A DNA stretch of 64,000 bases, taken from NCBI GenBank assembly GCA_030059675.1, contig JANVYQ010000004.1, positions 64,001 to 128,000 of the forward strand, written 5' to 3'. The stretch is from Candidatus Pelearchaeum maunauluense (GTDB lineage Archaea; Thermoproteota; Nitrososphaeria_A; Caldarchaeales; Caldarchaeaceae). Below the pieces are notes generated by a model that saw only the letters and a list, made by a program, of their open reading frames with translations, ran no database searches and was not told the DNA's origin. Positions within the stretch are counted from its first letter, which is position 1; the number at the start of each line of letters is the position of its first letter. Shown piece by piece: positions 1 to 64,000 of this stretch. The position numbers and the translations under genes were made by a program.

Positions 1-2
1 AA

Positions 3-1418
3 ATAGGATGCATAGATTATAGTAGCGATGGTATAGTCGTTGAGCATCGTTTAGGCGGCCGCTCCTCACGCGTTATTACCGCTGTGGTGGTTGATGACTT
101 GGCGGAGAGGGTTATGCGCCACCACGACGCGCTGGCTTACGTGCTGGAGGAGTATGAGCGAACTAAAGCCAGATGGGGCGAGCCTCCCAACATAAGACGC
201 GACTACTTCCACGGCAAGCTGCACAGCGAGGTCATATGTGTGGTCCACGCACCAAGCCAGGGCTTTGGACTCTACACGAAGATACCCAACAGAGTCCAGT
301 GGAGGATATTATCTGATAGGAAGAGGATAGAGACCTTCGGAGATAGGACGCATATATACAGGGAGTGTAGAACCATGGTAGTCCCTACACCTACGCGAGG
401 GATATACACAGACTACACTTATGGTATCAGCTTTGAGGTTGAGCCGCGCGAGAGTGTTGAGCTACTTCGTCTAGGGCTGGCGTTTATCATGATTCTTCTG
501 CGCCGCTTGCTGGGTGTTGCATTTGACACAATAAAATATGACATTATGGTGATGGGTGAGAGGAAGGTCATAGGGATGCACGAGACGGAGAGCGCTGGGC
601 TTCTAGCACGGTTGGACTGGAGCAAGTTATACGAAATGACCAAAAACTACACACCAGACGAGCTGGACGAAATATTCCTGGAAGAGGTTGATGAGCTCGC
701 ATACTCCAGCTTCATAACGCTCAAACTAGACTGGGAAACAGTCAAGCAGCAGGCGCTGAACATAATAGACTACATAAGGCTTCGGGACACTCTCAGAATT
801 AAGATAAGAGATCTCTCTCTGGATATTCCACGCCCATCCAGGGCGCTTAAACTAGTTACAGTATCCGTTGCCGATTTCACACTTCGCGAAGACCTGAGGA
901 GCGGGCTATACGCTGTTGCCCTCTTTGATGGCGAAGAGATAACCCATGTAGTAGGGGTTAAGGAGCTGGGACAACCTGATGAAGAGGCCTCAAAAATACT
1001 TACGCGGATAACGCAGCTCATAAATCAGGGATTTAGAATAGCCGTTTACGAGTTGGAGTCGCTGAAGTCTGTACTCGCGTCCTCTGGCTTAAGCGGCCTC
1101 CAAGCGGTCTTGCTGGGAGCTGAGGGGATGGGGAAGCTGGTGAGAGTCCGCGACACGCTGGCAAGCTCCCTAGGCGATAGGCTACCCTTGGAAGTAGTGG
1201 AGGAAGCACTAGGGATGAAGCGCGAAGTAGCGTTGAAGGATATAATCTACAGCGTGGAGGAAGAGAAGAGGCGCATACCGAAGATGTCCTTCATCAGGAG
1301 TGTGCCAGAGCGTTTGAGCAGGAAGATAAGTCAATTCGTGCAGGATGAGGTTAGAAACATATACACAGCAGCCCTTGTTGCGGAGAAGCTAGCAAACAGC
1401 GGAGGGAGCGGTGGTTGA
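3..1418 (+). CDS. 5'-truncated large protein; possibly the C-terminal half of a DEAD/DEAH helicase-associated protein
   Basis: Frame is open from position 3 to the stop at 1418. No diagnostic motif in the visible part, so the product call is weak. Confidence 0.45.
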   Translation: MGCIDYSSDGIVVEHRLGGRSSRVITAVVVDDLAERVMRHHDALAYVLEEYERTKARWGEPPNIRRDYFHGKLHSEVICVVHAPSQGFGLYTKIPNRVQWRILSDRKRIETFGDRTHIYRECRTMVVPTPTRGIYTDYTYGISFEVEPRESVELLRLGLAFIMILLRRLLGVAFDTIKYDIMVMGERKVIGMHETESAGLLARLDWSKLYEMTKNYTPDELDEIFLEEVDELAYSSFITLKLDWETVKQQALNIIDYIRLRDTLRIKIRDLSLDIPRPSRALKLVTVSVADFTLREDLRSGLYAVALFDGEEITHVVGVKELGQPDEEASKILTRITQLINQGFRIAVYELESLKSVLASSGLSGLQAVLLGAEGMGKLVRVRDTLASSLGDRLPLEVVEEALGMKREVALKDIIYSVEEEKRRIPKMSFIRSVPERLSRKISQFVQDEVRNIYTAALVAEKLANSGGSGG

Positions 1419-1981
1419 GAATAGCCCTCGACGTGGATGGGGTTTTGGCAGACCTGCTCGGTGCGTGGCTCCGAGTCTATCAAGAGGAGACAGGCCGCTA
1501 CATAGAGAGAAGCGAGGTAGATAGCTGGGAGTTCTGGGCAAAATACGGAATAACGCGCAGCGAGTTTATGAAATACATGATAAGGGCCTGGAGTAGGTGG
1601 TGGGAGATAACGCCGCTGGAAGACGACATGGCGGAAGATGCGGATAAACTATCAAGATACGGTGATGTGGATATAGTAACCCAAAGACCAGCTAAGACAA
1701 TATCATACGTCAAGAAATGGCTTGATAAGCATGGGGTTAAGTATAGGCGATTTACATGGGTTCCTCCTAGCAAGAGTAAATCGGAGTATGGCTATGATGT
1801 GTATATTGACGACTCGCCGCGCTTGGCTGAGGAGCTACAGCGGCAGGGAAGGCTTATGCTGCTCTACAACCAGCCTTGGAATAGTGAGGTCCGCGGCAGT
1901 AGTGTTATTAAGCGGGTAAACTCGCTTGACGAATGCGCAGACCAGCTGGAGAAGCTGGTTAATGGTGGTTCCCTTGTATAA
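1415..1981 (+). CDS. HAD-superfamily 5'(3')-nucleotidase (NT5C-like)
   Basis: IALDVDGVLAD motif I; YIDDSP; YNQPWN. Confidence 0.85.
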   Translation: MRIALDVDGVLADLLGAWLRVYQEETGRYIERSEVDSWEFWAKYGITRSEFMKYMIRAWSRWWEITPLEDDMAEDADKLSRYGDVDIVTQRPAKTISYVKKWLDKHGVKYRRFTWVPPSKSKSEYGYDVYIDDSPRLAEELQRQGRLMLLYNQPWNSEVRGSSVIKRVNSLDECADQLEKLVNGGSLV

Positions 1982-2516
1982 GGAAGTTCCGCATGAACGG
2001 GTGCATCGCCTATTCTACCCTGTAATACCTGTGATAATAACCGCCGAGCACAGCGGAACCATAGGCGCTATGATGGCGAGTAGCTGCATACCCATGTCGC
2101 TTAACCCATCTATGGTTGGTGTAGCTATAATGACTACACACACGACGCATAGGCTTGTTAAGGAGTCAGGCCAGTTCGCTGTATGTTGGCTCTCATATGA
2201 TAAGCTTGACAAGGCTGTATATGTGGGCGAGACGTCTGGAGTTGGGGTGCAGGACAAGCTTAAGGCGGCTGGGTTATCTCATAAGCCTGGTAGGAGGCTG
2301 TCAGTCCCAATACCTGATGAAGCTGTTGCGTGGCTTGAATGCAAGGTAGTGTGGAGCAGGGTATCAGGAGACCATGAACTCTTCGCCGCAGATGTGGTTG
2401 CCGCATACGCGCATGAAGATTTCGGAGAATACTGGAGATTTGAGAGCTACACGCCCATATTCTATGTGGGGAAAGCCAGGCCAGGCGCTAGTCGCTACGT
2501 CCCCTTCAGGCTCTAG
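1962..2516 (+). CDS. Flavin reductase family protein
   Basis: YPVIPVIITA, AWLECKV, GDHELF; start taken at ATG 1962. Confidence 0.85.
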   Translation: MVVPLYKEVPHERVHRLFYPVIPVIITAEHSGTIGAMMASSCIPMSLNPSMVGVAIMTTHTTHRLVKESGQFAVCWLSYDKLDKAVYVGETSGVGVQDKLKAAGLSHKPGRRLSVPIPDEAVAWLECKVVWSRVSGDHELFAADVVAAYAHEDFGEYWRFESYTPIFYVGKARPGASRYVPFRL

Positions 2517-3127
2517 CGCATTACTGGGCTTCTCCTCACATGCTTTCCGGAGCCACCCTTAAACCGCTCCTCAAACCACACATTACCGCGCTCCGCATAG
2601 CCGAAAATCTCCCAGTAGCCATCGCGGTATTCGTTCATAAACTCTATCCCAGTAAGCCACTTAGCGCTCTTCCACCCGTAGAGATGCGGTATGAATGGTC
2701 TTGCTGGAAAGCCCTGCTCGTGGCGTAATGGCTTTCCATCCATCCTCAACGCCACTATAGCATCTTCATGGAGAGCGTCCTCCAGCGGTATGGGCGTGGT
2801 ATAACCATCGGCGCAGTGGAACATAACCCAACGAGCCTCAGGAAGCGGCTGAGCCATCTCCGCGAGAAGCCTAATACCTACGCCCTCCCAGCTAACCTGC
2901 TTAATAGACCACTTGGTTACACAGTGGAAAGACCTCACATACCTTATCTTGGGCAACTTATCAAGCTCCTCATACGTAAGCTCCAGCTCGTCCTTAACTA
3001 GGCCATTTATCTTTAGACGCCATTCATTAATGTCTATCTTGGGTATCCCAAGTGCTGCGTATATTATCCAGCTTCTGCCCCATACCTGGCCTGGGGGAAG
3101 CTGCTCCTCGCTGGTCGCCTGAACCAT
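2513..3127 (-). CDS. Sulfite oxidase-like molybdopterin oxidoreductase
   Basis: LPPGQ, FHCVTKWS, GFPAR, YGWKSAKWL, GYWE. Confidence 0.9.
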   Translation of the reverse strand: MVQATSEEQLPPGQVWGRSWIIYAALGIPKIDINEWRLKINGLVKDELELTYEELDKLPKIRYVRSFHCVTKWSIKQVSWEGVGIRLLAEMAQPLPEARWVMFHCADGYTTPIPLEDALHEDAIVALRMDGKPLRHEQGFPARPFIPHLYGWKSAKWLTGIEFMNEYRDGYWEIFGYAERGNVWFEERFKGGSGKHVRRSPVMR

Positions 3128-3210
3128 AGCTTACCAACATGCTGGGGAGGGAGCTGCTTTTAGTCTTAGCGCCATCACTCATAAAAACACGAAATAACAG
3201 GGATGGAGGT

Positions 3211-3747
3211 ATGGAAAGACACGAGATTGTTGAGGAGCTGATAAAGACAAACCTGGCCGTTAGGGACTTTAAGGAGGAAGATGTGCCCCGCGATGTTATA
3301 CTGAGGATTCTTGAGATTGGGCGGTTGGCGCATAGCTCAAAGAATACACAGCCCTGGAGGTTTGTGGTAGTCAGGGATAAGGCGAAGCTATATGAGATTA
3401 GCAGGACAACACCGACGGGAGCGCATATAGCGCGAGCATCTTTTGCAATAGCCCTCTTCACGGAGAACGCTAAGCTCCCAGAGATTGATGGAGCGAGAGC
3501 CATGGAGGACATGATTCTATACGCCTGGTCCATGGGCATAGGCTCGTGCTGGATAACCAACTTTGACGAAGACAGGGTTAAGAAGCTGCTGAAAGCGCCA
3601 GCGTCTTGGCGGCTCATAACGGTAATCCCATTCGGCTACCCAAGGAATCCCAAGCGACTTGGGCGTAAGAGGAGAAAACCTCTCAGCGAGCTGGCCTGCT
3701 ACGAAGAATATGGAAAATCGATAATGGAGTTGGCAGAAGAGAGATAA
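3211..3747 (+). CDS. Nitroreductase family protein
   Basis: SSKNTQPWRFVVV, GIGSCW, IPFGYP; GGAGGT RBS before ATG 3211. Confidence 0.9.
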   Translation: MERHEIVEELIKTNLAVRDFKEEDVPRDVILRILEIGRLAHSSKNTQPWRFVVVRDKAKLYEISRTTPTGAHIARASFAIALFTENAKLPEIDGARAMEDMILYAWSMGIGSCWITNFDEDRVKKLLKAPASWRLITVIPFGYPRNPKRLGRKRRKPLSELACYEEYGKSIMELAEER

Positions 3748-3804
3748 GTATATAGATGGTTCTATTGATGCCTGGTTAAAGGAGCTGGGAGGCTGAATAG
3801 AGAT

Positions 3805-5829
3805 ATGAGTATCTTCACCTTCATACCTCTCATCGCATCGGTGCTTGCGGTAGCCGCTGCTGGCGGTCTCTATGCATGGCTCCGCAACCAGTCGCCTGGA
3901 AATGAGAAGATGGTGAGCATCTCCTCAGCCGTCCGCGAGGGTGCTGTGGCCTTCATCATGCGCGAATATAAGACAATAGCACCGATAGGCGTTGTGATAG
4001 GTGTTCTCATAGCCTTGGCGATAGATGTGGCGGTAGCAGTGTCATTCGCGGTCGGGGCTACGCTCTCAGCGATAGCTGGAATAGTTTCTATTATGACGAC
4101 AGTAGGTGCAGCACCTAGAGCGGCTGAAGCAACCAAGAAAGGAATAGGAGCTACACTACTAGCTTCATTTAGGGGAGGCGCTACCGCAGGCCTCATAATA
4201 ACAGCCATGGCACTACTCGCAGTTACCCTGCTCTACATAATTTACCCAGACCCAGTTGCCGTGGCTGGGGCGGGATTCGGGGCAAGCCTAGTGGCGCTCT
4301 TCATACGAGCAGGCGGCGGGATATACACGAAGGCCGCGGACCTAGGCGCGGACCTGGTGGGTAAGATAGAGGCTGGAATCCCAGAAGACGACCCGCGAAA
4401 CCCCGCAACCATAGCAGATAACGTGGGCGACAACGTGGGCGATGCTGCTGGGATGGGGGCAGACGTATACGAGTCGTATGTAGTAACGCTGCTGGCAGCT
4501 ATGCTCTTGGGCGGCATACTGGGAGTCAGCGAGCTGGTAATACTCCCACTACTGGTTGGCGGCGCTGGCCTAATCGCCTCAATAGTCGGAGTATTCACAG
4601 TAGGGGGCAAGAACGTATCAAACCCCATGACGCCCCTCAACACATCATTTATAGTCGCAGCAATATTGGCAATAATCCTAGACTTGATAATAACCACCAC
4701 GCTCATAGGGAATAACATGCTCGCCTACGCCCTCTTCGCCTCGGCCCTGCTAGGAGTTATCCTAGTTCCTATAATACAGCGCATAACCGACTACTACACG
4801 AACTATATCTATAAGCCTGTTAAGGCTGTTGCCGAAGCAACAAAGATAGGGCATAGCGCCAACATACTTGAGGGGATAAGCCAAGGCCTCAAATCAACTC
4901 TACCCCTGGCACTATCCCTCATCATAGCCATCGTGGTGAGCTACTACGCTGTCTTCTCAGTATCGGGAGACACGCTGCTGGGAATCTACGCCACAGCGAT
5001 AACTACGATGGCCATGCTCAGCCTCGCGGGTATCGTATTATCAATAGACAGCTTCGGCCCAGTAAGCGACAACGCTGGCGGTATTGTAGAGATGTCTGGC
5101 ATGAGTGAGGAGAATAGAAACGTAACCGACCAGCTGGACGCCGTAGGAAACACGGCAAAAGCTACGACAAAAGGATTCGCGATAGCTAGTGCAGCGCTCG
5201 CGGCGCTGGCTATGATACAGGCATTCCAGCACGAGGCCCAGAAATTCTTCGCAGAACGCGCGTTTGAGTATAGCCTCACCAACCCAGTCGTGATAGTAGG
5301 CCTCCTCATAGGCGCCCTACTTCCCTTCTACATAAGCAGCAGGCTAATCACAGCAGTCGGAAACACGGCTGCAAAGATAGTCGAGGAAGTCAGGCAGCAA
5401 TTCAAGAATAACCCTGGGATACTTGAGGGAACCGCAAGGCCGAACTATGCGCGCGTGGTTGACATAGCAACCAGCGGGGCTATAAAAGAGCTGTTTGCAC
5501 CAGCGGCCATAGTAGTAATAACCCCTATACTCGTCGGCGTCTTGCTCGGACCAGAGGCGGTAGTCGGTGTTCTCACAGGGGCCGTGCTAAGCGGCCTCTA
5601 CCTAGCATACCACATGGCAAATAGCGGCGCCGCATGGGACAACGCCAAGAAATATCTGGAAGTGATTGGTAAGAAGAAGACACCAGAACACGCTATAGCG
5701 GTCTCAGGAGACTTGGTCGGAGACCCGTATAAGGATACCGCAGGCCCAAGCCTCAACACGGTGATTAAGGTTCTCAACACTGTGGCGATAGTCTTCGTCT
5801 CGGTATTCCTAGGGCTACTGGTGCTATGA
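3805..5829 (+). CDS. hppA: Membrane-bound H+-translocating pyrophosphatase, K+-independent type
   Basis: GGGIYTKAADLGADLVGK, EDDPRNPATIADNVGDNVGD; Lys in GNTAK marks K+-independence. Confidence 0.95.
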   Translation: MSIFTFIPLIASVLAVAAAGGLYAWLRNQSPGNEKMVSISSAVREGAVAFIMREYKTIAPIGVVIGVLIALAIDVAVAVSFAVGATLSAIAGIVSIMTTVGAAPRAAEATKKGIGATLLASFRGGATAGLIITAMALLAVTLLYIIYPDPVAVAGAGFGASLVALFIRAGGGIYTKAADLGADLVGKIEAGIPEDDPRNPATIADNVGDNVGDAAGMGADVYESYVVTLLAAMLLGGILGVSELVILPLLVGGAGLIASIVGVFTVGGKNVSNPMTPLNTSFIVAAILAIILDLIITTTLIGNNMLAYALFASALLGVILVPIIQRITDYYTNYIYKPVKAVAEATKIGHSANILEGISQGLKSTLPLALSLIIAIVVSYYAVFSVSGDTLLGIYATAITTMAMLSLAGIVLSIDSFGPVSDNAGGIVEMSGMSEENRNVTDQLDAVGNTAKATTKGFAIASAALAALAMIQAFQHEAQKFFAERAFEYSLTNPVVIVGLLIGALLPFYISSRLITAVGNTAAKIVEEVRQQFKNNPGILEGTARPNYARVVDIATSGAIKELFAPAAIVVITPILVGVLLGPEAVVGVLTGAVLSGLYLAYHMANSGAAWDNAKKYLEVIGKKKTPEHAIAVSGDLVGDPYKDTAGPSLNTVIKVLNTVAIVFVSVFLGLLVL

Positions 5830-7031
5830 CGATACTCATACGAAACGCGCGGCTAGTTGGGCATGATGGTCTCTGGTCAATACTCGTCGGGGAAGGTCTC
5901 ATAAGAAGAGTATCCCGCGAGCTAGGTGGCGGGGCTGATACTGTTATAGACGCTGGGGGAGGACTTGTTACCGAGAGCCACGTAATACCACACCTCCACC
6001 TAGATAAGGTGGATACCATAAACCTGGTGGGCGACGCAGCGTTACAGCACTACCACGCCGAGGAGATGCTGAGCGCCGAACAAGCCATTAGAGTCGCGTC
6101 GCTGGTGAAGGAAACATATACGGAAGATGAGATAATCATGCGGGCCAGACGGGTCTGCCTAATGGCTGTGGAGAACGGCGTTACACATGTAAGGGCTTTC
6201 GCCGACGTGGATAAGAAGGCGCGGCTCACAGCATTAAGAGCGTTAAAGAAGCTCAAAAAAGAGCTGGCTGGAATCCTCACTATTGACATAGTGGCGTTTC
6301 CCCAAGAGGGTTTCGCGGAAGATGCCGAGAACGAGGAAATGCTCATAAAAGCTGTTGAGGAAGGAGCAGATGTTGTAGGAGGAATACCATGGATTGAACC
6401 CACGCGCGAGAAGCAGCTCTACCACGTAAAGCGGGTCTTTGACGCTGCCACACAATACGATACTCCTGCAGCATTCTTAAGCGACGATACGGGAAACCCA
6501 GAAATGAGAACAACCGAGATGATACTAAAGGAGACCGAGCAACGCGGCTGGAAGGGGAGGGTAGAGATATGCCACGCAAGGGCATTAGCCAAATACCCAG
6601 AAGAATATCTAAAGACAATCACCAACAAGCTAAAACTGCTGGATGTAAGTATCGTTGTTAATCCCCATACAGGGCCTGTCGTAGCGCCTGTGAAGACGCT
6701 ATTAGAGAACGGTGTCAACGTCGCTTTGGGTCAGGATGACTGTGCCGACGCTTACTACCCATATGGTAGGTGCAACATGTTGGAGGTGGCTTTCCTAGCG
6801 TCGCACCTATTGAGGATGATGACTTCCAGAGACCAGCGGATACTCTATGAGATGATAACAACGCGGGCGGCTCGCGCAATAGAAATAGAGGGGCACAAAA
6901 TCCATGAAGGCGCCAAAGCAAACCTAATACTATACAGAGAGAAGACCATAAGCGAGCTCCTCCGATACCAGCCGAAGCCGGTGCTGGTTGTTAAGAACGG
7001 TGAGATAACGCGGTCGGTGGGAGTTGATTAG
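5826..7031 (+). CDS. Cytosine deaminase-like amidohydrolase
   Basis: PHLHLDK, IVAFPQEG, VALGQD. Confidence 0.85.
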   Translation: MTILIRNARLVGHDGLWSILVGEGLIRRVSRELGGGADTVIDAGGGLVTESHVIPHLHLDKVDTINLVGDAALQHYHAEEMLSAEQAIRVASLVKETYTEDEIIMRARRVCLMAVENGVTHVRAFADVDKKARLTALRALKKLKKELAGILTIDIVAFPQEGFAEDAENEEMLIKAVEEGADVVGGIPWIEPTREKQLYHVKRVFDAATQYDTPAAFLSDDTGNPEMRTTEMILKETEQRGWKGRVEICHARALAKYPEEYLKTITNKLKLLDVSIVVNPHTGPVVAPVKTLLENGVNVALGQDDCADAYYPYGRCNMLEVAFLASHLLRMMTSRDQRILYEMITTRAARAIEIEGHKIHEGAKANLILYREKTISELLRYQPKPVLVVKNGEITRSVGVD

Positions 7032-7540
7032 CCTCCCAAAACGCGTTGAGCAAGCCTCCAGAACTTATCATCAACGTGGTGTATGTTGACTAGTATCTTC
7101 CCCCGCTGCATCTCCGCTGCTTTCTCAGAATCTTCTAACGCTACACCCACCGCCAGTGGTTTTCCATACGTCTCGTCGCGCACAACCACAAGATCGCCAC
7201 TTTTGAAACTCTTCTCAAAGCGCGTGATTCCAGGCCTCATTATATGGGCGCCGCTGGCTACGTGTGGTATCGCTCCCCTATCCACTCTCACGCTGGGAAG
7301 CTTGTCAAGCAGATTAACCCCCTCTCCCTCCAGAGCTGGTACGACACGCTCCTCGCGCACAATAAACACATAATTCCCTATCAATAGTATTTTATTTCCA
7401 GATTCGTCCAATACTTCCCGCACATCGCCTTTCATAAAGAGCCGCCTAAACTCCTCGTCGGAGAAAAACGTCCCAACCTTATCGCGGAGAGCATTCTTCT
7501 CCCTAGAGCTCAGATACCTAACACGCAATTCAACACGCAC
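7028..7540 (-). CDS. PUA-domain RNA-binding protein (MCT-1/Tma20-like)
   Basis: VDRGAIPHVASGAHIMRPGI; HHVDDKFW. Confidence 0.9.
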   Translation of the reverse strand: MRVELRVRYLSSREKNALRDKVGTFFSDEEFRRLFMKGDVREVLDESGNKILLIGNYVFIVREERVVPALEGEGVNLLDKLPSVRVDRGAIPHVASGAHIMRPGITRFEKSFKSGDLVVVRDETYGKPLAVGVALEDSEKAAEMQRGKILVNIHHVDDKFWRLAQRVLGG

Positions 7541-7552
7541 CCATATACCAGG

Positions 7553-8398
7553 CTATGCCCATCTCTCTAACACTCTAAAAACCTTAGGCGCGGCGTACAT
7601 CGCTACGAATACGACCGCACCGTACATAAAGACTGAAAGCCAGCCGCTTAACGCTTGTGTCAAGTATGCTGGAAGTGAGGAGATTAACGCTCCGATAAGA
7701 AATCTCCTGAGGCGTAGTTTGTTGCTCTTTGTATCTGAAAATAGCTCATGCCCCTTGAGTATGTTTATGCTCGTTATCAACGCTATTAGCGCTGCTCCCA
7801 GCGGGGCGGGTGATGGGTTATTCATGACGAGTCCAGCTAGCGTTGCAGCCGCCGCAAACCCTATGAGAAAAATACCTAGGCTCCTTCCTTCTATGTGCGG
7901 GTTAGCCGCGCGGTAGAGTATGGCAACCACAAAGCCAAACAGAAGGCCTCCCAAGACATCGCCGAGGTAATGCACACCTAGATAAACACGGCTCAGGGCC
8001 ATGAGGCTGGGAATTACTATGGCTGCCGTAAGGAATATCAGCTCACGCCTCTGGAAGAAGAGTAGTGGATAGAATGTGGCTGCCGCCATGGCATGGCCGC
8101 TTGGAAAGCCAAAGCCAGAGGGCCTATACTCAACAAGCCAAAAGTCGGAAGGCGGCCTCTCCATCATGAGCAAGTTCTTGAAAAACCTGTTTGTGATTAC
8201 AGAAACCAGTAATGCGTGGAGGAGGAGAAAACCAAGCCTCCTACTCCAGCACCAGTATATGGCAGTGCATATCAGTAAGTAGGCCGCCTCACTACCTAAC
8301 GCTGACACTGCGAGGAAAAACGGGAAGCCTCCCTCACCGAATAGATGCTGAACAGACAATACCATCTCAGTGGAGAAGAGGGAATCAAGCCATGACAA
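7553..8398 (-). CDS. PAP2 family membrane phosphatase
   Basis: KxxxxxxRP, FPSGH, SRVYLGVHYxxD; start uncertain (TTG 8398 or ATG 8365). Confidence 0.85.
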   Translation of the reverse strand: MSWLDSLFSTEMVLSVQHLFGEGGFPFFLAVSALGSEAAYLLICTAIYWCWSRRLGFLLLHALLVSVITNRFFKNLLMMERPPSDFWLVEYRPSGFGFPSGHAMAAATFYPLLFFQRRELIFLTAAIVIPSLMALSRVYLGVHYLGDVLGGLLFGFVVAILYRAANPHIEGRSLGIFLIGFAAAATLAGLVMNNPSPAPLGAALIALITSINILKGHELFSDTKSNKLRLRRFLIGALISSLPAYLTQALSGWLSVFMYGAVVFVAMYAAPKVFRVLERWA

Positions 8399-8462
8399 GC
8401 CAATCAGCCAACCCGTAGAAGCTGACAAATTTATAACTACGCGCACACCATGCAACGGTGAG

Positions 8463-8580
8463 GCGGGGGTCGCCAAGCCTGGTCAAAACCCATGGCAGAA
8501 GCCAGGCCAAGACCAGCGGCGCAGGGTTCAGGCCCCTGTCCCGAAGGGGTTCGTGGGTTCAAATCCCACCCCCCGCACCA
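8463..8580 (+). tRNA. tRNA-Leu(CAG) with 30-nt intron (8487-8516) at position 21/22; CCA encoded
   Basis: Acceptor GCGGGGG/CCCCCGC, anticodon arm CAGGG-TTCAGGC-CCCTG, long variable arm; central helix GGTC/GACC with bulges AAA and AGC. Confidence 0.9.
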
Positions 8581-8612
8581 AGGCTAACGAGACGCCCATA
8601 ATTCCAATTCTG

Positions 8613-8966
8613 CTAGAAGCTTATTACGTTGTAGTTTTTGCTTACATTCTCAGCTACAACTGTTGCGGCGTCATCCTCTATCACTAATGTCCTGTCTATC
8701 TTTTCTTCTAGGCCGTATGCGCGTATGTTTCCAGCGCATGCCAAGATTGTTATTCCTAGTTGTTGATACTCTTTTAGGAAGTGTTCCACGTTACTGTATC
8801 TCGCGTCGGTTTTGTCTAGGAGCTTAACTCCTGGCCCTAGGAAGAGAATCTTCACCTCTGATAGCATGTTTCCGCGCTTGATTTTGCGCGCGACCCTTAG
8901 GCCTTGTCTTGCGCGTTCGTAGTTTTCGTGGTCTGATAATATTATTATGAGTAGCTTGTCCGTCAT
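8613..8966 (-). CDS. DsrE family protein
   Basis: ILFLGPGV and ILAC pattern; 117 aa. Confidence 0.75.
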   Translation of the reverse strand: MTDKLLIIILSDHENYERARQGLRVARKIKRGNMLSEVKILFLGPGVKLLDKTDARYSNVEHFLKEYQQLGITILACAGNIRAYGLEEKIDRTLVIEDDAATVVAENVSKNYNVISF

Positions 8967-8996
8967 GGTTCTCGGTTTACGCGGGTTGTTGCGTAT

Positions 8997-9521
8997 TTAT
9001 GGGTTGGTCTGCTTGGTGGTGCTTAGTATCTGCTCAGGCTTTATGACCGCTATACCCGTGGCGCCCCCCAAGACTTCTATCAGGACTATCCACTCGGGGT
9101 TCTCTAAGCTGACCTTCCTATCCACGTTGCTCGCCGCCGCTTCTATTATCTCCCTGCTGGAGAGCTTCGTATGGCGTTTCTCGACTGTAACCCTGTAGGT
9201 GGCGTTCTCGGGTATTTTGCTGGCCAGCTTCTTAACAGCCTCAGCTACCCTCTCGGGCCTGGTCTCCACTACCTCTTCTATTGGGATTAGCCGCATGAGA
9301 TAGCTAATTCTCCATGGTTCTTTCTCCAGTATTGTACGCACCTGCTCTATTACGTTGAAGGGGTCTAGGCTTGTGTTTGCTGTGAGAAGCCCAGCTATGC
9401 GTGTCATGTTTATGCTTGGGTTTTCATCCCCCAGTGAGCGGAGCAGCTCACCCAGCTCCGTTGCTGCCAGCGGCTCCTGGCCTCGGAGCGACGTTGCTAT
9501 AAGGTTAAAACGCTCAACCAC
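8997..9521 (-). CDS. THUMP-domain protein
   Basis: YRVTVEKR ... KVSLENPEWIVLIEV. Confidence 0.9.
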   Translation of the reverse strand: MVERFNLIATSLRGQEPLAATELGELLRSLGDENPSINMTRIAGLLTANTSLDPFNVIEQVRTILEKEPWRISYLMRLIPIEEVVETRPERVAEAVKKLASKIPENATYRVTVEKRHTKLSSREIIEAAASNVDRKVSLENPEWIVLIEVLGGATGIAVIKPEQILSTTKQTNP

Positions 9522-9612
9522 GCTCTTAACATGATACGAGCCTATAATATACCCTTAAGCCCTCCCCTCTCGGAAAGGATTTTAACCACAGCTCCGCCAA
9601 TACCTAGAAGAA

Positions 9613-10290
9613 GTGGCAGGCTTGGTGCCGCGGCGGATACTCTTCACCAGGCTTATTGACTTTATGGCTAGTCAGGGTTATAGGGTTGTTGACGAGTCTA
9701 TTGGTGAGGGGTTTATACGGTTTAGGGACTCTAGCCGCGAGGTTGTGCTGCGCGTTGTTGAGGATACAAGCCGCGATGAGGTTCTCTCAACCGTCATACA
9801 AGCAGCATTTGACGCGGCTTCGGGAAAGGCTGCGTATGTTGCAATGCCTATAGAGCTTGTCTCAAAGATAGGCGACCATGCCTTCAGGATACACCGAATA
9901 GGTGTGTTGGTCTATGACAGCCATAGCGTTTTTGAGCTTGTAAGCGGCGAGCCACGCGGCAAGGCTAAACAAGCAGCAATCAACAAGGAAGATAGGAATG
10001 ACGAGCGCTTCGCCGTTATGCTGGAATCACTCTCGGCGCGATTGACGCGGCTTGAGGAGGCTATGGCGCGCCTCGCGCTCCTTGACGAGCTTAGGACGCG
10101 GCTAGACATCTTGGAGGGTATGGTCCTAAGCCAGAAGACGCGGAAGGCTGTAGAGGAGGAAAGGTCTGGTAAGCCTGCGCAGGTGGAGGTAGTTAAAGAG
10201 CCCGTGGAGCATGCTGAAACAGGGAGAGAGCTTCCCTCATTCCTCAGGGAAAACCCCTGGCTGGACATACTTTCGGGCAAGTCTTCATAA
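9613..10290 (+). CDS. Arcadin-2-like crenactin regulator
   Basis: Immediately upstream of crenactin; coiled coil plus C-terminal ENPWLDIL, resembling the crenactin-binding ENxWxxIL tail. Confidence 0.7.
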   Translation: MAGLVPRRILFTRLIDFMASQGYRVVDESIGEGFIRFRDSSREVVLRVVEDTSRDEVLSTVIQAAFDAASGKAAYVAMPIELVSKIGDHAFRIHRIGVLVYDSHSVFELVSGEPRGKAKQAAINKEDRNDERFAVMLESLSARLTRLEEAMARLALLDELRTRLDILEGMVLSQKTRKAVEEERSGKPAQVEVVKEPVEHAETGRELPSFLRENPWLDILSGKSS

Positions 10291-10326
10291 CCTTAAAACA
10301 GGCTTTAGCTGCTGCTTTATGCTGGG

Positions 10327-11601
10327 TTGTTTGAGGAGGAGTATAAGCGGCGGTATGTATTCGGCGCCGACTATGGGACTAGCGACTTTAAGTACGGCCC
10401 CATAACGCAGGGAGAGAAGCCACTCGTCGTTGAGAATCGCGGCTATTTTCCAGAGCCATCTATTGTAGCGAGCATACTGGGCACTGTCAGGGAGGTGGTC
10501 GTCGGTAAGGATGTGCCGCTCTTCCTTGAGAGTGGCGCAGACCTTGCCACGCGGCTGGTCTATCCAATGAGGAGCGGGACTATTGCTAAAGATGATTCCC
10601 GCTCGTGGAGGGTGATTAAGGAGCTTACGCTTATGGCTCTAAAGGAGTTTAGGCCAGGAGGCTTCGGCTTCAGAGGCTTCTACCTGGTGGCAGCCCTCTC
10701 AGCCATAGCCCCGCGCTACATGTATGAGACGCTCTTCGAGATTTATCGCGAGATAGCGCGTGAGGATAACTTGATTCACTCAGCCACAATCATACCACAG
10801 CCCCTCGCCGTTGCGATTGCCCATAAGACTACCTCCTGCGTTGTTGTTGAGAGTGGACATGGGAATACGCAGGTTGCCCCAATATCACGCGCCCCTATTA
10901 GGGGCGCTGTTGTCGCGCTCAACAGGGGTGGGAGCGAAGCCAACGCCATAACCGCTGAGATACTTAAAGACGCTGGTTATGGCGACCTAGCGCGCGAGGA
11001 AGCGCTTGTACGACGGGTAAAGGAGAACCTAGGGCTCCTCCCACTAGACCTAGACCGCGCAATCTCATACGCCAAGTCAAACCCAGAAGCGGTAAGAGCG
11101 GTCTATCAAGTTCCTGGCACTAGGATAAAGATAGACCTAGGAGAGAACTCTTGGGCCAGGTTCCTGATAGGCGAATATGTCTTCGACCCTAATCACGAGT
11201 TGTTCCAGAGCTATTTTAGGCGTGGCATGCCTAGGCCGCGCGATGCTAAGGTTGGTGATATAGTGTTCTATGGGATGCTCAACCTGGCTGACACGATAAT
11301 CACCTCTATAGAGCGCTGCCCCGTGGAGCTTCAGCCCCACCTCTACGGGCAGGTCATCCTCTCTGGCGGGAACTTCTCGTGGAGGCCGCCAGAGGGCTTG
11401 AAGGGCATAGCGGTTGACGCCGAGACCAAGCTAAGCCGCATGCTACGCCAGCGCGGAGTGGAGAATGCTAAAGTCACGTTATCCCCAGAGCCTCAATACG
11501 CAGTATGGCGCGGCTGCATCGTCTTTGGGTACGCAGTACCAGCGAACTACCAGTGGAGTTGGGAGAGGATGGAAGGCTGGATAAACCTAACCAAAACATA
11601 G
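10327..11601 (+). CDS. Crenactin (archaeal actin)
   Basis: DYGTSDFKYG, YPMRSG, ESGHGNTQVAPI, ILSGG, YAVWRG. Confidence 0.92.
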   Translation: MFEEEYKRRYVFGADYGTSDFKYGPITQGEKPLVVENRGYFPEPSIVASILGTVREVVVGKDVPLFLESGADLATRLVYPMRSGTIAKDDSRSWRVIKELTLMALKEFRPGGFGFRGFYLVAALSAIAPRYMYETLFEIYREIAREDNLIHSATIIPQPLAVAIAHKTTSCVVVESGHGNTQVAPISRAPIRGAVVALNRGGSEANAITAEILKDAGYGDLAREEALVRRVKENLGLLPLDLDRAISYAKSNPEAVRAVYQVPGTRIKIDLGENSWARFLIGEYVFDPNHELFQSYFRRGMPRPRDAKVGDIVFYGMLNLADTIITSIERCPVELQPHLYGQVILSGGNFSWRPPEGLKGIAVDAETKLSRMLRQRGVENAKVTLSPEPQYAVWRGCIVFGYAVPANYQWSWERMEGWINLTKT

Positions 11602-11699
11602 CCGTTAGGGTCTCAAAGTGGTAAAGAAACTTCGAGCCCGCTGAACTGTGATGATTGGTGGACCGACAGAGCTTTCCCCACGGGGATACCCTAACGGCT
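11600..11699 (+). ncRNA. BHB-flanked structured RNA with C/D-like boxes; predicted 71-nt excised piece 11617-11687
   Basis: 11-bp outer helix AGCCGTTAGGG/CCCTAACGGCT, central TCTC/GGGG, bulges AAA and ATA, inner GTGG/CCAC; internal CTGA..GTGATGA. Confidence 0.65.
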
Positions 11700-11917
11700 G
11701 CGAAAATAAACTACTGCTCTTCTCTCTAATATTTCTTTTTATATCTAATGGTTTTAGGCTGTTTTCTTGGATGCTTCACATATCTGGAATCTTAACGCCT
11801 TGGCTATCCTAGGCATTGTTTGCGTTGTGTGGGCATCACAGCTTTATGAAAGTGCGTAAGGTATTTGGAGAGTATTAGTACGTAGCGATTGCCCGTTCTG
11901 GCATAGTCCGAAATATA

Positions 11918-12011
11918 TGCGGCCGGCGGGATTTGAACCCGCGACTTTGGGGCGTGCCCCTTCAGCTTGGGGTCGGGGCCCCCACGTCCTGCCTGGCTAG
12001 ACCACGGCCGC
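11918..12011 (-). tRNA. tRNA-Gly(CCC)-like gene with about 20 extra nt (intron 11954-11973 if at 37/38) and an aberrant anticodon loop
   Basis: Acceptor GCGGCCG/CGGCCGC-A, intact D and T arms, stem TGGGG/CCCCA; no U33 in any single-intron parse. Confidence 0.65.
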
Positions 12012-12064
12012 TCTAGGGTGTTGTTTCTAGGCAACGGTATTTAAAAGTAGCAGCCACCTTTTTC

Positions 12065-13726
12065 TCATGTCTTTAGGGTAGCTTTAAGCTCTGAGATGCG
12101 TGCCTCTATCTCCTCGTTGGAGAGCTTCCTAAACAGGGGCTTCGGCTCCCTTATCCTATGCCCTGGCCTTATATCGGCGTATATGTCGCTCCACTTGGGC
12201 GGGCTCGGCAGGTTAAGATACTCACGCGTCCTCTCGGCGGTGAAGGGTAGGAAGGGATAGGATAGGACGGAGAGAGCATTAACTATACGCAGTGCATAAA
12301 ATATCGTGGAGGGCGCGTTCTCCTTATTCCTCCAAGGCTCCTTTTCGTTCAGAAATCTATTCCCCTGTTGGGCCAGGTCTAGGACGGTCTTCATCCCGTC
12401 CCTAAACTCGCAGCGCTCAAGATGCTGCTCAACACGCTGGGCTGCCTCGCCTATCCACCCACCAACAACTTCTGCGTCCCGCTCATCATCCGCCTCTGGA
12501 ACAACGCCGCCAAACATGTTCCAAGTAAACGATAGAACTCGGTGAATGAAGTTGGCCAACGTCCCTATCAACTCGCTATTAACACGGAGCTGAAAATCAC
12601 GCCACCTGAAGTCCGTGTCCTTCCCCTCGGGGGCTGTCACGAGAGCGTAGAACCTTATGAGGTCTGGGTCAAAATACTTCAGCATTTCATGAAGCCATAC
12701 AGCCCACCCGCGGCTGGTGGAGATCTTCTGTCCCTCAAGATTAACAAACTCATTAACGACTACGTTGTACGGTAGTATATAATCACCATGCGCTATGAGG
12801 ATTGCTGGGAAGAGTATGGTGTGGAAGAAGAGGTTGTCCTTCCCTATGAAACAGTATAGTTTAGTTTCCTTATCAAGCCAATACCTGCGCCAGGCGTCTG
12901 GCTCTCCCCTCTCCTCAGCCCAGTCGCGGGTTGCAGATACGTATCCAAGTAGGTTCTCAACCCAGTTGTATAGCACCTGCCCCTCGGCGCCTGGGAAGGG
13001 GGCTGGCGGCCCCCAGTCATAGTCGCGTGTAATGTCCTTGTCGCGCAGCCCCTCCCGCTCAAGCCACGAGATAGTCTTATTATAGGTGGACTTCCTCCAG
13101 TAGGTTTTGGGCCTAACATACTCCAGAACCTTCTCGGTGAGTGCTGAGAGCTTGAGGAAGAAGTGGGTCTTCTCAACTATCTCTGGCTTGGCTCCGCAGA
13201 TGCTGCACTTGGGGTCTCGTAGCTCAAAAGCCTCGTAGAAGCTTCCGCACACCTCACAGACATCGCCGTACTGCTCTGGAGCGCCGCATACTGGGCAGGA
13301 GCCTTTAACAAACCTGTCTGGGAGAACTTTCTTATCCACCGGGCAGTACCACTGCTTTATCTCCTTGGGGTAGATGTAGCCCTTCTCCCAGAGACGGCGG
13401 TAGAACTCCTCAACGGTTTTGTAGTGTATTAGCTTTGAGGTTCTGGAGAAGATGTCAAAGCTTATCCCCAGCTTCTCAAACGTCTCCTTCTGCTGTGGGT
13501 ATGTGAGGTCGCATAGCTGCTGAGGCGTTAGCCCGCGTCTAAGCGCCTCTAACACGATGCTGGAAGCGTTCTCATCAGTTCCGCAGACAAATAATGTATC
13601 GTTCCCCCTTATCCTGTTGTATCTGGCGAATACATCCGCGGGTAGGTAAGCTCCTGCTAGATGACCAAAGTGCCTAGGAGCGTAGCTGTATGGAAGTGCT
13701 GCCGTGATTAGCGTCTTTAGGGCTTT
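12065..13726 (-). CDS. metG: Methionyl-tRNA synthetase; start unresolved
   Basis: Frame open upstream of the tracked ORF: TLITAALPY, HFGH (HIGH), GTDE; Zn knuckles; KISTS. Confidence 0.9.
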   Translation of the reverse strand, partial: KALKTLITAALPYSYAPRHFGHLAGAYLPADVFARYNRIRGNDTLFVCGTDENASSIVLEALRRGLTPQQLCDLTYPQQKETFEKLGISFDIFSRTSKLIHYKTVEEFYRRLWEKGYIYPKEIKQWYCPVDKKVLPDRFVKGSCPVCGAPEQYGDVCEVCGSFYEAFELRDPKCSICGAKPEIVEKTHFFLKLSALTEKVLEYVRPKTYWRKSTYNKTISWLEREGLRDKDITRDYDWGPPAPFPGAEGQVLYNWVENLLGYVSATRDWAEERGEPDAWRRYWLDKETKLYCFIGKDNLFFHTILFPAILIAHGDYILPYNVVVNEFVNLEGQKISTSRGWAVWLHEMLKYFDPDLIRFYALVTAPEGKDTDFRWRDFQLRVNSELIGTLANFIHRVLSFTWNMFGGVVPEADDERDAEVVGGWIGEAAQRVEQHLERCEFRDGMKTVLDLAQQGNRFLNEKEPWRNKENAPSTIFYALRIVNALSVLSYPFLPFTAERTREYLNLPSPPKWSDIYADIRPGHRIREPKPLFRKLSNEEIEARISELKATLKT

Positions 13727-13825
13727 TCACCCTAGAGCACTACCTCGTCCTCAGTCTTATTTTTGCCTTACGTCATGGTATGGGGAGGGTTCTTAAACCC
13801 CCAAAGCATGTTTGGCCTCTTGGGC

Positions 13826-14002
13826 ATGGGGGGCAGCAAGATTAGGCGCTGTAAGGTGTGCGGGGCTTATACGCTTAAGGAGCGCTGCCCCTCCTGCGGC
13901 GGCGAAACGGCAAGCCCACACCCACCCCCATTCTCCCTAGATGACAAATATCTGGATATACTCGTGCGCGTGAGACAGAAGAGGCGTGCTGAGGGTATAT
14001 AA
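13826..14002 (+). CDS. nop10: Nop10 (H/ACA RNP subunit)
   Basis: CKVCGAYTLKERCPSCG..HPPPFSLDDKY. Confidence 0.92.
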   Translation: MGGSKIRRCKVCGAYTLKERCPSCGGETASPHPPPFSLDDKYLDILVRVRQKRRAEGI

Positions 14003-14088
14003 AGAGAGCTCCCAACCCAGGCGATAAGATTGGGTTAAGGAGATAAATAGCTGGGGGTATCGTTAATGCGTAGCAGGGTTGGTTAGGG

Positions 14089-14844
14089 TTGGAGACCCGT
14101 ATAATCACGTTTGATGGCTCCGAGACTAAGGCAAGTATAGTGATAGAAGCATCTCCCACACCAGGGGCTGCTGGGCTTATCGCTGGAAACTTCCTCATAG
14201 AGAGCCTTGAGGCTAAGAAGGTTGCTGAGGTTGTCTCGCCGTTTTTCCCGCAGATAAGCCTGATAAACGACCAGGGGATAGCATCACGGCCAAAGATTGA
14301 GATATACATAGCTGACGTGCAGGGAAGGAAGATTCTCCTGATGTCTAGGAATTTTCCAGTAGAGAGTAATGAGGGCAGCCATATCCTTGCGCGTAAGCTC
14401 TACGAGTTTCTGGCTGAGCGTGGCGTGGTTGAGTATTATGTTTTTGCCAGCGGCAGGATAACGGGAGAGCGCGGTGTGTATGTCTCATCAACAAGTATTG
14501 ATGAGGTAAAGTCATTCCTCGCGGCGGGGGCTAGGCTCTCCCCCTCACTGGAAAGCCTGCCTGTGGATAAGCTCACAGGGTTCTTGATGATGTTCTTCGC
14601 CCGCGAGAAGAAGCGAGTATTCCTACTGCTCTCAGACACGCCCTCATACTTCCCAGACCCGCTCGCGGCCCGCCGCCTGCTAGAGGTGTTCTCACGAGGC
14701 ACGCAGCTCCAGCTAGACTTCTCAAAGCTTGATGCTGAGATTGAGAAGCAGCGCCGCGTTATGGAGGAGGTGGAGCAGGGCGCCCTAGGGCTTGCTGGCG
14801 AGCGGGAGGAGAAATCATCCAGAGAGCCGTTCTACATCGGCTAG
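14089..14844 (+). CDS. PAC2 family proteasome assembly chaperone
   Basis: PGAAGLIA, SPFFP, PDPLAA, C-terminal YIG; follows nop10. Confidence 0.8.
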   Translation: METRIITFDGSETKASIVIEASPTPGAAGLIAGNFLIESLEAKKVAEVVSPFFPQISLINDQGIASRPKIEIYIADVQGRKILLMSRNFPVESNEGSHILARKLYEFLAERGVVEYYVFASGRITGERGVYVSSTSIDEVKSFLAAGARLSPSLESLPVDKLTGFLMMFFAREKKRVFLLLSDTPSYFPDPLAARRLLEVFSRGTQLQLDFSKLDAEIEKQRRVMEEVEQGALGLAGEREEKSSREPFYIG

Positions 14845-16988
14845 CTCTCGGGATACAGCACCTCGTAGATATAGACGTAGGCAAAAGCCCTGTATGGTGG
14901 GCTTGAAGCGTAAACCAGCCTAAAATGTTCTAGCTGCGGCTCCTCGTAGATGAGCTGCGTCGTAGTACCTATCTGTCGTGGCTTGTATGGTATTAGCTGG
15001 CCTAGTAGCGTCTCTTGCCAGAACTTGTCGGTTGGGTTGAAGTTCTGGTCCATGTATTCCGACTCTTCAAACTGGTATCCTACCTGCTTAGCTATCCTGA
15101 GCATCCATATCCACTTCCCATCCTCACCGAAACCTAGGAACGTGCCAGAGACCTGACCTCCCTGGATTGAGAACAGGCCCGTAACGAATATTACCACGTG
15201 GGTGACGCCGTGCCTCCTGAAAACATCAACCGCTACCTTCTCATCCGACATGAATGCATAGGCTACCTCTCCAATCTGCGTGCTGTTGAGGGTGGCGTTG
15301 TCAATTAATGTAGTCTTGTTACCCAGAACCGTTATCCAGTAGCCATAGTCCCACCAGGAAGCTACTACGGCGTCGCTGGGTAGGTTGTCGCGCATCCAGG
15401 CCAGCGCTTTAGGCCAAGCGTCCTCAAACCCCCTTATGGGTATACTACTGCTCAGCAGTGTTACGGGCTGGTATCCCTGGTCAACGGGTGATATGCTGGT
15501 TCCGCGTAGGTTTATTCCACCGTAAACCCCTGGGAGGATGCTGTAGGAGATGAAGAATAGTATGAGTAGGGGCGTGAGTATAGCGTAGGATTTAGGTATT
15601 GCTATGTGGCGTTTTCTGGTGCTTGCTGAGGCGCTCAATAGCTGGCCTAGTGAGCTGAAGAGTGATGTGAAGGCCTGGCCAGCCGCCAACGCTACTGCTG
15701 GCGCCGCTATCAGAACTAGCCTAACCATAGAGGCTGAGAAGTAGATGCTCAATATTGTGAAGAGGGCTATGAAGAGGCTTGTCTGGTCTGCTCTCCGCAG
15801 CATGACGTACAGCCCGTAGGGGACGAAGAGGAGGAGCACTCCGAAGTCGGAGAAGAGGACGGCCCAGGTTGATAGCTGGTTCTCGGCAACCGACTCAATA
15901 ATGGGCAGTTCGTCTCTAAGCCATGGCAGGAGGACGGATAGGAACTTGAGGGATGGCACTCTAATAGCGTTAGCCGCTATGGCGACGCCCATTATGATGA
16001 TACCCGCTATTATCACCAAGTAGGGTAGTGTCCGCCTAATCGTTGTAGAGCCTATGTGTGAAGCGATTTCAAAAACAATCAAGAGCCCTATTGAGAGTAT
16101 GCCTGTGAATAGCGTAAATTCAAACAGGTATCTAACCCCTAGTTTGGGAACCATTATAGCTATGAGCGCGTAGGTGGCGTAAGTTATTGCTGTAGCTGTT
16201 AGGAGCTGTGTCCTATACCTTCCTATGAGCGCGAGGAAGACTGTGAAGAGCGGTATGAATGCTAGTGGAAATTTATGCGCTCCCCAGCTTGCGGCCATGA
16301 AGCCTAGTAGAAGGCCAGAAAGTATGGAGTAAGCCACGACGCCTTTCTCACTCCTCCCCTCCTTTATGGCGAGCAGGAAGAGGAGATAACCCCCAAGCAT
16401 CAGGGGTATGCTCAAGCTCTCATCATCAAACCACCCTAGGTGGGTTCTCCCTATGTGGGCAGCGCTTATAGCCAAGAATAATGCTGCCGCAAGGCCTGTG
16501 GGGCCGCCCCCAAGCTCTCGCCCCAAGAAGTAGATTGCAATAACCGCCACGACGCCATAAACTACTGGGAGCATAGCCGCAAGCTCGAGAGGGTCTACAC
16601 GAACTCCCATCATAGCTAGGATGTTGTAGATGAATGCCATGGAGAAGGGAAGTCCTGGGAAGGCTGTTATCCCAACGTCGCGGCCGTATGGGTACCATGA
16701 CGAGTAGTCGTGCCAGTTGAAGAACTCTATGAAGCCTCCCCATCCCCTATCTATGATGAACCGCGCCTCCTTAAACTGCATCCAGGGGTCAAACTCTGAG
16801 AGCGCGACACCCCATCTTATCGGGAGTACGCGGAGTATGAATGCTATAGCGAGTATTAGGGCTAGTATGGAGAGCTCTATAACGTATTGCCTCCCTCCAA
16901 ACCGTCTATCTATGCTTCTCAAGACTTCAAAGAATGTGCCTACGCCTCGCAAAGCCTCCACCGCAGCGCGTCTCTCCCCGCTCATCAC
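14841..16988 (-). CDS. aglB: Oligosaccharyltransferase AglB/STT3
   Basis: EFDPW, SVAENQ, WWDYGY, DNAT; many TM segments. Confidence 0.95.
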   Translation of the reverse strand: MMSGERRAAVEALRGVGTFFEVLRSIDRRFGGRQYVIELSILALILAIAFILRVLPIRWGVALSEFDPWMQFKEARFIIDRGWGGFIEFFNWHDYSSWYPYGRDVGITAFPGLPFSMAFIYNILAMMGVRVDPLELAAMLPVVYGVVAVIAIYFLGRELGGGPTGLAAALFLAISAAHIGRTHLGWFDDESLSIPLMLGGYLLFLLAIKEGRSEKGVVAYSILSGLLLGFMAASWGAHKFPLAFIPLFTVFLALIGRYRTQLLTATAITYATYALIAIMVPKLGVRYLFEFTLFTGILSIGLLIVFEIASHIGSTTIRRTLPYLVIIAGIIIMGVAIAANAIRVPSLKFLSVLLPWLRDELPIIESVAENQLSTWAVLFSDFGVLLLFVPYGLYVMLRRADQTSLFIALFTILSIYFSASMVRLVLIAAPAVALAAGQAFTSLFSSLGQLLSASASTRKRHIAIPKSYAILTPLLILFFISYSILPGVYGGINLRGTSISPVDQGYQPVTLLSSSIPIRGFEDAWPKALAWMRDNLPSDAVVASWWDYGYWITVLGNKTTLIDNATLNSTQIGEVAYAFMSDEKVAVDVFRRHGVTHVVIFVTGLFSIQGGQVSGTFLGFGEDGKWIWMLRIAKQVGYQFEESEYMDQNFNPTDKFWQETLLGQLIPYKPRQIGTTTQLIYEEPQLEHFRLVYASSPPYRAFAYVYIYEVLYPES

Positions 16989-17083
16989 GTGAATTTAAGC
17001 CAATCGCCAAGTCTGTCAGACCTGAGAATGACGTGTTGGGAGATGTGGTTAAATACGCGCTACTGGATTGGCTTCATGCCAGC

Positions 17084-17506
17084 ATGTCGCATAGGAAGGA
17101 GCGAGGAAAGACCGCAGAACCCCTCTTTACACGGATTGTGGATTCTCTTACAAACCTATCACAATCAAAGACTGTCCGTAACATAATCATAATCCTAGTT
17201 ATCGTGGCGATAATCGCTATAGCAAGCGGCCTTCCATATAACATGACAGTGGAGAGCATCGGTGTGGCGTTTATAGGCGGAAGCATAAGGGTATTCATCC
17301 CAAGCCTTCGCGCCCAGACGTATGCAGAACTGCTGGTAACCAGCACGTTCTACATATTCGGCTTCATAGGAATACTTCTCTATATACTGGCTTCGCAGCA
17401 GGTTGGCAGCCCTAGGAGCAATAGGTATATGATAATCTTCAGCGTCCTGCTCTTGTTGTTTGCTTTTCTGGGGCTTATAGGTGGTTTCATATCCAAGCTG
17501 GGCTAG
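17084..17506 (+). CDS. 3-TM protein resembling the OST3/OST6 membrane region
   Basis: SG..YN...AQTYAE..TM pattern; divergent from aglB. Confidence 0.55.
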   Translation: MSHRKERGKTAEPLFTRIVDSLTNLSQSKTVRNIIIILVIVAIIAIASGLPYNMTVESIGVAFIGGSIRVFIPSLRAQTYAELLVTSTFYIFGFIGILLYILASQQVGSPRSNRYMIIFSVLLLLFAFLGLIGGFISKLG

Positions 17507-18147
17507 CGTAATACCATTACGCCGTCCTCTGTTATTCTAAAGACCTTCTGCTTAGCGGTTGATGGTTTTTCCAGAACTGCTACCTTAACGCTGGGTGTTG
17601 GCGCGTTTTCTAGGCGTATGACAAAATCAGACCAGTAGCCTACTATTCTCCCAGCCACCAGCCGCGGCTTGGGCTCAGCTGGTACGTCATGCACCTGCCC
17701 TACTATGATGCTGGCTAACCTCTCTCGGATGATAAGCTCCTTGAGAAGAGCTGTCTGGAAGGCCAGCCTCCTATACACTGGCATGTCCCGCCTCACGTCG
17801 CCGACGGTGGCGAGTCTGTGCAGGTAGGTTAGGTCATCGCATACTATCAAGCCCGCACCGCGGGGAAGAGACTCTGAAAGCCTTATCATAGCCTCCTCCT
17901 GCTCATCAAAGTTCTTTGGGCTTGTTAAGTAAATCAAATCAGGCTCAACATCATGCACGTTAAGCAGGTGTTCCAGCCTAGGTAGGTAGAGCCTCTCCCC
18001 GCAGTCAACCCACATGACAGCCTCCCCACGCCTCATATAGCTTATAGCTACATGGAGAGCCAATGAGGTCTTCCCAGTCTTCTCCTCACCATATACTAGA
18101 TACACGCGACCCCTATCCAGCTCCCCCTCAAAGAACCGTGAAAGCAA
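17503..18147 (-). CDS. RadB-like RecA-family ATPase
   Basis: YGEEKTGKT Walker A; no N-terminal HhH domain. Confidence 0.75.
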   Translation of the reverse strand: MLSRFFEGELDRGRVYLVYGEEKTGKTSLALHVAISYMRRGEAVMWVDCGERLYLPRLEHLLNVHDVEPDLIYLTSPKNFDEQEEAMIRLSESLPRGAGLIVCDDLTYLHRLATVGDVRRDMPVYRRLAFQTALLKELIIRERLASIIVGQVHDVPAEPKPRLVAGRIVGYWSDFVIRLENAPTPSVKVAVLEKPSTAKQKVFRITEDGVMVLR

Positions 18148-18227
18148 AGGCGCCTGCCCCGCCTTATTACCCCATTAAAGAGAAATAAAAAAGGCACAAA
18201 ATATTATGATGAACGGTCTGCGCAGGT

Positions 18228-18548
18228 ATGGTGCGAATAATACGCTTCAAGCGCAGATATCTAGACCTCATAATACAGGGTAAGAAGAGCATAACTATAA
18301 GACCCGCAGATGGCCGGCGCTATGAGCAGAGCCTAATTCTAACAGATGGTAAGCGTCGCGTGAATACTGAGCTGATTTACGTTAGGGAGGACAGGTTAAG
18401 GAATGCTCTAAGATTCTATCGCCAAGAAGGGTTTAACACGCCCCAGGAGTTGCTGAATACCCTAAAGTCTCTCTATCCAGGAATACGTATGTCAAGCAGG
18501 GTGAATATAATCAAGTTTAGACCACTCAATACCGATGCCTCCAAGTGA
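18228..18548 (+). CDS. ASCH-domain protein
   Basis: GKKSITIR, EGF, YP. Confidence 0.8.
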   Translation: MVRIIRFKRRYLDLIIQGKKSITIRPADGRRYEQSLILTDGKRRVNTELIYVREDRLRNALRFYRQEGFNTPQELLNTLKSLYPGIRMSSRVNIIKFRPLNTDASK

Positions 18549-18710
18549 TGCTCATCTCTTTGGTAGGAACTTGCTCAGTAGCTTAGCCATTAGTGAGAGG
18601 ATTCTTTGTCTGGAGATGGCCTAACCTTCAAAACAGAATAAGAAGCCATGCTCAATACTCCACTCAACATCCAAAATCACGCTACAACATAGCATAAAAA
18701 AGGTTGTAAA

Positions 18711-18805
18711 AGCCGGGGAGGGGATTTGCACCCCTGTAGAGTGGGTCTGCAGCCCACCGCCTAGCTGCTCGGCCGTCGGGGGCTCCTCATGGAGCCAACC
18801 CCGGC
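18711..18805 (-). tRNA. tRNA-Cys(GCA) with 23-nt intron (18775-18797) at position 8/9
   Basis: Anticodon arm GTGGG-CTGCAGA-CCCAC; BHB with central CGGG/CCCG, bulges GTT and ACG, inner GGCTCC/GGAGCC. Confidence 0.9.
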
Positions 18806-19062
18806 CTTGCCCCGGCTCTACTTTTGCTATGTGTTGCTTGTTTTTGAGGTTTTATCACCACTGGGCGTGTAGTGGTTGCCATTACGTAGCCCAGCCAGCC
18901 TATGATTAGGAAGATGAAGAGGGTTATTAGGAGTACGGGTAGGCGTACAGCGAGCTCGCTGTCAAGGCCTGGTATTAGGTCAAAGAACCATAAAGAGTAT
19001 ATCACAGCTCCCATGGCTGCGAAGAGCATCAACGCGGCGCCCACTAGCTTAACGCCTGACAC
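18787..19062 (-). CDS. Small 2-TM protein, DPM2-like by eye
   Basis: VG..L..Y..W..P..D..A..P..G...YVM pattern; 3' end overlaps tRNA-Cys. Confidence 0.6.
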   Translation of the reverse strand: MSGVKLVGAALMLFAAMGAVIYSLWFFDLIPGLDSELAVRLPVLLITLFIFLIIGWLGYVMATTTRPVVIKPQKQATHSKSRAGARPGLAP

Positions 19063-19176
19063 GACTGCTCCCTCGTCATATCCAGCCGTAATATCTCCAG
19101 CATTTAACCTATTTTAATGCTGGACTGTTTATATATCGTTAATTCTGGTTTAGGTCTGTTGGGTTCGTCAAGTGGT

Positions 19177-19611
19177 ATGTCGCAGCGTCATGAGCGGAGC
19201 GTAGACGCTGAGCTTAGGGGAAGGACGCTGGAGGTCTATATCTATCTACTCAGGCGGAATGAGCCTGTCGGTGTGCGTGAGGTGCAGCGTCATCTCTGCT
19301 TCTCAAGTCCAAGCGTAGCTTTCCACCATTTGGAGAAGTTGAAGAGTCTCGGAGTTGTGGAGAAGGATGAATCAGGCCAATACCGCGTGGTGGGGAAGGT
19401 TGATGCGGCCGTCCTTCATGCTTTCACGAGGGTCGGAAGCCTAATACTCCCAAGAATGCTCTTCTATGCTGTATTCTTCACAACATTCACGCTCCTATAC
19501 ATAATCACCAACATAGCATCGCCAAACCCCTACGCAATAGTGCTTGGGCTGTCAGCCTCAGCAGCGTGTTGGTTTGAGACGATAAGGACATGGGTGAAGA
19601 AGCCATGGTAG
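19177..19611 (+). CDS. Membrane-tethered winged-helix regulator
   Basis: GVREVQR..SSPSVAFHHLEKL HTH plus two C-terminal TM segments. Confidence 0.8.
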   Translation: MSQRHERSVDAELRGRTLEVYIYLLRRNEPVGVREVQRHLCFSSPSVAFHHLEKLKSLGVVEKDESGQYRVVGKVDAAVLHAFTRVGSLILPRMLFYAVFFTTFTLLYIITNIASPNPYAIVLGLSASAACWFETIRTWVKKPW

Positions 19612-19613
19612 CT

Positions 19614-19630
19614 GTTCTAAAACATAGAAC
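19614..19630. promoter_or_regulatory. Inverted repeat, candidate operator
   Basis: GTTCTA-N5-TAGAAC in the intergenic spacer. Confidence 0.35.
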
Positions 19631-19663
19631 TACTATCAAGAATTTGGAGGAGATGAGAAAGAT

Positions 19664-19990
19664 ATGCGCTCTCTTATAATATCGGCTTTACTGGGCGTGG
19701 TCTTAGGAGCTGGTCTATTTACAGCAGTAACATTCTTCACAGCCGCTTATGTTGAGACTCCCGAGCTTGTGGCTAAACAAGTTGTAACAAAAACAGTAAC
19801 GGAGACCATGACGACTGCTGAGGAGCTGGCGGCGCCTTCTACCACCGTTGCTAAGGAGTACGGTGCTGAAGAGGCTAAGCAAATAGTTACGACTCCTATA
19901 GATTTTCTCTTACTATCCATCACAGCCAGCTCTATAGCTGTTGCGGGAGCTGCTTATATAATAGCGCGGCAACGAATGCATTCAAGATAA
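19664..19990 (+). CDS. Small membrane protein
   Basis: Hydrophobic segments at both termini with a Thr-rich linker. Confidence 0.65.
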   Translation: MRSLIISALLGVVLGAGLFTAVTFFTAAYVETPELVAKQVVTKTVTETMTTAEELAAPSTTVAKEYGAEEAKQIVTTPIDFLLLSITASSIAVAGAAYIIARQRMHSR

Positions 19991-20132
19991 CCGCGTCAAA
20001 TTCTTGTAGAGTATTAGCGGGGAAAAAATTATCCATAACCTATGGCTCTATTGTTGAGTATAGTATTTTCCGAAAAGGTGCTGAGAATGTGATATACGCT
20101 TAAATAAGAGATTGACTATCTGCACCAACAGT

Positions 20133-21884
20133 ATGGCGGAGATAATTTTAACGTTTGACCCCTCGTTGGGTCATCAGTTTCACAATTTCCCACTACTCAG
20201 CTTCCTTCCATGCGCTCCAGTCAGATATGTTCCAGCACCAGTGTATAATTACCTCGCATTACCAGACGCTCCCGCCGATGAGTATGGCCGCGCCATACTA
20301 GCTCCATACGCGGTTAGAAAGATAGAAGCAGCTCTAAAGAAGAAGTCAAAATTCAACGTGGTTGTAGCGCATCCAAAATACATAGAGCGTTTCATAACGC
20401 GAGAAACCAAGATAATCGCAGTGAATACGATGGACCCACTAGGGTTAGGTCCTCTCTCATTAATGTTCAATAACGCTGGAAGGGAGCGCTCCTGGGTTAC
20501 TGCGGAGTTCAGCTCGTTGATAAGGCGCATCAATAAGAAACGACGCGAAGTTCGATGTGATGCCAAGCTTGTGGTAGGCGGCTCTGGAGAGTGGGAATTT
20601 GAGCATATGCCACAAATGCTGGAAATCTGGAACATAGATTACGTAGTTCAGGGAGAGATGGACGACATAATCCACCTCCTATTTGAGCAGATAATAGAAG
20701 ACAGTATAGACACGGGTATCTTCCTCTTCGGGTATAAGACGACTATGTTTGACGAGCATGGACGGCCTAGGATAAGATACGTAAAGGACGAGCATGGGCG
20801 CTTCATATGTAGGCATCCATTCTCCAAGTATAGGCTGCCTAAGATTGAGGACATCCCAACAATCATTGCGCCGACGATAAGTGGGCAGGCAGAGATAATG
20901 CGCGGCTGTGGGATAAACTGTGATTTCTGCGAGGTTACAACAAGGCCTCTGAGATACTATCCTCCTGAGAAGGTTTTGGAAGAGGTTCGAGTGAATAGGC
21001 GCGGTGGGATAGACAAGGCGTGGTTCGTCACGGATAACCAGTGGGCATACATGGTTCATGACTCAGACTTCTGGCCTAACAAGGAGGCCATACTAGAGCT
21101 TTACCGCACGGTTATCGGGAGAGGCGGCGTATCACACGCCAACCCCATGCACGCCACCCTGGCGCCTGTGGTTGCGGAACCAGAGCTGGCGTTCGGCATA
21201 GCAAGCATAGTTGGGGCTGGCCCAAGTAAGCACATAGGCGTCCAGATAGGCCTTGAGACAGGCAGCGATAAGCTTGTCCTGGCGCATATGGCTAATAAGG
21301 CTAAGCCCCTCAAGGTAGGTGTTCATGGGACGTGGGCTGAGATAGTTGTTGAAGGCCAGAAGATATACAATGCAGCGTACTGGATTCCAGCTTACACGAT
21401 AATAATAGGACAGGCTGGAGAGGAGGATGAGGACATCTGGGATACGATTGGCTTGATAAACTACATGGCCTCTGAGGAGCTTTACTTCACGGTAACGCCG
21501 ATGGCGCTGGTGAATCTTGGAGCTCTCCGCGGGACGAATACGCTGACCGACGTTTATGGTAGCCTGACCCCAGCTCAGGCAGCGCTAATCTATGTATGTT
21601 GGCGGAACACTAAGAGAATGGCAGAGACCCTAGTCTGGCGCTTATACCGTGGAAACCCGATATTCAGGATTCTCACGACAGGACTCTTAACCTATGGCGC
21701 GGCCTTCTGGCTTGATAGGCTTGAGAAACACCTATGTAAGCTAAACCCAGGAGCGGAGAAAGCCATAGAGAAAGCCAAGAGATACGTTCATATTAAGAGA
21801 CTTGGAACAAACTTTAGAAAGCTACGTGAAGAGTTTAAACGCTATAAGGCGTTAAGCGCCACGCGGCTTCGCGTCTCTTCGTAA
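20133..21884 (+). CDS. Radical SAM protein with N-terminal B12-binding-like region
   Basis: CGINCDFC; DPLGLGP; GLETGS. Confidence 0.88.
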   Translation: MAEIILTFDPSLGHQFHNFPLLSFLPCAPVRYVPAPVYNYLALPDAPADEYGRAILAPYAVRKIEAALKKKSKFNVVVAHPKYIERFITRETKIIAVNTMDPLGLGPLSLMFNNAGRERSWVTAEFSSLIRRINKKRREVRCDAKLVVGGSGEWEFEHMPQMLEIWNIDYVVQGEMDDIIHLLFEQIIEDSIDTGIFLFGYKTTMFDEHGRPRIRYVKDEHGRFICRHPFSKYRLPKIEDIPTIIAPTISGQAEIMRGCGINCDFCEVTTRPLRYYPPEKVLEEVRVNRRGGIDKAWFVTDNQWAYMVHDSDFWPNKEAILELYRTVIGRGGVSHANPMHATLAPVVAEPELAFGIASIVGAGPSKHIGVQIGLETGSDKLVLAHMANKAKPLKVGVHGTWAEIVVEGQKIYNAAYWIPAYTIIIGQAGEEDEDIWDTIGLINYMASEELYFTVTPMALVNLGALRGTNTLTDVYGSLTPAQAALIYVCWRNTKRMAETLVWRLYRGNPIFRILTTGLLTYGAAFWLDRLEKHLCKLNPGAEKAIEKAKRYVHIKRLGTNFRKLREEFKRYKALSATRLRVSS

Positions 21885-21922
21885 CAAACATTTAAGAAAA
21901 AGGATCACAGCCTTCTCTCTGA

Positions 21923-22900
21923 ATGGCGGCAGGGAAAATCTTTGACCTGATAGTCAGACCTTCTAGGTTCTTTTCAGGTTTGAGCGACAGCGAATCGCTC
22001 TTAAAAGGGCTCGCCGTGTTTGTTGTCGCAGTTCTCCTCAGCGCTGTCTCATTCCTATACTTCTACGCCAACAAAGTCAAAACTGTCTTAGTATTGGGGC
22101 CTTTCTCCAATATTGAACTTCCATTACTCCCGCCTGATTATGTTACTATGTTCTCGCTTAACCGCCTCTTCTTGACGGTTCTTTTCCTCCTAGGGATAAG
22201 CCGCGTGGCTACTAAGTTCATGCATGTGAGGCATAGCGTTAATATAAAACGCGCAACTAACGCGGCTCTCTACACGTTCCTAACTCTAGCAATAATTACC
22301 GCGGCTAGTATCCCTCTATTGCTGGCGTATCCTGTTCAGACGTATGGTATAGTTGGAATCAGTGTGGAGGATGTGTATGTAGAGAATGCTACTCTAACTG
22401 GTGTGGGAGAAGATGGTAGTGTTGTTAGTATAGTGGATAAGCCTATAAGAGCTCAGCGGCTTGAAGTTATTTACCTGGATAAGAATGGAAGCCCAATAGA
22501 CTGGAGGAGCATACGTCCTACAGATGCTCTGGAGATAATAAACTTCTCAAAGCCTATAATGATACTTTACGACGCCGCTACCGTCGGTGATGTAAAGCTC
22601 CCCAAGAGAATAGTCGCCGAGAGTGAGAATATAACCTCACTACATAGGATAGTGTATGGAAGACTGTCCGAGGTTCAACAAGTTATTCTGGGTGGCTCTC
22701 TTCTAAGCGAGGGTGCTGCGCCTATAGTTATAGCAATCGTAATCTTGACAGCGTTCTCGCGTATATGGCTTGTGGCGATAAATATCCTGGCGTTCAAAGT
22801 GATGTACGGCTCATCAACGCGGGCAACGTTGGCTCTAGGTATCTTCATGTACGTGGTATTTACGCTCTTCGGCCTTCCCCCAATAGCTGGAGCGGGTTAG
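21923..22900 (+). CDS. Yip1-like membrane protein with inserted soluble domain
   Basis: LIVRPSRFF N-terminus; about 5 TM segments. Confidence 0.55.
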   Translation: MAAGKIFDLIVRPSRFFSGLSDSESLLKGLAVFVVAVLLSAVSFLYFYANKVKTVLVLGPFSNIELPLLPPDYVTMFSLNRLFLTVLFLLGISRVATKFMHVRHSVNIKRATNAALYTFLTLAIITAASIPLLLAYPVQTYGIVGISVEDVYVENATLTGVGEDGSVVSIVDKPIRAQRLEVIYLDKNGSPIDWRSIRPTDALEIINFSKPIMILYDAATVGDVKLPKRIVAESENITSLHRIVYGRLSEVQQVILGGSLLSEGAAPIVIAIVILTAFSRIWLVAINILAFKVMYGSSTRATLALGIFMYVVFTLFGLPPIAGAG

Positions 22901-23625
22901 GATAAGCTCTTCCGCACAACCTTACCATCTGCCGTTATCTCGCCAGCAGCTATCCTCGTGCTTGAGATAGGCTTACCATCCTCGGCTATTACTATGGGAC
23001 ATACAATAATCTCCAACCTCTGCAACCCCTTCTCCACCCGTTTAGAGTTTATCTCATATGCGCGGCCTACGGTGAAAGGGCTCACCACTATCGCCTCGGC
23101 TCCAGGCTCGCTGATAGAAGGACCATAGGGGTCGTTTATCTCAACAATCTTTGCACGAGTCATCCAGCCCCAGCGCTGTAGCTCCTTTTCCAACAGCTCC
23201 ATCCGCTGCTCATAACGCATGACCCCATGCTTCTTCTCCAACCGCTCTACCAGCGAATCGCTGGTTAAGCCTATTATGACGTTTTCAGCCTCTCTGAATG
23301 CCGTGAGGAGAAGCGCGAGGTGGCCATAGTGTATTCCGTCAAACGTCCCGCCTGTAACAGCTAGTTTAAAGCGAGGGCTACTCGGCGGTGGGTTGGAAAG
23401 CTCATCCATAACATCTTCAGGCGTCATCCTGGTTTCATGTAGTAAAACCATGGCTTCGCCGCGTGTTATGCCCAACTTTACGCAGAGCCCGTCAACCGTT
23501 ATGAACGGCTCTTCGCGTAGAATCTTCTCAAACATAAACGCCTTATGCGCGTGGTAGAGCGGGAGAGAATGGGCAGTCTCTACCAATATACTCCACAGCG
23601 GGTTTCTAAGGTAGTCGCGCGCCAA
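22897..23625 (-). CDS. coaD: Phosphopantetheine adenylyltransferase with N-terminal extra domain
   Basis: GGTFDGIHYGH, DPYGP, ISSTRI. Confidence 0.88.
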   Translation of the reverse strand: MARDYLRNPLWSILVETAHSLPLYHAHKAFMFEKILREEPFITVDGLCVKLGITRGEAMVLLHETRMTPEDVMDELSNPPPSSPRFKLAVTGGTFDGIHYGHLALLLTAFREAENVIIGLTSDSLVERLEKKHGVMRYEQRMELLEKELQRWGWMTRAKIVEINDPYGPSISEPGAEAIVVSPFTVGRAYEINSKRVEKGLQRLEIIVCPIVIAEDGKPISSTRIAAGEITADGKVVRKSLS

Positions 23626-23738
23626 TCCAGCGGTATGGCGCTAAAAGCAGGCTTTAACTCTACACATTATTAAGTAGTTCTTGTGAAAAACTTATATCAC
23701 CATCGTGGGATAGCTGGTGAAGAGCGGCGGAGAAGTGT

Positions 23739-24014
23739 ATGTCTGCGCTGGATGAACGGTTGAGGGAGGTGGAGGAACAGCTAAGCTACTGCGAGAGGCT
23801 AGTCTTGGCCGAGACGCGGCTCCAGCTGGCGGCGCTCTTGCTTGAGGAGCTGTTGGAGAAAGTGCAACAGATGCAAGAATCTGCTGGAGAGAACGACACA
23901 CATCTCCGCGCGCTCTCAGAGAAGATAAAGCTACTATACCACAGGGCGAAGGCCCTCCTCTCACTACAAGAGGGGTCTTCAAACAAAAGCATGTATAGAA
24001 CGTCAGAGGACTAA
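23739..24014 (+). CDS. Helical hypothetical protein
   Basis: 91-aa ORF with amphipathic helices, upstream of tldD. Confidence 0.6.
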   Translation: MSALDERLREVEEQLSYCERLVLAETRLQLAALLLEELLEKVQQMQESAGENDTHLRALSEKIKLLYHRAKALLSLQEGSSNKSMYRTSED

Positions 24015-24047
24015 AATAAGTAAAACGGCAAACAAGGGTGGAGAGAT

Positions 24048-25484
24048 TTGGAGGATTTGTTATTACTGGCCGTTGATCATGCTCGTCGTTTAGGCGCTTC
24101 ATACAGCGAGGCAAGATATCAACGCGACATGATTGAGCGGACAGTGCTTAAGAATGGCGTTCCCGAAGTATCGGCAGATGAGATAAGCCGTGGAATAAGT
24201 GTGAGGGTAATAGTTGACGGGAGTCTGGGTTTTGCATCCACGAATGAGCTAACTAGACCAGCCGTAAGGAAGGCTGTTAGGGAAGCAATAACGACTGCGC
24301 GCGTAGCTTCTTCTCTGCTGAAGAGAAAGATAACGATGTCTGAGGAGAAGATGGAGAAGGCTAAGGTTGTGGTTAAGCCGCGTGTGGATTTCGCCAACGT
24401 TGACACAGAAGCACGGGTTAACTTGCTCAAAGAGTCTGACAGCATGGCCCTCGCTATAGCTGAGAAAAAGGATGTAAAACTTCCAGCGCGTCTTCTGGAG
24501 GTTGGTTCATGGAATACTGAGAAGCATATTATCAACAGCGATGGTGCGGATGTCTATAGCTACACACCGCGCGCCACGGTTGATTACTTCATAACGGTCT
24601 TCAACCAACAGCGTGGGACTGTTCAGCGGTTTGAAAATATGGGCGCCTCGCGGGGCTGGGAGGCTGTGGAGCGCTGGCTCCTCCCCGAGCATTTAGAGAG
24701 CGAGGTTGCTGCGCTTGCTGATGTTTTGCATAAAGCCGTAGAGCCTCCTAAGGAGGAGATAGACCTGCTCCTAGGACCAGAGATAGTCGGGTTGGTTTGC
24801 CACGAGTCCGCTGGCCACCCAGGCGAGGCTGATAGAATGCTGGGGAGGGAAGCGGCACAGGCAGGCGAGACATACATCAAACGCGAGTTGCTGGGGACTA
24901 GGATAGGCTCGGAGCATGTTACGATTGTTGACGACCCAACAATACCCCACTCATTTGGATACTACTTGTATGATGAGGAAGGTGTAAAGGCCAGGGAGAG
25001 GGTGTTAATAGACAAGGGGGTTCTCAGGGAGCTTCTACATAACCGCGAGACCGCACCACTTTTTGATACCAGCAGCAACGCCGCTGCTCGCGCAAACGAG
25101 TTTGACCGCGAGCCCATAGTGAGGATGGCTAATACATACATGAAGCCAGGAGAACATACTGTTGAAGAGTTAATGGAAGAGGTTAGGGATGGTATTTACG
25201 TCAAGTCATATCAGGAGTGGAATATAGATGATAAGCGTTGGAACCAGCGCTACGTCGGTGTGGTTGCCACACGGATAAAGGATGGCGAGGAAGTAGGCCT
25301 GGTTAGGAATCCAGTTATAGACCTGACCACACGAGGGCTATACTCCTCAATAACAGCCGTTGCCAACGACCTAAAATTCTCCGCAGGCTACTGCGGTAAA
25401 GGCGACCCGATGCAGGGTATTCCTGTCTGGTTCGGAGGGCCCACCGTACTGCTAAAAAATGTGAGAGTGGGTTTCAGGCCCTAG
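24048..25484 (+). CDS. tldD: TldD/PmbA family metalloprotease (TldD type)
   Basis: HESAGHPGEAD; RMANTY; CGKGDPMQ. Confidence 0.92.
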   Translation: MEDLLLLAVDHARRLGASYSEARYQRDMIERTVLKNGVPEVSADEISRGISVRVIVDGSLGFASTNELTRPAVRKAVREAITTARVASSLLKRKITMSEEKMEKAKVVVKPRVDFANVDTEARVNLLKESDSMALAIAEKKDVKLPARLLEVGSWNTEKHIINSDGADVYSYTPRATVDYFITVFNQQRGTVQRFENMGASRGWEAVERWLLPEHLESEVAALADVLHKAVEPPKEEIDLLLGPEIVGLVCHESAGHPGEADRMLGREAAQAGETYIKRELLGTRIGSEHVTIVDDPTIPHSFGYYLYDEEGVKARERVLIDKGVLRELLHNRETAPLFDTSSNAAARANEFDREPIVRMANTYMKPGEHTVEELMEEVRDGIYVKSYQEWNIDDKRWNQRYVGVVATRIKDGEEVGLVRNPVIDLTTRGLYSSITAVANDLKFSAGYCGKGDPMQGIPVWFGGPTVLLKNVRVGFRP

Positions 25485-25500
25485 AAGACTCTCTAAGGGC

Positions 25501-25722
25501 TTATACCTTTCTTATCTTCTCTCCTGTTGCTGGGTTTATCCTGTTTCCTTCCTGGTCGTAGGCGTATAATGCGTCGTCGGCCTCGTCGCGTGTTTTTGCG
25601 TGGCTCCCGTCGCAGAAGGGGTACTTCTGGCTTAGACCGCACATGCATATGGCCACGGTGTCGCCCTTAGGCGTGTTGAAGACATGCGGACTCTTAGCTG
25701 TGTGTATGATTATCCGCGCCAT
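25501..25722 (-). CDS. CDGSH iron-sulfur protein
   Basis: CMCGLSQKYPFCDGSH. Confidence 0.92.
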   Translation of the reverse strand: MARIIIHTAKSPHVFNTPKGDTVAICMCGLSQKYPFCDGSHAKTRDEADDALYAYDQEGNRINPATGEKIRKV

Positions 25723-25898
25723 CTACGACCACCAATCAAGCCCAACTCCAACCAATATTTATCATAATTCCTTCTACCGCGACACTATGTGGCGTTGATG
25801 CAACCTACGTACTCGCTTGGTAAAGGCATATATGCTGAGCCGTAATATGATATTTGGGCATAATTATAGCGAGGAGTGGCGAAGAGGAGGTGCTGAAC

Positions 25899-26276
25899 AT
25901 GGTTGATGAGGACCTAGAGCTTAAGCGGCTTCAGCTCCGTAGGCTGCGTAAGCTTGCTGCGATGGCTATGGCTGAGGAGCAGAAAGAGACGCGTAGTGAG
26001 CGCTCTCCCCTTGAGCGGCTCAGGCCGTATCTTGGTGAGCGTGCTGAGGAGGTTTTAGAAGCCGCCTCAAGCCAATACCCGCGCGAGACTGAAGAGATAG
26101 TGAGACAGCTCGCAGACCTGGCCGAGGCGGGCCGTATAAGGAAAAAGATAGACGGTGGCCAGCTATATGCGCTCTTCAGAAACTTGGGGCTGAGGGTAAA
26201 GCTTGACACGAAGGTAGTTTATCTAAAACGCGGTGAGGAGAAGAGTTTAAGCGACCTCATAAAGAAGGGCATATAG
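25899..26276 (+). CDS. PDCD5-related DNA-binding protein
   Basis: DEDLEL..R N-terminus; QYP..LF..LGLRV. Confidence 0.7.
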   Translation: MVDEDLELKRLQLRRLRKLAAMAMAEEQKETRSERSPLERLRPYLGERAEEVLEAASSQYPRETEEIVRQLADLAEAGRIRKKIDGGQLYALFRNLGLRVKLDTKVVYLKRGEEKSLSDLIKKGI

Positions 26277-26277
26277 G

Positions 26278-26631
26278 ATGAGAGTAGCCTTCTACTGGAA
26301 GCCAACATGCGCCACTTGCAGGCGTGTAAAGAAGGAATTGCAACAAGCAGGTATTGAGCTTGAGCTGGTAGAATTGTTCAAACAACCCCCACCGCGCGAT
26401 GTTTTACGTAAGTTGATAGAGAGATATGGTGTAGATGGAATATTACGGAAAAATAGTAGAGACTACAAAAGACTTGGTCTCAGAAACAGGAAACTATCAC
26501 CAGACGAGGCTGTAGAGCTTCTCCTCGCAAACCCAGACTTGATTAAACGTCCAGTGGTCAAGGCCAGCTCGCTCATCTTCGCGGGACGGGATGAAGAAGC
26601 GTTGAAAATCCTTAAAAGACAAACAAAATAA
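26278..26631 (+). CDS. ArsC/Spx family protein
   Basis: PTCATCRR; NPDLIKRPV. Confidence 0.88.
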   Translation: MRVAFYWKPTCATCRRVKKELQQAGIELELVELFKQPPPRDVLRKLIERYGVDGILRKNSRDYKRLGLRNRKLSPDEAVELLLANPDLIKRPVVKASSLIFAGRDEEALKILKRQTK

Positions 26632-26711
26632 GACATTTAGCCCGTCGTGAAAAGTAAGATATAATAGGTATGTATTAGCGCGGCGCTCTGGTCCGCGCGG
26701 GGTTGGTGAAT

Positions 26712-27131
26712 ATGTCCGAGACTTTTGAAGTTCCCGACGACTTGCTATACACAAAAGACCATGAATGGGTGCGTATAGAGAAGAAGATTGGTGTCGTCGG
26801 GATAACTGATTATGCGCAGAAGAAGCTTAGGGAGGTAATATATGTGGAGCTCCCTAACGTTAATACGCTGGTAAAGCAGAAGGAGACGTTAGCCACGGTA
26901 GAGTCTGTTAAGGCTACGTCAGACATTTATGCTCCTCTTTCAGGCAGGATTACCGAGGTTAACGTTAAGCTGGTTGATACTCCAGAGCTGATTAATGACT
27001 CGCCATACGAGGAGGGTTGGATAGCCAAGATAGAGATAACCGACCAATCAGAGCTGGATAAGCTGATGGACGCCGACGAATACCGCCGCTATATAGAAGC
27101 CCTAGAGGAGGAAGCTGGAGAAGGAGACTAG
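26712..27131 (+). CDS. gcvH: Glycine cleavage H / lipoyl carrier protein
   Basis: YTKDHEW, GITDYAQ, ESVK lipoyl-Lys. Confidence 0.93.
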   Translation: MSETFEVPDDLLYTKDHEWVRIEKKIGVVGITDYAQKKLREVIYVELPNVNTLVKQKETLATVESVKATSDIYAPLSGRITEVNVKLVDTPELINDSPYEEGWIAKIEITDQSELDKLMDADEYRRYIEALEEEAGEGD

Positions 27132-27188
27132 CGAAGAGGGCATATACTTATCTTATCCCACTACAAGCCTAGAAGGGTAGAACAGACC

Positions 27189-27539
27189 TTGGTATTGGTT
27201 AAGGTTCAACGAGTAAGCAGCTATACAGACCCAGAGACCTCTAGGCCTGGCAAAGTGATTGAGCTGGTGGAAGTTCGTAGCAGGGGAAGCGTTGTAGTAG
27301 GTGGGCAGAGTGAAGAGTCTATGATGATACAGCGGATGTTGCAGACCGCTCTTATGCAGATGCAGTCTCTCGGATTGGTCCCGCCTATAAGGGAGATGTC
27401 GTTTCCCAAACTAATCCTCTACCTAACCGAAGAGGAATACGACTTGCTCAACGTTAAGCTTGAGGTTAACGAGGTATATGAGCTAACGTTTAAGGACGGC
27501 TCAATAAGCTTCAAACGGCCTGAACGGCTAGGCTACTAG
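27189..27539 (+). CDS. Arcadin-1-like protein
   Basis: DP...IELVE and PKLILYLTEEEY..VNEVYEL, recalled as the arcadin-1 pattern. Confidence 0.75.
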   Translation: MVLVKVQRVSSYTDPETSRPGKVIELVEVRSRGSVVVGGQSEESMMIQRMLQTALMQMQSLGLVPPIREMSFPKLILYLTEEEYDLLNVKLEVNEVYELTFKDGSISFKRPERLGY

Positions 27540-27554
27540 TGGTTTAGGGGGTAT

Positions 27555-28178
27555 TCAGCTGTTGGAGAGGCAGCGTAGAGCGTAGGCTATCCTCTGGACT
27601 ACTGTTATGAACGCCAGTATCGAGACCGCTACCACGGACAGCGCCAGAGCCTGCTGCCAGATTGGTGTTAATAGGGTTGCTATTATGAAGATTATGATGC
27701 GCACCCACCTCTCACCCAAGCCTACGCCAGCCATGGCCACGCCTAGAGCTTCGCCGCGCGCACGTATGTAGCTCACTAACATGGCCAGTGCCAACATTAC
27801 CAGAACTAGGATGGGCTCAACCAAGCCTGTGAGAGCTATGCCTAGCGCTATGAGTGTGTCGGATACTCTGTCGGTTGTCGAGTCGATTAGCGCGCCTGCC
27901 TTTGTGGCTCTGCCCTGCCTCCTCGCGACGGCGCCGTCAAGCCCATCAAGAAGGCTACCAACAATCAGCGCAACTCCAGCGTAGATGGCGTAGAAAGCTC
28001 CCTGATATTTGATAAGCATGTAGAGATAGGTAGCTAGCGCCGTTAGGAGTAGCCCTCCCAAGGTTAAGATATGCGGACTAACTCCAGAAGAAGCCAAGAA
28101 ATCAGCCATACGGCCGAAGCTCCTCTCAAACAACCTACGTCCAACATCCGTTAGGGAGCCGCTGAACCGAGTAGCCAT
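27555..28178 (-). CDS. CDP-alcohol phosphatidyltransferase (archaetidylinositol phosphate synthase-like)
   Basis: DGLDGAVAR..GALIDSTTDRVSD; SYIRARGE. Confidence 0.9.
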   Translation of the reverse strand: MATRFSGSLTDVGRRLFERSFGRMADFLASSGVSPHILTLGGLLLTALATYLYMLIKYQGAFYAIYAGVALIVGSLLDGLDGAVARRQGRATKAGALIDSTTDRVSDTLIALGIALTGLVEPILVLVMLALAMLVSYIRARGEALGVAMAGVGLGERWVRIIIFIIATLLTPIWQQALALSVVAVSILAFITVVQRIAYALRCLSNS

Positions 28179-28259
28179 AGGCAAGCCGAAGAATGTCAGC
28201 GAATTCATATAAGTATAACGTCATTCATGAAGGCTTGTCGAGGAGAGGGCGAGCTGGGC

Positions 28260-28466
28260 TTGGGTAAGGTTGCGAAAGGTGTTTCATGCAGCGTTCAGGG
28301 ATGTTCTGATAAGGCTGTAGTATCGCTAGCCTCAGCCAACGTAGCGAAATACCTGAGCGTCAGCAAGAGCGAGAAGAAAGCCTATCTTTGCAGGGAGCAT
28401 TACAAGCAGTATAAGAAGATGAGCAAGCATGAGCGAGAGCTGGAGAGAGCTAGGTTCCGCCTATAA
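28260..28466 (+). CDS. Small Zn-binding protein
   Basis: CSVQGC ... LCREHY. Confidence 0.7.
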   Translation: MGKVAKGVSCSVQGCSDKAVVSLASANVAKYLSVSKSEKKAYLCREHYKQYKKMSKHERELERARFRL

Positions 28467-28519
28467 ATTCCATCCTTGAATAGTGCATGGCTAGCTGAAG
28501 GAGGGGAAGGAGTGAGGCC

Positions 28520-30349
28520 TTGCGGCTGCTGGAGTTTCATGTGGATTTCATAGAGTATGAGCCTGTAAGGAAGGAGATTGAGCTGGCTGAGGAGGCTGAG
28601 AAAAAACCTTACCGCGTTGATGATGCTCTTGTGATGTTCGTCAGCGTTGAGCCTGATGATGACGAGTCTGTGGTTGAAGCGGCGGTTGTGGATGCCTATG
28701 AATATATGAGCCGCCTCAAGGTGCAGCGCCTAGTAATCTACCCCTTCGCCCACCTGAGCAGCACTCTAGCCAGACCAAAACACGCTCTAGAGCTTCTGAG
28801 ATTAATGGAAGATAAGGCACGGGAGAGGGGTATAGAAGTTATCAGAACACCATTCGGCTGGAATAAAGCTCTACGCCTCAGCGTTAAGGGACACCCACTA
28901 GCGGAGCGCTCGCGAAGCTTCACAAAGCAACACCAGGAACAAAAACCAACAACACTAACAAAGACATACTACATACTCGCAACGGATGGAAAGCTCTACA
29001 AACCAGAAGAATACACTTGGAGTGAGGGAGGAGAAGCATTTAGAAATATGGTTGAGAAAGAAGCCCTCGGAAGAGAATCCCCAGCTACGGGACAGCCAGA
29101 ATACATCAAGATACTCAAACGCTTCGGCATAGATTGGGAGGAGATGTCAGACCTGGGACATATGCGCTACGGGCCGGAGGGGACTATAATCTTCGACCTG
29201 CTGGTAGCTTATGCGGAGCAGGTAGCCCGCGAGGTTGGAATTCCCGTCTATAGCATTAAGGGGACTAACATGTTCAGCCTAGAGAGCAAGCCCATACGCG
29301 AGCATGCTGGGCTGTTCGGCCAGCGGATGTATAAGGTTGATGTAGAGGGGCGGAGCTATGTCATGCGCTTCGCGGCATGCTTCCAGCAGTTCGCACTAGC
29401 CAAGGACTGGGTGATAAGCTACCGCCACCTACCCTTCGGCGAGTTTGAGGTAGCAGACAGCTACAGGCTAGAGCAGTCAGGAGAGCTAGTCCTAGGATTC
29501 AGGCTCAGAAGAATGAGCATGCCAGACTTTCACATCTTCTGCAAAGACATAGAAGAAGCCAAGCAGGTATTCAAGAAAGTTCATTCAAAAATATATGAGG
29601 AGATAGAGAAAATCGGCCGCGACTATGTCTCGCTTTATAACCTCACATCGCGGAAATTCTTTGAGGAGAACCGCGATTTCTTCATGGATTTGGTGAAGCG
29701 GGAGCGGAAGCCTGTGCTACTCGCCTTTTATCCTGAGGACAGCAACTACTACTGGGTTCTGAACATAGAGTACCATATCATAGACAAGATGGGCAGGCCA
29801 CGCGAGATAGGGACCGTGCAGATTGACATCGGCAACGCAGAGCGCTTCAACATACGCTATGTTGATAGAGACGGCTCACACCGCTATCCAGTCATACTGC
29901 ATACAGCAATACTCGGAACGATAGAGCGCTGGCTATACACGCTAGTAGATACGGCGCTGCAGCGAGAGCCGCATATGTTGCCTACGTGGATATGCCCTAT
30001 ACAGGCCAGGGTAATCCCCGTTAATGACAGGTATTTTAAGAAGGCGGTGGCATTGGCCGAGAAGCTGGCTAAGAATAACATAAGGGCAGATGTGGATGAT
30101 CGCGACGACACGCTTGACAGGAAGATTCGCGACGCTGAGGTCATGTGGATACCCTATATAATAATCATAGGAAAGAAGGAAGCAAGCTCTGGAAAGCTCT
30201 CGGTAAGAATCAGAAGCACCAGGGAGATTAAGCAGATGACGCTTAACACGCTTATAAAGCGTATAACAGGCGAGACACGCGGCTATCCTTGGAAACCTCT
30301 AACCCTACCCATGCTGGTCTCCCAGAGGCCAGTATACGCCAGCAGGTAG
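28520..30349 (+). CDS. thrS: Threonyl-tRNA synthetase, archaeal type with editing domain
   Basis: YPFAHLS, PFGW, RFAAC, GTIER. Confidence 0.95.
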   Translation: MRLLEFHVDFIEYEPVRKEIELAEEAEKKPYRVDDALVMFVSVEPDDDESVVEAAVVDAYEYMSRLKVQRLVIYPFAHLSSTLARPKHALELLRLMEDKARERGIEVIRTPFGWNKALRLSVKGHPLAERSRSFTKQHQEQKPTTLTKTYYILATDGKLYKPEEYTWSEGGEAFRNMVEKEALGRESPATGQPEYIKILKRFGIDWEEMSDLGHMRYGPEGTIIFDLLVAYAEQVAREVGIPVYSIKGTNMFSLESKPIREHAGLFGQRMYKVDVEGRSYVMRFAACFQQFALAKDWVISYRHLPFGEFEVADSYRLEQSGELVLGFRLRRMSMPDFHIFCKDIEEAKQVFKKVHSKIYEEIEKIGRDYVSLYNLTSRKFFEENRDFFMDLVKRERKPVLLAFYPEDSNYYWVLNIEYHIIDKMGRPREIGTVQIDIGNAERFNIRYVDRDGSHRYPVILHTAILGTIERWLYTLVDTALQREPHMLPTWICPIQARVIPVNDRYFKKAVALAEKLAKNNIRADVDDRDDTLDRKIRDAEVMWIPYIIIIGKKEASSGKLSVRIRSTREIKQMTLNTLIKRITGETRGYPWKPLTLPMLVSQRPVYASR

Positions 30350-30405
30350 TTCAATTATTGTTGTTGCGATAGCTTAAATACGCCAGGCCTGGGTATAGAG
30401 CTAGG

Positions 30406-31644
30406 ATGGAAGGTCAGGCCTCGCTGGACGTGCAGAAGATAAGGGAGGACTTCCCAATCTTCAGCCGCGCTCCACGCGGCAAACCACTAGTTTATCTAGA
30501 CTCAGCCGCAACTAGTCAGAAGCCTAGACAAGTGATAGAAGCAGTAAAACGCTTCTACGAGGAGTACAACTCCAACGTCCATCGCGGGATATACTCCATA
30601 AGCATAGAAGCGACCGAAGCGTATGAAGAGGCTAGGCGCGGAATAGCGCGTTTCATAAACGCGAAGAGTTATCGCGAGATAGTCTTTGTTAGGGGAACCA
30701 CCGAAGCCCTAAACCTAGTGGCATACGCATGGGCTTTGAGGAAGCTAAAGAAAGGTGATAAAATACTCCTAACAGAGATGGAGCATCACAGCAACATCGT
30801 CCCATGGCAGTTGGTAGCGCGTGAGAAGGGTCTGAAGCTTGAGTATATCCCCATACGCGATGATGGGACGCTAGATACATCAAAGCTGGATAGTTATCAC
30901 GACTTTAGGATATTCAGTTTCGTGTATAGCTCAAATGTTTTAGGAACCATCAACGATGTTAAACAGCTTGTAAGCTTCGCACACAGTCATGGTGCTTTAG
31001 CTGTTATAGACGCTGCTCAGGCCGCGCCCCATATGCGAATAGATGTGCAGGAGCTGGACTGTGATTTCCTGGCATTCAGCGGACATAAGATGCTGGGACC
31101 AACTGGGATAGGTGTTCTCTACGCAAAGCGGGAGTTGCTGGAGGAGATGGAGCCCTTCATGGGTGGTGGCGAGATGATACGCGAGGTGTATCTACACGAG
31201 TCGCGCTGGAATGAAGTTCCATGGAAGTTTGAGGCTGGAACTCCCAATATAGCTGGCGCAATAGGCCTTAAAGCCGCGGTTGACTATCTGGAGGGCATAG
31301 GTATGGATAATGTGCGCATGCATGAGATAAGCCTCACACGCTACGCTACCGAGCTGCTTGGGGAGATTCCAGGAATGAGGATATACGGGCCCCTAAGCCC
31401 TGAGAAGCGAAGCGGGCTTCTCGCATTCACCTTGGGAGACATACACGCACATGACTTGGCTACTTTTCTGGACGAGGAGGGAATATGCGTTAGAGCGGGT
31501 CATCACTGCGCCATGCCCATACACGCACGCCTAGGGGTTCCAGCAACCACGCGCGCCAGCTTCTACGTATATAATACCCACGAGGATATTGAGCGCCTGG
31601 CCGAAGCTTTGAAGAAGGCGGCCCAACTATTCAAGATAGTATAA
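30406..31644 (+). CDS. sufS: SufS cysteine desulfurase
   Basis: YLDSAATSQKP, SGHKM, RAGHHCA. Confidence 0.95.
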   Translation: MEGQASLDVQKIREDFPIFSRAPRGKPLVYLDSAATSQKPRQVIEAVKRFYEEYNSNVHRGIYSISIEATEAYEEARRGIARFINAKSYREIVFVRGTTEALNLVAYAWALRKLKKGDKILLTEMEHHSNIVPWQLVAREKGLKLEYIPIRDDGTLDTSKLDSYHDFRIFSFVYSSNVLGTINDVKQLVSFAHSHGALAVIDAAQAAPHMRIDVQELDCDFLAFSGHKMLGPTGIGVLYAKRELLEEMEPFMGGGEMIREVYLHESRWNEVPWKFEAGTPNIAGAIGLKAAVDYLEGIGMDNVRMHEISLTRYATELLGEIPGMRIYGPLSPEKRSGLLAFTLGDIHAHDLATFLDEEGICVRAGHHCAMPIHARLGVPATTRASFYVYNTHEDIERLAEALKKAAQLFKIV

Positions 31645-31691
31645 TTTATAAAACAACATAACGTCATCCGCGTGAACGGAGGTAGCGGTTA

Positions 31692-33665
31692 TTGAGGATA
31701 GTTGTGGTTGGAGCAGGAGTAATGGGACATGGAATAGCCGAGATATCTGCTCTTGCTGGATATGAAACAACACTAGTGGATATAAGTGATGATATACTCT
31801 CTAAAGCTCTCCAGAAGATTGAATGGAGTCTTAAGAAATTCGTTGAGAAGAAGCGTATAAGTGAGGAGCAGGCTAAGCAGGCTCTGGGAAGAATAAAAAC
31901 CACCACAGACTTGGCAGCGGCTTCACGGAACGCTGATGTCGTTATAGAGGCTGTGCCAGAAGATATAAACCTCAAGAAGAAGATATTCTCCACAATTGAC
32001 GCTAACGCCCCCGCAGGAGCTATACTGGCTACAAACACAAGCACGCTACCAATAAGTGAGATAGCCTCCGCAACCAAGCGGCCAGAACATGTTGTTGGCA
32101 TGCACTTCTTCAACCCACCACCCCTAATGCCACTGGTTGAAGTCATACGCGGCGAGAAGACAAGCGACGATGTGGTAAAGAAAACAGCGGAGCTTGCGAA
32201 GAGCTTCGGCAAGGAGGTGGTGATATGCCATAAAGATGTCCCTGGGTTTATCGTGAATAGAATCGTAGGCCCACTCCTGAACGAGGCTTGCTGGATGGTT
32301 CACCGCGGGGAGGCTACGCCTGTGGAGATTGACTCCGCTGTCCGCTATAAGGCAGGTCTCCCCATGGGCCTGCTTGAGCTTGCCGACTACACTGGGATAG
32401 ATGTAACATACCTGGCTGGCGAGTCTGTCAGGGCGCGCGACCCAGCTAATGTTCTCCCATGCCCGCTCTTCAAGGAGTATTATGAGAAGGGTAAGCTGGG
32501 CCAGAAGAGTGGTGAGGGCTTCTACAAGTATGGGAAGGGGATGTATGAAAGGCCTAGCATACCGCGCGAGGCTGGGGAGAAGCTTGACATAGTGCGCATA
32601 ATGGCTGTGGGAATAAACGCTGCGACGTGGCTTGTTCGGAATAGCGTGGCGTCGGTGGAGGATGTGGAGCGGGCTGTGAAACTCGGATTAGGATTCCCGA
32701 AGGGAATACTGGAGATGGCCGATGAGTGGGGGATAGACCGCGTGGTAGAGGTGCTCAACAACCTTCGCGAGAAATACGGCGACTACTACACTCCAGATCC
32801 GCTACTCACAAAGCTGGCTTCCGAGGGGAAACTGGGCGTGAAGGCTGGCGCCGGCTTCCACAGCTACGCAACGGGAGAGAAGAAATACAGCGAGATACTA
32901 GTTAGGAAGGAAGGCCATATAGCGTGGGTTATCCTCAATAGGCCGCAGAGGCTAAACGCCCTAACGCTCACGATGGCTGACGAGCTCATTGACGCGCTGG
33001 ACAAGCTTACGGCAGATAGCGGCGTCCGTGTTATAGTTTTACGCGGGGCAGGAGACCGCGCATTCTCGGCAGGGGCTGACGTAACAGCGTTCACCGAAGT
33101 CCCAGCACCTCACGCGGTTGTAGAGCTTTCCCAGAAATTCCAAGCCATGATGGACAAGGTTGAGGCTACACCAAAACCAGTAATCGCAGCTATAGATGGC
33201 TTCGCATTAGGTGGGGGATGTGAGCTTATACAGGCGTGTGATTTTAGAATCGCAACCACGCGCTCGGAGTTCGGCCAGCCTGAGATAAGGCTTGGCCTAA
33301 TCCCAGGAGCAGGTGGAACGCAGAGGCTCGTAAAGCTCGTCGGCCTAGCCAAGGCCAAGGAGCTGGTCATGCTGGGAGAACGCATAAACGCTGAGGAAGC
33401 CCATCGAATAGGGCTCGTCAACAAACTTGTACCCCCAGAAAGGTTTGAGGAGGAGGTGAGGAGCTTCGCCAACAAACTCGCAGAAATGCCGCCCATAGCC
33501 CTAAAGGCGGCCAAACTAGCCCTAAACTACGGCACACAGTCGCCGCTCTCAACAGGCCTAACACTGGAAAGAGGACTATTCAGCCTCCTCTTCTCAACAA
33601 AAGACTTCATGGAGGGGGTGTCGGCATTCCTATCCAAACGAAAACCAGAATTCAAGGGTGAGTAA
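31692..33665 (+). CDS. 3-hydroxyacyl-CoA dehydrogenase / enoyl-CoA hydratase fusion
   Basis: GAGVMG, HFFNP; AFSAGAD, GGGCE, PEIRLG. Confidence 0.93.
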   Translation: MRIVVVGAGVMGHGIAEISALAGYETTLVDISDDILSKALQKIEWSLKKFVEKKRISEEQAKQALGRIKTTTDLAAASRNADVVIEAVPEDINLKKKIFSTIDANAPAGAILATNTSTLPISEIASATKRPEHVVGMHFFNPPPLMPLVEVIRGEKTSDDVVKKTAELAKSFGKEVVICHKDVPGFIVNRIVGPLLNEACWMVHRGEATPVEIDSAVRYKAGLPMGLLELADYTGIDVTYLAGESVRARDPANVLPCPLFKEYYEKGKLGQKSGEGFYKYGKGMYERPSIPREAGEKLDIVRIMAVGINAATWLVRNSVASVEDVERAVKLGLGFPKGILEMADEWGIDRVVEVLNNLREKYGDYYTPDPLLTKLASEGKLGVKAGAGFHSYATGEKKYSEILVRKEGHIAWVILNRPQRLNALTLTMADELIDALDKLTADSGVRVIVLRGAGDRAFSAGADVTAFTEVPAPHAVVELSQKFQAMMDKVEATPKPVIAAIDGFALGGGCELIQACDFRIATTRSEFGQPEIRLGLIPGAGGTQRLVKLVGLAKAKELVMLGERINAEEAHRIGLVNKLVPPERFEEEVRSFANKLAEMPPIALKAAKLALNYGTQSPLSTGLTLERGLFSLLFSTKDFMEGVSAFLSKRKPEFKGE

Positions 33666-33697
33666 TGGATATAGCATAGCGGGTAGCGTGGAGATAC

Positions 33698-34045
33698 GTG
33701 AGCGGAGAGGACGCATTACAGGTTTTGAGCACGATAGTGGCTAGGGCTAATGATATTCAGGAGATTAAGCAGAAGATAGCCAACTGGGATAAGGTCTTTC
33801 AGTTTAAGCCAAGCGATGCAGAGCCCTTCATACTACAGGCTGTAAACGGTGTTCTCAACGTTAGCAGGGGATTACACCCAAACCCGACAGCAACGCTTGA
33901 GGCGTCGCACCAAGACCTGCTGGCTATGATGAAGGGAGAACTGGACCCCGTCAAGGCTTTCTTCTCGGGGAGGCTTAAGATAAAGGGCGATGTCTTCGCC
34001 ACGCAGGAGCTAAACTCCATACTCCGGACAGTCCAGAAGAAATAG
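33698..34045 (+). CDS. SCP2 lipid-binding protein
   Basis: GELDPVKAFFSGRLKIKGD. Confidence 0.88.
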   Translation: MSGEDALQVLSTIVARANDIQEIKQKIANWDKVFQFKPSDAEPFILQAVNGVLNVSRGLHPNPTATLEASHQDLLAMMKGELDPVKAFFSGRLKIKGDVFATQELNSILRTVQKK

Positions 34046-34063
34046 CAAGCAACAGAGGTGGCT

Positions 34064-34435
34064 TCATACCTTCCTTAGATAGCGGCCCAGCTCTTCTATC
34101 GTATTTATCCCTAAGCGTCTCGCTGCTGAGAGCTTGCGGTAGTAGAAGAGGTCTACATTTATTCCCTGGCTCGTTAGCTCCCTTACTATGTGCTTGGTCA
34201 TTTTCTCGCCTTCGCGGTCAAAGTCTAGCAACAGTATTACTCGTTTGTTGATGTGTTGTGTGAAGATTGTTCTCCTGAGCTCGCGGAGGAGTATTACCTT
34301 CCCAGCTACGCCCAGCATTGTTAGGGCGTGTCTATCCCGCTCTCCCTCCACTAGAATAACTGCTCCTTCATCCACATCAATTCTAAGCTTCTCCACTAGA
34401 CCAATCAACTCCTCTACTTTCTCATACCTCCCCAT
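34064..34435 (-). CDS. Small Toprim-domain protein
   Basis: LVEGERD; LLDFDREG. Confidence 0.85.
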   Translation of the reverse strand: MGRYEKVEELIGLVEKLRIDVDEGAVILVEGERDRHALTMLGVAGKVILLRELRRTIFTQHINKRVILLLDFDREGEKMTKHIVRELTSQGINVDLFYYRKLSAARRLGINTIEELGRYLRKV

Positions 34436-34697
34436 ATACCCAATAAACAGAAAACCAACCCCATATTTTAGCGGTTCAATCACCATATTGAAGCAATGGA
34501 ATACCACCCCATTCTTTTGAAAAATGCCAGAAACTGATTAGAACTATACTAGAATCTAGGTTTGATTTTCATTTTGCATGGGAGAGGTGGCTGAAAGTGC
34601 GGCTTCGGTATTGTTTTAGAGATACTGCGGTATTACCAAGCCTTATCCATAAGCGCGTGAGCAGCGTAGCCTCAAGATAGGAGGTGAGGACGAAAGG

Positions 34698-34844
34698 ATG
34701 AAGGTTGTAACAGTTCACCTGCCAGAACCGTACCTTGAGGCTATAGACGAGCTGGTGAGGCGGCGTCTTTATCCAAACCGAGCCGAGGCAATAAGGATGG
34801 CCGTAAGAGACTTCATACGCGAGGAGGTTCAGGTGAGTGAGTGA
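34698..34844 (+). CDS. CdrS-like ribbon-helix-helix regulator, 48 aa (not in ORF track)
   Basis: MKVVTVHLPEPYLEAIDELVRRRLYPNRAEAIRMAVRDFIREEVQVSE; overlaps the ftsZ start. Confidence 0.85.
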   Translation: MKVVTVHLPEPYLEAIDELVRRRLYPNRAEAIRMAVRDFIREEVQVSE

Positions 34845-35928
34845 GCCATACTACCCTGAACCTGAGTTGGAGGAAGTAAGGATAAGGCTGATCGGCGTAG
34901 GCGGCGCTGGCTGCAACACAATAAACCGCCTAGCAACCAACGGCCTACGAGGCGTCTTCACAGTCGCCGTTAACACAGACTTACAGCATCTTGACCTTAC
35001 GCGCGCTGATAAGAAAATCCTGCTGGGCAAGACCGTAACACGGCTACGTGGCTCAGGCAGCGACCCCATAAAGGGGAGGATGGCTGCCGAGGAAGCGATT
35101 GAAGACATAAGGAAAGTTGTGCAGGATGCGGATATAGTCTTCATAGCTGCCGGCCTGGGTGGAGGAACTGGGACAGGCGCTGCGCCCATCGTGGCTTCTG
35201 TGGCGCGTGAAGAGGGAGCTACCGTCGTAGGCGTCGTAACTCTGCCGTTTAAGTTTGAGGGTATAGTGAGGAAGCGCATAGCATTAGGGGGGCTTGAGGA
35301 GCTTAAGAAAGAATGTAACGCCGTCGTCGTAGTGGATAACAACAAGCTACTAGAACTATATCCGCAGCATGGGCTCAAGACAGCATTCAGCCTAGCTGAC
35401 GAGGTGATAAGCAACATGATTCAGAGCATAACAGAGTCAATATCAAGGCCAGGTCTAATAAACATAGACTACGCAGACTTTAAGACAATCGTATCACGCG
35501 GCAAGTTGGCATCGTTGGGTATGGGTAGGTCATCATCGCCCAACAGAGCTGAGGAGGCAACGTTCAACGCGCTGCAATCACCGTTGTTAGACGCCTCTTA
35601 CGAAGGCCTCTCTGGAGCCATAGTGCACGTTACAGGTGGCGAGGATATGCAGCTCGCTGAGGCGGCGCGGCCTGCTGAGATAGTCTCCGAGCTGATGGAT
35701 GATGAGGGCTTGGTAATCTGGGGAGCGCGTATAGATAACTTCTACTCATCAACAATGCAGGTATCGCTGATACTCACAGGGCTCTCCAGCACACCCCAGC
35801 TAGTTGAGATTAACGAGATGACAAACGAAGCGGCTGCAAGCTCCAAGAGCGGCAATGGTCATCAGGAAGAGCTAAACCGCCTATTGGAGGAGCTGGGGAT
35901 AAAGACGGTATACCCCAACACCTCTTAA
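34837..35928 (+). CDS. ftsZ: Cell division protein FtsZ
   Basis: GVGGAGCN, GGGTGTG, T7 loop INIDYAD. Confidence 0.95.
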   Translation: MSEPYYPEPELEEVRIRLIGVGGAGCNTINRLATNGLRGVFTVAVNTDLQHLDLTRADKKILLGKTVTRLRGSGSDPIKGRMAAEEAIEDIRKVVQDADIVFIAAGLGGGTGTGAAPIVASVAREEGATVVGVVTLPFKFEGIVRKRIALGGLEELKKECNAVVVVDNNKLLELYPQHGLKTAFSLADEVISNMIQSITESISRPGLINIDYADFKTIVSRGKLASLGMGRSSSPNRAEEATFNALQSPLLDASYEGLSGAIVHVTGGEDMQLAEAARPAEIVSELMDDEGLVIWGARIDNFYSSTMQVSLILTGLSSTPQLVEINEMTNEAAASSKSGNGHQEELNRLLEELGIKTVYPNTS

Positions 35929-36011
35929 CAATCGTCATTTATTTTTTATTTTCTTATTTACGAGCATAGCTTATCTATAAGCGGCCAGCACGATAATCGG
36001 TCTGGTAGAAC

Positions 36012-36794
36012 ATGAGGCGTAGGCCTAGTCTTCTGCAGATAATCTACTCCAGGAGAACTGTTAGGCGTTTTAGCAAGAGTAAGCCTCTCTCTGAGGATGT
36101 TGTTAAGATGTTGGTTGAGGCTGGTCAGAGGGCTCCCTGCTACTATCAGGCGTATTCTGTTATATGGGTTAGGGATGAGGAGAGAATTAAGAGCTTAGCC
36201 GAGATATGTGATAGCGAGACTACACGCTCCATGATACTTAACGCCTCCGCAGTCCTGCTAATTTGTGTGGATTTCTACCGTCTTAGAGTGCTTTTAAACT
36301 CCCTCGGCCATCATCACATACTAAGCGAGGACAAGTTCCCCGTCGAGGCCTTCTATGGCGTATTCGAGACTGGGCTTATGGTTGAGAATATCTGCATAGC
36401 GGCCGAGGTTCTTGGACTCGGCTCTGCCTTGCTTGACTGCGCTCTCTTTGAGTGTGAGAGGATAGCGCTTCTCTTCCAGCTTCCTCACGGCGTTATACCT
36501 GCTGCTATACTTTGCGTGGGTGAGAAGGGTGAAAACCCGCCGCCACGTCCGCGCTGGCCGCTGGAGCACGTGCTCCATATAGATGCGTATAAGCCTGTGC
36601 AGGCCGAAGATGTAGAGGCCTATCTAGACCTATCAGAGAAAATTCTCGCCTCCGAGGGGTATCTGAGAAAATACGCGGAATGGAATGGTAGCTACACTGA
36701 ATATTTGATGGAACGAACATTATTGACGAAGGAGATTAAGAAAACCTACGACGCAATAGCTTCATTCTTGACGCGCAATGGCCTTAAGCTCTGA
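36012..36794 (+). CDS. NfsA-like nitroreductase
   Basis: RRTVRRF; QAYSVI; PRPRWP. Confidence 0.8.
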   Translation: MRRRPSLLQIIYSRRTVRRFSKSKPLSEDVVKMLVEAGQRAPCYYQAYSVIWVRDEERIKSLAEICDSETTRSMILNASAVLLICVDFYRLRVLLNSLGHHHILSEDKFPVEAFYGVFETGLMVENICIAAEVLGLGSALLDCALFECERIALLFQLPHGVIPAAILCVGEKGENPPPRPRWPLEHVLHIDAYKPVQAEDVEAYLDLSEKILASEGYLRKYAEWNGSYTEYLMERTLLTKEIKKTYDAIASFLTRNGLKL

Positions 36795-36834
36795 AAAGTT
36801 ATAATTATGGAATTACATCAACGACGCGACATAC

Positions 36835-37899
36835 ATGCAACTAGAAGAACAGGTTAACGCGCTATTAGAAAGTTATAGCAAATTAATTGATGATGCCATA
36901 GGGAAGATAGTGCCACAAGAGTTTGATATCCGCTCATTATTATCATATTTGGGAGAGCCCAAATACGAGTATGAGCTGGTAGCGGTTAATGAGGGAATAA
37001 CAAAACCATTCTGGGACCTCATAACGCGGGGGGGTAAGCGCTGGAGGCCAGCTCTGATGCTGCTTACCTATCAAGCCCTCGGCGGCAAGTTGGAGCAGGT
37101 GATTGAATACGCGGCTATACCTGAGATAATCCACAACGCCACGCTAATAGTTGATGATGTTGAGGATAATAGCCAAATGCGCCGTAATAAGCCGTGCATA
37201 CATAGGATATACGGTGTTGATATAGCGATAAACGCTGGGAACACACTCTACTACCTACCAATATTATATATATTAAAGAATGTGGAGGAGGGGAAGAGGT
37301 GTAGGATACTTCAGGCATATGTGCGTCAGATGACGTATCTAAGCATAGGCCAGGCTATGGACATAGCTTGGCATCGTGGGCTGATGGGGGAGATAAGTGA
37401 GAACCAGTATCTCCAGATGTGCGCCTTCAAGACTGGTTCGGTCTCCAAGTTCGCTGTAGAGCTTGCATGTATATTCGCTGATGCTGACGCCAAGACCACT
37501 GCAGCGCTATCTGACTTTGGCGAGACTGTCGGCGTGGCTTTCCAGATACAGGACGACCTCCTCAACCTCGTTGGGGAGGAAGCCAAGTATGGAAAGGAGG
37601 TTGGCGGAGATATAACCGAAGGGAAACGAACATTAATGGTTGTTTATGCTCTTAGAAACCTACCCGCCGATGAGCGGGAGAGGCTTAAGCAGATACTTGA
37701 TAAGCATACGACAGATAAGCGGGAGATTGAAGAGGCTATATCGCTAATCAAGAAGTCTGGGGCTATAGAGTATGCGCAGAAGGTTGCGCGTAGATTGATG
37801 CTTGAATCGTGGGCTAGGGCTGATGAGGTTCTCCCACCTTCCGACGCAAAGAACAACCTAAGACTCTTAGCGGAATACTTGATTGAGCGTAGTAGGTGA
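36835..37899 (+). CDS. Geranylgeranyl diphosphate synthase (polyprenyl synthetase)
   Basis: GGKRWRP, DDVED, FQIQDD. Confidence 0.92.
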   Translation: MQLEEQVNALLESYSKLIDDAIGKIVPQEFDIRSLLSYLGEPKYEYELVAVNEGITKPFWDLITRGGKRWRPALMLLTYQALGGKLEQVIEYAAIPEIIHNATLIVDDVEDNSQMRRNKPCIHRIYGVDIAINAGNTLYYLPILYILKNVEEGKRCRILQAYVRQMTYLSIGQAMDIAWHRGLMGEISENQYLQMCAFKTGSVSKFAVELACIFADADAKTTAALSDFGETVGVAFQIQDDLLNLVGEEAKYGKEVGGDITEGKRTLMVVYALRNLPADERERLKQILDKHTTDKREIEEAISLIKKSGAIEYAQKVARRLMLESWARADEVLPPSDAKNNLRLLAEYLIERSR

Positions 37900-37906
37900 G
37901 TAAAGA

Positions 37907-38569
37907 ATGACTATAACAGCGTTAAGCTTTGACTGCTATGGGACATTAATAGACTGGGAAAAGGGTATGCGCGACGCCTTTCAGCGAGTCATATCACGAC
38001 GCAGCTTAACGGTGGACGTTGAGCAGATGATTAGGCGATACATAGAGATAGAGCTTGAAGTTGAGGGGGAGACGTATAGAAAGTATAAAGATGTTCTAAG
38101 AATATCTACGCGTAGGTTGCTTGAGGAAATGGATATGGAGCCTTCAGCCGACGATGAGAACGTGCTTGTCGAGACCCTTCCGAGATGGCCGCCGTTTCCT
38201 GAAACTAGAGAAACGCTCAAAAGTCTTCGGGAGAAGGGGCTGAAGCTCATAATCCTCTCAAACGTGGATGACGATCTAATCAAAGGCTCCGTAGAGCTCA
38301 TAGGCGTGGAGTTTGACGATATAATAACCGCGGAACAGACACGCTCCTACAAGCCCGCCTATGGTCACTGGCTTAGGATGCTGGAAGCTCATAAGCTGGA
38401 GAAAGAACAGGTAATCCATGTGAGTGCGAGCTACGTACATGACATAATACCCGCCAGCAGGCTTGGTTTTAGGACTGTTTGGATAAACCGTAAAAACGAA
38501 ACACCCCGGGGCAGGCCTGTGCATAGCTACGAGTTCCCAGATTTGAGTCCTCTACCTACGCTCTTTTAA
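37907..38569 (+). CDS. HAD hydrolase (haloacid dehalogenase type II-like)
   Basis: FDCYGTLIDW; SYKP. Confidence 0.88.
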   Translation: MTITALSFDCYGTLIDWEKGMRDAFQRVISRRSLTVDVEQMIRRYIEIELEVEGETYRKYKDVLRISTRRLLEEMDMEPSADDENVLVETLPRWPPFPETRETLKSLREKGLKLIILSNVDDDLIKGSVELIGVEFDDIITAEQTRSYKPAYGHWLRMLEAHKLEKEQVIHVSASYVHDIIPASRLGFRTVWINRKNETPRGRPVHSYEFPDLSPLPTLF

Positions 38570-38604
38570 CGCCTTTATACCTCCGATAACGCGTATGAGA
38601 ACTG

Positions 38605-39105
38605 ATGAGTCAGAACGGCTCAATAAAGCTGGATATAGTGGATATAAAGCCTCCAGAGGGCTGTAATGTGGTGCTTGGAATATCCCACTTCATAAAAACC
38701 GTGGAAGACATCTATGAGGCGGTGGTGAATACCGTCCCTGGAGCTAAGTTTGGGATTGCCTTCGCGGAGGCAAGCGGCCCCTGCTTGGTGCGCCATGAAG
38801 GGACTGATGAGGAGCTTAGGAAGCTCGCCGCGGAGACCATGCTACGCCTAGCTTGCGGGCATACGTTTCTAATAATAATGCGCGGTATGTATCCGATTAA
38901 TATCATGGGCAGGCTGAAGAGCGTGCCTGAGGTTTGTACAATACTCGCTGCAACGGCCAACCCCCTTCAGGTGATTGTAGCAGAGACAGAGCAGGGTCGC
39001 GGTGTGATAGGCGTGGTGGATGGCTACAAGTCTAAGGGGATAGAGGACGAGCAGCATATAAGGGAGAGGAGAGAGTTCCTGAGAAAGATAGGCTACAAGT
39101 TCTAG
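38605..39105 (+). CDS. Adenosine-specific kinase family (DUF355)
   Basis: [20 protein letters not shown]. Confidence 0.88.
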
Positions 39106-39129
39106 GAAACTCTCTTAAGAGGATTATTA

Positions 39130-39190
39130 TCAGCACGGGTATTTTTCTTCACAGCGCGGCGAAGCGCTCAGCAATACCCGCTCACATCAC
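39130..39190 (-). ncRNA. C/D-box-like double K-turn RNA
   Basis: GTGATGT..CTGA-hairpin-TGAAGA..CTGA at sRNA-like spacing. Confidence 0.5.
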
Positions 39191-39215
39191 CGAATAGCAT
39201 GCCTCTATGACACTA

Positions 39216-39359
39216 TTAAGGCTTTACGCCCTTCTTTAACTGGCCTCTCTCAACCATCACGCTATGCCCTCTGTCGCAGAACAGGATAACGCCTTGTGGA
39301 AGCTCCTTCATCATAACGCTCTCCTTCTCCACACGGCAGATAGGGCATGTGAAGCGCAT
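39216..39359 (-). CDS. 47-aa Zn-ribbon microprotein (not in ORF track)
   Basis: MRFTCPIC...CDRGH; TATA-like CTTAAATA about 25 nt upstream. Confidence 0.6.
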   Translation of the reverse strand: MRFTCPICRVEKESVMMKELPQGVILFCDRGHSVMVERGQLKKGVKP

Positions 39360-39437
39360 AGATTAGACAGCTCCATATACGTATTTAAGTGATAATGGAC
39401 AATGCAAATAACCTGTATCAAATCCTAGGGGGAGGAG

Positions 39438-39899
39438 ATGGGTATGAATAGGGTTAAGGTTGGTGATTTGGCTCCAGACTTCACCCTCCCCTCGCATGAT
39501 GGCGGAGTAGTTAGGCTAAGCAGCCTGCGAGGCCATCATGTTGTCCTCTTCTTCTATCCTAAAGACGGCTCGCCTGGATGTACGCGAGAAAACTGCCTCG
39601 TTAGAGATAGGTTGGACGAGTTTAAGGAGCTTGACGCGGTGGTTATCGGTATAAGTAAAGACAGCCTAGATAAGCACAAGCGTTTCGCAGAGAGGTATAA
39701 GCTAACCCACCTACTCCTAAGCGATGCTGATGGAGAAGTTTCACGCCGATACGGGGCTTTAGGCTTCCTAGGACTGTTCACCAGGAGAATTACATTTGTA
39801 ATAGACAGGAATGGCGTAATAAGATATATCCATCAATCCATTAACCCAGCCTCCCACGTAGAGGCGGCTCTAAAAGCATTAAGAGAGATAACGTCTTAA
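39438..39899 (+). CDS. bcp: Peroxiredoxin BCP/PrxQ
   Basis: FYPKDGSPGCTRENC. Confidence 0.92.
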   Translation: MGMNRVKVGDLAPDFTLPSHDGGVVRLSSLRGHHVVLFFYPKDGSPGCTRENCLVRDRLDEFKELDAVVIGISKDSLDKHKRFAERYKLTHLLLSDADGEVSRRYGALGFLGLFTRRITFVIDRNGVIRYIHQSINPASHVEAALKALREITS

Positions 39900-39957
39900 A
39901 GCTTATTAATAGTAAGCGTCAAACTTATTACAAAGACTTAATGCCTCTAGTAAGTGG

Positions 39958-40257
39958 GTGAGCCAACAAGAGATGCCTGATAAACGGGATGTCAAGCTCG
40001 CTAAAATTGTGATAGATATTTTAAAACCCCATATGCCTCCGCTGGTGGATTTCACCAAAGAAATCGCAAACGTAGATGGGCTTCTCCGCGTTGATGCGAC
40101 AATCGTTGAGGTTGATACAGAGACGGAGTCAGTCAAACTGACGGTAGAGGGAAACGACATAAACTTGGAGAAGTTGCTGGAGATTATAAAGAAGATGGGC
40201 GCCGCAATACATAGTATTGACCAGGTAGTGGCGGAGAGACCAATAAGACAAAGATGA
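39958..40257 (+). CDS. DUF211 protein
   Basis: DILKPH; GAAIHSIDQV. Confidence 0.85.
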   Translation: MSQQEMPDKRDVKLAKIVIDILKPHMPPLVDFTKEIANVDGLLRVDATIVEVDTETESVKLTVEGNDINLEKLLEIIKKMGAAIHSIDQVVAERPIRQR

Positions 40258-40282
40258 GATGACGCGGCTGGTGAGCGCATGA

Positions 40283-40888
40283 TTGTTAAAACTCATTAAA
40301 GCCCTCCTAGTACGTATCTCGCGTTTCCTAAAGTACTCAGGTAAGGATGTTATTGCGCGCCGCTATTTTGTCTTAAGCGTCTTTGACGGAACCCTAGCCG
40401 CCTTCGGGATAGTTGTTGGGGCTAACTTTGTGAGGGGCACAAGCCCAGCCACGATAGTGGCCGCTGGTATAGGGGCCGCCGTGGCCATGCTCATATCAGG
40501 TGTTACTGGGAGTTTCATGACTGAGACTGCCGAGAGTAAGAAGAGGTTGAAGGAGATTGAGGAAGCCATGTTGGCCGACATGGATGAGAGCATAGTTGCG
40601 GAGGCTGGAAGCTACGGCGCTATAATAGCAGCGCTCATCAACGGCTTGGCTCAATTCGCAGCGGCAACAACTGTGCTCCTACCATACATAATATCACTAT
40701 TCTACCCAACAATAGTGGGGATAGCGCTCTACGCCTCCTTCGCGATAGCTCTGGCCATGATATTCACTCTGGGAACGATACTAGCCAAGGTATCGCGCCA
40801 GAATATACTCGATATGAGTATAAAGATGCTCGCGGTCGGGCTTCTCGCCATAATGCTGATACTCCTACTACAGTTCTTCGCTGGCTAG
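40283..40888 (+). CDS. VIT1/CCC1-like transporter
   Basis: RRYFV..FDG; ETAE; follows DUF211. Confidence 0.8.
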
Positions 40889-41962
40889 CCTGTAAGAAAT
40901 TTTAGAAGCTCACGCGGCTGGAAGACCCCTTTCTCCGTTATTATTGCGCTGACAAGCTCTGGCGGCGTGATGTCAAAAGCGGGATTTAACGCGTGTGCGC
41001 CGCGCGGCGTTATCCTTGTACGACCAACATAATGAACTTCATCCTCGGAACGATGCTCAATAACGACCTCGTCAACCCGCTTCCTGAGGTCAACCGTTGA
41101 CATGGGAGCAGCTACGTAGAAGGGAATTTTGAAGTAGTTCGCATTCACGGCAAGGGTTAGAGTCCCTATTTTATTTATTACGTGCCCCGTCTGCGCCAGT
41201 ATGCGGTCGGCGCCCACTATCACTTTATCCACCTTGCCCTGCGACATTAGAAACCCAGCCATGTTATCTGTTATGACTGTTGTAGGTATTCCGTCGCGCA
41301 TAAGTTCGAAGACTGTGAGGCGTGCTCCCTGGAGGCGAGGCCTAGTCTCACTGGCGTAAACCTCTATCCTCTTACCCTGCTCCACGGCAGCCCTTATGAC
41401 CCCCAGAGCTGTTCCATAGCCTACTGTGGCGAGTGCCCCCGCACTCTGCTGACCCAGCGGTAAACGGCTTGGGTCATTTACAGAGCGTGAGCACCCTATC
41501 GCCGTCGTTAAGCAGCTCGGCGCCAAACCTGCCTATCGCCTTATTCGTCTCCACATCCTCGTCAGCCATCTTTAGAGCTTCTAAGAGGACAGCTTGACGT
41601 ACGTCGTCAGCGTCTCCATCGGTTCTACGAGCCTTCTCCATCACCCGCTCAATAGCCCAGAATAGGTTAACGGCAGTAGGCCTGGTTGATGCTAGATACT
41701 TCGCAGCTTCCTCAAGCTCGTTAAGAATCTCTTCTCTGCTTTTTGCGTTGGACTTTACCGCGCAGAGGGCAAGTCCCATGGCGGCGGCAACGCCTATTGC
41801 TGGGGCTCCCCTAACAACCATGCGCTTAATAGCCTCACCAACCCCGCGGTAGTCTCTAAACCTTATAAAGCGAAACCTCTGGGGAAGGGCTGTCTGGTCT
41901 ATCATAACAACCTCAGACCTAGAGTCATCCCAGTAGATTGTTCGTATCTCCTTCTTCATCAT
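40885..41962 (-). CDS. mtnA: Methylthioribose-1-phosphate isomerase in two exons (41962-41478, 41443-40885); 347 aa after splicing
   Basis: VRGAPAIG and RPTAVNL in exon 1; [28 protein letters not shown] in exon 2. Confidence 0.9.
41444..41477 (-). other. 34-nt BHB intron in mtnA mRNA
   Basis: Central CTGT/GCAG, bulges AAA and AGT, inner helix TGACCCA/TGGGTCA; excision gives TGT-AAT-GCG (C-N-A). Confidence 0.88.
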
Positions 41963-42020
41963 CAAAGAGATGAACGAAACCGCGGTGATTAAACATTTTC
42001 TCAGCATAGCGGGAGATGGT

Positions 42021-42992
42021 TCATGAGGAGGCGAGCGCCTCCTCTTCGTATGACAAGACGTCAACAGGTTTCCCAGTTTTAGCCGAGTGGAGTATGGCCT
42101 CCGCTACGAGCTCGGCGGTGTAACCATCACCCACCCCCACCAGCGGCTCTCTTTTACTCCTAACACACTCTATAAAATGCTCCAACTCAAGACGCAGCGG
42201 CTCACTATACTTTATCATAGGCATCTTAACCGCATCCGCTTTCTCTATGGTGAGCTCCTGTTCTATGAACTTTAAGCTAATCACACCATCATCACCAGTT
42301 ATGTGCATCTCCCTCTTCTTACGCGGCGTGAGCCAGTTAGCTTCTATGAGGGCGCTTCTCCCGTTGGTAAATGTGAGAGTAGCTTGTATGTGGTCTTCAA
42401 GTCTATGTCTCAAAGAGCCGCCGCGCGCATACACGTTGAGAGGTGTTGAGCCAAATATGTAGGTTGTTAAATCTATGTCATGTATCGCCGTGTCCTTGAC
42501 AACCCCCACGTCTCCTATCCTCTCAGGCCAGCTTCCAATCCTCCTACTATACGAGAGAATTATACTCCCTATCTCGCCCTGGTCAAGAAGCTCCTTAGCA
42601 GCTTTAACCACTGGGTTAAACCGCTCAAGAAACCCCACCATAACAACCGTATTACTGGATTTCGCGGCATCAACTATCTTTATAGAATCCTGTATGCTAG
42701 TGGCCATCGGCTTCTCAATCAATACCGATATTCCACGTTCTATTGCTTTTAGAGAAAGCTCGGCATGCGTGGTTGATGGTGTGCATATTGTTATAGCGTC
42801 TGGCTCCACTCTATCTAATAACGTATCATAGTCCGTGAAGTATTTTGGTATTTGGTACTTCTTGGCAGCGTTCTCTGCGCGTGTGGCGTCTATATCGCAG
42901 ACGCCAACTATAGTGCATCTTTCCAGCTCCCGAAGAATCCTCAAATGGTTTCTGCCCCAGAAGCCAGCGCCTGCTACGGCAACCCTAACCAT
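42021..42992 (-). CDS. Gfo/Idh/MocA oxidoreductase (nucleotide-sugar dehydrogenase-like)
   Basis: GAGFWG, EKP, RFNP, DTAIHDID. Confidence 0.9.
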   Translation of the reverse strand: MVRVAVAGAGFWGRNHLRILRELERCTIVGVCDIDATRAENAAKKYQIPKYFTDYDTLLDRVEPDAITICTPSTTHAELSLKAIERGISVLIEKPMATSIQDSIKIVDAAKSSNTVVMVGFLERFNPVVKAAKELLDQGEIGSIILSYSRRIGSWPERIGDVGVVKDTAIHDIDLTTYIFGSTPLNVYARGGSLRHRLEDHIQATLTFTNGRSALIEANWLTPRKKREMHITGDDGVISLKFIEQELTIEKADAVKMPMIKYSEPLRLELEHFIECVRSKREPLVGVGDGYTAELVAEAILHSAKTGKPVDVLSYEEEALASS

Positions 42993-43005
42993 GCCTCAGC
43001 CACAC

Positions 43006-44067
43006 CTAATCAATAAACGGTTTATTCAAATCTATCACGGTAAGCCTGTCCCTACACATCCTTGACATAGACTCCACCAAATAGCCAAACTCTGTGTAGA
43101 AGAGCAGTACGTCATAACCATGAATTATGCCATCTATGTCTTTTTCCTCCGAAAGCTCGTCAGACATCCTGTAGGAGACCCTGCATCTCTTGGATGGCAG
43201 AACCCCTGCAACTATATTCCTATCCTCCTTTGAGTCTATTACCGCCAACACGTTGATTTCCCCCTTTTTCTTGGCCAGCTCATTAACCCGACGCCTTGCG
43301 CGTATAAGTGTATCCTGGCTTAGAATCTTGTGAATGCGTATGGACTCCATCACAATTTTAGTAAGGCGGGGCTTGCTCCTCTCAAACCCAAATAGGTACC
43401 GCGTGGCGGCGAGCACCTCGTCATTATAGTTCTTGAATCCTGGGATGAGCCTTGACCCCCCAAGTCTAGCCGCTGCGATGAGCTCTAGGGCGACGGCGGA
43501 ACTAACGTATGTGTTTAGAAGGTTTAGGAGGGTTGCCATCTCCGCCTCCTCCAAGCTATCTAGATAAACTATCTCCCTGCCGAAGACATGCTTGACAAGC
43601 TGAGCGAGCCTGCTATCGTCGGTGCAGTAGGCTGGCTGCTTGCCAACTACCCTATGAGGGCATCCGAAGTATCCTATCTCCGCATCGTTAGCGAATTCAT
43701 AGAGTTGGATTCTCTCAATAAGCCTGACCGTAGAGCCGATGGGGTTGAGGCCGCTCAGTAATATACAATTACACTCTATATTCAGCTGTCCAAGCCCGCG
43801 TATGAGGTTCTCCACATCCCTGAATCTCTCCCCTTCGGGAGATAGTATGTTAGCGGAGACCCACACTACCTCAAACTCGCCGTCAACGGATGTCTTGCTT
43901 TTGAGCCTCTCGTCGGATACAAGCCTGATGAATTCGCGTCGTTTGATGAATTCACTCATTCGTGGATTGTATTTTAGTGCCTGTGATACTACGAATGGGT
44001 TTGGGGCGTAGAAAGTTGTTCGGAAGCCAGATAAGGCTGCTCTGCACGCTATCTCTACGCCGCCCAC
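43006..44067 (-). CDS. Divergent UDP-sugar dehydrogenase-like protein
   Basis: Remnants PIGST and AEMATLL; frame extends to a possible CTG start at 44106. Confidence 0.45.
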   Translation of the reverse strand: MGGVEIACRAALSGFRTTFYAPNPFVVSQALKYNPRMSEFIKRREFIRLVSDERLKSKTSVDGEFEVVWVSANILSPEGERFRDVENLIRGLGQLNIECNCILLSGLNPIGSTVRLIERIQLYEFANDAEIGYFGCPHRVVGKQPAYCTDDSRLAQLVKHVFGREIVYLDSLEEAEMATLLNLLNTYVSSAVALELIAAARLGGSRLIPGFKNYNDEVLAATRYLFGFERSKPRLTKIVMESIRIHKILSQDTLIRARRRVNELAKKKGEINVLAVIDSKEDRNIVAGVLPSKRCRVSYRMSDELSEEKDIDGIIHGYDVLLFYTEFGYLVESMSRMCRDRLTVIDLNKPFID

Positions 44068-44107
44068 GTCAAGGTCTGCTACCAGTATATCGTTTTCCCG
44101 CGGCAGC

Positions 44108-44359
44108 TCACTCCACCCTCAGCATTATCCTATAGAGCCAGAACTCGGTAAGTCTCTCCCATACAAACACCCAAACAGCGAAAGCAAACAACCCCACAAA
44201 AACTCTTGCAGCTGACATAAACATGTCGCCAGCCACCTGCCCCTCAGGCAACGTTATGAGCACGCTTAAGATAACCGAGACGCCTAGGAAGAGTGCCCAG
44301 ATTATCGTAAGCAATATAATTAGCATGAAAATCTTAACTCCTGGCTTATCTCCCTGCAT
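44108..44359 (-). CDS. Small 2-TM protein
   Basis: Two hydrophobic helices; inside the operon. Confidence 0.65.
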   Translation of the reverse strand: MQGDKPGVKIFMLIILLTIIWALFLGVSVILSVLITLPEGQVAGDMFMSAARVFVGLFAFAVWVFVWERLTEFWLYRIMLRVE

Positions 44360-44363
44360 GATA

Positions 44364-45362
44364 TCACCCTATAAGGAGGAACTGGGTTATTAACGCTAGT
44401 ATAGCCGCGTACGCGGAGAGCATAGCCATGTAGCGCACCACCCTGGGCTCTGTCATGGGCTGTATGGCTGTTATAAGCCGAACAAGCGTAACGGGCGAGT
44501 CCCTGTCGCGGCTGGCGTATAGCTTGCCGTTCTTAACCTCAACAGGTCTCTTGGCCAGGTATCGCGCGCTCTTAAGGCCGCCGATGGAGAAGATTATGTG
44601 GAACTCGTTCATTATTTGGGGCATCAGCGCTATTATCGCCGCCACCTCCATCTTGCCCACTATGGCTATGGTCGCTATCGTCGCCCCCACGAAGAGGCTT
44701 CCCACGTTTCCAGCGAATATCTTGGAGGGATACTTATTCTGTGTTAGGAAGGCTATGAGAGAGCCAAGTAGTGTTAGTGATATGATGAACGCCTCATACT
44801 CGCCCTGCAGGTAGCTTATGAAGATCAGTGGAATGAGCGCTATGATGGACATTAACGCCATAGAGCCGTTTAGCACGTCTGTACTATTAACGGCGTTTGA
44901 CAAGACTGCGTAGCCAGCTATTATGAGGAGGGGATAAACTAGGAACATTCTAGTCTGACCTATGAATGGAAGCTCTGGAGTAGGTGAATAAACACCGAAT
45001 AGTATTATCGGCAGGCCAGCCAGAGAAATTAGAAGAGGCTTTAGTATGGGGTTAAGCTCGCGTAGGTCTTCAAGGAGGCCTATTGAGGAGGCTATGATCG
45101 CGGATAGGAGATAAGCTACAAATACTGTTGCATAGATATTGTAAATAATCGCCGCGGCCGTTAATGGTATTAGTGTGCCGAGGAATATTGCTAGGCCGCC
45201 CAGCTTGGGTATTAAGGGCTTATCGGGCTTATGCACATCGGAGCCCATGGCTCCTATACTTGATGATAGCCGTTTAACGAGGGGGATGAGAATTAGCGTG
45301 ATGAGGAACGCAGAAACAAAAATCATAACAACAAACAACACGTTAGGCTGTGGAGACAACAT
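44364..45362 (-). CDS. UDP-GlcNAc:dolichyl-phosphate GlcNAc-1-phosphotransferase (MraY/Alg7/AglH family)
   Basis: DVHKP, GGLAI, NAVNSTDVLNG, YPSKIFAGN. Confidence 0.88.
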   Translation of the reverse strand: MLSPQPNVLFVVMIFVSAFLITLILIPLVKRLSSSIGAMGSDVHKPDKPLIPKLGGLAIFLGTLIPLTAAAIIYNIYATVFVAYLLSAIIASSIGLLEDLRELNPILKPLLISLAGLPIILFGVYSPTPELPFIGQTRMFLVYPLLIIAGYAVLSNAVNSTDVLNGSMALMSIIALIPLIFISYLQGEYEAFIISLTLLGSLIAFLTQNKYPSKIFAGNVGSLFVGATIATIAIVGKMEVAAIIALMPQIMNEFHIIFSIGGLKSARYLAKRPVEVKNGKLYASRDRDSPVTLVRLITAIQPMTEPRVVRYMAMLSAYAAILALITQFLLIG

Positions 45363-45464
45363 CCCAACGTCCAGCCCTATGATGTTTGTTTTAGTCTTTT
45401 CTCAGTTTAGAAGGTTAAATTATGGTGTCGCAAGGTTCTAATGGTTTAGAATAAGGGTTGCGCT

Positions 45465-46529
45465 ATGCTGGTTTGGATTGATATACTTACACCAAAACAA
45501 TTCTGGTTTTTCACATCTCTGGAGAAGCGGCTAAAAGCTCTTGGACTTGATGTCATGCTAACTTCACGTAGATATGAGCAGGTCTTGCCGCTGATAGAGG
45601 CGGTGGGGAGGGATGATATAATTATAGTGGGCGAGTATGGAGGAGGTAGTCTGGAGGGGAAGCTCCGCGCCAGCATAGCGCGGAGTATGGAGCTGGCCGA
45701 GCATATTATAAACAGCGCACCGGCGTTGGCTGTATCCAGCGGGTCGCCAGAAGCGGCCAGGATAGCATATGGCCTGGCAATCCCCCATATACTGGCATCA
45801 GACACCCCACATTCTCCAGTGAATAGCCTCTGCGCACCACTCTCGCGACGCATATTCACGCCTTGGATAATAGGGAAAACCCCTTGGACGAAGTATGGTG
45901 TAAGGCCGCGTAGCATCACGCTATACAGGGGGCTTGACCCAATAGCATGGCTTGACGAGATGCCGCATGATAAAAGCGTGTTAAGACAATACGACCTGAG
46001 GGAAAATAACTACATAGTTATACGCGGCTCGGAGTTTAAAGCCGCTTATCTAGGAGAGGAGTATCTAACCCAGTTCATAGAGTTGGTGCGCAAGTTGGCC
46101 GAGGTAAGCGCTGGTTATGATGTTGTTGTTATGCCGCGCTATGGTGATGAGGTTAAGAGGCTTGAGGATGTTTTAGACTCTAGTGTTAAGATAGTTAAGA
46201 AGCCCGTGGTGGGCTCGGCAATTCTGAGATACTCGTCATCATTTATCGGAGGCGGTGGAACCATGACTCAAGAAGCCGCCCTGATGGGCGTGCCAGTATT
46301 TTCCATATATCCAAAAAAGCTGCCAGAAGTCATCTCATTCCTCATCAGACAGGGGCTTGTAAAAAGGCCTAGAAACGTGCCTAGCCTAGTCCAGGAAGTT
46401 AAGCGTATTCTCAGGGATGTGGATTATTTCAAGGAAAGATATACACGGCTCGCCAGACGGATTAGAGAAACTATGCGCAACCCTGCTGTTGAGATAGCGC
46501 ACCACATAAAGAGGAGCGAATTCACCTAA
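45465..46529 (+). CDS. DUF354 GT-B fold protein
   Basis: WIDILTPKQ; GGGGTMTQEAALMGVP. Confidence 0.85.
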   Translation: MLVWIDILTPKQFWFFTSLEKRLKALGLDVMLTSRRYEQVLPLIEAVGRDDIIIVGEYGGGSLEGKLRASIARSMELAEHIINSAPALAVSSGSPEAARIAYGLAIPHILASDTPHSPVNSLCAPLSRRIFTPWIIGKTPWTKYGVRPRSITLYRGLDPIAWLDEMPHDKSVLRQYDLRENNYIVIRGSEFKAAYLGEEYLTQFIELVRKLAEVSAGYDVVVMPRYGDEVKRLEDVLDSSVKIVKKPVVGSAILRYSSSFIGGGGTMTQEAALMGVPVFSIYPKKLPEVISFLIRQGLVKRPRNVPSLVQEVKRILRDVDYFKERYTRLARRIRETMRNPAVEIAHHIKRSEFT

Positions 46530-48144
46530 GCTGACTACGTAGGATAGCTATCGCATCCCTCACACTACTCTCTGAAGATTTCAACGCTTTACGGTAGCTG
46601 CTAAACACGCGCTCATAGACATGCTTTGTAAGCCTTCCAGACCTGGCATCATCGTAGGAACGCTGTAATGCTTGCAACGTAGTAATAATATCATCAAACG
46701 CCGACTCTATACTCTTAACGGCGCCTATGGCATCTGGCACGGCCTTCTCAACTCTCCTCCTCATCTCCATTACTCTATCCCTAGCGCGCCTGACGCTGGA
46801 AATCTTCTCTTCAAACAATGCTCTCTGGGAGGAGCCGAAAGATGATGAATCAGGTCTTATATTTTCAACCAGGCGTTGATAGCTGGTGAGTGTTTCCTGG
46901 ACTATTGATACTATCTCCTGCAGCGTGTTTTTTACCTCTCCACTCATACGATACGCCACCTTTGATGGTGTTTTCATCTTCCTGACAACCGCCGTTACCG
47001 CCGCTGCGAGAATTATCCCAGCCCATATCGCTGGTGTCAGGGCTGACGGTATCGCGGCTGGCTTGAAGCTAAGTAGTATGCTTGTGTTTGGTAGGATAAC
47101 TAGGTTGGAGAGCTTAACGGTTATTTCTTTGCGGTCTTGGTACAACGGCTTCAACGCCCATTCCTCGCCTGTAATGGCCTTGACATCACCAGGGGGAGTA
47201 ATCACGGTTATGAAATAATCCACTATCGTAGCATTCAACAGTTTGGGCGGATGCACCACTATCCTATCCTGAAGAACATCCACCAACCCGCTGTACTGGA
47301 ATTGTATGTAAATTCCAGCCCTCTCACCAGACCTGAGAGGCTGTTTCAAGATAACCCGCAGCCTCTCAGCCTTCTCATTAAGCTGCGTTTGGAGAGGCTC
47401 TATCCCGTTGGTAACCCTTTTCAAAGATGCTCCAGATGGGAAGAAAATATCCACATCGTTGATCGTTCTCTCTCCATCGTTACGTACTTTGATGTAGAGG
47501 TTTGCCTGGGGCTCTCCCTGGAGGTCTATGCTCACTTCAGCTCTCTCAATAGTCAATAACTTCATGTCTCCTATGTCTATCGTTATGCTCCCTGCCTTGA
47601 CTTGGTTAGGTAGTATGTCGCGTAATGTTGCTGTGGCTGTTGTTTTCTCCTCATCCAACTTGAATTCGGCGCCGTTTGCTGCGGTTATTGTTGCCCCTTC
47701 TGGTACTTTCATGGATAGGCGTAGCTCGCTAATCCTCTCCTCCATCAGCGGCGTGAGCGACATTATGAGCCTATACTTGTTCGCCTCCTCTGTCTTCAAC
47801 AGCATATCACGCCAAACAGTAACCAACGACGCAGACGTGCCTGAAGGCCAGCTATTGACGGGCTTGAGGATGAAGTAGAGAGCACCGTTATCTCCTCTCT
47901 CTAGGCTTATTGAAGCCTCCGCGCCGCTTACGTAGTATCCTAGGAGCTTGTCAGCCATGTCTTCGGTAAAACCTATCCTAATCTCAGCCTGCGGGGTCTG
48001 CGGGGAGACGCTGTCGGTTACGTATATGAGGCCACTATCCACAAGCTCTATACTCCTACTAACCCCCTGAAGCTGAGGAACAGCAGTAGGGGTTAGGATG
48101 AGCGCAATAGCCATGAGGCCCAGAACTAGAAGCGCAGCCCTCAA
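46522..48144 (-). CDS. Ribophorin-I-like type I membrane protein
   Basis: Signal peptide, two repeated beta-rich domains, one TM, cytosolic helical bundle. Confidence 0.55.
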   Translation of the reverse strand: MRAALLVLGLMAIALILTPTAVPQLQGVSRSIELVDSGLIYVTDSVSPQTPQAEIRIGFTEDMADKLLGYYVSGAEASISLERGDNGALYFILKPVNSWPSGTSASLVTVWRDMLLKTEEANKYRLIMSLTPLMEERISELRLSMKVPEGATITAANGAEFKLDEEKTTATATLRDILPNQVKAGSITIDIGDMKLLTIERAEVSIDLQGEPQANLYIKVRNDGERTINDVDIFFPSGASLKRVTNGIEPLQTQLNEKAERLRVILKQPLRSGERAGIYIQFQYSGLVDVLQDRIVVHPPKLLNATIVDYFITVITPPGDVKAITGEEWALKPLYQDRKEITVKLSNLVILPNTSILLSFKPAAIPSALTPAIWAGIILAAAVTAVVRKMKTPSKVAYRMSGEVKNTLQEIVSIVQETLTSYQRLVENIRPDSSSFGSSQRALFEEKISSVRRARDRVMEMRRRVEKAVPDAIGAVKSIESAFDDIITTLQALQRSYDDARSGRLTKHVYERVFSSYRKALKSSESSVRDAIAILRSQLR

Positions 48145-48302
48145 CAGCCACCAGCCCAGAGCCCATACTCCCTAAAATAATAACCTTTGACGCTCCCATA
48201 CCAAGAAAGAAAGGACATAAATCCCATCCATACACAGCCGACAACGTTAAGAAAGACCTTAACACCACACAGGGGGGTTGGAGGGCAGAGTACCCCATGG
48301 AT

Positions 48303-48417
48303 GGGCCCGTAGCCTAGAATGGATAGGGCGTCGGCCTGCGGAGCCGGAGAGGGACAGCATGAAAAAGGGAGCGCGGTCCCCCGCAAGTCCCGGGTTCAAG
48401 TCCCGGCGGGCCCACCA
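48303..48417 (+). tRNA. tRNA-Arg(GCG) with 37-nt intron (48350-48386) at 45/46; CCA encoded
   Basis: TCGGC-CTGCGGA-GCCGG; bulges AGA and AAG, inner GGGAC/GTCCC; splicing restores AGGTC. Confidence 0.9.
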
Positions 48418-48428
48418 TCACCGTTGGT

Positions 48429-51400
48429 TTAGGCCTGTTTTATGCTTATTTCTTCGGTCTGGGCTCTGAGCTGCTCAAGCACTTCTTGGTAGTCTTTCTC
48501 TCCTGCTTCTATCCTGTCCATCAGCTCTTCAAGTCTTCGTGTCGTCTCTTCGGATACGTACTTGCCGTAGTTTTCCTCAAGGTATTGGTAGATTGTTCTT
48601 CCTTTCTTGGTTGGTATTATGCGGCCGCGGTTAGCGAAGACATAGCCGCGTTCAAAGAGCACTCGTACTATCTTGCTGTATGTGCTTGGCCTGCCTATTC
48701 CCCTCTCCCGCATGAGCGTTATTATGTCTCCCTCGGTGTAGGGCCAGGCTGCTGGGACAGTCTTGACGCTGAAATCAACAACCCTATACCTGCCCTCCTC
48801 AACCCTCTTGGATACACTTATGGTTGGGAACACCTTGTTGAATCCTGGATGCAGCACCTCTACGACAGCATCAACCTCAAGCTCGTACGTGCTGAGTCTT
48901 GCCTTGTATTTCTGGCCTGCCACTACCGCGGCCTCCATCTGACTAGCTATAAACCTCCTGAATATCAGGTCATACAGCCTGAGATGCCTCTCTGTTATCG
49001 CCACAGTAGGCTTGATTATCCCAATCTGTATATACTGCTGGAGCTTATTCCTATCCAAGGGCCTTACAGGCCTTATACATTCGTGAGCGCCCTCACGGGC
49101 ATAGGTGCGTGCTATGAACTCGCCCAGCTTATTCGTCTGGATATACTCACGTGCTATATTCAAGCCTACGCTTGACACCGTTGTGGCGTCTGTCCTATGA
49201 TATGTTATGAAACCGCTCTCAAAGAGCTCCTGCGCTATCTGCATAGTTGTATCAACCGAGAAGCGTAGATAAGCAAACGCATCGCGTAGGAGTGTTGCCG
49301 TAATATATGGTGGATATGGATTGAGCTCGCGCACTTCCTCATGGACATCAGTAACCTCAACAAAAAGCGCTTCCTTATCCAAGTCTTGAGCCTCGGTTGG
49401 GTTTTCAAAGGATAGCTCCAACCCATTCTCCAAGACCGTTCTCAGTATTGTCTTCCGTTTTTTGGCCTCCTCCATGCGCTTAACTATCCACCCCAGAACT
49501 GGTGTCTGGACCCTCCCCGCCGAGTGGCCGCGAGAGCCGAACCTCTCCCAGAGCCGTCTACTAAGCTCAAAGCCAAGCCAGCGGTCTTCTATTCTCCTGA
49601 CAAGCTGAGCCGCCACCAAGTTATCCGAGACCTTACGCTTCTCAGAAAGCGCGCGCAGCAGGGCTTTCCGCGTAACCTCGTGAAACTCCAGCCGGTATAT
49701 GTTGGGGTTATAGGGCTGTAGGGCTGATGTTATGTCATACGCTATCTTCTCCCCCTCCGCATCTGGGTCGGTGGCTACGTAAACCTCATTAACAGAGAGG
49801 GCAGCCTTACGCAGAGCCTCTATTATATCCTGCTTAGAGAAGACATCTCTACTACCGCATGAGGGGCAGCTGTCCTCCTCCACGAATTGATACCCGCATC
49901 TTCTACATCTCTTGATGGGTGAGAAGACGGGTAAGAATCTTCCATCATCTATCAAGACGCCGTAGAAGCCTGGGGATATTGCGAGGTCTGTTACATGCCC
50001 CATGGTCGCTGCTATCTGGAGAACCACCCCACCGCTGCTCGTTGTATAGAGCGTTAAATCCCCCACACGACGCTTATACGGCTTACCGAAGAACTTGGCA
50101 AACGTCTTAGCTTTAGTAGGCGACTCAACTATCATCAAGGCTTCACGCGCTATGCTCGTCCGCGGAATTGTTATCTGGCCAGCCCTTATCTGGGCTATAA
50201 CCTCCCTCTCGCGGTCAACCTCGCCGAATTGGCGTCTGGCCTCCTCCACCGTGTATTCAATCCAGTCAAAGTCCTCCAAGACGAGCTTCAGACGGCGCGT
50301 TAAGCCCGTGAAGGTCTTCTCATCATCAACCAGTAATATGCTCACGCCGCGGCTAACTCCCGCAGCGTAGAGGCGGGATGTTCTTCCAGAGGCTTGCAAA
50401 TAGCCGTAGGTGTCTGGTATGATTATGTAAAACGAGTCGTCGCGTACGCGTATGGTTATGTCGGATGATTCCTCAACCCTCTCAAGAAAATCTGGAGTCA
50501 GCAAACCCTGTATAAACTCTGTCGCTTGTTTAACTATCCGAACCAAGTAGCCCAGCTGGCCGCCTGGTGTTTTCCCAGACTGGAGAGCCTCCCTAACCCT
50601 ATCCACAGAATCTCTACGCATGGGGACAATCCTTCTCAAGCTCTGAAGTATCTGCAGCGCCCTTGGCTTGACATCTTCATCTATTATGTCAATGACGTTG
50701 CTTAATAGAGCGAATAGCTTATTCGGGTTTGTTTCGTCTTTCTCCATTTTGACCTCTCTGCGCGGGACTCCGACGAAGATGGCGTATCTGACTGTTTCTG
50801 GCAGGTCTATCCCGCGTGCGAATGGGCTGCGGCCAGAAGATAGGCCGACTAGCGCGTCAAACTCGCCGGCCTTAAACCGATCAAGTATGCCCTCCTCCAT
50901 AGTCTCGTAGAAGTAAGCCCTTATCCCCTTCTCAACAAGCTTCTCTGTCAGACGTCGTGCAAAGCTCTTACCCCGCGCAACTGGTGTGTATACAAGCGCC
51001 CCCTTCCCATGCTCCTTTAGGAGCTCAACAGTACGCGAGAGGAGCTTCTCTTCCCGCAGATAAAAATCAGCTATGTTTCTGACGAATTTAGGACTGGTGC
51101 CAGGCTCGAAGTCAAGGAGCTCTGAGAAAATCAATACGCGACGCGTGGTTTTTGGTCTTAGTGTTGCACCAGCCACTATGAGCCTACCGTGCTTCTCCTT
51201 CTTAAGCCGCTCAATATAGCTACTCAACATATCATACTCATGTTCAAGCTTCCTATCATCTACATAGCTCAGACGCCGCCTAAGCTCTATAAGCCTCAAA
51301 GCCTTATCTACAACATCTGGCTCAAATCCCAAAACCATAACAACCCTATCAATATTCTTAGGGGACTTGAGGAACGAATCCACATCATCTACAAAGACGT

Positions 51401-52037
51401 AGTCAAAAGACTTGTTTTTGAGAAGTTCAAATTTATCAATCAAAAATCTGTCAGTGGTTATTAGGAGCTTGTAGTTGTCTTCTTCTATCTTTTTGAGCAT
51501 CTGATTCTTCTCTTTTCTCTTCATTCCCGTGTGGTAGAACGCTATATCATCGCCGCGTAGCCCCATGCGCTCTGCGAATTCTAGGCATTTGGAGGATACT
51601 TGGTCGACTAGTATGCTGTTGGGGAGTATGATGTAGCATTTGCTTTTCTTATGTTTTATGAGGTAGAGCGCCATGATTGCGCAGAAGACGGTCTTCCCCA
51701 CACCCGTTGGTGCTACTATGGCAATGTTCTCATCCAGCAGGACGCGGCGCGCCCATACTTCTTGGAGAGACCATGGCTCGTAGCCTAGAGCCCGCCAGAA
51801 CTCATGCCTAAACTCGCCTAGCCTCTTTTCAAGCTCAGCCACTATCGCGTATCTCTGGAGCTTCCCCCTCTCCTCCAACGCGCGCATTATCGCTTCTGGA
51901 GTAGCTGGTTCGGGAAGTACGCTAAGACACGCGCTACAGACTCCACCCCTAGCTAGACGCTCTGCCTCAATTCTCCCGCCACAATTGGGACATAGCTCAT
52001 CCAGTAATAGCATAACTTTCTCCTTGCTTATCGTCAT
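48429..52037 (-). CDS. rgy: Reverse gyrase
   Basis: Zn finger, APTGVGKT, DDVD, IVESPTKA, SAGRVQTP, TYHRTD. Confidence 0.97.
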   Translation of the reverse strand: MTISKEKVMLLLDELCPNCGGRIEAERLARGGVCSACLSVLPEPATPEAIMRALEERGKLQRYAIVAELEKRLGEFRHEFWRALGYEPWSLQEVWARRVLLDENIAIVAPTGVGKTVFCAIMALYLIKHKKSKCYIILPNSILVDQVSSKCLEFAERMGLRGDDIAFYHTGMKRKEKNQMLKKIEEDNYKLLITTDRFLIDKFELLKNKSFDYVFVDDVDSFLKSPKNIDRVVMVLGFEPDVVDKALRLIELRRRLSYVDDRKLEHEYDMLSSYIERLKKEKHGRLIVAGATLRPKTTRRVLIFSELLDFEPGTSPKFVRNIADFYLREEKLLSRTVELLKEHGKGALVYTPVARGKSFARRLTEKLVEKGIRAYFYETMEEGILDRFKAGEFDALVGLSSGRSPFARGIDLPETVRYAIFVGVPRREVKMEKDETNPNKLFALLSNVIDIIDEDVKPRALQILQSLRRIVPMRRDSVDRVREALQSGKTPGGQLGYLVRIVKQATEFIQGLLTPDFLERVEESSDITIRVRDDSFYIIIPDTYGYLQASGRTSRLYAAGVSRGVSILLVDDEKTFTGLTRRLKLVLEDFDWIEYTVEEARRQFGEVDREREVIAQIRAGQITIPRTSIAREALMIVESPTKAKTFAKFFGKPYKRRVGDLTLYTTSSGGVVLQIAATMGHVTDLAISPGFYGVLIDDGRFLPVFSPIKRCRRCGYQFVEEDSCPSCGSRDVFSKQDIIEALRKAALSVNEVYVATDPDAEGEKIAYDITSALQPYNPNIYRLEFHEVTRKALLRALSEKRKVSDNLVAAQLVRRIEDRWLGFELSRRLWERFGSRGHSAGRVQTPVLGWIVKRMEEAKKRKTILRTVLENGLELSFENPTEAQDLDKEALFVEVTDVHEEVRELNPYPPYITATLLRDAFAYLRFSVDTTMQIAQELFESGFITYHRTDATTVSSVGLNIAREYIQTNKLGEFIARTYAREGAHECIRPVRPLDRNKLQQYIQIGIIKPTVAITERHLRLYDLIFRRFIASQMEAAVVAGQKYKARLSTYELEVDAVVEVLHPGFNKVFPTISVSKRVEEGRYRVVDFSVKTVPAAWPYTEGDIITLMRERGIGRPSTYSKIVRVLFERGYVFANRGRIIPTKKGRTIYQYLEENYGKYVSEETTRRLEELMDRIEAGEKDYQEVLEQLRAQTEEISIKQA

Positions 52038-52250
52038 CCATCAAAAACACATAATAAACATTCATGAGAAATGTAGTCGTTGGTTGTGGAGTGTGTCTGT
52101 TCTTTGTCAAGTATGTGCGGCAACTATTTACTTAACAGCATTTTATTTAGTCATTTAGACAATAAGAAAACCTGAAGCATGTTATTATGCCATACATGAT
52201 TTGGTCGGGCAGTATGAATGCTTATATTTCACGCAAGTTTTCGTTAGGGT

Positions 52251-53231
52251 ATGCTGAAACCGCCGATACAAGAGCTACAGACATATTACAAGACTATACG
52301 CACGCGCAGGATGCAGCTTATACTAAAAGTGCAGGCAACAACCTTCAGGGGAATACGCGACTACCTAGATAATAACGGCTTCACAGAGCTACTCCCACCA
52401 ATCATAGGCCCTGTAACCGACCCTGGAATACGGGGTGCTAAGCAGGTTACGATAGATTATTATGGGAAGGAGTATAAGGTGATGAGTAGCGCTATCCTGT
52501 ATAAACAGATGGCCGCAGCCTCACTCAATAAGATTTACTTCTTCTCACCCAACGTTAGGCTTGAGCCGCTGGAGACGGCTACCACGGGAAGACATTTGGT
52601 TGAGTTTGTCCAGGTGGATATAGAGGAGGCCAACATAACATATGAGGATGCTATGCGGACTGCGGAAAACCTTGTGGCGCATATAATCTCGTATGTCGTT
52701 GATGAGGCAGCTCCATATTTCGAGGAGCTGGGCAGAACTCTAAGAAAATTCAAGCCACCATTCAAGAAAATAACCCACAAAGAAGCTGTCGAGCTGCTAC
52801 GCTCAAAGGGTGAAAAGGTAAGCTACTACACCGAGATACCCTGGGAGCAGGAGGAGAAGCTATCACGCATGTTTGACGAGCCCTTCTTCATAATAGACTA
52901 TCCAAAGGGCGCGCGTGGTTTCTACGACATGGAGGACGACTCAAGGCCTGGCATTCTGCGTGATTTTGACATGCTTTATCCTGAGGGGTATGGTGAGGCA
53001 ATCTCGGGAGCTGAGCGGGAGTATCGTTATGAGAAAGTCATAGCTAGGATGCGTGAGAGTGGTGAAGACCCAGCGAAGTATGGCTGGTATCTTGACATGC
53101 TCCGTGAGGGAATACCTCCGACAGCGGGTTTCGGGATAGGTGTTGAGCGACTCACCAGATACCTATGCGGCCTATCAGCGGTATGGGAAGCGCGCCCGTA
53201 TCCAAAGATAGCGGGAGTATATTCCCCCTAA
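52251..53231 (+). CDS. Archaeal asparagine synthetase A (AspRS/AsnRS paralog without anticodon domain)
   Basis: TDPGIRG, SPNVRLE, GFGIGVER; 326 aa. Confidence 0.9.
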   Translation: MLKPPIQELQTYYKTIRTRRMQLILKVQATTFRGIRDYLDNNGFTELLPPIIGPVTDPGIRGAKQVTIDYYGKEYKVMSSAILYKQMAAASLNKIYFFSPNVRLEPLETATTGRHLVEFVQVDIEEANITYEDAMRTAENLVAHIISYVVDEAAPYFEELGRTLRKFKPPFKKITHKEAVELLRSKGEKVSYYTEIPWEQEEKLSRMFDEPFFIIDYPKGARGFYDMEDDSRPGILRDFDMLYPEGYGEAISGAEREYRYEKVIARMRESGEDPAKYGWYLDMLREGIPPTAGFGIGVERLTRYLCGLSAVWEARPYPKIAGVYSP

Positions 53232-53247
53232 CCAACTCCTCTAATAG

Positions 53248-54627
53248 GTGTCCAATCTTTTGTCCTCCACCCTACTAAAGATATTCTTCAAGCTCTTTAG
53301 AGGTTCTGAGAAGATAGCAGCGGCCAGAGGCTTCATAGAGGCATACCCTGTTGATGAGATTACTCAGAAGGCGCGGAGAGGCAAGGAGGCGGTCTTCCCG
53401 TTTGGCGAGAAGGAAGAATTCGGCAAAGCGCTTCTGGGAGCACCCATCTTCGAGCAAGCTCCCCTAAGGTATGATACACTAAGTAAAGTATTGCTGGTTC
53501 CGCCGCTCTTCACACCTCTACGCCTGAAGAAGATGCAGGAAATACTGCGTGAACCTGTATTTACCGACGTAGATACACGCGTGGAAGTGGGAGGCTTCAG
53601 CTCGTCTATGCCAGTCTGCATAGCCTCTATGGGCTCAACCGATGTCTTCAACAAGGTGTCACTACAGGTTGCTAAGGCTGCCGCCGAAGCTGGAATACCC
53701 ATGGGCGTCGGTGAGAACGTGGCAACGGTCTGGGGATATGCTCAACGCCGCAGAGCCTCGCAGCCATGCTTCAAAGAGAGGGTAATGACATACTTACAGC
53801 ACGCAGAAGAGGGGAAGGGGGGAGTATTCATACAGCAGAGCGTGGAGGACGCGTATGACGAGCTGTGGAACAAGGTTTACTCAGACCCAGACATCACACC
53901 GTATATAGAGAAAGGGCAGGTGGCGTTTGAGATAAAGCTGGGCCAGGGAGCCAAGCCGGGAATAGGCGGGGAGACCTTCGTATCACGCGACATAGCTCTT
54001 AAGATACGTGATAAATACCATTTTGACGACGACCCAGCTACCGTTGTGAAGCAGGTTTATAGTAGGCACTCCGCTCCTGGAACGTTCACGGCAGACATAC
54101 TCCGTAGCATGCTTCGCCTGATGAAGAATAACTATCCGCGATGCAGGATTTGGGTTAAGGCGGGGCCTTATCGGGATGTTGAGGAGGTTGCGCAGATTGT
54201 CCATGAGCAGGAGGCGGAGGCTATGTGGATTGATGGGAAAGAGGGGGGAACTGGGATGAGTCCAGTCATAGCGTTGAAAGACCTTGGATTGCCTACGCTG
54301 GCCTGCCTCCAGAAGATAAAGAGGATGCGTGAGCGTGGTTTGCAGCTTGATACGATAGTCTCTGGCAGGATAATTAATGGTGGTGATGTGGTGAAATCAC
54401 TATGCATGGGGGCCAGCGCTGCGGGTATGGGAAGACCTATAGTGGTAGCAGCCTACGCCGCTGGGGAAGAAGGGGTTAGACGATTCCTAGAAGCTCTCAA
54501 GATGGAGATGCAGCTCCTCATCTCTGCGCTGGGCAAATACTCAATAAAGGAGCTGGGAGACGAAGACCTGAGAGCCGCGACACCAGAGCTAGCTAGAAGT
54601 CTAGGAATAAAGAGTGTGTATGACTAG
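53248..54627 (+). CDS. FMN-binding glutamate synthase family protein
   Basis: EIKLGQGAKPGIGG; DGKEGGTG. Confidence 0.85.
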   Translation: MSNLLSSTLLKIFFKLFRGSEKIAAARGFIEAYPVDEITQKARRGKEAVFPFGEKEEFGKALLGAPIFEQAPLRYDTLSKVLLVPPLFTPLRLKKMQEILREPVFTDVDTRVEVGGFSSSMPVCIASMGSTDVFNKVSLQVAKAAAEAGIPMGVGENVATVWGYAQRRRASQPCFKERVMTYLQHAEEGKGGVFIQQSVEDAYDELWNKVYSDPDITPYIEKGQVAFEIKLGQGAKPGIGGETFVSRDIALKIRDKYHFDDDPATVVKQVYSRHSAPGTFTADILRSMLRLMKNNYPRCRIWVKAGPYRDVEEVAQIVHEQEAEAMWIDGKEGGTGMSPVIALKDLGLPTLACLQKIKRMRERGLQLDTIVSGRIINGGDVVKSLCMGASAAGMGRPIVVAAYAAGEEGVRRFLEALKMEMQLLISALGKYSIKELGDEDLRAATPELARSLGIKSVYD

Positions 54628-55085
54628 CTCCTCATCTTGGCTAGGTTGATAATCATATTATAATCATCGTCGTTCAGCTCTCTTATGCTTCCGCGGAAAG
54701 CGCTGGGCCAGCGTTGCTTATTCTTTATGAACGAGAGCTGTTCTAACAGCTCCTCGGCTGGTAAGGACTTCTGCCAAATCTCAGCATCCTCCAGCTCTAT
54801 GGAGTAGTCAAAGTTCTCGGAGGGCTTGCCAACTATGTTAAACTTCTGCGCAGGCGTTATCGGGTGCGCTTTGCTCGCTATCCTAGCATGGCCAGCGAAT
54901 AGTCGGCCCTCACTACTGGAAACGCAGAAAATAACATTATCACCAGGCTGTAGTCTCTTGATGTTCCGAGCTCTGCTATTGAGAGACCAGAAGCGATGCT
55001 CAACACTATTACGCAAAATATCCCACGCGGGAATCCTAATCCCGCCATGAATATGGTCCTTAACTATGAAGAGCCAGTTAGCCAT
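54624..55085 (-). CDS. EVE-domain protein
   Basis: NWLF, LQPGD, LSFIKNKQRW, DDY. Confidence 0.8.
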   Translation of the reverse strand: MANWLFIVKDHIHGGIRIPAWDILRNSVEHRFWSLNSRARNIKRLQPGDNVIFCVSSSEGRLFAGHARIASKAHPITPAQKFNIVGKPSENFDYSIELEDAEIWQKSLPAEELLEQLSFIKNKQRWPSAFRGSIRELNDDDYNMIINLAKMRS

Positions 55086-55191
55086 AACACACTCTCAAGC
55101 TATTGATAACGCAGAAGGGATATATCGTTTAATTCATTGTTTGGGGCTTTGATAAACTTAGCCTCAGCGGCGTGTTTATATGTGGTGTTGT

Positions 55192-57009
55192 TTATAGAAC
55201 CGTAACAGATTTTGCCAGGTTTCTGGGCTTGTCGGGGTCGTAGCCCTTCAGAACAGCAAGGTGGTATGCTAGGAATTGGAATGGTATAGAGTATATTATG
55301 GGTGATAGTAGTGGGTTTATGTCGGGCATCCCCACGAAGTAGTCTGAGAGCTCTCTCACGTCATCGTCATCCTCGCTTGCCACAGAAATAATACGAGCCC
55401 CTCTAGCTTTCATCTCCATTATATTACCTATGTTCTGCTTTCTGCTCTCATCTCTGGGGACTATGAAGAATACTGGGTAATTCTTCTCTATGACGCTTAT
55501 AGGGCCATGCTTGCTCTCTCCAGCGGGGTATGCTATGCTGGGTATGTAGGAGAGCTCCATAACCTTGAGCCGCGCTTCTAGGGCTGTGCTGTAGCTTATC
55601 CCCCTTCCAAGGAAGAAGAATGACGAGCTATTCATAAGGTTTTCCGCTATCTCCCTCATCTGCCTATCCGTTGAACTCACCACCTTCTCGGCTATCGTTG
55701 GTATGGAGTGGAGCGTCTCGTAAAGCTCGTCCATCTCGTACTGGGCTAACTTACCTTTCAGGCGCGCGAGGCGTAGAGCTAGCTGGGCCAGCACCAATAC
55801 CTGCGATGTGAATGTCTTGGTCGCCGCCACACCTATCTCTGGACCAGAGTTCTGTACTATGTATGCGCGTGATATTCTGGTAAGCGTTGAGCCTACAGTG
55901 TTCGTGATTCCGAGTATCGTGGCAGCTCTCAGGCGTGCATACTCAAGAGCGTTGAGAACGTCAGCCGTCTCCCCCGACTGGCTCACGGCGAGTATCACAG
56001 TATCAGCGCTTATCGAGCTTCCATAATTGTCGATGAACTCGGAAGCTATTATAGGGTAGGTTGATGTTCTGGCTATCTTGGAGAATATGTAGGAACCAGC
56101 TATGCATGCGTTATATGATGTTCCAGCGCCGAGAAGGAAGATGTCTTTGCCCCTGTCTATGAGCTCTGCGAGCAGGTCTACGTAAATCTGCTGTAGGTGG
56201 AGGACGTTTCTCAGGGCGTTTGGTTGCTCGTAAATCTCTTTCAGCATGTAGTGCTCGTATTCCCCTTTCTTGGACATGCTGACAGCCCAGGGGATTAACG
56301 TGGGTGAGCGGTTCACCTCTGAGCGTGTGCCCAGCTTTATTATCCTATAACCATCGCGCCTTATTATCGCAGCCTCCCCATTATGTAGGAAGACAGCTTT
56401 CTGGGTGTATTCTAGGAAGGCGTTGGCGTCTGAGGATACTAGGTTAAACCCTCCCCCAACCCCTATTGCCAGCGGCGCCTCATTACGTGCTACATATATC
56501 GCTTCTGGGTTGCCTGCTATTATCATGGCAACGGCATAAGAGCCGCGTAGCCTTGATATGGCGTCCAAAAACGCTGTATCAGGCTCTGCGCCGCGCTTGA
56601 TGTTCTCCTCAACCAAGTGGGCGATAACCTCCGTGTCGGTCTTTGAGATTAGGCTGTGGTCTAGGTCTAGAAGCTCGCGCCTCAGCTCTATGAAGTTCTC
56701 TATAACCCCATTATGGACAACGGCTATCGTCTCTGTGCAGTCTGTGTGTGGGTGAGCGTTTATCTTGGATGGCGCGCCATGCGTCGCCCATCTAGTATGG
56801 CCTATGCCCACATTGCCAGGTAGGTCGTCCAGATTTAAGCGCCTGTGTATCTCCTCAATCTTCCCCTGGTCCTTCTTAACATAGAGCCTCCCTTTGAATA
56901 GCGTCGCAACCCCAGCCGAGTCGTAGCCCCTATACTCCAGCCGCGTCAGCGCTTTATGAAGAATCGGCGCAGCGTCCTCAGGACCTATGTACCCGACGAT
57001 TCCGCACAT
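55192..57009 (-). CDS. glmS: Glutamine-fructose-6-phosphate transaminase
   Basis: MCGIVG, GHTRWATHG, SQSGETAD, PRNLAKSVT. Confidence 0.97.
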   Translation of the reverse strand: MCGIVGYIGPEDAAPILHKALTRLEYRGYDSAGVATLFKGRLYVKKDQGKIEEIHRRLNLDDLPGNVGIGHTRWATHGAPSKINAHPHTDCTETIAVVHNGVIENFIELRRELLDLDHSLISKTDTEVIAHLVEENIKRGAEPDTAFLDAISRLRGSYAVAMIIAGNPEAIYVARNEAPLAIGVGGGFNLVSSDANAFLEYTQKAVFLHNGEAAIIRRDGYRIIKLGTRSEVNRSPTLIPWAVSMSKKGEYEHYMLKEIYEQPNALRNVLHLQQIYVDLLAELIDRGKDIFLLGAGTSYNACIAGSYIFSKIARTSTYPIIASEFIDNYGSSISADTVILAVSQSGETADVLNALEYARLRAATILGITNTVGSTLTRISRAYIVQNSGPEIGVAATKTFTSQVLVLAQLALRLARLKGKLAQYEMDELYETLHSIPTIAEKVVSSTDRQMREIAENLMNSSSFFFLGRGISYSTALEARLKVMELSYIPSIAYPAGESKHGPISVIEKNYPVFFIVPRDESRKQNIGNIMEMKARGARIISVASEDDDDVRELSDYFVGMPDINPLLSPIIYSIPFQFLAYHLAVLKGYDPDKPRNLAKSVTVL

Positions 57010-57074
57010 TCCTACGCCCCCTTGGCGGCGGCTTGTTGGTGGTTCTTAAATATGGGCAATCACATTATTTTACC

Positions 57075-57093
57075 GGTCAAATATTATTTGACC
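57075..57093. promoter_or_regulatory. Palindromic candidate operator between glmS and the HTH regulator
   Basis: GGTCAAAT-ATT-ATTTGACC, perfect 8-bp arms. Confidence 0.55.
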
Positions 57094-57105
57094 TGGGGAT
57101 GTTAG

Positions 57106-58038
57106 TTGGCTGATAATGCGGAGATAATAGCGCGGGATAGGAAGATAGGGACGTTGCTGGTTAATGACGCGGAGATTATCAGGATATTATCAACCAGGCG
57201 CGGCGCTAGGATAGCTAGGCTGCTCGCTGAGAGGAGTAGCTATCCTGCTGAGATAGCTCAAAAACTAGGTGTGAGCAAGCAGCTGGTCTACCACTATGTA
57301 AGTAAGATGGAGAAGAGCGGCCTTATAAGGCCTGTTGACGGGATGCGTGTTAGGGGAGGGCAGGCCAAGATATACAAGATGAATGTTGATGCTGTTAGTC
57401 TTGTTCTGAACCCGCGGGGGTGGAAGCCCGCCACCGCTAGGCACATACCTGAGAAGCTCGGCTCCTTCCTCTCGCCTATAGTGAGCGGAGGCCGCCTCAA
57501 CGGGCTTGTTGTCGTAGGCTCGCCACACCCACACGGCCCGTTTAGGGCTGTAGCCACAGACGGCCACTATGGATTCCAGCTCGGCCTCTTCATAGGGCAA
57601 TACGCAAAGATAGGCGACGAGTTCGCTGTACGTCTAGATGTTGATGTCAGGGCTGAGAAGCTATACGAGCAGAACATGATACTGCTGGGCGGCCCTGGGA
57701 CGAATATAGTGACATCCATGATGAACCCGCATCTCCCGATTAAGTTTAACGAGAGCAACTATTGGGCTGGTATAGTCTCGCCCACGCAGGTTTATACCTA
57801 CGAGTCATGCGGCTTGATAGCCAAGATACCCAACCCATTCAGGGAGGGTTGTAGTGTTATCGTCTTGGCTGGTCTTAGGGCTGTGGGCACGAAGGCTGCC
57901 ATAATGATGCTCACAACACGCTACGAGGAGTTGTTGAGGGAGTATGATGGGGAAGATAGCTGGGCTGCTGTTGTGATGGGGATAGACCTGGACGGCGATG
58001 GACGTATAGACGAGGTTGAGCTACTAGAGACGACCTAA
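57106..58038 (+). CDS. ArsR-like HTH regulator with C-terminal alpha/beta domain
   Basis: YPAEIAQKLGVSKQLVYH; LLGGPGTN; GTKAA. Confidence 0.8.
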   Translation: MADNAEIIARDRKIGTLLVNDAEIIRILSTRRGARIARLLAERSSYPAEIAQKLGVSKQLVYHYVSKMEKSGLIRPVDGMRVRGGQAKIYKMNVDAVSLVLNPRGWKPATARHIPEKLGSFLSPIVSGGRLNGLVVVGSPHPHGPFRAVATDGHYGFQLGLFIGQYAKIGDEFAVRLDVDVRAEKLYEQNMILLGGPGTNIVTSMMNPHLPIKFNESNYWAGIVSPTQVYTYESCGLIAKIPNPFREGCSVIVLAGLRAVGTKAAIMMLTTRYEELLREYDGEDSWAAVVMGIDLDGDGRIDEVELLETT

Positions 58039-58614
58039 GCGGCGCTCAGCCTTCTCAAGGTCTTCAGGCGTATCTATGTCAAGTAGCTCTTCCTCACCAA
58101 CCTCAATAAGCCCAGCATTATTGATGTGAGCCAGTATCACGCTCTTCGCTCCCGCGTCGCCAGCGAGTTTCATCAGCTCTGGGAAAAGTTTTCGCGAGAA
58201 TATGGCTGGGTTCATCGGCTCACGCCCACGCGAAGCAGCCACAACATCATAACCACCATCTAGAAACATGGCTAAGAGCCGTCTTAGGGTATTTCCCGAT
58301 ACCAGCGGCTGGTCTCCCAAGAGGAGGAGAAGCCCATCAGCCATCGGCTCAGCCCACCTAGCGGCGATTCTTATTGAGGAGGAGAGTCCCTCCCATGGAG
58401 ACTGGTTAACCAGCAGCGCGAAGCCCTCCAAGCTGGTGAAAAACCGTTCATAACCAGGCTTGACCACCAGAGCCTTATATCGTATATCTAGTGGAGACAG
58501 GCTATCTATTACCCAATCAACAACACGTTTCCCACGTAGTTTCTTGAGGAGCTTATCATCTCCAAACCTGGTTGATAAACCAGCCGCTAACACCGCAGCG
58601 GCAATGTTACGCAT
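58024..58614 (-). CDS. MocA/MobA-like nucleotidyltransferase
   Basis: LAAGLSTRFG, LGDQP, GDAGA, DIDTPED. Confidence 0.88.
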   Translation of the reverse strand: MRNIAAAVLAAGLSTRFGDDKLLKKLRGKRVVDWVIDSLSPLDIRYKALVVKPGYERFFTSLEGFALLVNQSPWEGLSSSIRIAARWAEPMADGLLLLLGDQPLVSGNTLRRLLAMFLDGGYDVVAASRGREPMNPAIFSRKLFPELMKLAGDAGAKSVILAHINNAGLIEVGEEELLDIDTPEDLEKAERRLGRL

Positions 58615-58671
58615 GCAAGGGAGTTGTTGGTGTGAGAAATATTTAAGATAAATCGCCTATTGCTTGAGGTT

Positions 58672-59085
58672 ATGCTGGGACATATCTCAAAGACTCAGGA
58701 GCCTGCTACTTGTGTTGTATGTAAGCGCGAAGGAAGGCCTGGGGAGCAGTTTCACTACATAACCGGCCTGGGCGCCGTCTGTATGCGCTGCGGCCTAGAG
58801 CTGGTTGATTGTAGCTCATGTGGTAAGAAGGTTAAGCGAATCACGATTACCGTTTTGAGGGGGAGAGCCTTGTGTCTAACATGCTATAAGGCCGAGCGCG
58901 AGCGTGGCGAGAAGCGTATCCTAAAAGAGGTGGTGGCGGACAGCCTAGAGGCGTTAATGAAGAAAGTTGCGGAATCAACACCAGAGGGCTTTAGGTTCGT
59001 TGGCGTCAGGCTGAAGACAAGCTCAAAAACAACATGGCAAGCCGAGTATGAACGAGAAGATATCTTTGAAATGAGATGCAGCTAG
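58672..59085 (+). CDS. Multi-CxxC Zn-finger protein
   Basis: Four CxxC pairs. Confidence 0.75.
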   Translation: MLGHISKTQEPATCVVCKREGRPGEQFHYITGLGAVCMRCGLELVDCSSCGKKVKRITITVLRGRALCLTCYKAERERGEKRILKEVVADSLEALMKKVAESTPEGFRFVGVRLKTSSKTTWQAEYEREDIFEMRCS

Positions 59086-59199
59086 AGTATATGGCCGTGA
59101 TATCTACGCTGGTATTTCCATAAGATTATGAAGCTTATGCTTTGGTTTGAAAGATATTAAATCGGAATCAGCGCAGTAGCGGCGGCGGAGAATTAAGTC

Positions 59200-60000
59200 T
59201 TGAGCGGGGGCTGGAAAAATATCTGGACGCTGTTCAGCAGGCCTGGGGAGCGCATAGAGGTAGTAGAAACAGGCTACGACATGGTAGATGACCGCGAGGA
59301 GTTCAGACTTAGGATAGAGAAATCCCTATCCCAGCTCAGAGGGCAGATTGAGCGGCTCAACAACAAGTACAGAGAACTGGCCGCGAGGAACAAGCTATAT
59401 TTCGAGAAATGTATCGAGGCACTGGTAGCTAGGGACGAGGAGAGGGCTAAGATATACGCCTCCGAGATAGCTGAGATTAAGAAGCTGGCCAAGATAATAA
59501 TACATAGCCAGCTTGTCCTGCTCCAGATAAGGATTAGGCTGGAGAGCATCCTAGAGCTAGGGGAGGTTCTCGTCCTAGTAAGGCCGCTCATAACCCTGCT
59601 GGAGAATGTGCGCACAGAGATAGCTGATGTAGTCCCAGAAGCTTCGGAAAACCTCCGCTCACTCGCCAACACGATAGAGAACTTCATAACCGAGTCCGAG
59701 ACGTATGTCGAGCCACCGCCCAGCCAGGCTCTTGAAGAACTCTCAGACGAAGCTAACTTCATCCTAAACGAGGCCAGGAGGATAGCCGCTGAGAAGGTGA
59801 AAGAACACTTCCCAGATATACCAACGCTCACAGAGGAGGAGAAGGCAGTATATTCCTACGTGATGTCCAACCAAAATGAGGAGCTGGACCTGGACGAGTG
59901 CGCATCGCAGCTGGGGATAAGACCCGAAAACCTACAGGAGATATTGAGGAGATTGCAGGAGAAGGGACTGATAGAGATACAGATAGGGGAGGTTAGCTAG
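59200..60000 (+). CDS. cdvB: ESCRT-III/CdvB protein with C-terminal winged helix
   Basis: AKIYASEIAEIKK, IRLESILELG; wHTH tail. Confidence 0.88.
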   Translation: MSGGWKNIWTLFSRPGERIEVVETGYDMVDDREEFRLRIEKSLSQLRGQIERLNNKYRELAARNKLYFEKCIEALVARDEERAKIYASEIAEIKKLAKIIIHSQLVLLQIRIRLESILELGEVLVLVRPLITLLENVRTEIADVVPEASENLRSLANTIENFITESETYVEPPPSQALEELSDEANFILNEARRIAAEKVKEHFPDIPTLTEEEKAVYSYVMSNQNEELDLDECASQLGIRPENLQEILRRLQEKGLIEIQIGEVS

Positions 60001-61108
60001 TCCCATACTTCTCCTGCCATTTCAACAGCTTCTGCATATTCTCCAGAGCTATTGATGGTCGTCTCTTCTTCAGAACTTCCAGAAAATCATCCATGGTTAT
60101 TGGTCTTGGGTTTCCGTCGCCGCTTCCAGAGGAGAAGAGCTCATTAACCACACGAAGCTGTGCCTCCATGCATACGTCATGTATATCTGCCGCAGAATAG
60201 CCATCAGACATAACAGCGAGCTGATGTAAATCAACGCCAACATCAAGCTTCAAGCCACTCGTATACATGGTGAACAACTGCTTACGCGCCTCCAAGTCTG
60301 GTAAGGGAACGTAGATGCGCTTCTGGAATCTCCTGATGAATGGCTCGTCCAGATACCAGGGCTTATTCGTTGCTGCTATGACGTAGATATACTCCTTCTT
60401 GCCCTTGCTCAGTATTCCATCCATCTCCTTTACGAGCTGGTTTCTTACCCTAGCTTCTCCCCCAACTTCCAGGAACCTCTCCGCCGTGAGCGAGTCAACC
60501 TCGTCTATGAAGATTATCGCTGGCTTTCCCTTGCTGGCCACCTGCCTGGCCTGGCTGAAGAGGCGTGCCACGTTTCTCTCAGACTCTCCGAGCCACTTGG
60601 ACATTATCGTAGCAGCGTCAACGACGAAGTAATGCGCGTCAATCTCCTTTGCTACGGCAGCCGCGAGGAGCGTCTTACCGCATCCAGGGGGGCCGAATAC
60701 CAGAATCCCACGCGGCCAACCAAGCGGAAAGAGGTCTGGCCTCCTAACAGGAAACACTATGCTCTGCCTAATCGCCTTCTTAGCCTCCTCAATATTCACT
60801 ATGTCGTCCCACGATACCTGCGGCTTATGACGTAGTATAGTGTCGTTGAATGTTACTTTCTGCTGCTGTGTTACTGCTAGCTTATGCTGCTCAGCTACCC
60901 CCAGCTTCTCAATACGCGCCTCATACTGGCTTATCTTCTCGACGAAGACCTTACGCAGCGCCTGGTCTTGAGTTAGGTTATAGAGCTTCCACAGCAGGTC
61001 TATCGCTTCGCGGTATCTCTTTACAGCCTTAGCTGTCTGTCCTATCCTGTCATAATAAACAGCCTCACGGGCCTTGTATGCTGCTATCCTCTCCAGCTCG
61101 GCGAACAT
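59993..61108 (-). CDS. cdvC: Vps4/CdvC AAA ATPase
   Basis: MIT domain, FPLGWPRG, GPPGCGKT, SKWLGES, RRFQKR. Confidence 0.93.
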   Translation of the reverse strand: MFAELERIAAYKAREAVYYDRIGQTAKAVKRYREAIDLLWKLYNLTQDQALRKVFVEKISQYEARIEKLGVAEQHKLAVTQQQKVTFNDTILRHKPQVSWDDIVNIEEAKKAIRQSIVFPVRRPDLFPLGWPRGILVFGPPGCGKTLLAAAVAKEIDAHYFVVDAATIMSKWLGESERNVARLFSQARQVASKGKPAIIFIDEVDSLTAERFLEVGGEARVRNQLVKEMDGILSKGKKEYIYVIAATNKPWYLDEPFIRRFQKRIYVPLPDLEARKQLFTMYTSGLKLDVGVDLHQLAVMSDGYSAADIHDVCMEAQLRVVNELFSSGSGDGNPRPITMDDFLEVLKKRRPSIALENMQKLLKWQEKYGTS

Positions 61109-61232
61109 CTTTCACCTCCTTCCGCGGCCTATTCTGCTATCAGGGCTACGCCGAGAACGTTATATAGACTAGCCTCGCCCAACCAGATAGCATTATCCAG
61201 GTATTTACTGTATAATCATGATGAATCCAACC

Positions 61233-61685
61233 TCATAATTCTTCTTTCACCGCCGAGAAGGAGACGCATGTTACTGTCTTGCCCACACCCTCTATTGAAC
61301 GGAGCTTATCTATCACCAGGGAACCTATTGATTGCATGGACTCGCCGCGCACTTTCAGCAGTATGTCCCACTCTCCAGATATTAGGTGAACCTCCACAAC
61401 GTCATCCATGGCTGCTATCTCTTCTGCAAGTTTCTTCTGCGATATTCCTGAGCCAGGTACGAAGGAGACTAGGATGAAGGCGGTGGTCGGCTTTCCCATC
61501 TTGGCATAATCGAGTCTTACTGTGAATTTCTTGATTATTGACTGGCTTTTGAGCCGTTTTATACGCTCTTGCACGGTTGTTCGGGGCATCTTGAGCTTTG
61601 ACGCCAGCGTGGTTATGCTCTGGCTAGAATCCTGCAATAGCTCCTGCAAGATTCGTTGGTCCTTCTCATCTAATTTTGCCTGCAT
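61233..61685 (-). CDS. Lrp/AsnC regulator
   Basis: LDEKDQRIL..TVQERIKRL; SGEWD. Confidence 0.9.
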   Translation of the reverse strand: MQAKLDEKDQRILQELLQDSSQSITTLASKLKMPRTTVQERIKRLKSQSIIKKFTVRLDYAKMGKPTTAFILVSFVPGSGISQKKLAEEIAAMDDVVEVHLISGEWDILLKVRGESMQSIGSLVIDKLRSIEGVGKTVTCVSFSAVKEEL

Positions 61686-61807
61686 GCTCTCGGTGTTTCT
61701 GTTCCTGGAGGTCGTTAAACTTTCTTTCATTCGTCATTCGTCTATAACGTGGAAGGCAGATAACTAAATACTTTTAAAGAATCCACCCCCACCACAAATG
61801 AGCAACT

Positions 61808-62854
61808 ATGCCGCAGATAAGGGACGCAGCTATTCACGGTTATGGTGGCTATGTGCCGCGTCTCCGCATAAAGGCTACGGAAATTGCACGTATCTGGGGT
61901 AAGGAGAGCGGCGAGGTTCCCATTAAGGAGAAGGCGGTTGCAGCGATTGACGAAGACGCTATAACTATGGCCATAGAGGCATCTCGCTACGCTATACGTA
62001 GGGCGGGGATAGACGCGGCTAGGATTGGCGCCGTGCATGTGGGGACTGAGTCTAAGCCCTATGCCGTGAAGCCCAGTGGGACGATAGTAGCGGAGGCGCT
62101 GGGAATAGGCTCTAACATAACCTCGGCAGACTACGAGTTCGCCTGCAAGGCTGGCACAGAGGCGATGCAGAGCATAATAGCTATGGTCTCTGCTAGGCGT
62201 ATAGAGTATGGCCTCGCCATAGGCTCCGACACGGCTCAGGGGAGGCCTGGGGATGCGCTGGAATACACCGCAGCAAGCGGCGCGGCCGCTCTGGTCATAG
62301 GGAGAGAAACAAGAGACGCCATAGCGAGGTTTGAATACTCGGTAACCTATGTAACTGATACGCCAGACTTCTGGCGTAGAAGCTATGAACGATTCCCCAT
62401 GCATACTTCACGCTTTACGGGAGAGCCAGCATACTTCAAGCATACGATAACCGCGGTTAAGAATCTCCTAGCGGAAAACGGCTACAGCATTAATGATTTT
62501 GATTATTTCATCTTTCACCAGCCTAACGTCAAGTTTCCACTAACCGCTGCCAAGATTCTCTCCATACCATTAGCGAAGGTTGAGCCTGGGATAGTTTCCG
62601 ATGTTGTTGGCAACACCTACGCTGCCTGCTCCATGCTGGGGCTTGTGAAGGTTCTGGACATAGCCAAGCCTGGGCAACGTATATTGATGACCTCATTCGG
62701 CTCAGGCGCGGGGAGCGATTCCTTCGTTATAACTGTCGGGGAGGGAATAGAGGAGAAGAGGGAGAGAGCTCCTCCATTAGCGGCGTTCTTCAGCAGGAAG
62801 AAGACGATAGACTACGGAATGTATCTGAAGATGCGGGATAAGATAAGGGTGTGA
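61808..62854 (+). CDS. HMG-CoA synthase
   Basis: ESKPYAVKP, FACKAG, HQPN, FGSGAGSD. Confidence 0.95.
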   Translation: MPQIRDAAIHGYGGYVPRLRIKATEIARIWGKESGEVPIKEKAVAAIDEDAITMAIEASRYAIRRAGIDAARIGAVHVGTESKPYAVKPSGTIVAEALGIGSNITSADYEFACKAGTEAMQSIIAMVSARRIEYGLAIGSDTAQGRPGDALEYTAASGAAALVIGRETRDAIARFEYSVTYVTDTPDFWRRSYERFPMHTSRFTGEPAYFKHTITAVKNLLAENGYSINDFDYFIFHQPNVKFPLTAAKILSIPLAKVEPGIVSDVVGNTYAACSMLGLVKVLDIAKPGQRILMTSFGSGAGSDSFVITVGEGIEEKRERAPPLAAFFSRKKTIDYGMYLKMRDKIRV

Positions 62855-62857
62855 GAG

Positions 62858-64000
62858 TTGAAGAAGGTTCTCATAGCAGGATATGGCCTTACGAAGGTGG
62901 AGGAGCACTGGGATAGGAGCTTGGAGAACTTGATGGCTGAGAGCAGTCTCAAAGCCCTGGAGTATGCTGGCCTCTCGCGTGTTGATGCTGTTTATGTGGC
63001 TAATGTGTATGGTGAGGTTTTGCAGGAGCAGGCCGTTCTCGGCTCTGTCTTGGCCGAGGAGCTGGGTATGAGCGGTGTGCAGGCTTACAGGATAGAGGCG
63101 GGAGCTGCATCTGGGATAGCTGCTGTGAAGATGGCTGCTAACGCGATACAGTCTGGAGAAGCCAACGTAGTCCTTGTAACTGGTGTTGAGAAGCTCTCAG
63201 ACGGTACGGCAGAGGAGCACTTAGCCCTCACCGCGATGGAGGAGCGCGAAGAATACACGGGCCAGATGGGTGTTCATCAAGCTGCTAGCGCCGCGCTACT
63301 ATACAGGCTCTACCTAAGTCGGTATGGTGCTAGGCAGGATGGTATAGCCCAGTTCGCCGTCATAAGCCATGAGAACGCCGTTGGTGTGTCTCACGCGCAA
63401 TACCCCTTCAAGGTGGGCTTGGATACGGTTATGAAATCACCCTACCTATCGGAGCCTCTTCACAGGCTTGAGGCAACGGCGGTAGCTGACGGCTCGGCAG
63501 CCATAATACTCTGCTCAGAAGACTTCGCAGCAAAGCTTGACCCGCCCAAGGCGAGGTTGGCCGCGTGTAGCCTAGCAACCGACTACGTTACACCATTTGA
63601 CAGGGAAGACCCCCTCCACTTCCAAGCCCTGGCGCGCGCTACTCACAGCGCCCTAGAGATGGCCGGCGTCTCAAGGGAGCAGATAGGCTTTCTGGAGCTT
63701 CACGACTCCTTCTCAATAGTTGCCGCCCTCTCGCTGGAGTCGTCTGGCTTCTTCCCGCGCGGGAAGGCTGGGGAGGCGGCTCTCGCAGGAAAGCTGAGCC
63801 TCAACGGGGAGCTACCCATAAACACCTTCGGCGGCCTCAAGGCGCGCGGCCACCCTGTAGGAGCTACGGCAATCTACCAGCTCGCTGAAGCTTATCTCCA
63901 GCTAACACACCAAGCTGGGAAGAACCAGCTAGACAACGCTAAACACGCCATGGTGCAGTCGCTGGCAGGCTTGGGATGTGCGGCGGCGGTATGCATTCTT
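62858..64000 (+). CDS. Thiolase-family protein, 3'-truncated, catalytic Cys absent
   Basis: TTG start; GVEK, DGSAA, ELHDSF, GGLKARGHPVGAT. Confidence 0.88.
   Translation, partial: MKKVLIAGYGLTKVEEHWDRSLENLMAESSLKALEYAGLSRVDAVYVANVYGEVLQEQAVLGSVLAEELGMSGVQAYRIEAGAASGIAAVKMAANAIQSGEANVVLVTGVEKLSDGTAEEHLALTAMEEREEYTGQMGVHQAASAALLYRLYLSRYGARQDGIAQFAVISHENAVGVSHAQYPFKVGLDTVMKSPYLSEPLHRLEATAVADGSAAIILCSEDFAAKLDPPKARLAACSLATDYVTPFDREDPLHFQALARATHSALEMAGVSREQIGFLELHDSFSIVAALSLESSGFFPRGKAGEAALAGKLSLNGELPINTFGGLKARGHPVGATAIYQLAEAYLQLTHQAGKNQLDNAKHAMVQSLAGLGCAAAVCIL

Follow-up and report, generated by a model that had tools for sequence, protein, structure and literature searches.

At the stop codon of a crenactin-like gene of Candidatus Pelearchaeum maunauluense, positions 11599–11700 of the forward strand form a canonical hBHBh' motif that encloses a 71-nt C/D-box-like RNA (positions are those of the window, that is, the whole stretch of 64,000 nucleotides of contig JANVYQ010000004.1 that was analysed). 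Comparison with homologous sequences suggests, with somewhat better than even chances, that this element belongs, as a divergent member, to a small archaeal family of C/D-type guide-RNA genes bracketed by such motifs, and that it represents a portable cassette which would be excised and circularised by the tRNA-splicing machinery.

Structure of the Element

The motif has two 3-nt bulges on opposite strands, a 4-bp spacer helix between them and the helices h and h' on both sides. The 5' strand of the outer helix (12 nt, 11599–11610) starts at the first base of the crenactin stop codon UAG (TAG, 11599–11601) and pairs with the 3' strand at 11689–11700; positions 11600–11610 and 11689–11699 form 11 perfect Watson-Crick pairs, and the helix reaches 12 bp when U11599.G11700 is counted. 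In the central helix, TCTC (11611–11614) pairs with GGGG (11682–11685), including two G.U pairs. This helix separates the 5' bulge AAA (11615–11617) from the 3' bulge ATA (11686–11688), and the inner helix consists of GTGG (11618–11621) and CCAC (11678–11681), the 3' strands of the inner and central helices together occupying 11678–11685. The inner helix is extended by the pairing of AAAG (11623–11626) with CTTT (11672–11675). All these helices and bulges, including the inner extension, had been described in the original prediction and were found in place. Its statement that the geometry works on the + strand only was also confirmed by the BHB scan, which is passed by this strand alone; on the - strand, C.A takes the place of both G.U pairs. 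According to the canonical BHB rule, which we take to apply here, cleavage is predicted between 11616 and 11617 in the 5' bulge and between 11687 and 11688 in the 3' bulge. The RNAfold energy of the element is -44.1 kcal/mol (z = -4.18), a stability that none of 200 shuffled sequences attained. Neither ARAGORN nor Rfam found a tRNA at 11599–11700, in agreement with the earlier remark that tRNA exons are missing. The ligated flanks, a 12-bp stem with a 7-nt loop, were also considered as a tRNA-like minihelix, an idea that was dropped because the loops are unlike a T-loop.

The BHB geometry by itself is not significant at the genome-wide level, and arises about once or twice per genome by chance. 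Matches with at least 11 Watson-Crick pairs in the outer helix number 4 in the real genome versus 0, 2, and 2 in three Markov-shuffled genomes, and one of the three other real matches sits inside an intact ORF. The element is the only strong BHB match of the genome that also holds a D'-spacer-C' module, and no further BHB-flanked sRNAs were found in a genome-wide scan. It is judged to be real because homologous, structurally similar elements exist elsewhere, and not because its geometry is rare.

Homologous Elements and Covariation

The same architecture encloses homologous sRNAs that share the D guide in 14 other sequences, from 3 genomes that belong to another family of the same order and from 11 metagenome contigs, 11 of the total of 15 sequences having been retrieved with a pattern that requires the C' box and the D guide. 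Plain DNA similarity to the sRNA core revealed the copies of G068 (81% over 52 nt; E = 1.1e-6) and G051 (88% over 32 nt), both flanked by hBHBh' with a different outer-helix sequence. With a covariance model, G071 was recognised as a further member, as were 11 of the 35 metagenome loci. Each of the four genomes with the element contains a single copy.

Covariation was evaluated on these 15 sequences (14 distinct) in an alignment fitted to the model. Standard pairs occupy 94.6% of the pair cells, the columns of the central helix are 100% paired in the 14 distinct sequences, and 7 pairs have changed on both sides, these compensatory changes being contributed by three lineages only (G000, G071, and L095). 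Controls in which the partners were slid by 1–3 columns gave at most 62.1% paired cells and at most one two-sided pair, and the outer helix was also recovered by RNAalifold on an unfitted MAFFT alignment. Loss of the bulges in relatives had been named beforehand as evidence against the element; instead, the 5' bulge measures 3 nt in 15 of 15 aligned members, and the 3' bulge measures 3 nt in 12 of the 14 members that reach it and 2 nt in G071 and L096. The homologues support the conservation of the BHB geometry with compensatory changes. Members of the G068 type have almost the same outer-helix sequence, always with one A.C mismatch, while their D' guide varies.

The Enclosed RNA and Its Putative Guides

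The enclosed RNA (11617–11687) does contain CTGA, GTGATGA, and CAGA with two guide-sized segments, as had been reported for it. Its internal part is a K-loop module (11641–11654) made of a D' box CTGA (11641–11644), a 3-nt spacer and a C' box GTGATGA (11648–11654), both boxes being exact matches to the consensus. The short loop between them and the guide spacers of about 12 nt (13 and 12 nt) are those of a C/D RNA. The 13-nt D' guide-sized spacer AACTTCGAGCCCG (11628–11640) lies between the C-like box and the D' box and is variable among homologues. The 12-nt D guide TTGGTGGACCGA (11655–11666) is identical at 11 of 12 nt in G068 and G051, copies that had themselves been found by similarity. 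The terminal boxes of this copy are GUAAAGA/CAGA in place of RUGAUGA/CUGA. The C box, rightly called degenerate in the original prediction, reads GTAAAGA (11621–11627), with A instead of G at its third position, and aligns with RUGAAGA of the homologues; the degenerate D box CAGA (11667–11670) aligns with their CGGA. The first sheared G.A pair would be A.A in this copy. Since the key G of the C box has changed to A and an additional CUUUC is able to pair with the C-box remnant, the terminal K-turn of this copy may not form. All homologues except G071, whose boxes are different, have the pair RUGAAGA/CGGA (13 of 14), which is a plausible C/D box variant; the only canonical C/D sRNA of this genome uses GUGAAGA/CGGA for its C'/D' boxes. 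The best Rfam match of the element is the C/D family sR1, with 17 bits and E = 0.32, far under the gathering score of 45. Curated C/D families are lineage-specific.

With regard to the targets, the first guide segment had been proposed to pair with the T-arm of tRNA. Such a pairing with one G.U does exist (9 Watson-Crick pairs, 1 G.U, and 2 mismatches), but its score was reached by 190 of 200 shuffled guides and the T-arm was rejected as a target of the D' guide; for this guide, no target above chance was found among the sites searched. The D guide forms 10 contiguous Watson-Crick pairs with nt 67–76 of tRNA-Ala, including CCA, which places N+5 at U70, and 100 of 5000 shuffled guides reach 10 pairs. 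The 3' end of tRNA-Ala is the best target candidate (p about 0.02), although targets are unproven. The same guide also forms 9 bp with a candidate 23S site, for which a search of 4 assemblies of relatives gave no rRNA match.

Genomic Context and Distribution

The putative host transcript is that of an actin-family (crenactin-like) ORF of 424 aa on the + strand (10327–11601 in the ORF list; Pfam Actin, E = 1.3e-14). A search for public sequencing runs covering 11300–12050 listed none. The first T5 run 3' of the element (11736–11740, +) is a candidate archaeal terminator for a crenactin/element transcript, and the convergent neighbour is an intron-containing tRNA-Gly(CCC) on the - strand (11918–12011; ARAGORN; Rfam tRNA, 50.2 bits). 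Alignment of L001 with L002 shows that the 316-nt block from 11602 to 11917 is missing in the sister species, in which the crenactin TAG directly abuts the 3' end of tRNA-Gly. No second copy of the block was found elsewhere in the genome and no target-site duplication was found around it; outside the element, it holds no significant structure (z = -1.06 and -0.64). In the sister species the element was found neither at the crenactin locus nor elsewhere in the assembly (93% complete). Crenactin orthologues are present in 29 of 41 related genomes, the present one included, and the element was absent from all 28 other crenactin loci examined (0/28). The conservation downstream of crenactin that had been suggested as a check is thus not observed. 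Because those loci do not carry the element and the sister species lacks the 316-nt block, the element is not linked to crenactin, and a particular association with an mRNA host is not supported either. From the original idea of a 3'-UTR intron that releases a guide RNA, the free-standing BHB around a C/D-type guide-like RNA stands, whereas a specific tie to an mRNA host is not supported by the 28 crenactin loci and the 14 homologues in other contexts.

The neighbourhoods of the known copies differ, with an HMGL-like gene in one case, a 155-aa ORF and an MFS gene in another, and crenactin here. The relatives have an A/T-rich promoter-like box about 25–35 nt upstream and T-runs about 40 nt downstream, and they look like free-standing genes in unrelated contexts. 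This copy has no promoter-like box of its own, and the ORF extends to the helix. The intergenic regions around the G068 copy were not alignable and no orthologous empty site could be defined.

The element occurs in 4 of 76 genomes of the class, and in a sample of 151 genomes of the phylum only the window's own element was found. Weak matches were also obtained in G075, G061, and G017 (E = 0.34–0.94). Other weak matches to the model (L044, L045, L047, and L048; E = 0.19–0.64 genome-wide) were rejected for their broken helices, and L046 is a plain C/D sRNA with no BHB. The pattern scan of genome contigs returned 16 loci, two of them in the archaeal genomes already known and 14 bacterial, the latter discarded as a number about equal to the rough chance expectation. 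In viral contigs, the pattern alone was matched 3 times, and the outer-helix motif was not found.

Proposed Maturation and Alternative Explanations

The genome encodes two tRNA_int_endo (EndA) paralogues (98.5 and 65.3 bits), RtcB (575.9 bits), and fibrillarin. The EndA genes lie on two contigs, at C16:3642–3899 and C10:9779–10036. Many of its tRNAs bear introns, as do rRNA genes, which indicates that the splicing pathway is busy in this organism. In the relatives the cassette would be a small gene of its own. Here it stands in a lineage-specific block of 316 nt after the crenactin stop codon, and read-through of crenactin would be the simplest source of the precursor, given that the 5' arm begins in the stop codon and that the first T5 run is found at 11736–11740; the cassette would then be made as a 3'-UTR "intron" and the ORF would remain untouched. 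Folding of the precursor into an outer helix of 12 bp, a central helix of 4 bp and a pair of 3-nt bulges would expose both cleavage sites to the tRNA-splicing endonuclease, which would cut at the two positions predicted above. RtcB would close the excised 71-nt piece into a circle, and would also ligate the flanks, leaving a hairpin of 12 bp capped by a 7-nt loop. The circle, in which a perfect C'/D' K-loop is combined with degenerate C/D boxes and two spacers of guide size, may assemble with L7Ae, Nop5, and fibrillarin. As the processing signal is self-contained, such a cassette would mature in any transcribed context.

This copy might alternatively be a decaying relic of the cassette, brought to or left in an unstable spot beside a tRNA gene and perhaps still excised from the crenactin 3' UTR although it would no longer form a working C/D RNP. 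The C (GUAAAGA) and D (CAGA) boxes, degenerate in comparison with the RUGAAGA/CGGA of 13 of the 14 homologues, are consistent with decay, as are the lack of a promoter-like box, the absence from the sister species and the fact that the copy is a singleton of its outer-helix type. On the other hand, nothing is broken in the outer helix (11 Watson-Crick pairs plus U.G), in the central helix or in the two bulges, C'/D' are exact and the D guide keeps 11 of 12 nt; random decay would hardly spare every one of these parts, and the relic is an unlikely explanation. Another alternative places the signal in the DNA. The sRNA element would be mobile and MITE-like, with the helix arms as its terminal inverted repeats; exonucleases would trim its RNA to an ordinary linear C/D sRNA, and the likeness to a BHB would be incidental. 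There is a precedent in Pyrobaculum calidifontis, which has 15 copies of a MITE-like element with C/D-sRNA-like insides and highly conserved, though imperfect, inverted repeats on the flanks (PMC6009581). The near invariance of the G068-type outer helix with its one A.C mismatch beside a varying D' guide fits this idea, and so do the patchy distribution and the indel at the crenactin locus. It is, however, distinctly improbable: all four genomes have one copy each and no proliferating repeat, no target-site duplication was found, and the strand specificity given by the G.U pairs is a feature of the RNA level. Moreover, DNA-level repeats leave unexplained why two unrelated arm sequences keep the 12-bp/3-nt/4-bp/3-nt geometry with covariation in the central helix.

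That the structure is a chance inverted repeat, or simply ends the crenactin mRNA as a 3' hairpin or terminator and has nothing to do with guide RNAs, is disfavoured by the homologues and extremely improbable. Shuffled genomes do contain comparable matches, one real match falls within an intact ORF and the T5 run lies 3' of the hairpin. Against this stand the 14 homologous BHB-bracketed sRNAs in other contexts, the exact C'/D' boxes with canonical spacing and the failure to find the hairpin after crenactin in the 28 other genomes. A guide-RNA cassette processed through its BHB remains the preferred reading, and it can be carried further than we would readily defend. In some archaea, any carrier transcript of the portable BHB cassette, an mRNA 3' UTR included, would yield a circular C/D-type RNA via EndA and RtcB, apart from the Rnl route; moreover, the conserved D guide would pair with the acceptor 3' strand and CCA of tRNA-Ala, with the methylation site at U70 of the G3.U70 identity pair, so that the RNA would act on the charging end of a single tRNA, by modifying or sensing it. 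This combined proposal is a long shot.

Relation to Known Systems

The element shares features with several known systems, compared here on the available parts of the papers cited. C/D guides of the tRNA-Trp type are borne by a tRNA intron between the two BHB bulges, excised by the splicing endonuclease and circularised, and they guide tRNA methylation (PMC7994747, PMC7714728, PMC3326292). The present element likewise has a C/D guide-like RNA between the two bulges of a BHB; unlike them, it has no tRNA exons, its flanks form only a 12-bp helix, and it is free-standing or located in an mRNA 3' UTR. BHB motifs are also found in protein-gene transcripts, as this one putatively is. In the cbf5 intron of Crenarchaeota and the 5' UTR of HVO_1309 of Haloferax, the motif is cut by EndA and the excised piece is circular (PMC7714728). 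Those examples are conserved with their host gene and, as described there, carry no guide RNA, whereas the element has a 3'-UTR position and is not conserved with its host (0/28). Another example is the permuted SRP RNA of Thermoproteus, which together with the rRNA processing stems shows that a BHB formed by leader and trailer allows EndA and RtcB to mature and circularise non-tRNA RNA (PMC4731332). The cargo is different from that of the element, and circularisation there restores a permuted gene.

The circularisation route of archaeal C/D guide RNAs has been an unsettled point. The proposed product would be a circular guide RNA like the circular C/D box sRNAs of Pyrococcus, Thermococcus, Sulfolobus, and Methanopyrus. 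In T. kodakarensis, circularisation of C/D sRNAs needs the ATP-dependent ligase Rnl and not the RtcB route (PMC9014305). The packaging conserved in the relatives suggests that circular guide RNAs can also be made by a second route. If this is true, the tRNA-splicing machinery would be a general module for the maturation and circularisation of small RNAs, and the cassette would give guide-RNA genes a means of being expressed independently of context and of moving; the present copy would be an archaeal analogue of the snoRNAs carried by transcripts of protein genes.

The MITE-like elements of P. calidifontis occur as 15 copies in unstable regions, with canonical C/D and degenerate C'/D' boxes, variable guides and orphan or tRNA targets (PMC6009581). 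In a comparison made by description only, they resemble the present family in their sRNA-like insides, the conserved imperfect inverted repeats around the boxes, the variable guides and the location in unstable regions. The present family differs in being limited to one copy per genome, in its reversed pattern of box degeneracy and in its exact BHB geometry; the word BHB occurs 0 times in the available text of that paper. The same source describes Pyrobaculum C/D sRNA genes at the 3' ends of ORFs that start at or in the upstream stop codon and are presumably co-transcribed, the C box being the stop codon in 23 cases (PMC6009581). As portrayed there, these genes have no BHB; the element also starts in the stop codon of its upstream gene, and in this case the codon overlaps the outer helix and not the C box.

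Architecture of the element

The element at 11599-11700 (+) begins at the stop codon (TAG, 11599-11601) of an actin-family ORF encoding crenactin (10327-11601, +; Pfam Actin, E = 1.3e-14), and its geometry is that of a canonical hBHBh', the helix-bulge-helix-bulge-helix substrate motif of the tRNA-splicing endonuclease EndA. On the + strand, an outer helix joins 11600-11610 with 11689-11699 by 11 Watson-Crick pairs (12 bp if U11599.G11700 is counted), and is followed by a central 4-bp helix (TCTC, 11611-14, with GGGG, 11682-85; two G.U pairs), the 5' bulge AAA (11615-17), the 3' bulge ATA (11686-88), and an inner helix (GTGG, 11618-21, with CCAC, 11678-81) lengthened by AAAG/CTTT. By the canonical BHB cleavage rule, which we take to hold here, the excised piece is predicted to be 11617-11687 (71 nt), containing, in this order, GTAAAGA (C-like), a 13-nt spacer, CTGA (D'), ACT, GTGATGA (C'), a 12-nt spacer, and CAGA (D-like). 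The + strand folds at -44.1 kcal/mol in RNAfold (z = -4.18), a value equaled by 0 of 200 shuffles. The reverse strand folds more weakly (-38.9 kcal/mol) and fails the hBHBh' motif because the G.U pairs turn into C.A. The original prediction had described a BHB element with C/D-like boxes restricted to the + strand, and all of this has been confirmed in the sequence and the fold. ARAGORN finds no tRNA at the element, its sole call being the adjacent intron-containing tRNA-Gly(CCC) (11918-12011, -), which is convergent with crenactin; the only Rfam match, to the C/D family sR1, is below threshold (17 bits vs 45, E = 0.32).

Homologues and covariation

When all 76 genomes of the class were searched at the DNA level, the sRNA core was matched in two, G068 (81% over 52 nt, E = 1.1e-6) and G051 (88% over 32 nt, E = 1.7e-4), both of another family in the same order. 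The covariance model R1 recovered from the 76 genomes the window's element, these two loci, and one more in G071 (E = 3.3e-4). The G071 locus shares its outer helix and 45 nt of flank on the downstream side with G068, and has different boxes and guides. Each of G051, G068, and G071 has the outer-helix pattern once; none of the rest of the 76 genomes has it. Five weak R1 matches (E = 0.19-0.64) were rejected as members upon inspection. Run on 35 genomes of family f4 and 18 of family f1, a second model, R2, added no members at E < 0.3, and in a 151-genome sample of the phylum it returned the window's own element only. A pattern scan of metagenome contigs yielded 35 loci, 11 of them full members by R2 (E = 7e-11 to 2e-23) and all of the G068 type; the remaining 24 have no R2 match. 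Scanning GTDB genomes with this pattern gave the two known archaeal genomes and 14 bacterial matches, a total about that expected by chance in a rough calculation, and viral contigs gave pattern-level matches only. In genome G065, a C/D sRNA of the plain kind (L046:1501-1556, -), closed by a 4-bp terminal stem and lacking a BHB, has a 16-nt D'-spacer-C' stretch in common with the G068 cassette; therefore, a BHB-less relative exists in the same genus.

The G051 and G068 loci have the window's architecture in different sequence letters: an outer helix of 12 bp with one A.C (GGGCTGGTGAGG / CCCCACCAGCCC), a central helix CCCT/GGGG, bulges AAA (or TAA) and AAG, an inner helix GGAGGGC/GCCCCC, and the boxes GTGAAGA (C), CTGA (D'), GTGATGA (C'), and CGGA (D). 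Their D guide equals that of the window at 11 of 12 nt, and the D' guides differ. In a model-fitted alignment of 15 sequences (14 distinct), standard pairs fill 94.6% of 276 pair cells (100% in the central helix), and both-sided changes occur in seven pairs (four in the outer helix, two in the central, one in the inner), the compensatory changes coming from three lineages only (the window's genome, G071, and the metagenome member L095). When the 3' partner was shifted by 1-3 columns, pairing fell to 38.5-62.1%, with both-sided changes in at most one pair. When 9 of the 15 sequences were aligned by MAFFT without fitting to the model, RNAalifold again gave the outer helix, together with most of the core. 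The constancy of the C' box and the D guide is partly by construction, because 11 sequences were picked by a pattern fixing both. In G071 and the metagenome member L096 the 3' bulge aligns as 2 nt. In every G068-type 5' arm (alignment A9, columns 11-13), one A and no more faces a C, at position 9, 10, or 11, alongside an invariant 3' arm. In alignment A10, RNAalifold also predicts pairing between parts of the D' and D guides (columns 38-43 with 67-72) in most members, with some covariation; this pairing may be incidental or may reflect an autoinhibited precursor fold.

Genomic context

The original prediction tied the element to crenactin. Orthologues of crenactin are present in 29 of 41 related genomes, the window's genome counted, and at the 28 other loci the sequence downstream is unrelated to the element, which, judged from these comparisons, does not go with crenactin as such. 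The sister species G001 (97% identity in crenactin, about 90% in the flanks) lacks a 316-nt block (11602-11917), and its crenactin TAG lies directly against the convergent tRNA-Gly at the latter's 3' end, with zero spacer (locus L002). Outside the element, the rest of the block has no significant structure (z = -1.06 and -0.64).

The neighbourhoods of the homologues are unrelated: the G051 locus follows an HMGL-like gene, and that of G068 has a 155-aa ORF on one side and an MFS transporter gene on the other. About four groups can be told apart among the upstream flanks, each with an A/T-rich TATA-like box ~25-35 nt before the helix, and T-runs are found ~40 nt downstream of it. These flanks are consistent with small independent genes, the boxes being putative promoters. 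In the window, the ORF reaches the helix directly and no T5 run follows until 11736-40; therefore, crenactin read-through would be the simplest source of a precursor. The crenactin ORF would stay intact, since the predicted excision sites fall 3' of the stop codon.

Probable processing and alternative readings

Genes for two tRNA_int_endo paralogues (98.5 and 65.3 bits), the ligase RtcB, and fibrillarin are present in the genome. Two-subunit endonucleases have been described as the least strict in their BHB specificity and as requiring no tRNA sequences (PMC4731332). Many tRNA genes of this genome carry introns, some outside the anticodon loop (ARAGORN), the T-arm intron of tRNA-Ala(UGC) being an example; among the calls, some long 'tRNAs' are clearly spurious. 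The 23S gene spans 4274 nt vs a 2987-position model and the 16S gene is likewise expanded (rRNA loci C14:10397-14670, C10:57608-58376, and C18:5-1390), and these expansions are probably introns. The 16S gene is split across two contig ends, its 3' part spanning 1386 nt for about 640 positions. Known BHB substrates are the introns of tRNAs, rRNAs, and the cbf5 mRNA, as well as rRNA processing stems, the HVO_1309 5' UTR, and permuted SRP RNA (PMC7714728, PMC4731332). Among C/D guides, the one known to be BHB-borne is the tRNA-Trp intron (PMC7994747, PMC7714728, PMC3326292). Ordinary circular C/D sRNAs of T. kodakarensis are circularised by Rnl, not by the RtcB route (PMC9014305), and sRNA genes of Pyrobaculum often adjoin stop codons (PMC6009581). 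In the full texts searched, a free-standing C/D sRNA gene bracketed by a BHB is nowhere described, which is not proof of absence, many subscription papers lying outside them.

We lean modestly towards a portable BHB-bracketed guide-RNA cassette that would be processed by EndA and RtcB, with a divergent copy on the crenactin 3' UTR. A chance or terminator hairpin is highly improbable. A scan of the whole genome (1.79 Mb, both strands; enclosed length 12-400 nt; at least six outer, four central, and at least three inner pairs, G.U permitted) gave 5443 loose matches, of which four, the element included, have at least 11 Watson-Crick outer pairs. Three first-order Markov shuffles gave 0, 2, and 2 such matches, and one of the three other real ones (C15:35703-35790, -; 14-bp outer helix), within an uninterrupted 308-aa ORF, is taken as a chance example and a caution against motif-only calls; for these reasons the BHB geometry alone is not significant genome-wide. 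On the other side stand the covariation and the D'-spacer-C' module, which genome-wide lies inside a strong BHB match at the element only. A MITE-like inverted-repeat element with an incidental BHB is improbable. In P. calidifontis, MITE-like sRNA elements carry inverted repeats that are imperfect yet conserved; the text of that report does not mention BHB, and its Figure 5 and supplements may bear on BHB formation (PMC6009581). Neither a second copy of the 316-nt block within the genome nor a direct repeat flanking it was found.

A decaying relic of the cassette is possible, if doubtful. The internal C'/D' pair of the element is of exact consensus. The terminal C/D pair of the family is RUGAAGA/CGGA, which under K-turn rules is plausibly a variant with A.G replacing U.U, and is also the C'/D' of the genome's one canonical sRNA. 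The window copy has GUAAAGA/CAGA, so that the key first G.A pair becomes A.A, and a 5-nt insertion (CUUUC) able to pair with the C-box remnant, for which reasons its terminal K-turn is doubtful. A strict dual-guide C/D pattern occurs once in the genome (C9:100656-100707, -; ATGATGA ... CGGA ... GTGAAGA ... CTGA) and 0 times in three shuffles; the canonical C/D repertoire appears very small, or else divergent.

Candidate guide targets

The original prediction of a 3'-UTR intron releasing a circular C/D guide thus holds for the architecture and the probable processing, and fails for the crenactin tie and for the proposed tRNA T-arm target of the D' guide: this pairing exists, yet 190 of 200 shuffles score equally and N+5 is a G.U. 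The D guide is complementary to nt 67-76 of tRNA-Ala(CGC/UGC), CCA added, in an unbroken run of 10 Watson-Crick pairs that places N+5 at U70; 100 of 5000 shuffled guides reach 10. This guide also has a 9-bp match to a 23S site. The tRNA-Ala 3' end, CCGGTCCA, is identical across G001, G051, G068, and G071. Directly after tRNA-Ala genes of G068 and G051 (loci L081, L083, and L085) lies a conserved G/C-rich hairpin-like stretch of the type GGGGCC-TCAAA-GCCCC, preceded in G068 by an encoded CCA.

Follow-up and report, generated by a model that had tools for sequence, protein, structure and literature searches.

The methionine-salvage gene mtnA of the hot-spring archaeon Candidatus Pelearchaeum maunauluense is interrupted by a 34-nt insert that is, with high likelihood, an archaeal BHB intron removed from the pre-mRNA by the tRNA-splicing machinery. 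The insert lies in a window of 64,000 nucleotides, that is, the whole stretch of DNA that was analysed and to which all coordinates refer, and a previous reading of these letters alone had proposed a BHB intron in the mtnA mRNA. That proposal is supported by the recurrence of the insert in other genomes, by covariation, by selection on the gene, by precise intron-less junctions, by the presence of EndA and RtcB in the same genome and by the precedent of cbf5. If so, mtnA would very probably represent the second archaeal protein-coding gene requiring RNA splicing.

Background

The splicing of archaeal messengers has been a matter of very few cases. According to a 2009 study, there was "no confirmation" of pre-mRNA splicing beyond cbf5 (PMC2738675). 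In 2020, cbf5 was still the sole earlier mRNA example named in a paper that placed a new 5′ UTR case beside it (PMC7714728), and a 2023 review puts the number of spliced archaeal genes at two, with more to be expected (PMC10485636). A literature search, largely of main texts outside the subscription journals, found no published mtnA intron, and an earlier report may exist. The main text of a paper on Caldarchaeales MAGs (PMC10547907) contains no mention of mtnA, methylthioribose, methionine salvage, introns or pseudogenes.

One gene in two reading frames

On the minus strand, the mtnA frame is broken by 34 nt (41444-41477) located directly 3′ of the catalytic Cys codon. Specifically, the Cys codon TGT (41482-41480) is followed by AAA and then by a TGA stop (41476-41474), so that translation of the unspliced mRNA, which meets this stop two codons past the Cys, yields an N-terminal fragment of 162 residues at most. 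The two open reading frames are regarded as halves of one gene because profile and structure matches abut at the break with one residue missing. In particular, profile positions 2-115 of Pfam PF01008 fall in exon 1 and 117-280 in exon 2; for NCBIfam NF004700 the corresponding intervals are 1-155 and 157-331, and for PDB chain 1t9k residues 3-156 and 158-333, the gap being exactly one residue in all three alignments. The C-terminal half alone reaches 260.9 bits against TIGR00524 (cut-off 185.85), while either half alone stays below the equivalog cut-offs, which are exceeded by the summed scores of 383 bits for TIGR00512 and 428 bits for NF004326, the sum being a rough measure. By this full-length family-profile match across the halves, the interrupted gene is identified as encoding MtnA, the S-methyl-5-thioribose-1-phosphate isomerase. 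In the draft assembly (21 contigs, 94% complete) a single further match to the IF-2B family was found, a distant paralog with 34% identity.

The break coincides with the active site. In fact, exon 1 aligns to the PDB chains of M1Pi up to the Cys, which corresponds to residue 135 of 5yfj_A and to chain residue 181 of 2yrf_A; the alignment of exon 2 begins one residue past the Cys, and the Asp of its GADR motif is aligned and identical in five M1Pi PDB chain alignments. In the numbering of the B. subtilis enzyme the catalytic pair is Cys160 and Asp240. The catalytic residues of PH0208, the protein of chain 5yfj_A, are given as Cys135 and Asp204 in its description (PMC5789824), and the earlier statement that the intron follows the active-site Cys codon holds by homology.

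Excision of 41477-41444 joins AA to T, giving TGT-AAT-GCG and restoring the motif C-N-A-G in a spliced frame of 161 + 1 + 185 = 347 codons, from the first ATG at 41962 to the stop at 40885-40887. When both cuts are moved by one base, the codon becomes AGT (Ser) or AAA (Lys) instead of Asn. The sequence-only reading had given the 34-nt insert, its central and inner helices and bulges, the restored motif and the 347-aa product right to the base, and its remark that a one-base shift would introduce Ser or Lys is confirmed from the sequence. The features of the locus are collected in Table 1.

Table 1. Coordinates of the mtnA exons and of the elements of the predicted BHB motif in the window.
Feature	Start	End	Strand	Remarks
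mtnA exon 1	41478	41962	minus	ATG to base 2 of the Asn codon; 161 codons, the last for the catalytic Cys, plus AA
Outer exon-exon helix, 5′ strand	41485	41496	minus	CGC 41487-41485 plus 8 bases 41496-41489
Central helix, 5′ strand CTGT	41480	41483	minus	Exon: Cys codon and the base before it; pairs with 41446-41449
5′ bulge AAA, three bases	41477	41479	minus	Unpaired in the minimum-energy fold; predicted cut between 41478 and 41477
Predicted BHB intron, 34 nt	41444	41477	minus	In-frame stop TGA 41474-41476; found once in the genome
Inner helix, 5′ arm TGACCCA	41470	41476	minus	Pairs with 41450-41456
Intron hairpin loop	41457	41469	minus	Length and sequence differ between genomes (alignment)
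Inner helix, 3′ arm TGGGTCA	41450	41456	minus	Pairs with 41470-41476; helix of 7 bp
Central helix, 3′ strand GCAG	41446	41449	minus	Intron sequence; pairs with 41480-41483
3′ bulge AGT, three bases	41443	41445	minus	Predicted cut between 41444 and 41443; T completes the Asn codon
Outer exon-exon helix, 3′ strand	41431	41442	minus	GCG 41442-41440 plus 8 bases 41438-41431
mtnA exon 2	40885	41443	minus	T of the Asn codon, 185 codons including the GADR aspartate; stop 40885-40887

Recurrence at the same codon

An insert is present at the identical mtnA codon in 9 of 30 related loci, and within the family it is carried by 9 of the 16 genomes having a full-length mtnA match. In addition, it was found in 19 of 20 further loci, which were picked for short open frames among the matches listed for a sample of 401 genomes of the phylum. 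When the same sample was searched with a motif, 29 of the 401 genomes, belonging to six families, gave one match each, and the reversed control pattern gave none in 401; since the motif was derived from known cases, different inserts would escape this count. Inspection of 28 junctions from the six families (the 29th case comes from the motif search) revealed the same codon and the same geometry, with inserts of 19-34 nt, and in all 28 a cut after the second base of the bulge produces TGY-AAY-GCN-GGN and an open frame. The insert lengths fall into all three classes modulo 3 (10, 11 and 7 inserts); the 10 in-frame inserts all hold a stop, and a frameshift results from each of the other 18. In other words, full-length MtnA is impossible in the 28 insert-bearing genes without removal of the insert. 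An alignment of mtnA from relatives had been indicated by the sequence-only reading as a source of evidence on presence and absence and on covariation, and both were seen, as 28 same-site BHB inserts and as the compensatory changes described below.

The closest genomes display both states of the locus. In a MAG record of the same genus the loop is one base shorter, giving a 33-nt insert, and sister genomes of the same genus-level group have the precise intron-less junction, as predicted. Metagenome contigs provided 80 matching mtnA loci, nearly all about 61-66% identical; in the three closest contigs, a 27-nt BHB insert occurs in L135 and L136, L137 is intron-less, and no cDNA-like spliced copy of the intron-bearing allele was seen. 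The protein tree requires at least three changes of intron state, two of them forced by well-supported branches; as the tree is unrooted and the rows from outside the order were selected for having the insert, no origin of the intron is claimed. A derivation of the insert from a repeat or mobile element was rejected, since it is single copy in the genome: a blastn-short search of the whole assembly with the BHB region (41430-41500) found no copy elsewhere, the only match being the region itself. No Rfam family was detected at E ≤ 1 in positions 41200-41750.

Geometry and folding of the insert

The BHB motif was evaluated by the presence of flanking helices on both sides (strict form, hBHBh′) or on one side (relaxed form, HBh′), and the cut was placed between bases 2 and 3 of each bulge, according to the rule given in PMC2738675. 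Two 3-base bulges on opposite strands around a 4-bp helix, together with an inner helix, were found in every sequence. In the window, the central helix CTGT/GCAG is 4 bp long with one G-U pair, and the fold of a 76-nt stretch at the insert beats all 200 shuffles (z = -4.06). When the fold is constrained to the BHB form, the outer helix consists of the 3 bp CGC/GCG and then of an 8-bp helix, with an unpaired U (41484) opposite the 3′ bulge. The weak outer helix described in the sequence-only reading is therefore wrong for this genome, though across families the outer helix is not always conserved, being weak in f22 and f35. Its median energy in intron-bearing genes is -20.2 kcal/mol, against -13.1 kcal/mol in the comparison (p = 0.0097), a difference that is no more than suggestive of an outer-helix enrichment in intron-bearing mtnA genes, as the sequences are related and non-independent and G+C may explain it.

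In the window, the unconstrained minimum-energy fold has a central helix of 8 bp that covers the 3′ bulge, and it lies 3.1 kcal/mol below the BHB form. Among the 28 minimum-energy folds at 37 °C, central helix, free 5′ bulge and inner helix occur together in 20, and all three bases of the 3′ bulge are free in 5, the commonest state being one in which the third base pairs with an exon A and leaves a 2-base bulge. The mtnA motif is not strictly canonical, and with an outer helix that is weak in some families its class fits the relaxed form.

These two folds, so close in energy, would suit a regulatory version of the same splicing, in which competition between the 8-bp helix and the BHB form, or the splicing capacity of the cell, would act as a valve on how much MtnA is made, in line with the gating of methionine salvage that the sequence-only reading had put forward as a possibility. 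The intron is kept in six families, and the truncated protein expected from the unspliced mRNA is devoid of the GADR aspartate of exon 2. The competing extended helix, however, is not conserved, bases 1 and 2 of the 3′ bulge are unpaired in 20 of the 28 minimum-energy folds, and sister lineages have lost the intron precisely yet retain mtnA, all of which makes a regulatory function unlikely. Most simply, the mtnA intron would be a tolerated passenger, kept where invariant exon bases form half of the central helix.

Covariation and selection

Twenty-six distinct sequences were examined for compensatory changes. Pairing is complete in the central helix (104 of 104 cells), giving exactly 4 bp in every sequence, and also at inner-helix positions 1-3 (78 of 78 cells), with switches as, for example, from U-A to C-G; moreover, each of the 7 consensus pairs of the inner helix changes on both sides, and RNAalifold recovers the same helices unprompted. 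Overall, 95.4% of the cells are paired, against 22-50% when the partners are slid, and the covariation score of 0.610 compares with values of at most 0.175 for slid partners and is reached by none of 500 shuffles. As for the bases at the cuts, the 5′ bulge is AAA in 21 sequences and AAT in the other 5, and in all 26 the Asn codon ends in T or C.

Such a pattern bears directly on the possibility of a split gene, whose halves would be translated separately and assemble into an active enzyme, with the insert as an intergenic spacer. A stop two codons past the Cys at the end of exon 1 and a TTG-initiated ORF spanning the C-terminal half (40885-41526) are compatible with this arrangement, but a spacer has no cause to keep a 4-bp helix, bulges and a hairpin by compensatory changes. 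Moreover, the break falls inside the conserved C-N-A-G, with the Asn missing from both pieces, one cutting rule restores the family motif in 28 of 28 cases, and the intron-less relatives encode a single chain. Altogether, a split gene is highly improbable.

Translational bypass or recoding, whereby the ribosome hops over the insert or shifts frame and no splicing occurs, would be consistent with a stop codon and a hairpin placed right after a possible take-off site. This resembles the arrangement in gene 60 of phage T4, where bypass requires matching take-off and landing codons. In mtnA, however, the codon after the Cys and the triplet of the 3′ bulge are identical in no more than 3 of the 26 distinct sequences, and the take-off codon would be AAA (Lys), not the Asn of the family, in the 21 sequences with that bulge. 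The presence of all three length classes argues against it as well, and so does the conservation of BHB features, among them a central helix that measures exactly 4 bp throughout, leaving bypass with a very slight probability, below that of a split gene.

With regard to selection, dN/dS ranges from 0.014 to 0.43, staying under 0.45 in 21 half-gene comparisons out of 22, with saturation in the remaining one; both halves of mtnA are under purifying selection. A pseudogene in decay, or an error of assembly or sequencing, to which the draft state of the genome (21 contigs) and an apparent plain one-base frameshift without insert in another mtnA locus (L133 of G355) could lend some credit, is the least probable explanation, as both halves have dN/dS values far below 1, no other stops interrupt the 49 of 49 spliced or contiguous ORFs, and the pattern occurs once each in 29 separate genomes, at one codon and removable in frame in 28 of the 28 inspected.

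Splicing machinery and cbf5 in the same genome

A BHB intron in mtnA would require the enzymes that process such motifs, and these are encoded in the genome. Two EndA paralogs are present (PF01974 above cut-off twice). One of them aligns over its full length to 3p1z_B, 3ajv_B, 2cv8 and 2zyz_B, with a best E of 4e-49 (3p1z_B), and by this similarity is very like the chains of crenarchaeal heterotetramers. The other is divergent, with E about 3e-4 to 3p1z_A and 3ajv_A, matches that weakly suggest a beta subunit. A heterotetrameric endonuclease is reported for Ca. Caldiarchaeum subterraneum (PMC3082918). Furthermore, RtcB is found with 575.9 bits to PF01139, and introns are predicted by ARAGORN in 19 of the 44 tRNA genes.

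The cbf5 gene of the same genome has a 23-nt insert between bases 1 and 2 of the catalytic Asp codon, with a BHB fold (z = -4.77), and this split position is the published cbf5 intron site, as described in PMC2738675. A genome-wide scan for a 4-bp helix, two 3-base bulges and a flanking helix fusing two frames, each open for 90 codons or more, returned 519 candidates, which a stricter filter reduced to 161. The scan recovered mtnA, but the candidates were mostly junctions of neighbouring genes, and sorting them would take homology data. The absence of cbf5 from the candidates is attributed to an exon-1 frame that is probably shorter than 90 codons.

Proposed mechanism and implications

In the proposed model, the intron would be transcribed together with mtnA. 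In the pre-mRNA, exon CUGU would pair with intron GCAG, with 3-base bulges on both sides, the 7-bp intron hairpin inside and an exon-exon helix outside. EndA, probably of the broad-specificity alpha2-beta2 type, would cut after base 2 of each bulge, and an RtcB-type ligase would then join the exons to give Cys-Asn-Ala and the 347-aa enzyme, the intron being probably freed as a small circle. A search for RNA sequencing runs on the gene listed none; splicing is inferred, and with it the cleavage, the ligation and the circle.

A wider and more tentative idea, which we consider rather doubtful, is that mtnA and cbf5 are the first two visible members of a larger, unrecognised class, that of "exon-anchored" BHB introns in protein-coding genes across the phylum. 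Since the exon supplies the 5′ strand of the central helix, such introns would persist only at coding bases that stay unchanged, and this need for unchanging bases would account for the position of both known cases at codons of catalytic residues. A bolder extension is that the splice acts as a checkpoint: unspliced mRNA would give a fragment lacking the exon-2 aspartate, so that enzyme output would track EndA/RtcB capacity or the folding state of the RNA.

If confirmed, the mtnA insert would be the second known BHB intron in an archaeal coding sequence, in this case in the gene of a metabolic enzyme and retained across six families, and the tRNA-splicing system would also serve genes of ordinary metabolism. 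From a practical point of view, gene callers will split mtnA into two fragments or call a pseudogene in intron-bearing genomes, and metabolic reconstructions of Caldarchaeales and related lineages would consequently underestimate the capacity for methionine salvage. In addition, the 26 distinct natural variants would represent minimal non-tRNA substrates for studying recognition by the broad-specificity endonuclease, and the common catalytic-codon position of the mtnA and cbf5 introns offers a search rule for further cases.

Comparison with known systems

The nearest known parallel to the mtnA insert is the cbf5 intron of Crenarchaeota (Watanabe 2002; Yokobori 2009, PMC2738675). Both are short BHB introns in a coding sequence (16-44 bp in cbf5, 19-34 nt in mtnA), with a cut between bulge bases 2 and 3, an often relaxed motif and a link to a hetero-oligomeric endonuclease; both are located at the codon of a catalytic residue and show a patchy distribution with precise losses. 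The host genes differ, as mtnA encodes a metabolic isomerase and cbf5 an RNA-modification enzyme. The mtnA intron interrupts the Asn codon (AA|Y) that follows the catalytic residue, whereas that of cbf5 lies within the catalytic Asp codon itself (G|AY). The former occurs in this order and in five other families of the phylum, whereas the latter was listed in the 2009 study for Desulfurococcales and Sulfolobales only (PMC2738675). Finally, cbf5 splicing was shown by cDNA and by in vitro cleavage, whereas that of mtnA is deduced from sequence.

The 5′-UTR intron of HVO_1309 in Haloferax volcanii (PMC7714728, PMC10485636) is likewise a BHB in an mRNA and a substrate of the splicing endonuclease, as the mtnA insert would be. 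It lies in an untranslated leader on which no frame depends, whereas the mtnA intron interrupts the coding sequence, and the endonuclease of Haloferax volcanii is given in the review as alpha2 (PMC10485636), unlike the form expected here.

Archaeal pre-tRNA introns, including those at non-canonical positions, share the motif with mtnA and presumably the enzymes. The mtnA motif is unlike them in having no tRNA body, in that the exon strand of its central helix is coding and in that the outcome is a restored codon.

Outside the archaea, HAC1/XBP1 offers a further parallel, being a short mRNA intron cut by a protein endonuclease without the spliceosome and joined by a tRNA ligase (RtcB in animals), with an altered protein as the result. 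It differs from the mtnA case in that the nuclease is IRE1 and not EndA/TSEN, the motif consists of two stem-loops and the regulatory role is established. A 2026 review places HAC1/XBP1 splicing alongside tRNA splicing.

An interrupted isomerase gene

mtnA, an IF-2B/MtnA-family gene on the window's minus strand, is split into two reading frames, the upstream one terminating in V-L-T-L-C-K-stop and the downstream one starting with S-A-G-A-L-A-T. In profile searches the two halves cover positions 2-115 and 117-280 of Pfam PF01008 and positions 1-155 and 157-331 of NCBIfam NF004700, and in the Thermotoga S-methyl-5-thioribose-1-phosphate (M1P) isomerase chain 1t9k their alignments span residues 3-156 and 158-333. 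In other words, the halves abut in all three cases and thus represent one gene, with a single residue missing at the break. The top NCBIfam models for the halves are all M1P isomerase; the model for ribose-1,5-bisphosphate isomerase falls far below them in score. The sequence-only reading placed the interruption after the active-site Cys, and indeed the counterpart of this residue in chain 5yfj_A is residue 135; in that homologue Cys135 and Asp204 are described as catalytic (PMC5789824). The second half retains the GADR-motif aspartate. Directly upstream, on the same strand, a 323-aa ORF stops 59 nt short of the start codon of mtnA, and the two may be co-transcribed.

The insert is a candidate bulge-helix-bulge (BHB) intron, a motif cut by the tRNA-splicing endonuclease EndA. 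Its coordinates as first proposed were exact on rechecking (see table), and excision of the 34 nt restores TGT-AAT-GCG and a 347-codon frame, as anticipated. The cut falls between the second and third bulge residues, the rule applied to cbf5 in PMC2738675. By contrast, the initial description of the outer helix as weak did not hold, since in the window genome CGC/GCG and an 8-bp exon-exon helix are present. The fold energy of the motif stretch beats 200 of 200 shuffles (z = -4.06). In the lowest-energy fold the central helix is lengthened to 8 bp and the 3' bulge is hidden, the BHB form lying 3.1 kcal/mol higher.

The exon flanks of the intron (window 41425-41520 and the equivalent flanks in related loci) are mutually complementary well past the BHB, reaching -31.5 kcal/mol in one related locus (L003); the same holds for two intron-less close relatives (L009 and L010). 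This complementarity may be an outer-helix relic, or it may simply follow from conservation of the D-G-D and A-T-V-G codons.

Coordinates of the features discussed, in the window unless another contig is named
Feature	Position	Strand	Basis
mtnA central helix	CTGT 41483-41480 with GCAG 41449-41446	minus	sequence
mtnA bulges	AAA 41479-41477 and AGT 41445-41443	minus	sequence
mtnA inner helix, 7 bp	41476-41470 with 41456-41450	minus	sequence
mtnA predicted intron, 34 nt	41477-41444	minus	sequence and cutting rule
mtnA frame after excision	ATG at 41962 to stop 40885-40887	minus
ORF upstream of mtnA, 323 aa	42021-42992	minus
tRNA-Ala (GGC), 25-nt intron	8463-8580	plus	ARAGORN, introns allowed
tRNA-Arg (GCG), 37-nt intron	48303-48417	plus	ARAGORN, introns allowed
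tRNA-Gly, 94 nt	11918-12011		sole tRNA in plain window scan
cbf5 insert, 23 nt	outside window, L134 1797-1819 = G000:C9:2441-2463 (own assembly)	minus
RtcB	G000:C20:102214-103527 (own assembly)	minus

Conservation, covariation and selection

The comparison with mtnA of related genomes, proposed as a check in the sequence-only reading, bears out the motif, revealing inserts at the same site, paired helices and a common cutting rule. Specifically, 28 junctions were parsed, 26 of them distinct, with inserts of 19 to 34 nt, and one rule restores TGY-AAY-GCN-GGN in all 28. The inserts share a structure but not a sequence. Among the distinct sequences, the 4-bp helix pairs in 104/104 cells and inner-helix positions 1-3 in 78/78, the latter with switches between U-A and C-G, G-C and A-U, and A-U and G-C. 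RNAalifold, given the sequences alone, recovers the 4-bp helix, the 3-base bulge and the 7-bp inner helix. Pair counting gives 95.4% paired cells versus 22-50% with slid partners, controls that preserve relatedness yet fail to match the pairing. Both sides changed in 64 cells (shuffled mean 21.5), and the covariation score of 0.610 (controls at most 0.175) was matched by 0 of 500 shuffles, a count that is not a probability, as the 26 sequences are related.

Insert lengths fall into all three classes modulo 3 (10, 11 and 7 of 28) and every in-frame insert contains a stop codon, so that none of the 28 genes can yield the full protein unless the insert is removed. Once the inserts are removed in silico, the 28 interrupted genes and the 21 uninterrupted ones, 49 in total, all have open frames, of 318-348 codons. 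For intron-bearing gene pairs, 21 of 22 half-gene comparisons gave a dN/dS of 0.014-0.43, the other being saturated, and the sole other IF-2B-family match found in the own assembly is a distant paralog (34% identity). The mtnA gene is in use. Three rival readings, namely a split gene that yields two polypeptides, bypass of the insert by the ribosome, and a pseudogene or artefact, each conflict with several results and, even taken together, are very improbable.

Distribution of the insert

The own genome is a 1.79-Mb draft, 94% complete, whose nearest named public relatives are MAG records of Candidatus Pelearchaeum, Archaeon HR01 and Candidatus Caldarchaeum (Caldarchaeales/'Aigarchaeota'). Of 30 loci taken from 41 related genomes, 9 carry an insert at exactly the same codon and 21 an uninterrupted T-H/Y-C-N-A-G; within the own family, mtnA is interrupted in 9 of the 16 genomes with a full-length match. 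Short open frames also occur in five other families among the matches listed from a 401-genome phylum sample, 232 further matches lying outside that list, and 19 of the 20 short-frame loci fetched from this sample contain the same kind of insert. The remaining one, L133, is a plain frameshift. There (G355:C72:4600-6317) the C-N-A-G junction is intron-less, and what looks like the deletion of one base disrupts the frame within a few codons; the break, whether a frameshift or a fault of assembly (the MAG is 80% complete), differs in kind from the BHB inserts.

A motif derived from the known mtnA cases gave one match per genome in 29 of the 401 genomes (by family, 9/17 in f1, 7/8 in f13, 2/2 in f22, 9/10 in f35, and one each in f42 and f59) and none elsewhere in the sample; a reversed control pattern gave none in the 401. 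Named public records with the insert include Pelearchaeum, HR01, three Caldarchaeum sp. MAGs and a Bathyarchaeota MAG (28 nt); two without it are a MAG of Ca. Caldarchaeum subterraneum and a Ca. Terraquivivens record. Genes with and without the intron are closely related in the Caldarchaeum-like genus group, and those without it show the junction exactly as the cutting rule predicts.

Splicing machinery and the cbf5 precedent

The own assembly encodes two EndA paralogs. Over its full length, one aligns with chains 3p1z_B, 3ajv_B, 2cv8 and 2zyz_B, which are catalytic subunits of crenarchaeal heterotetramers. The second is divergent and only weakly resembles their partners, chains 3p1z_A and 3ajv_A. 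The RNA ligase RtcB is also encoded. Its open frame measures 561 aa against 426 Pfam profile positions, and the excess may be a terminal extension (N or C) or an insertion. Of 44 tRNA genes, 19 have an intron predicted by ARAGORN, in a few cases of implausible length, and the tRNA-Gly gene of the window may hide a non-canonical intron. For Ca. C. subterraneum, introns in 13 of 46 tRNAs and a heterotetrameric endonuclease are reported (PMC3082918).

In the own genome cbf5 is likewise split in two exons, the first (DKCLD domain) ending in G-G-T-L and the second, with TruB_N positions 17-149, TruB_C_2 and PUA, starting P-A-V-S-G-V-L-P. The insert folds into a BHB whose outer helix has 9 bp (z = -4.77). 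Its cuts separate G from AT in the codon for the catalytic Asp, where the published cbf5 intron lies (PMC2738675). The frame ends at the same point in 36 of 41 related genomes of the order, the other five giving four full-length frames and one partial match; all 12 junctions examined carry a short insert. In 2009, PMC2738675 listed this intron for Desulfurococcales and Sulfolobales alone. With an essential gene requiring such splicing, the same reading for mtnA becomes much easier to accept.

Proposed mechanism and comparison with known introns

In the splicing model, EndA would cut the mtnA pre-mRNA at both bulges, RtcB would ligate the exons and the intron would be released as a small circle. 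The motif fits the relaxed class that the hetero-oligomeric endonuclease is reported to accept (PMC2738675; PMC5829648). The data would allow the splice a regulatory role but lend it no support.

As far as the available text of each source goes, cbf5 was the sole confirmed BHB intron in a coding sequence in 2009 (PMC2738675) and still the sole earlier mRNA example in 2020, beside a new 5'-UTR case (PMC7714728); by 2023 the tally was two archaeal genes, and further ones were anticipated (PMC10485636). No report of an mtnA intron was found in the incomplete collection of papers searched. If spliced, mtnA would join cbf5 as the second protein-coding gene to carry a BHB intron, a metabolic one, in six families of the phylum. 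In both cbf5 and mtnA, the exon provides one strand of the central helix as part of an invariant catalytic motif. A possible reason for the site is that an exon-dependent intron would persist only where the exon bases do not drift.
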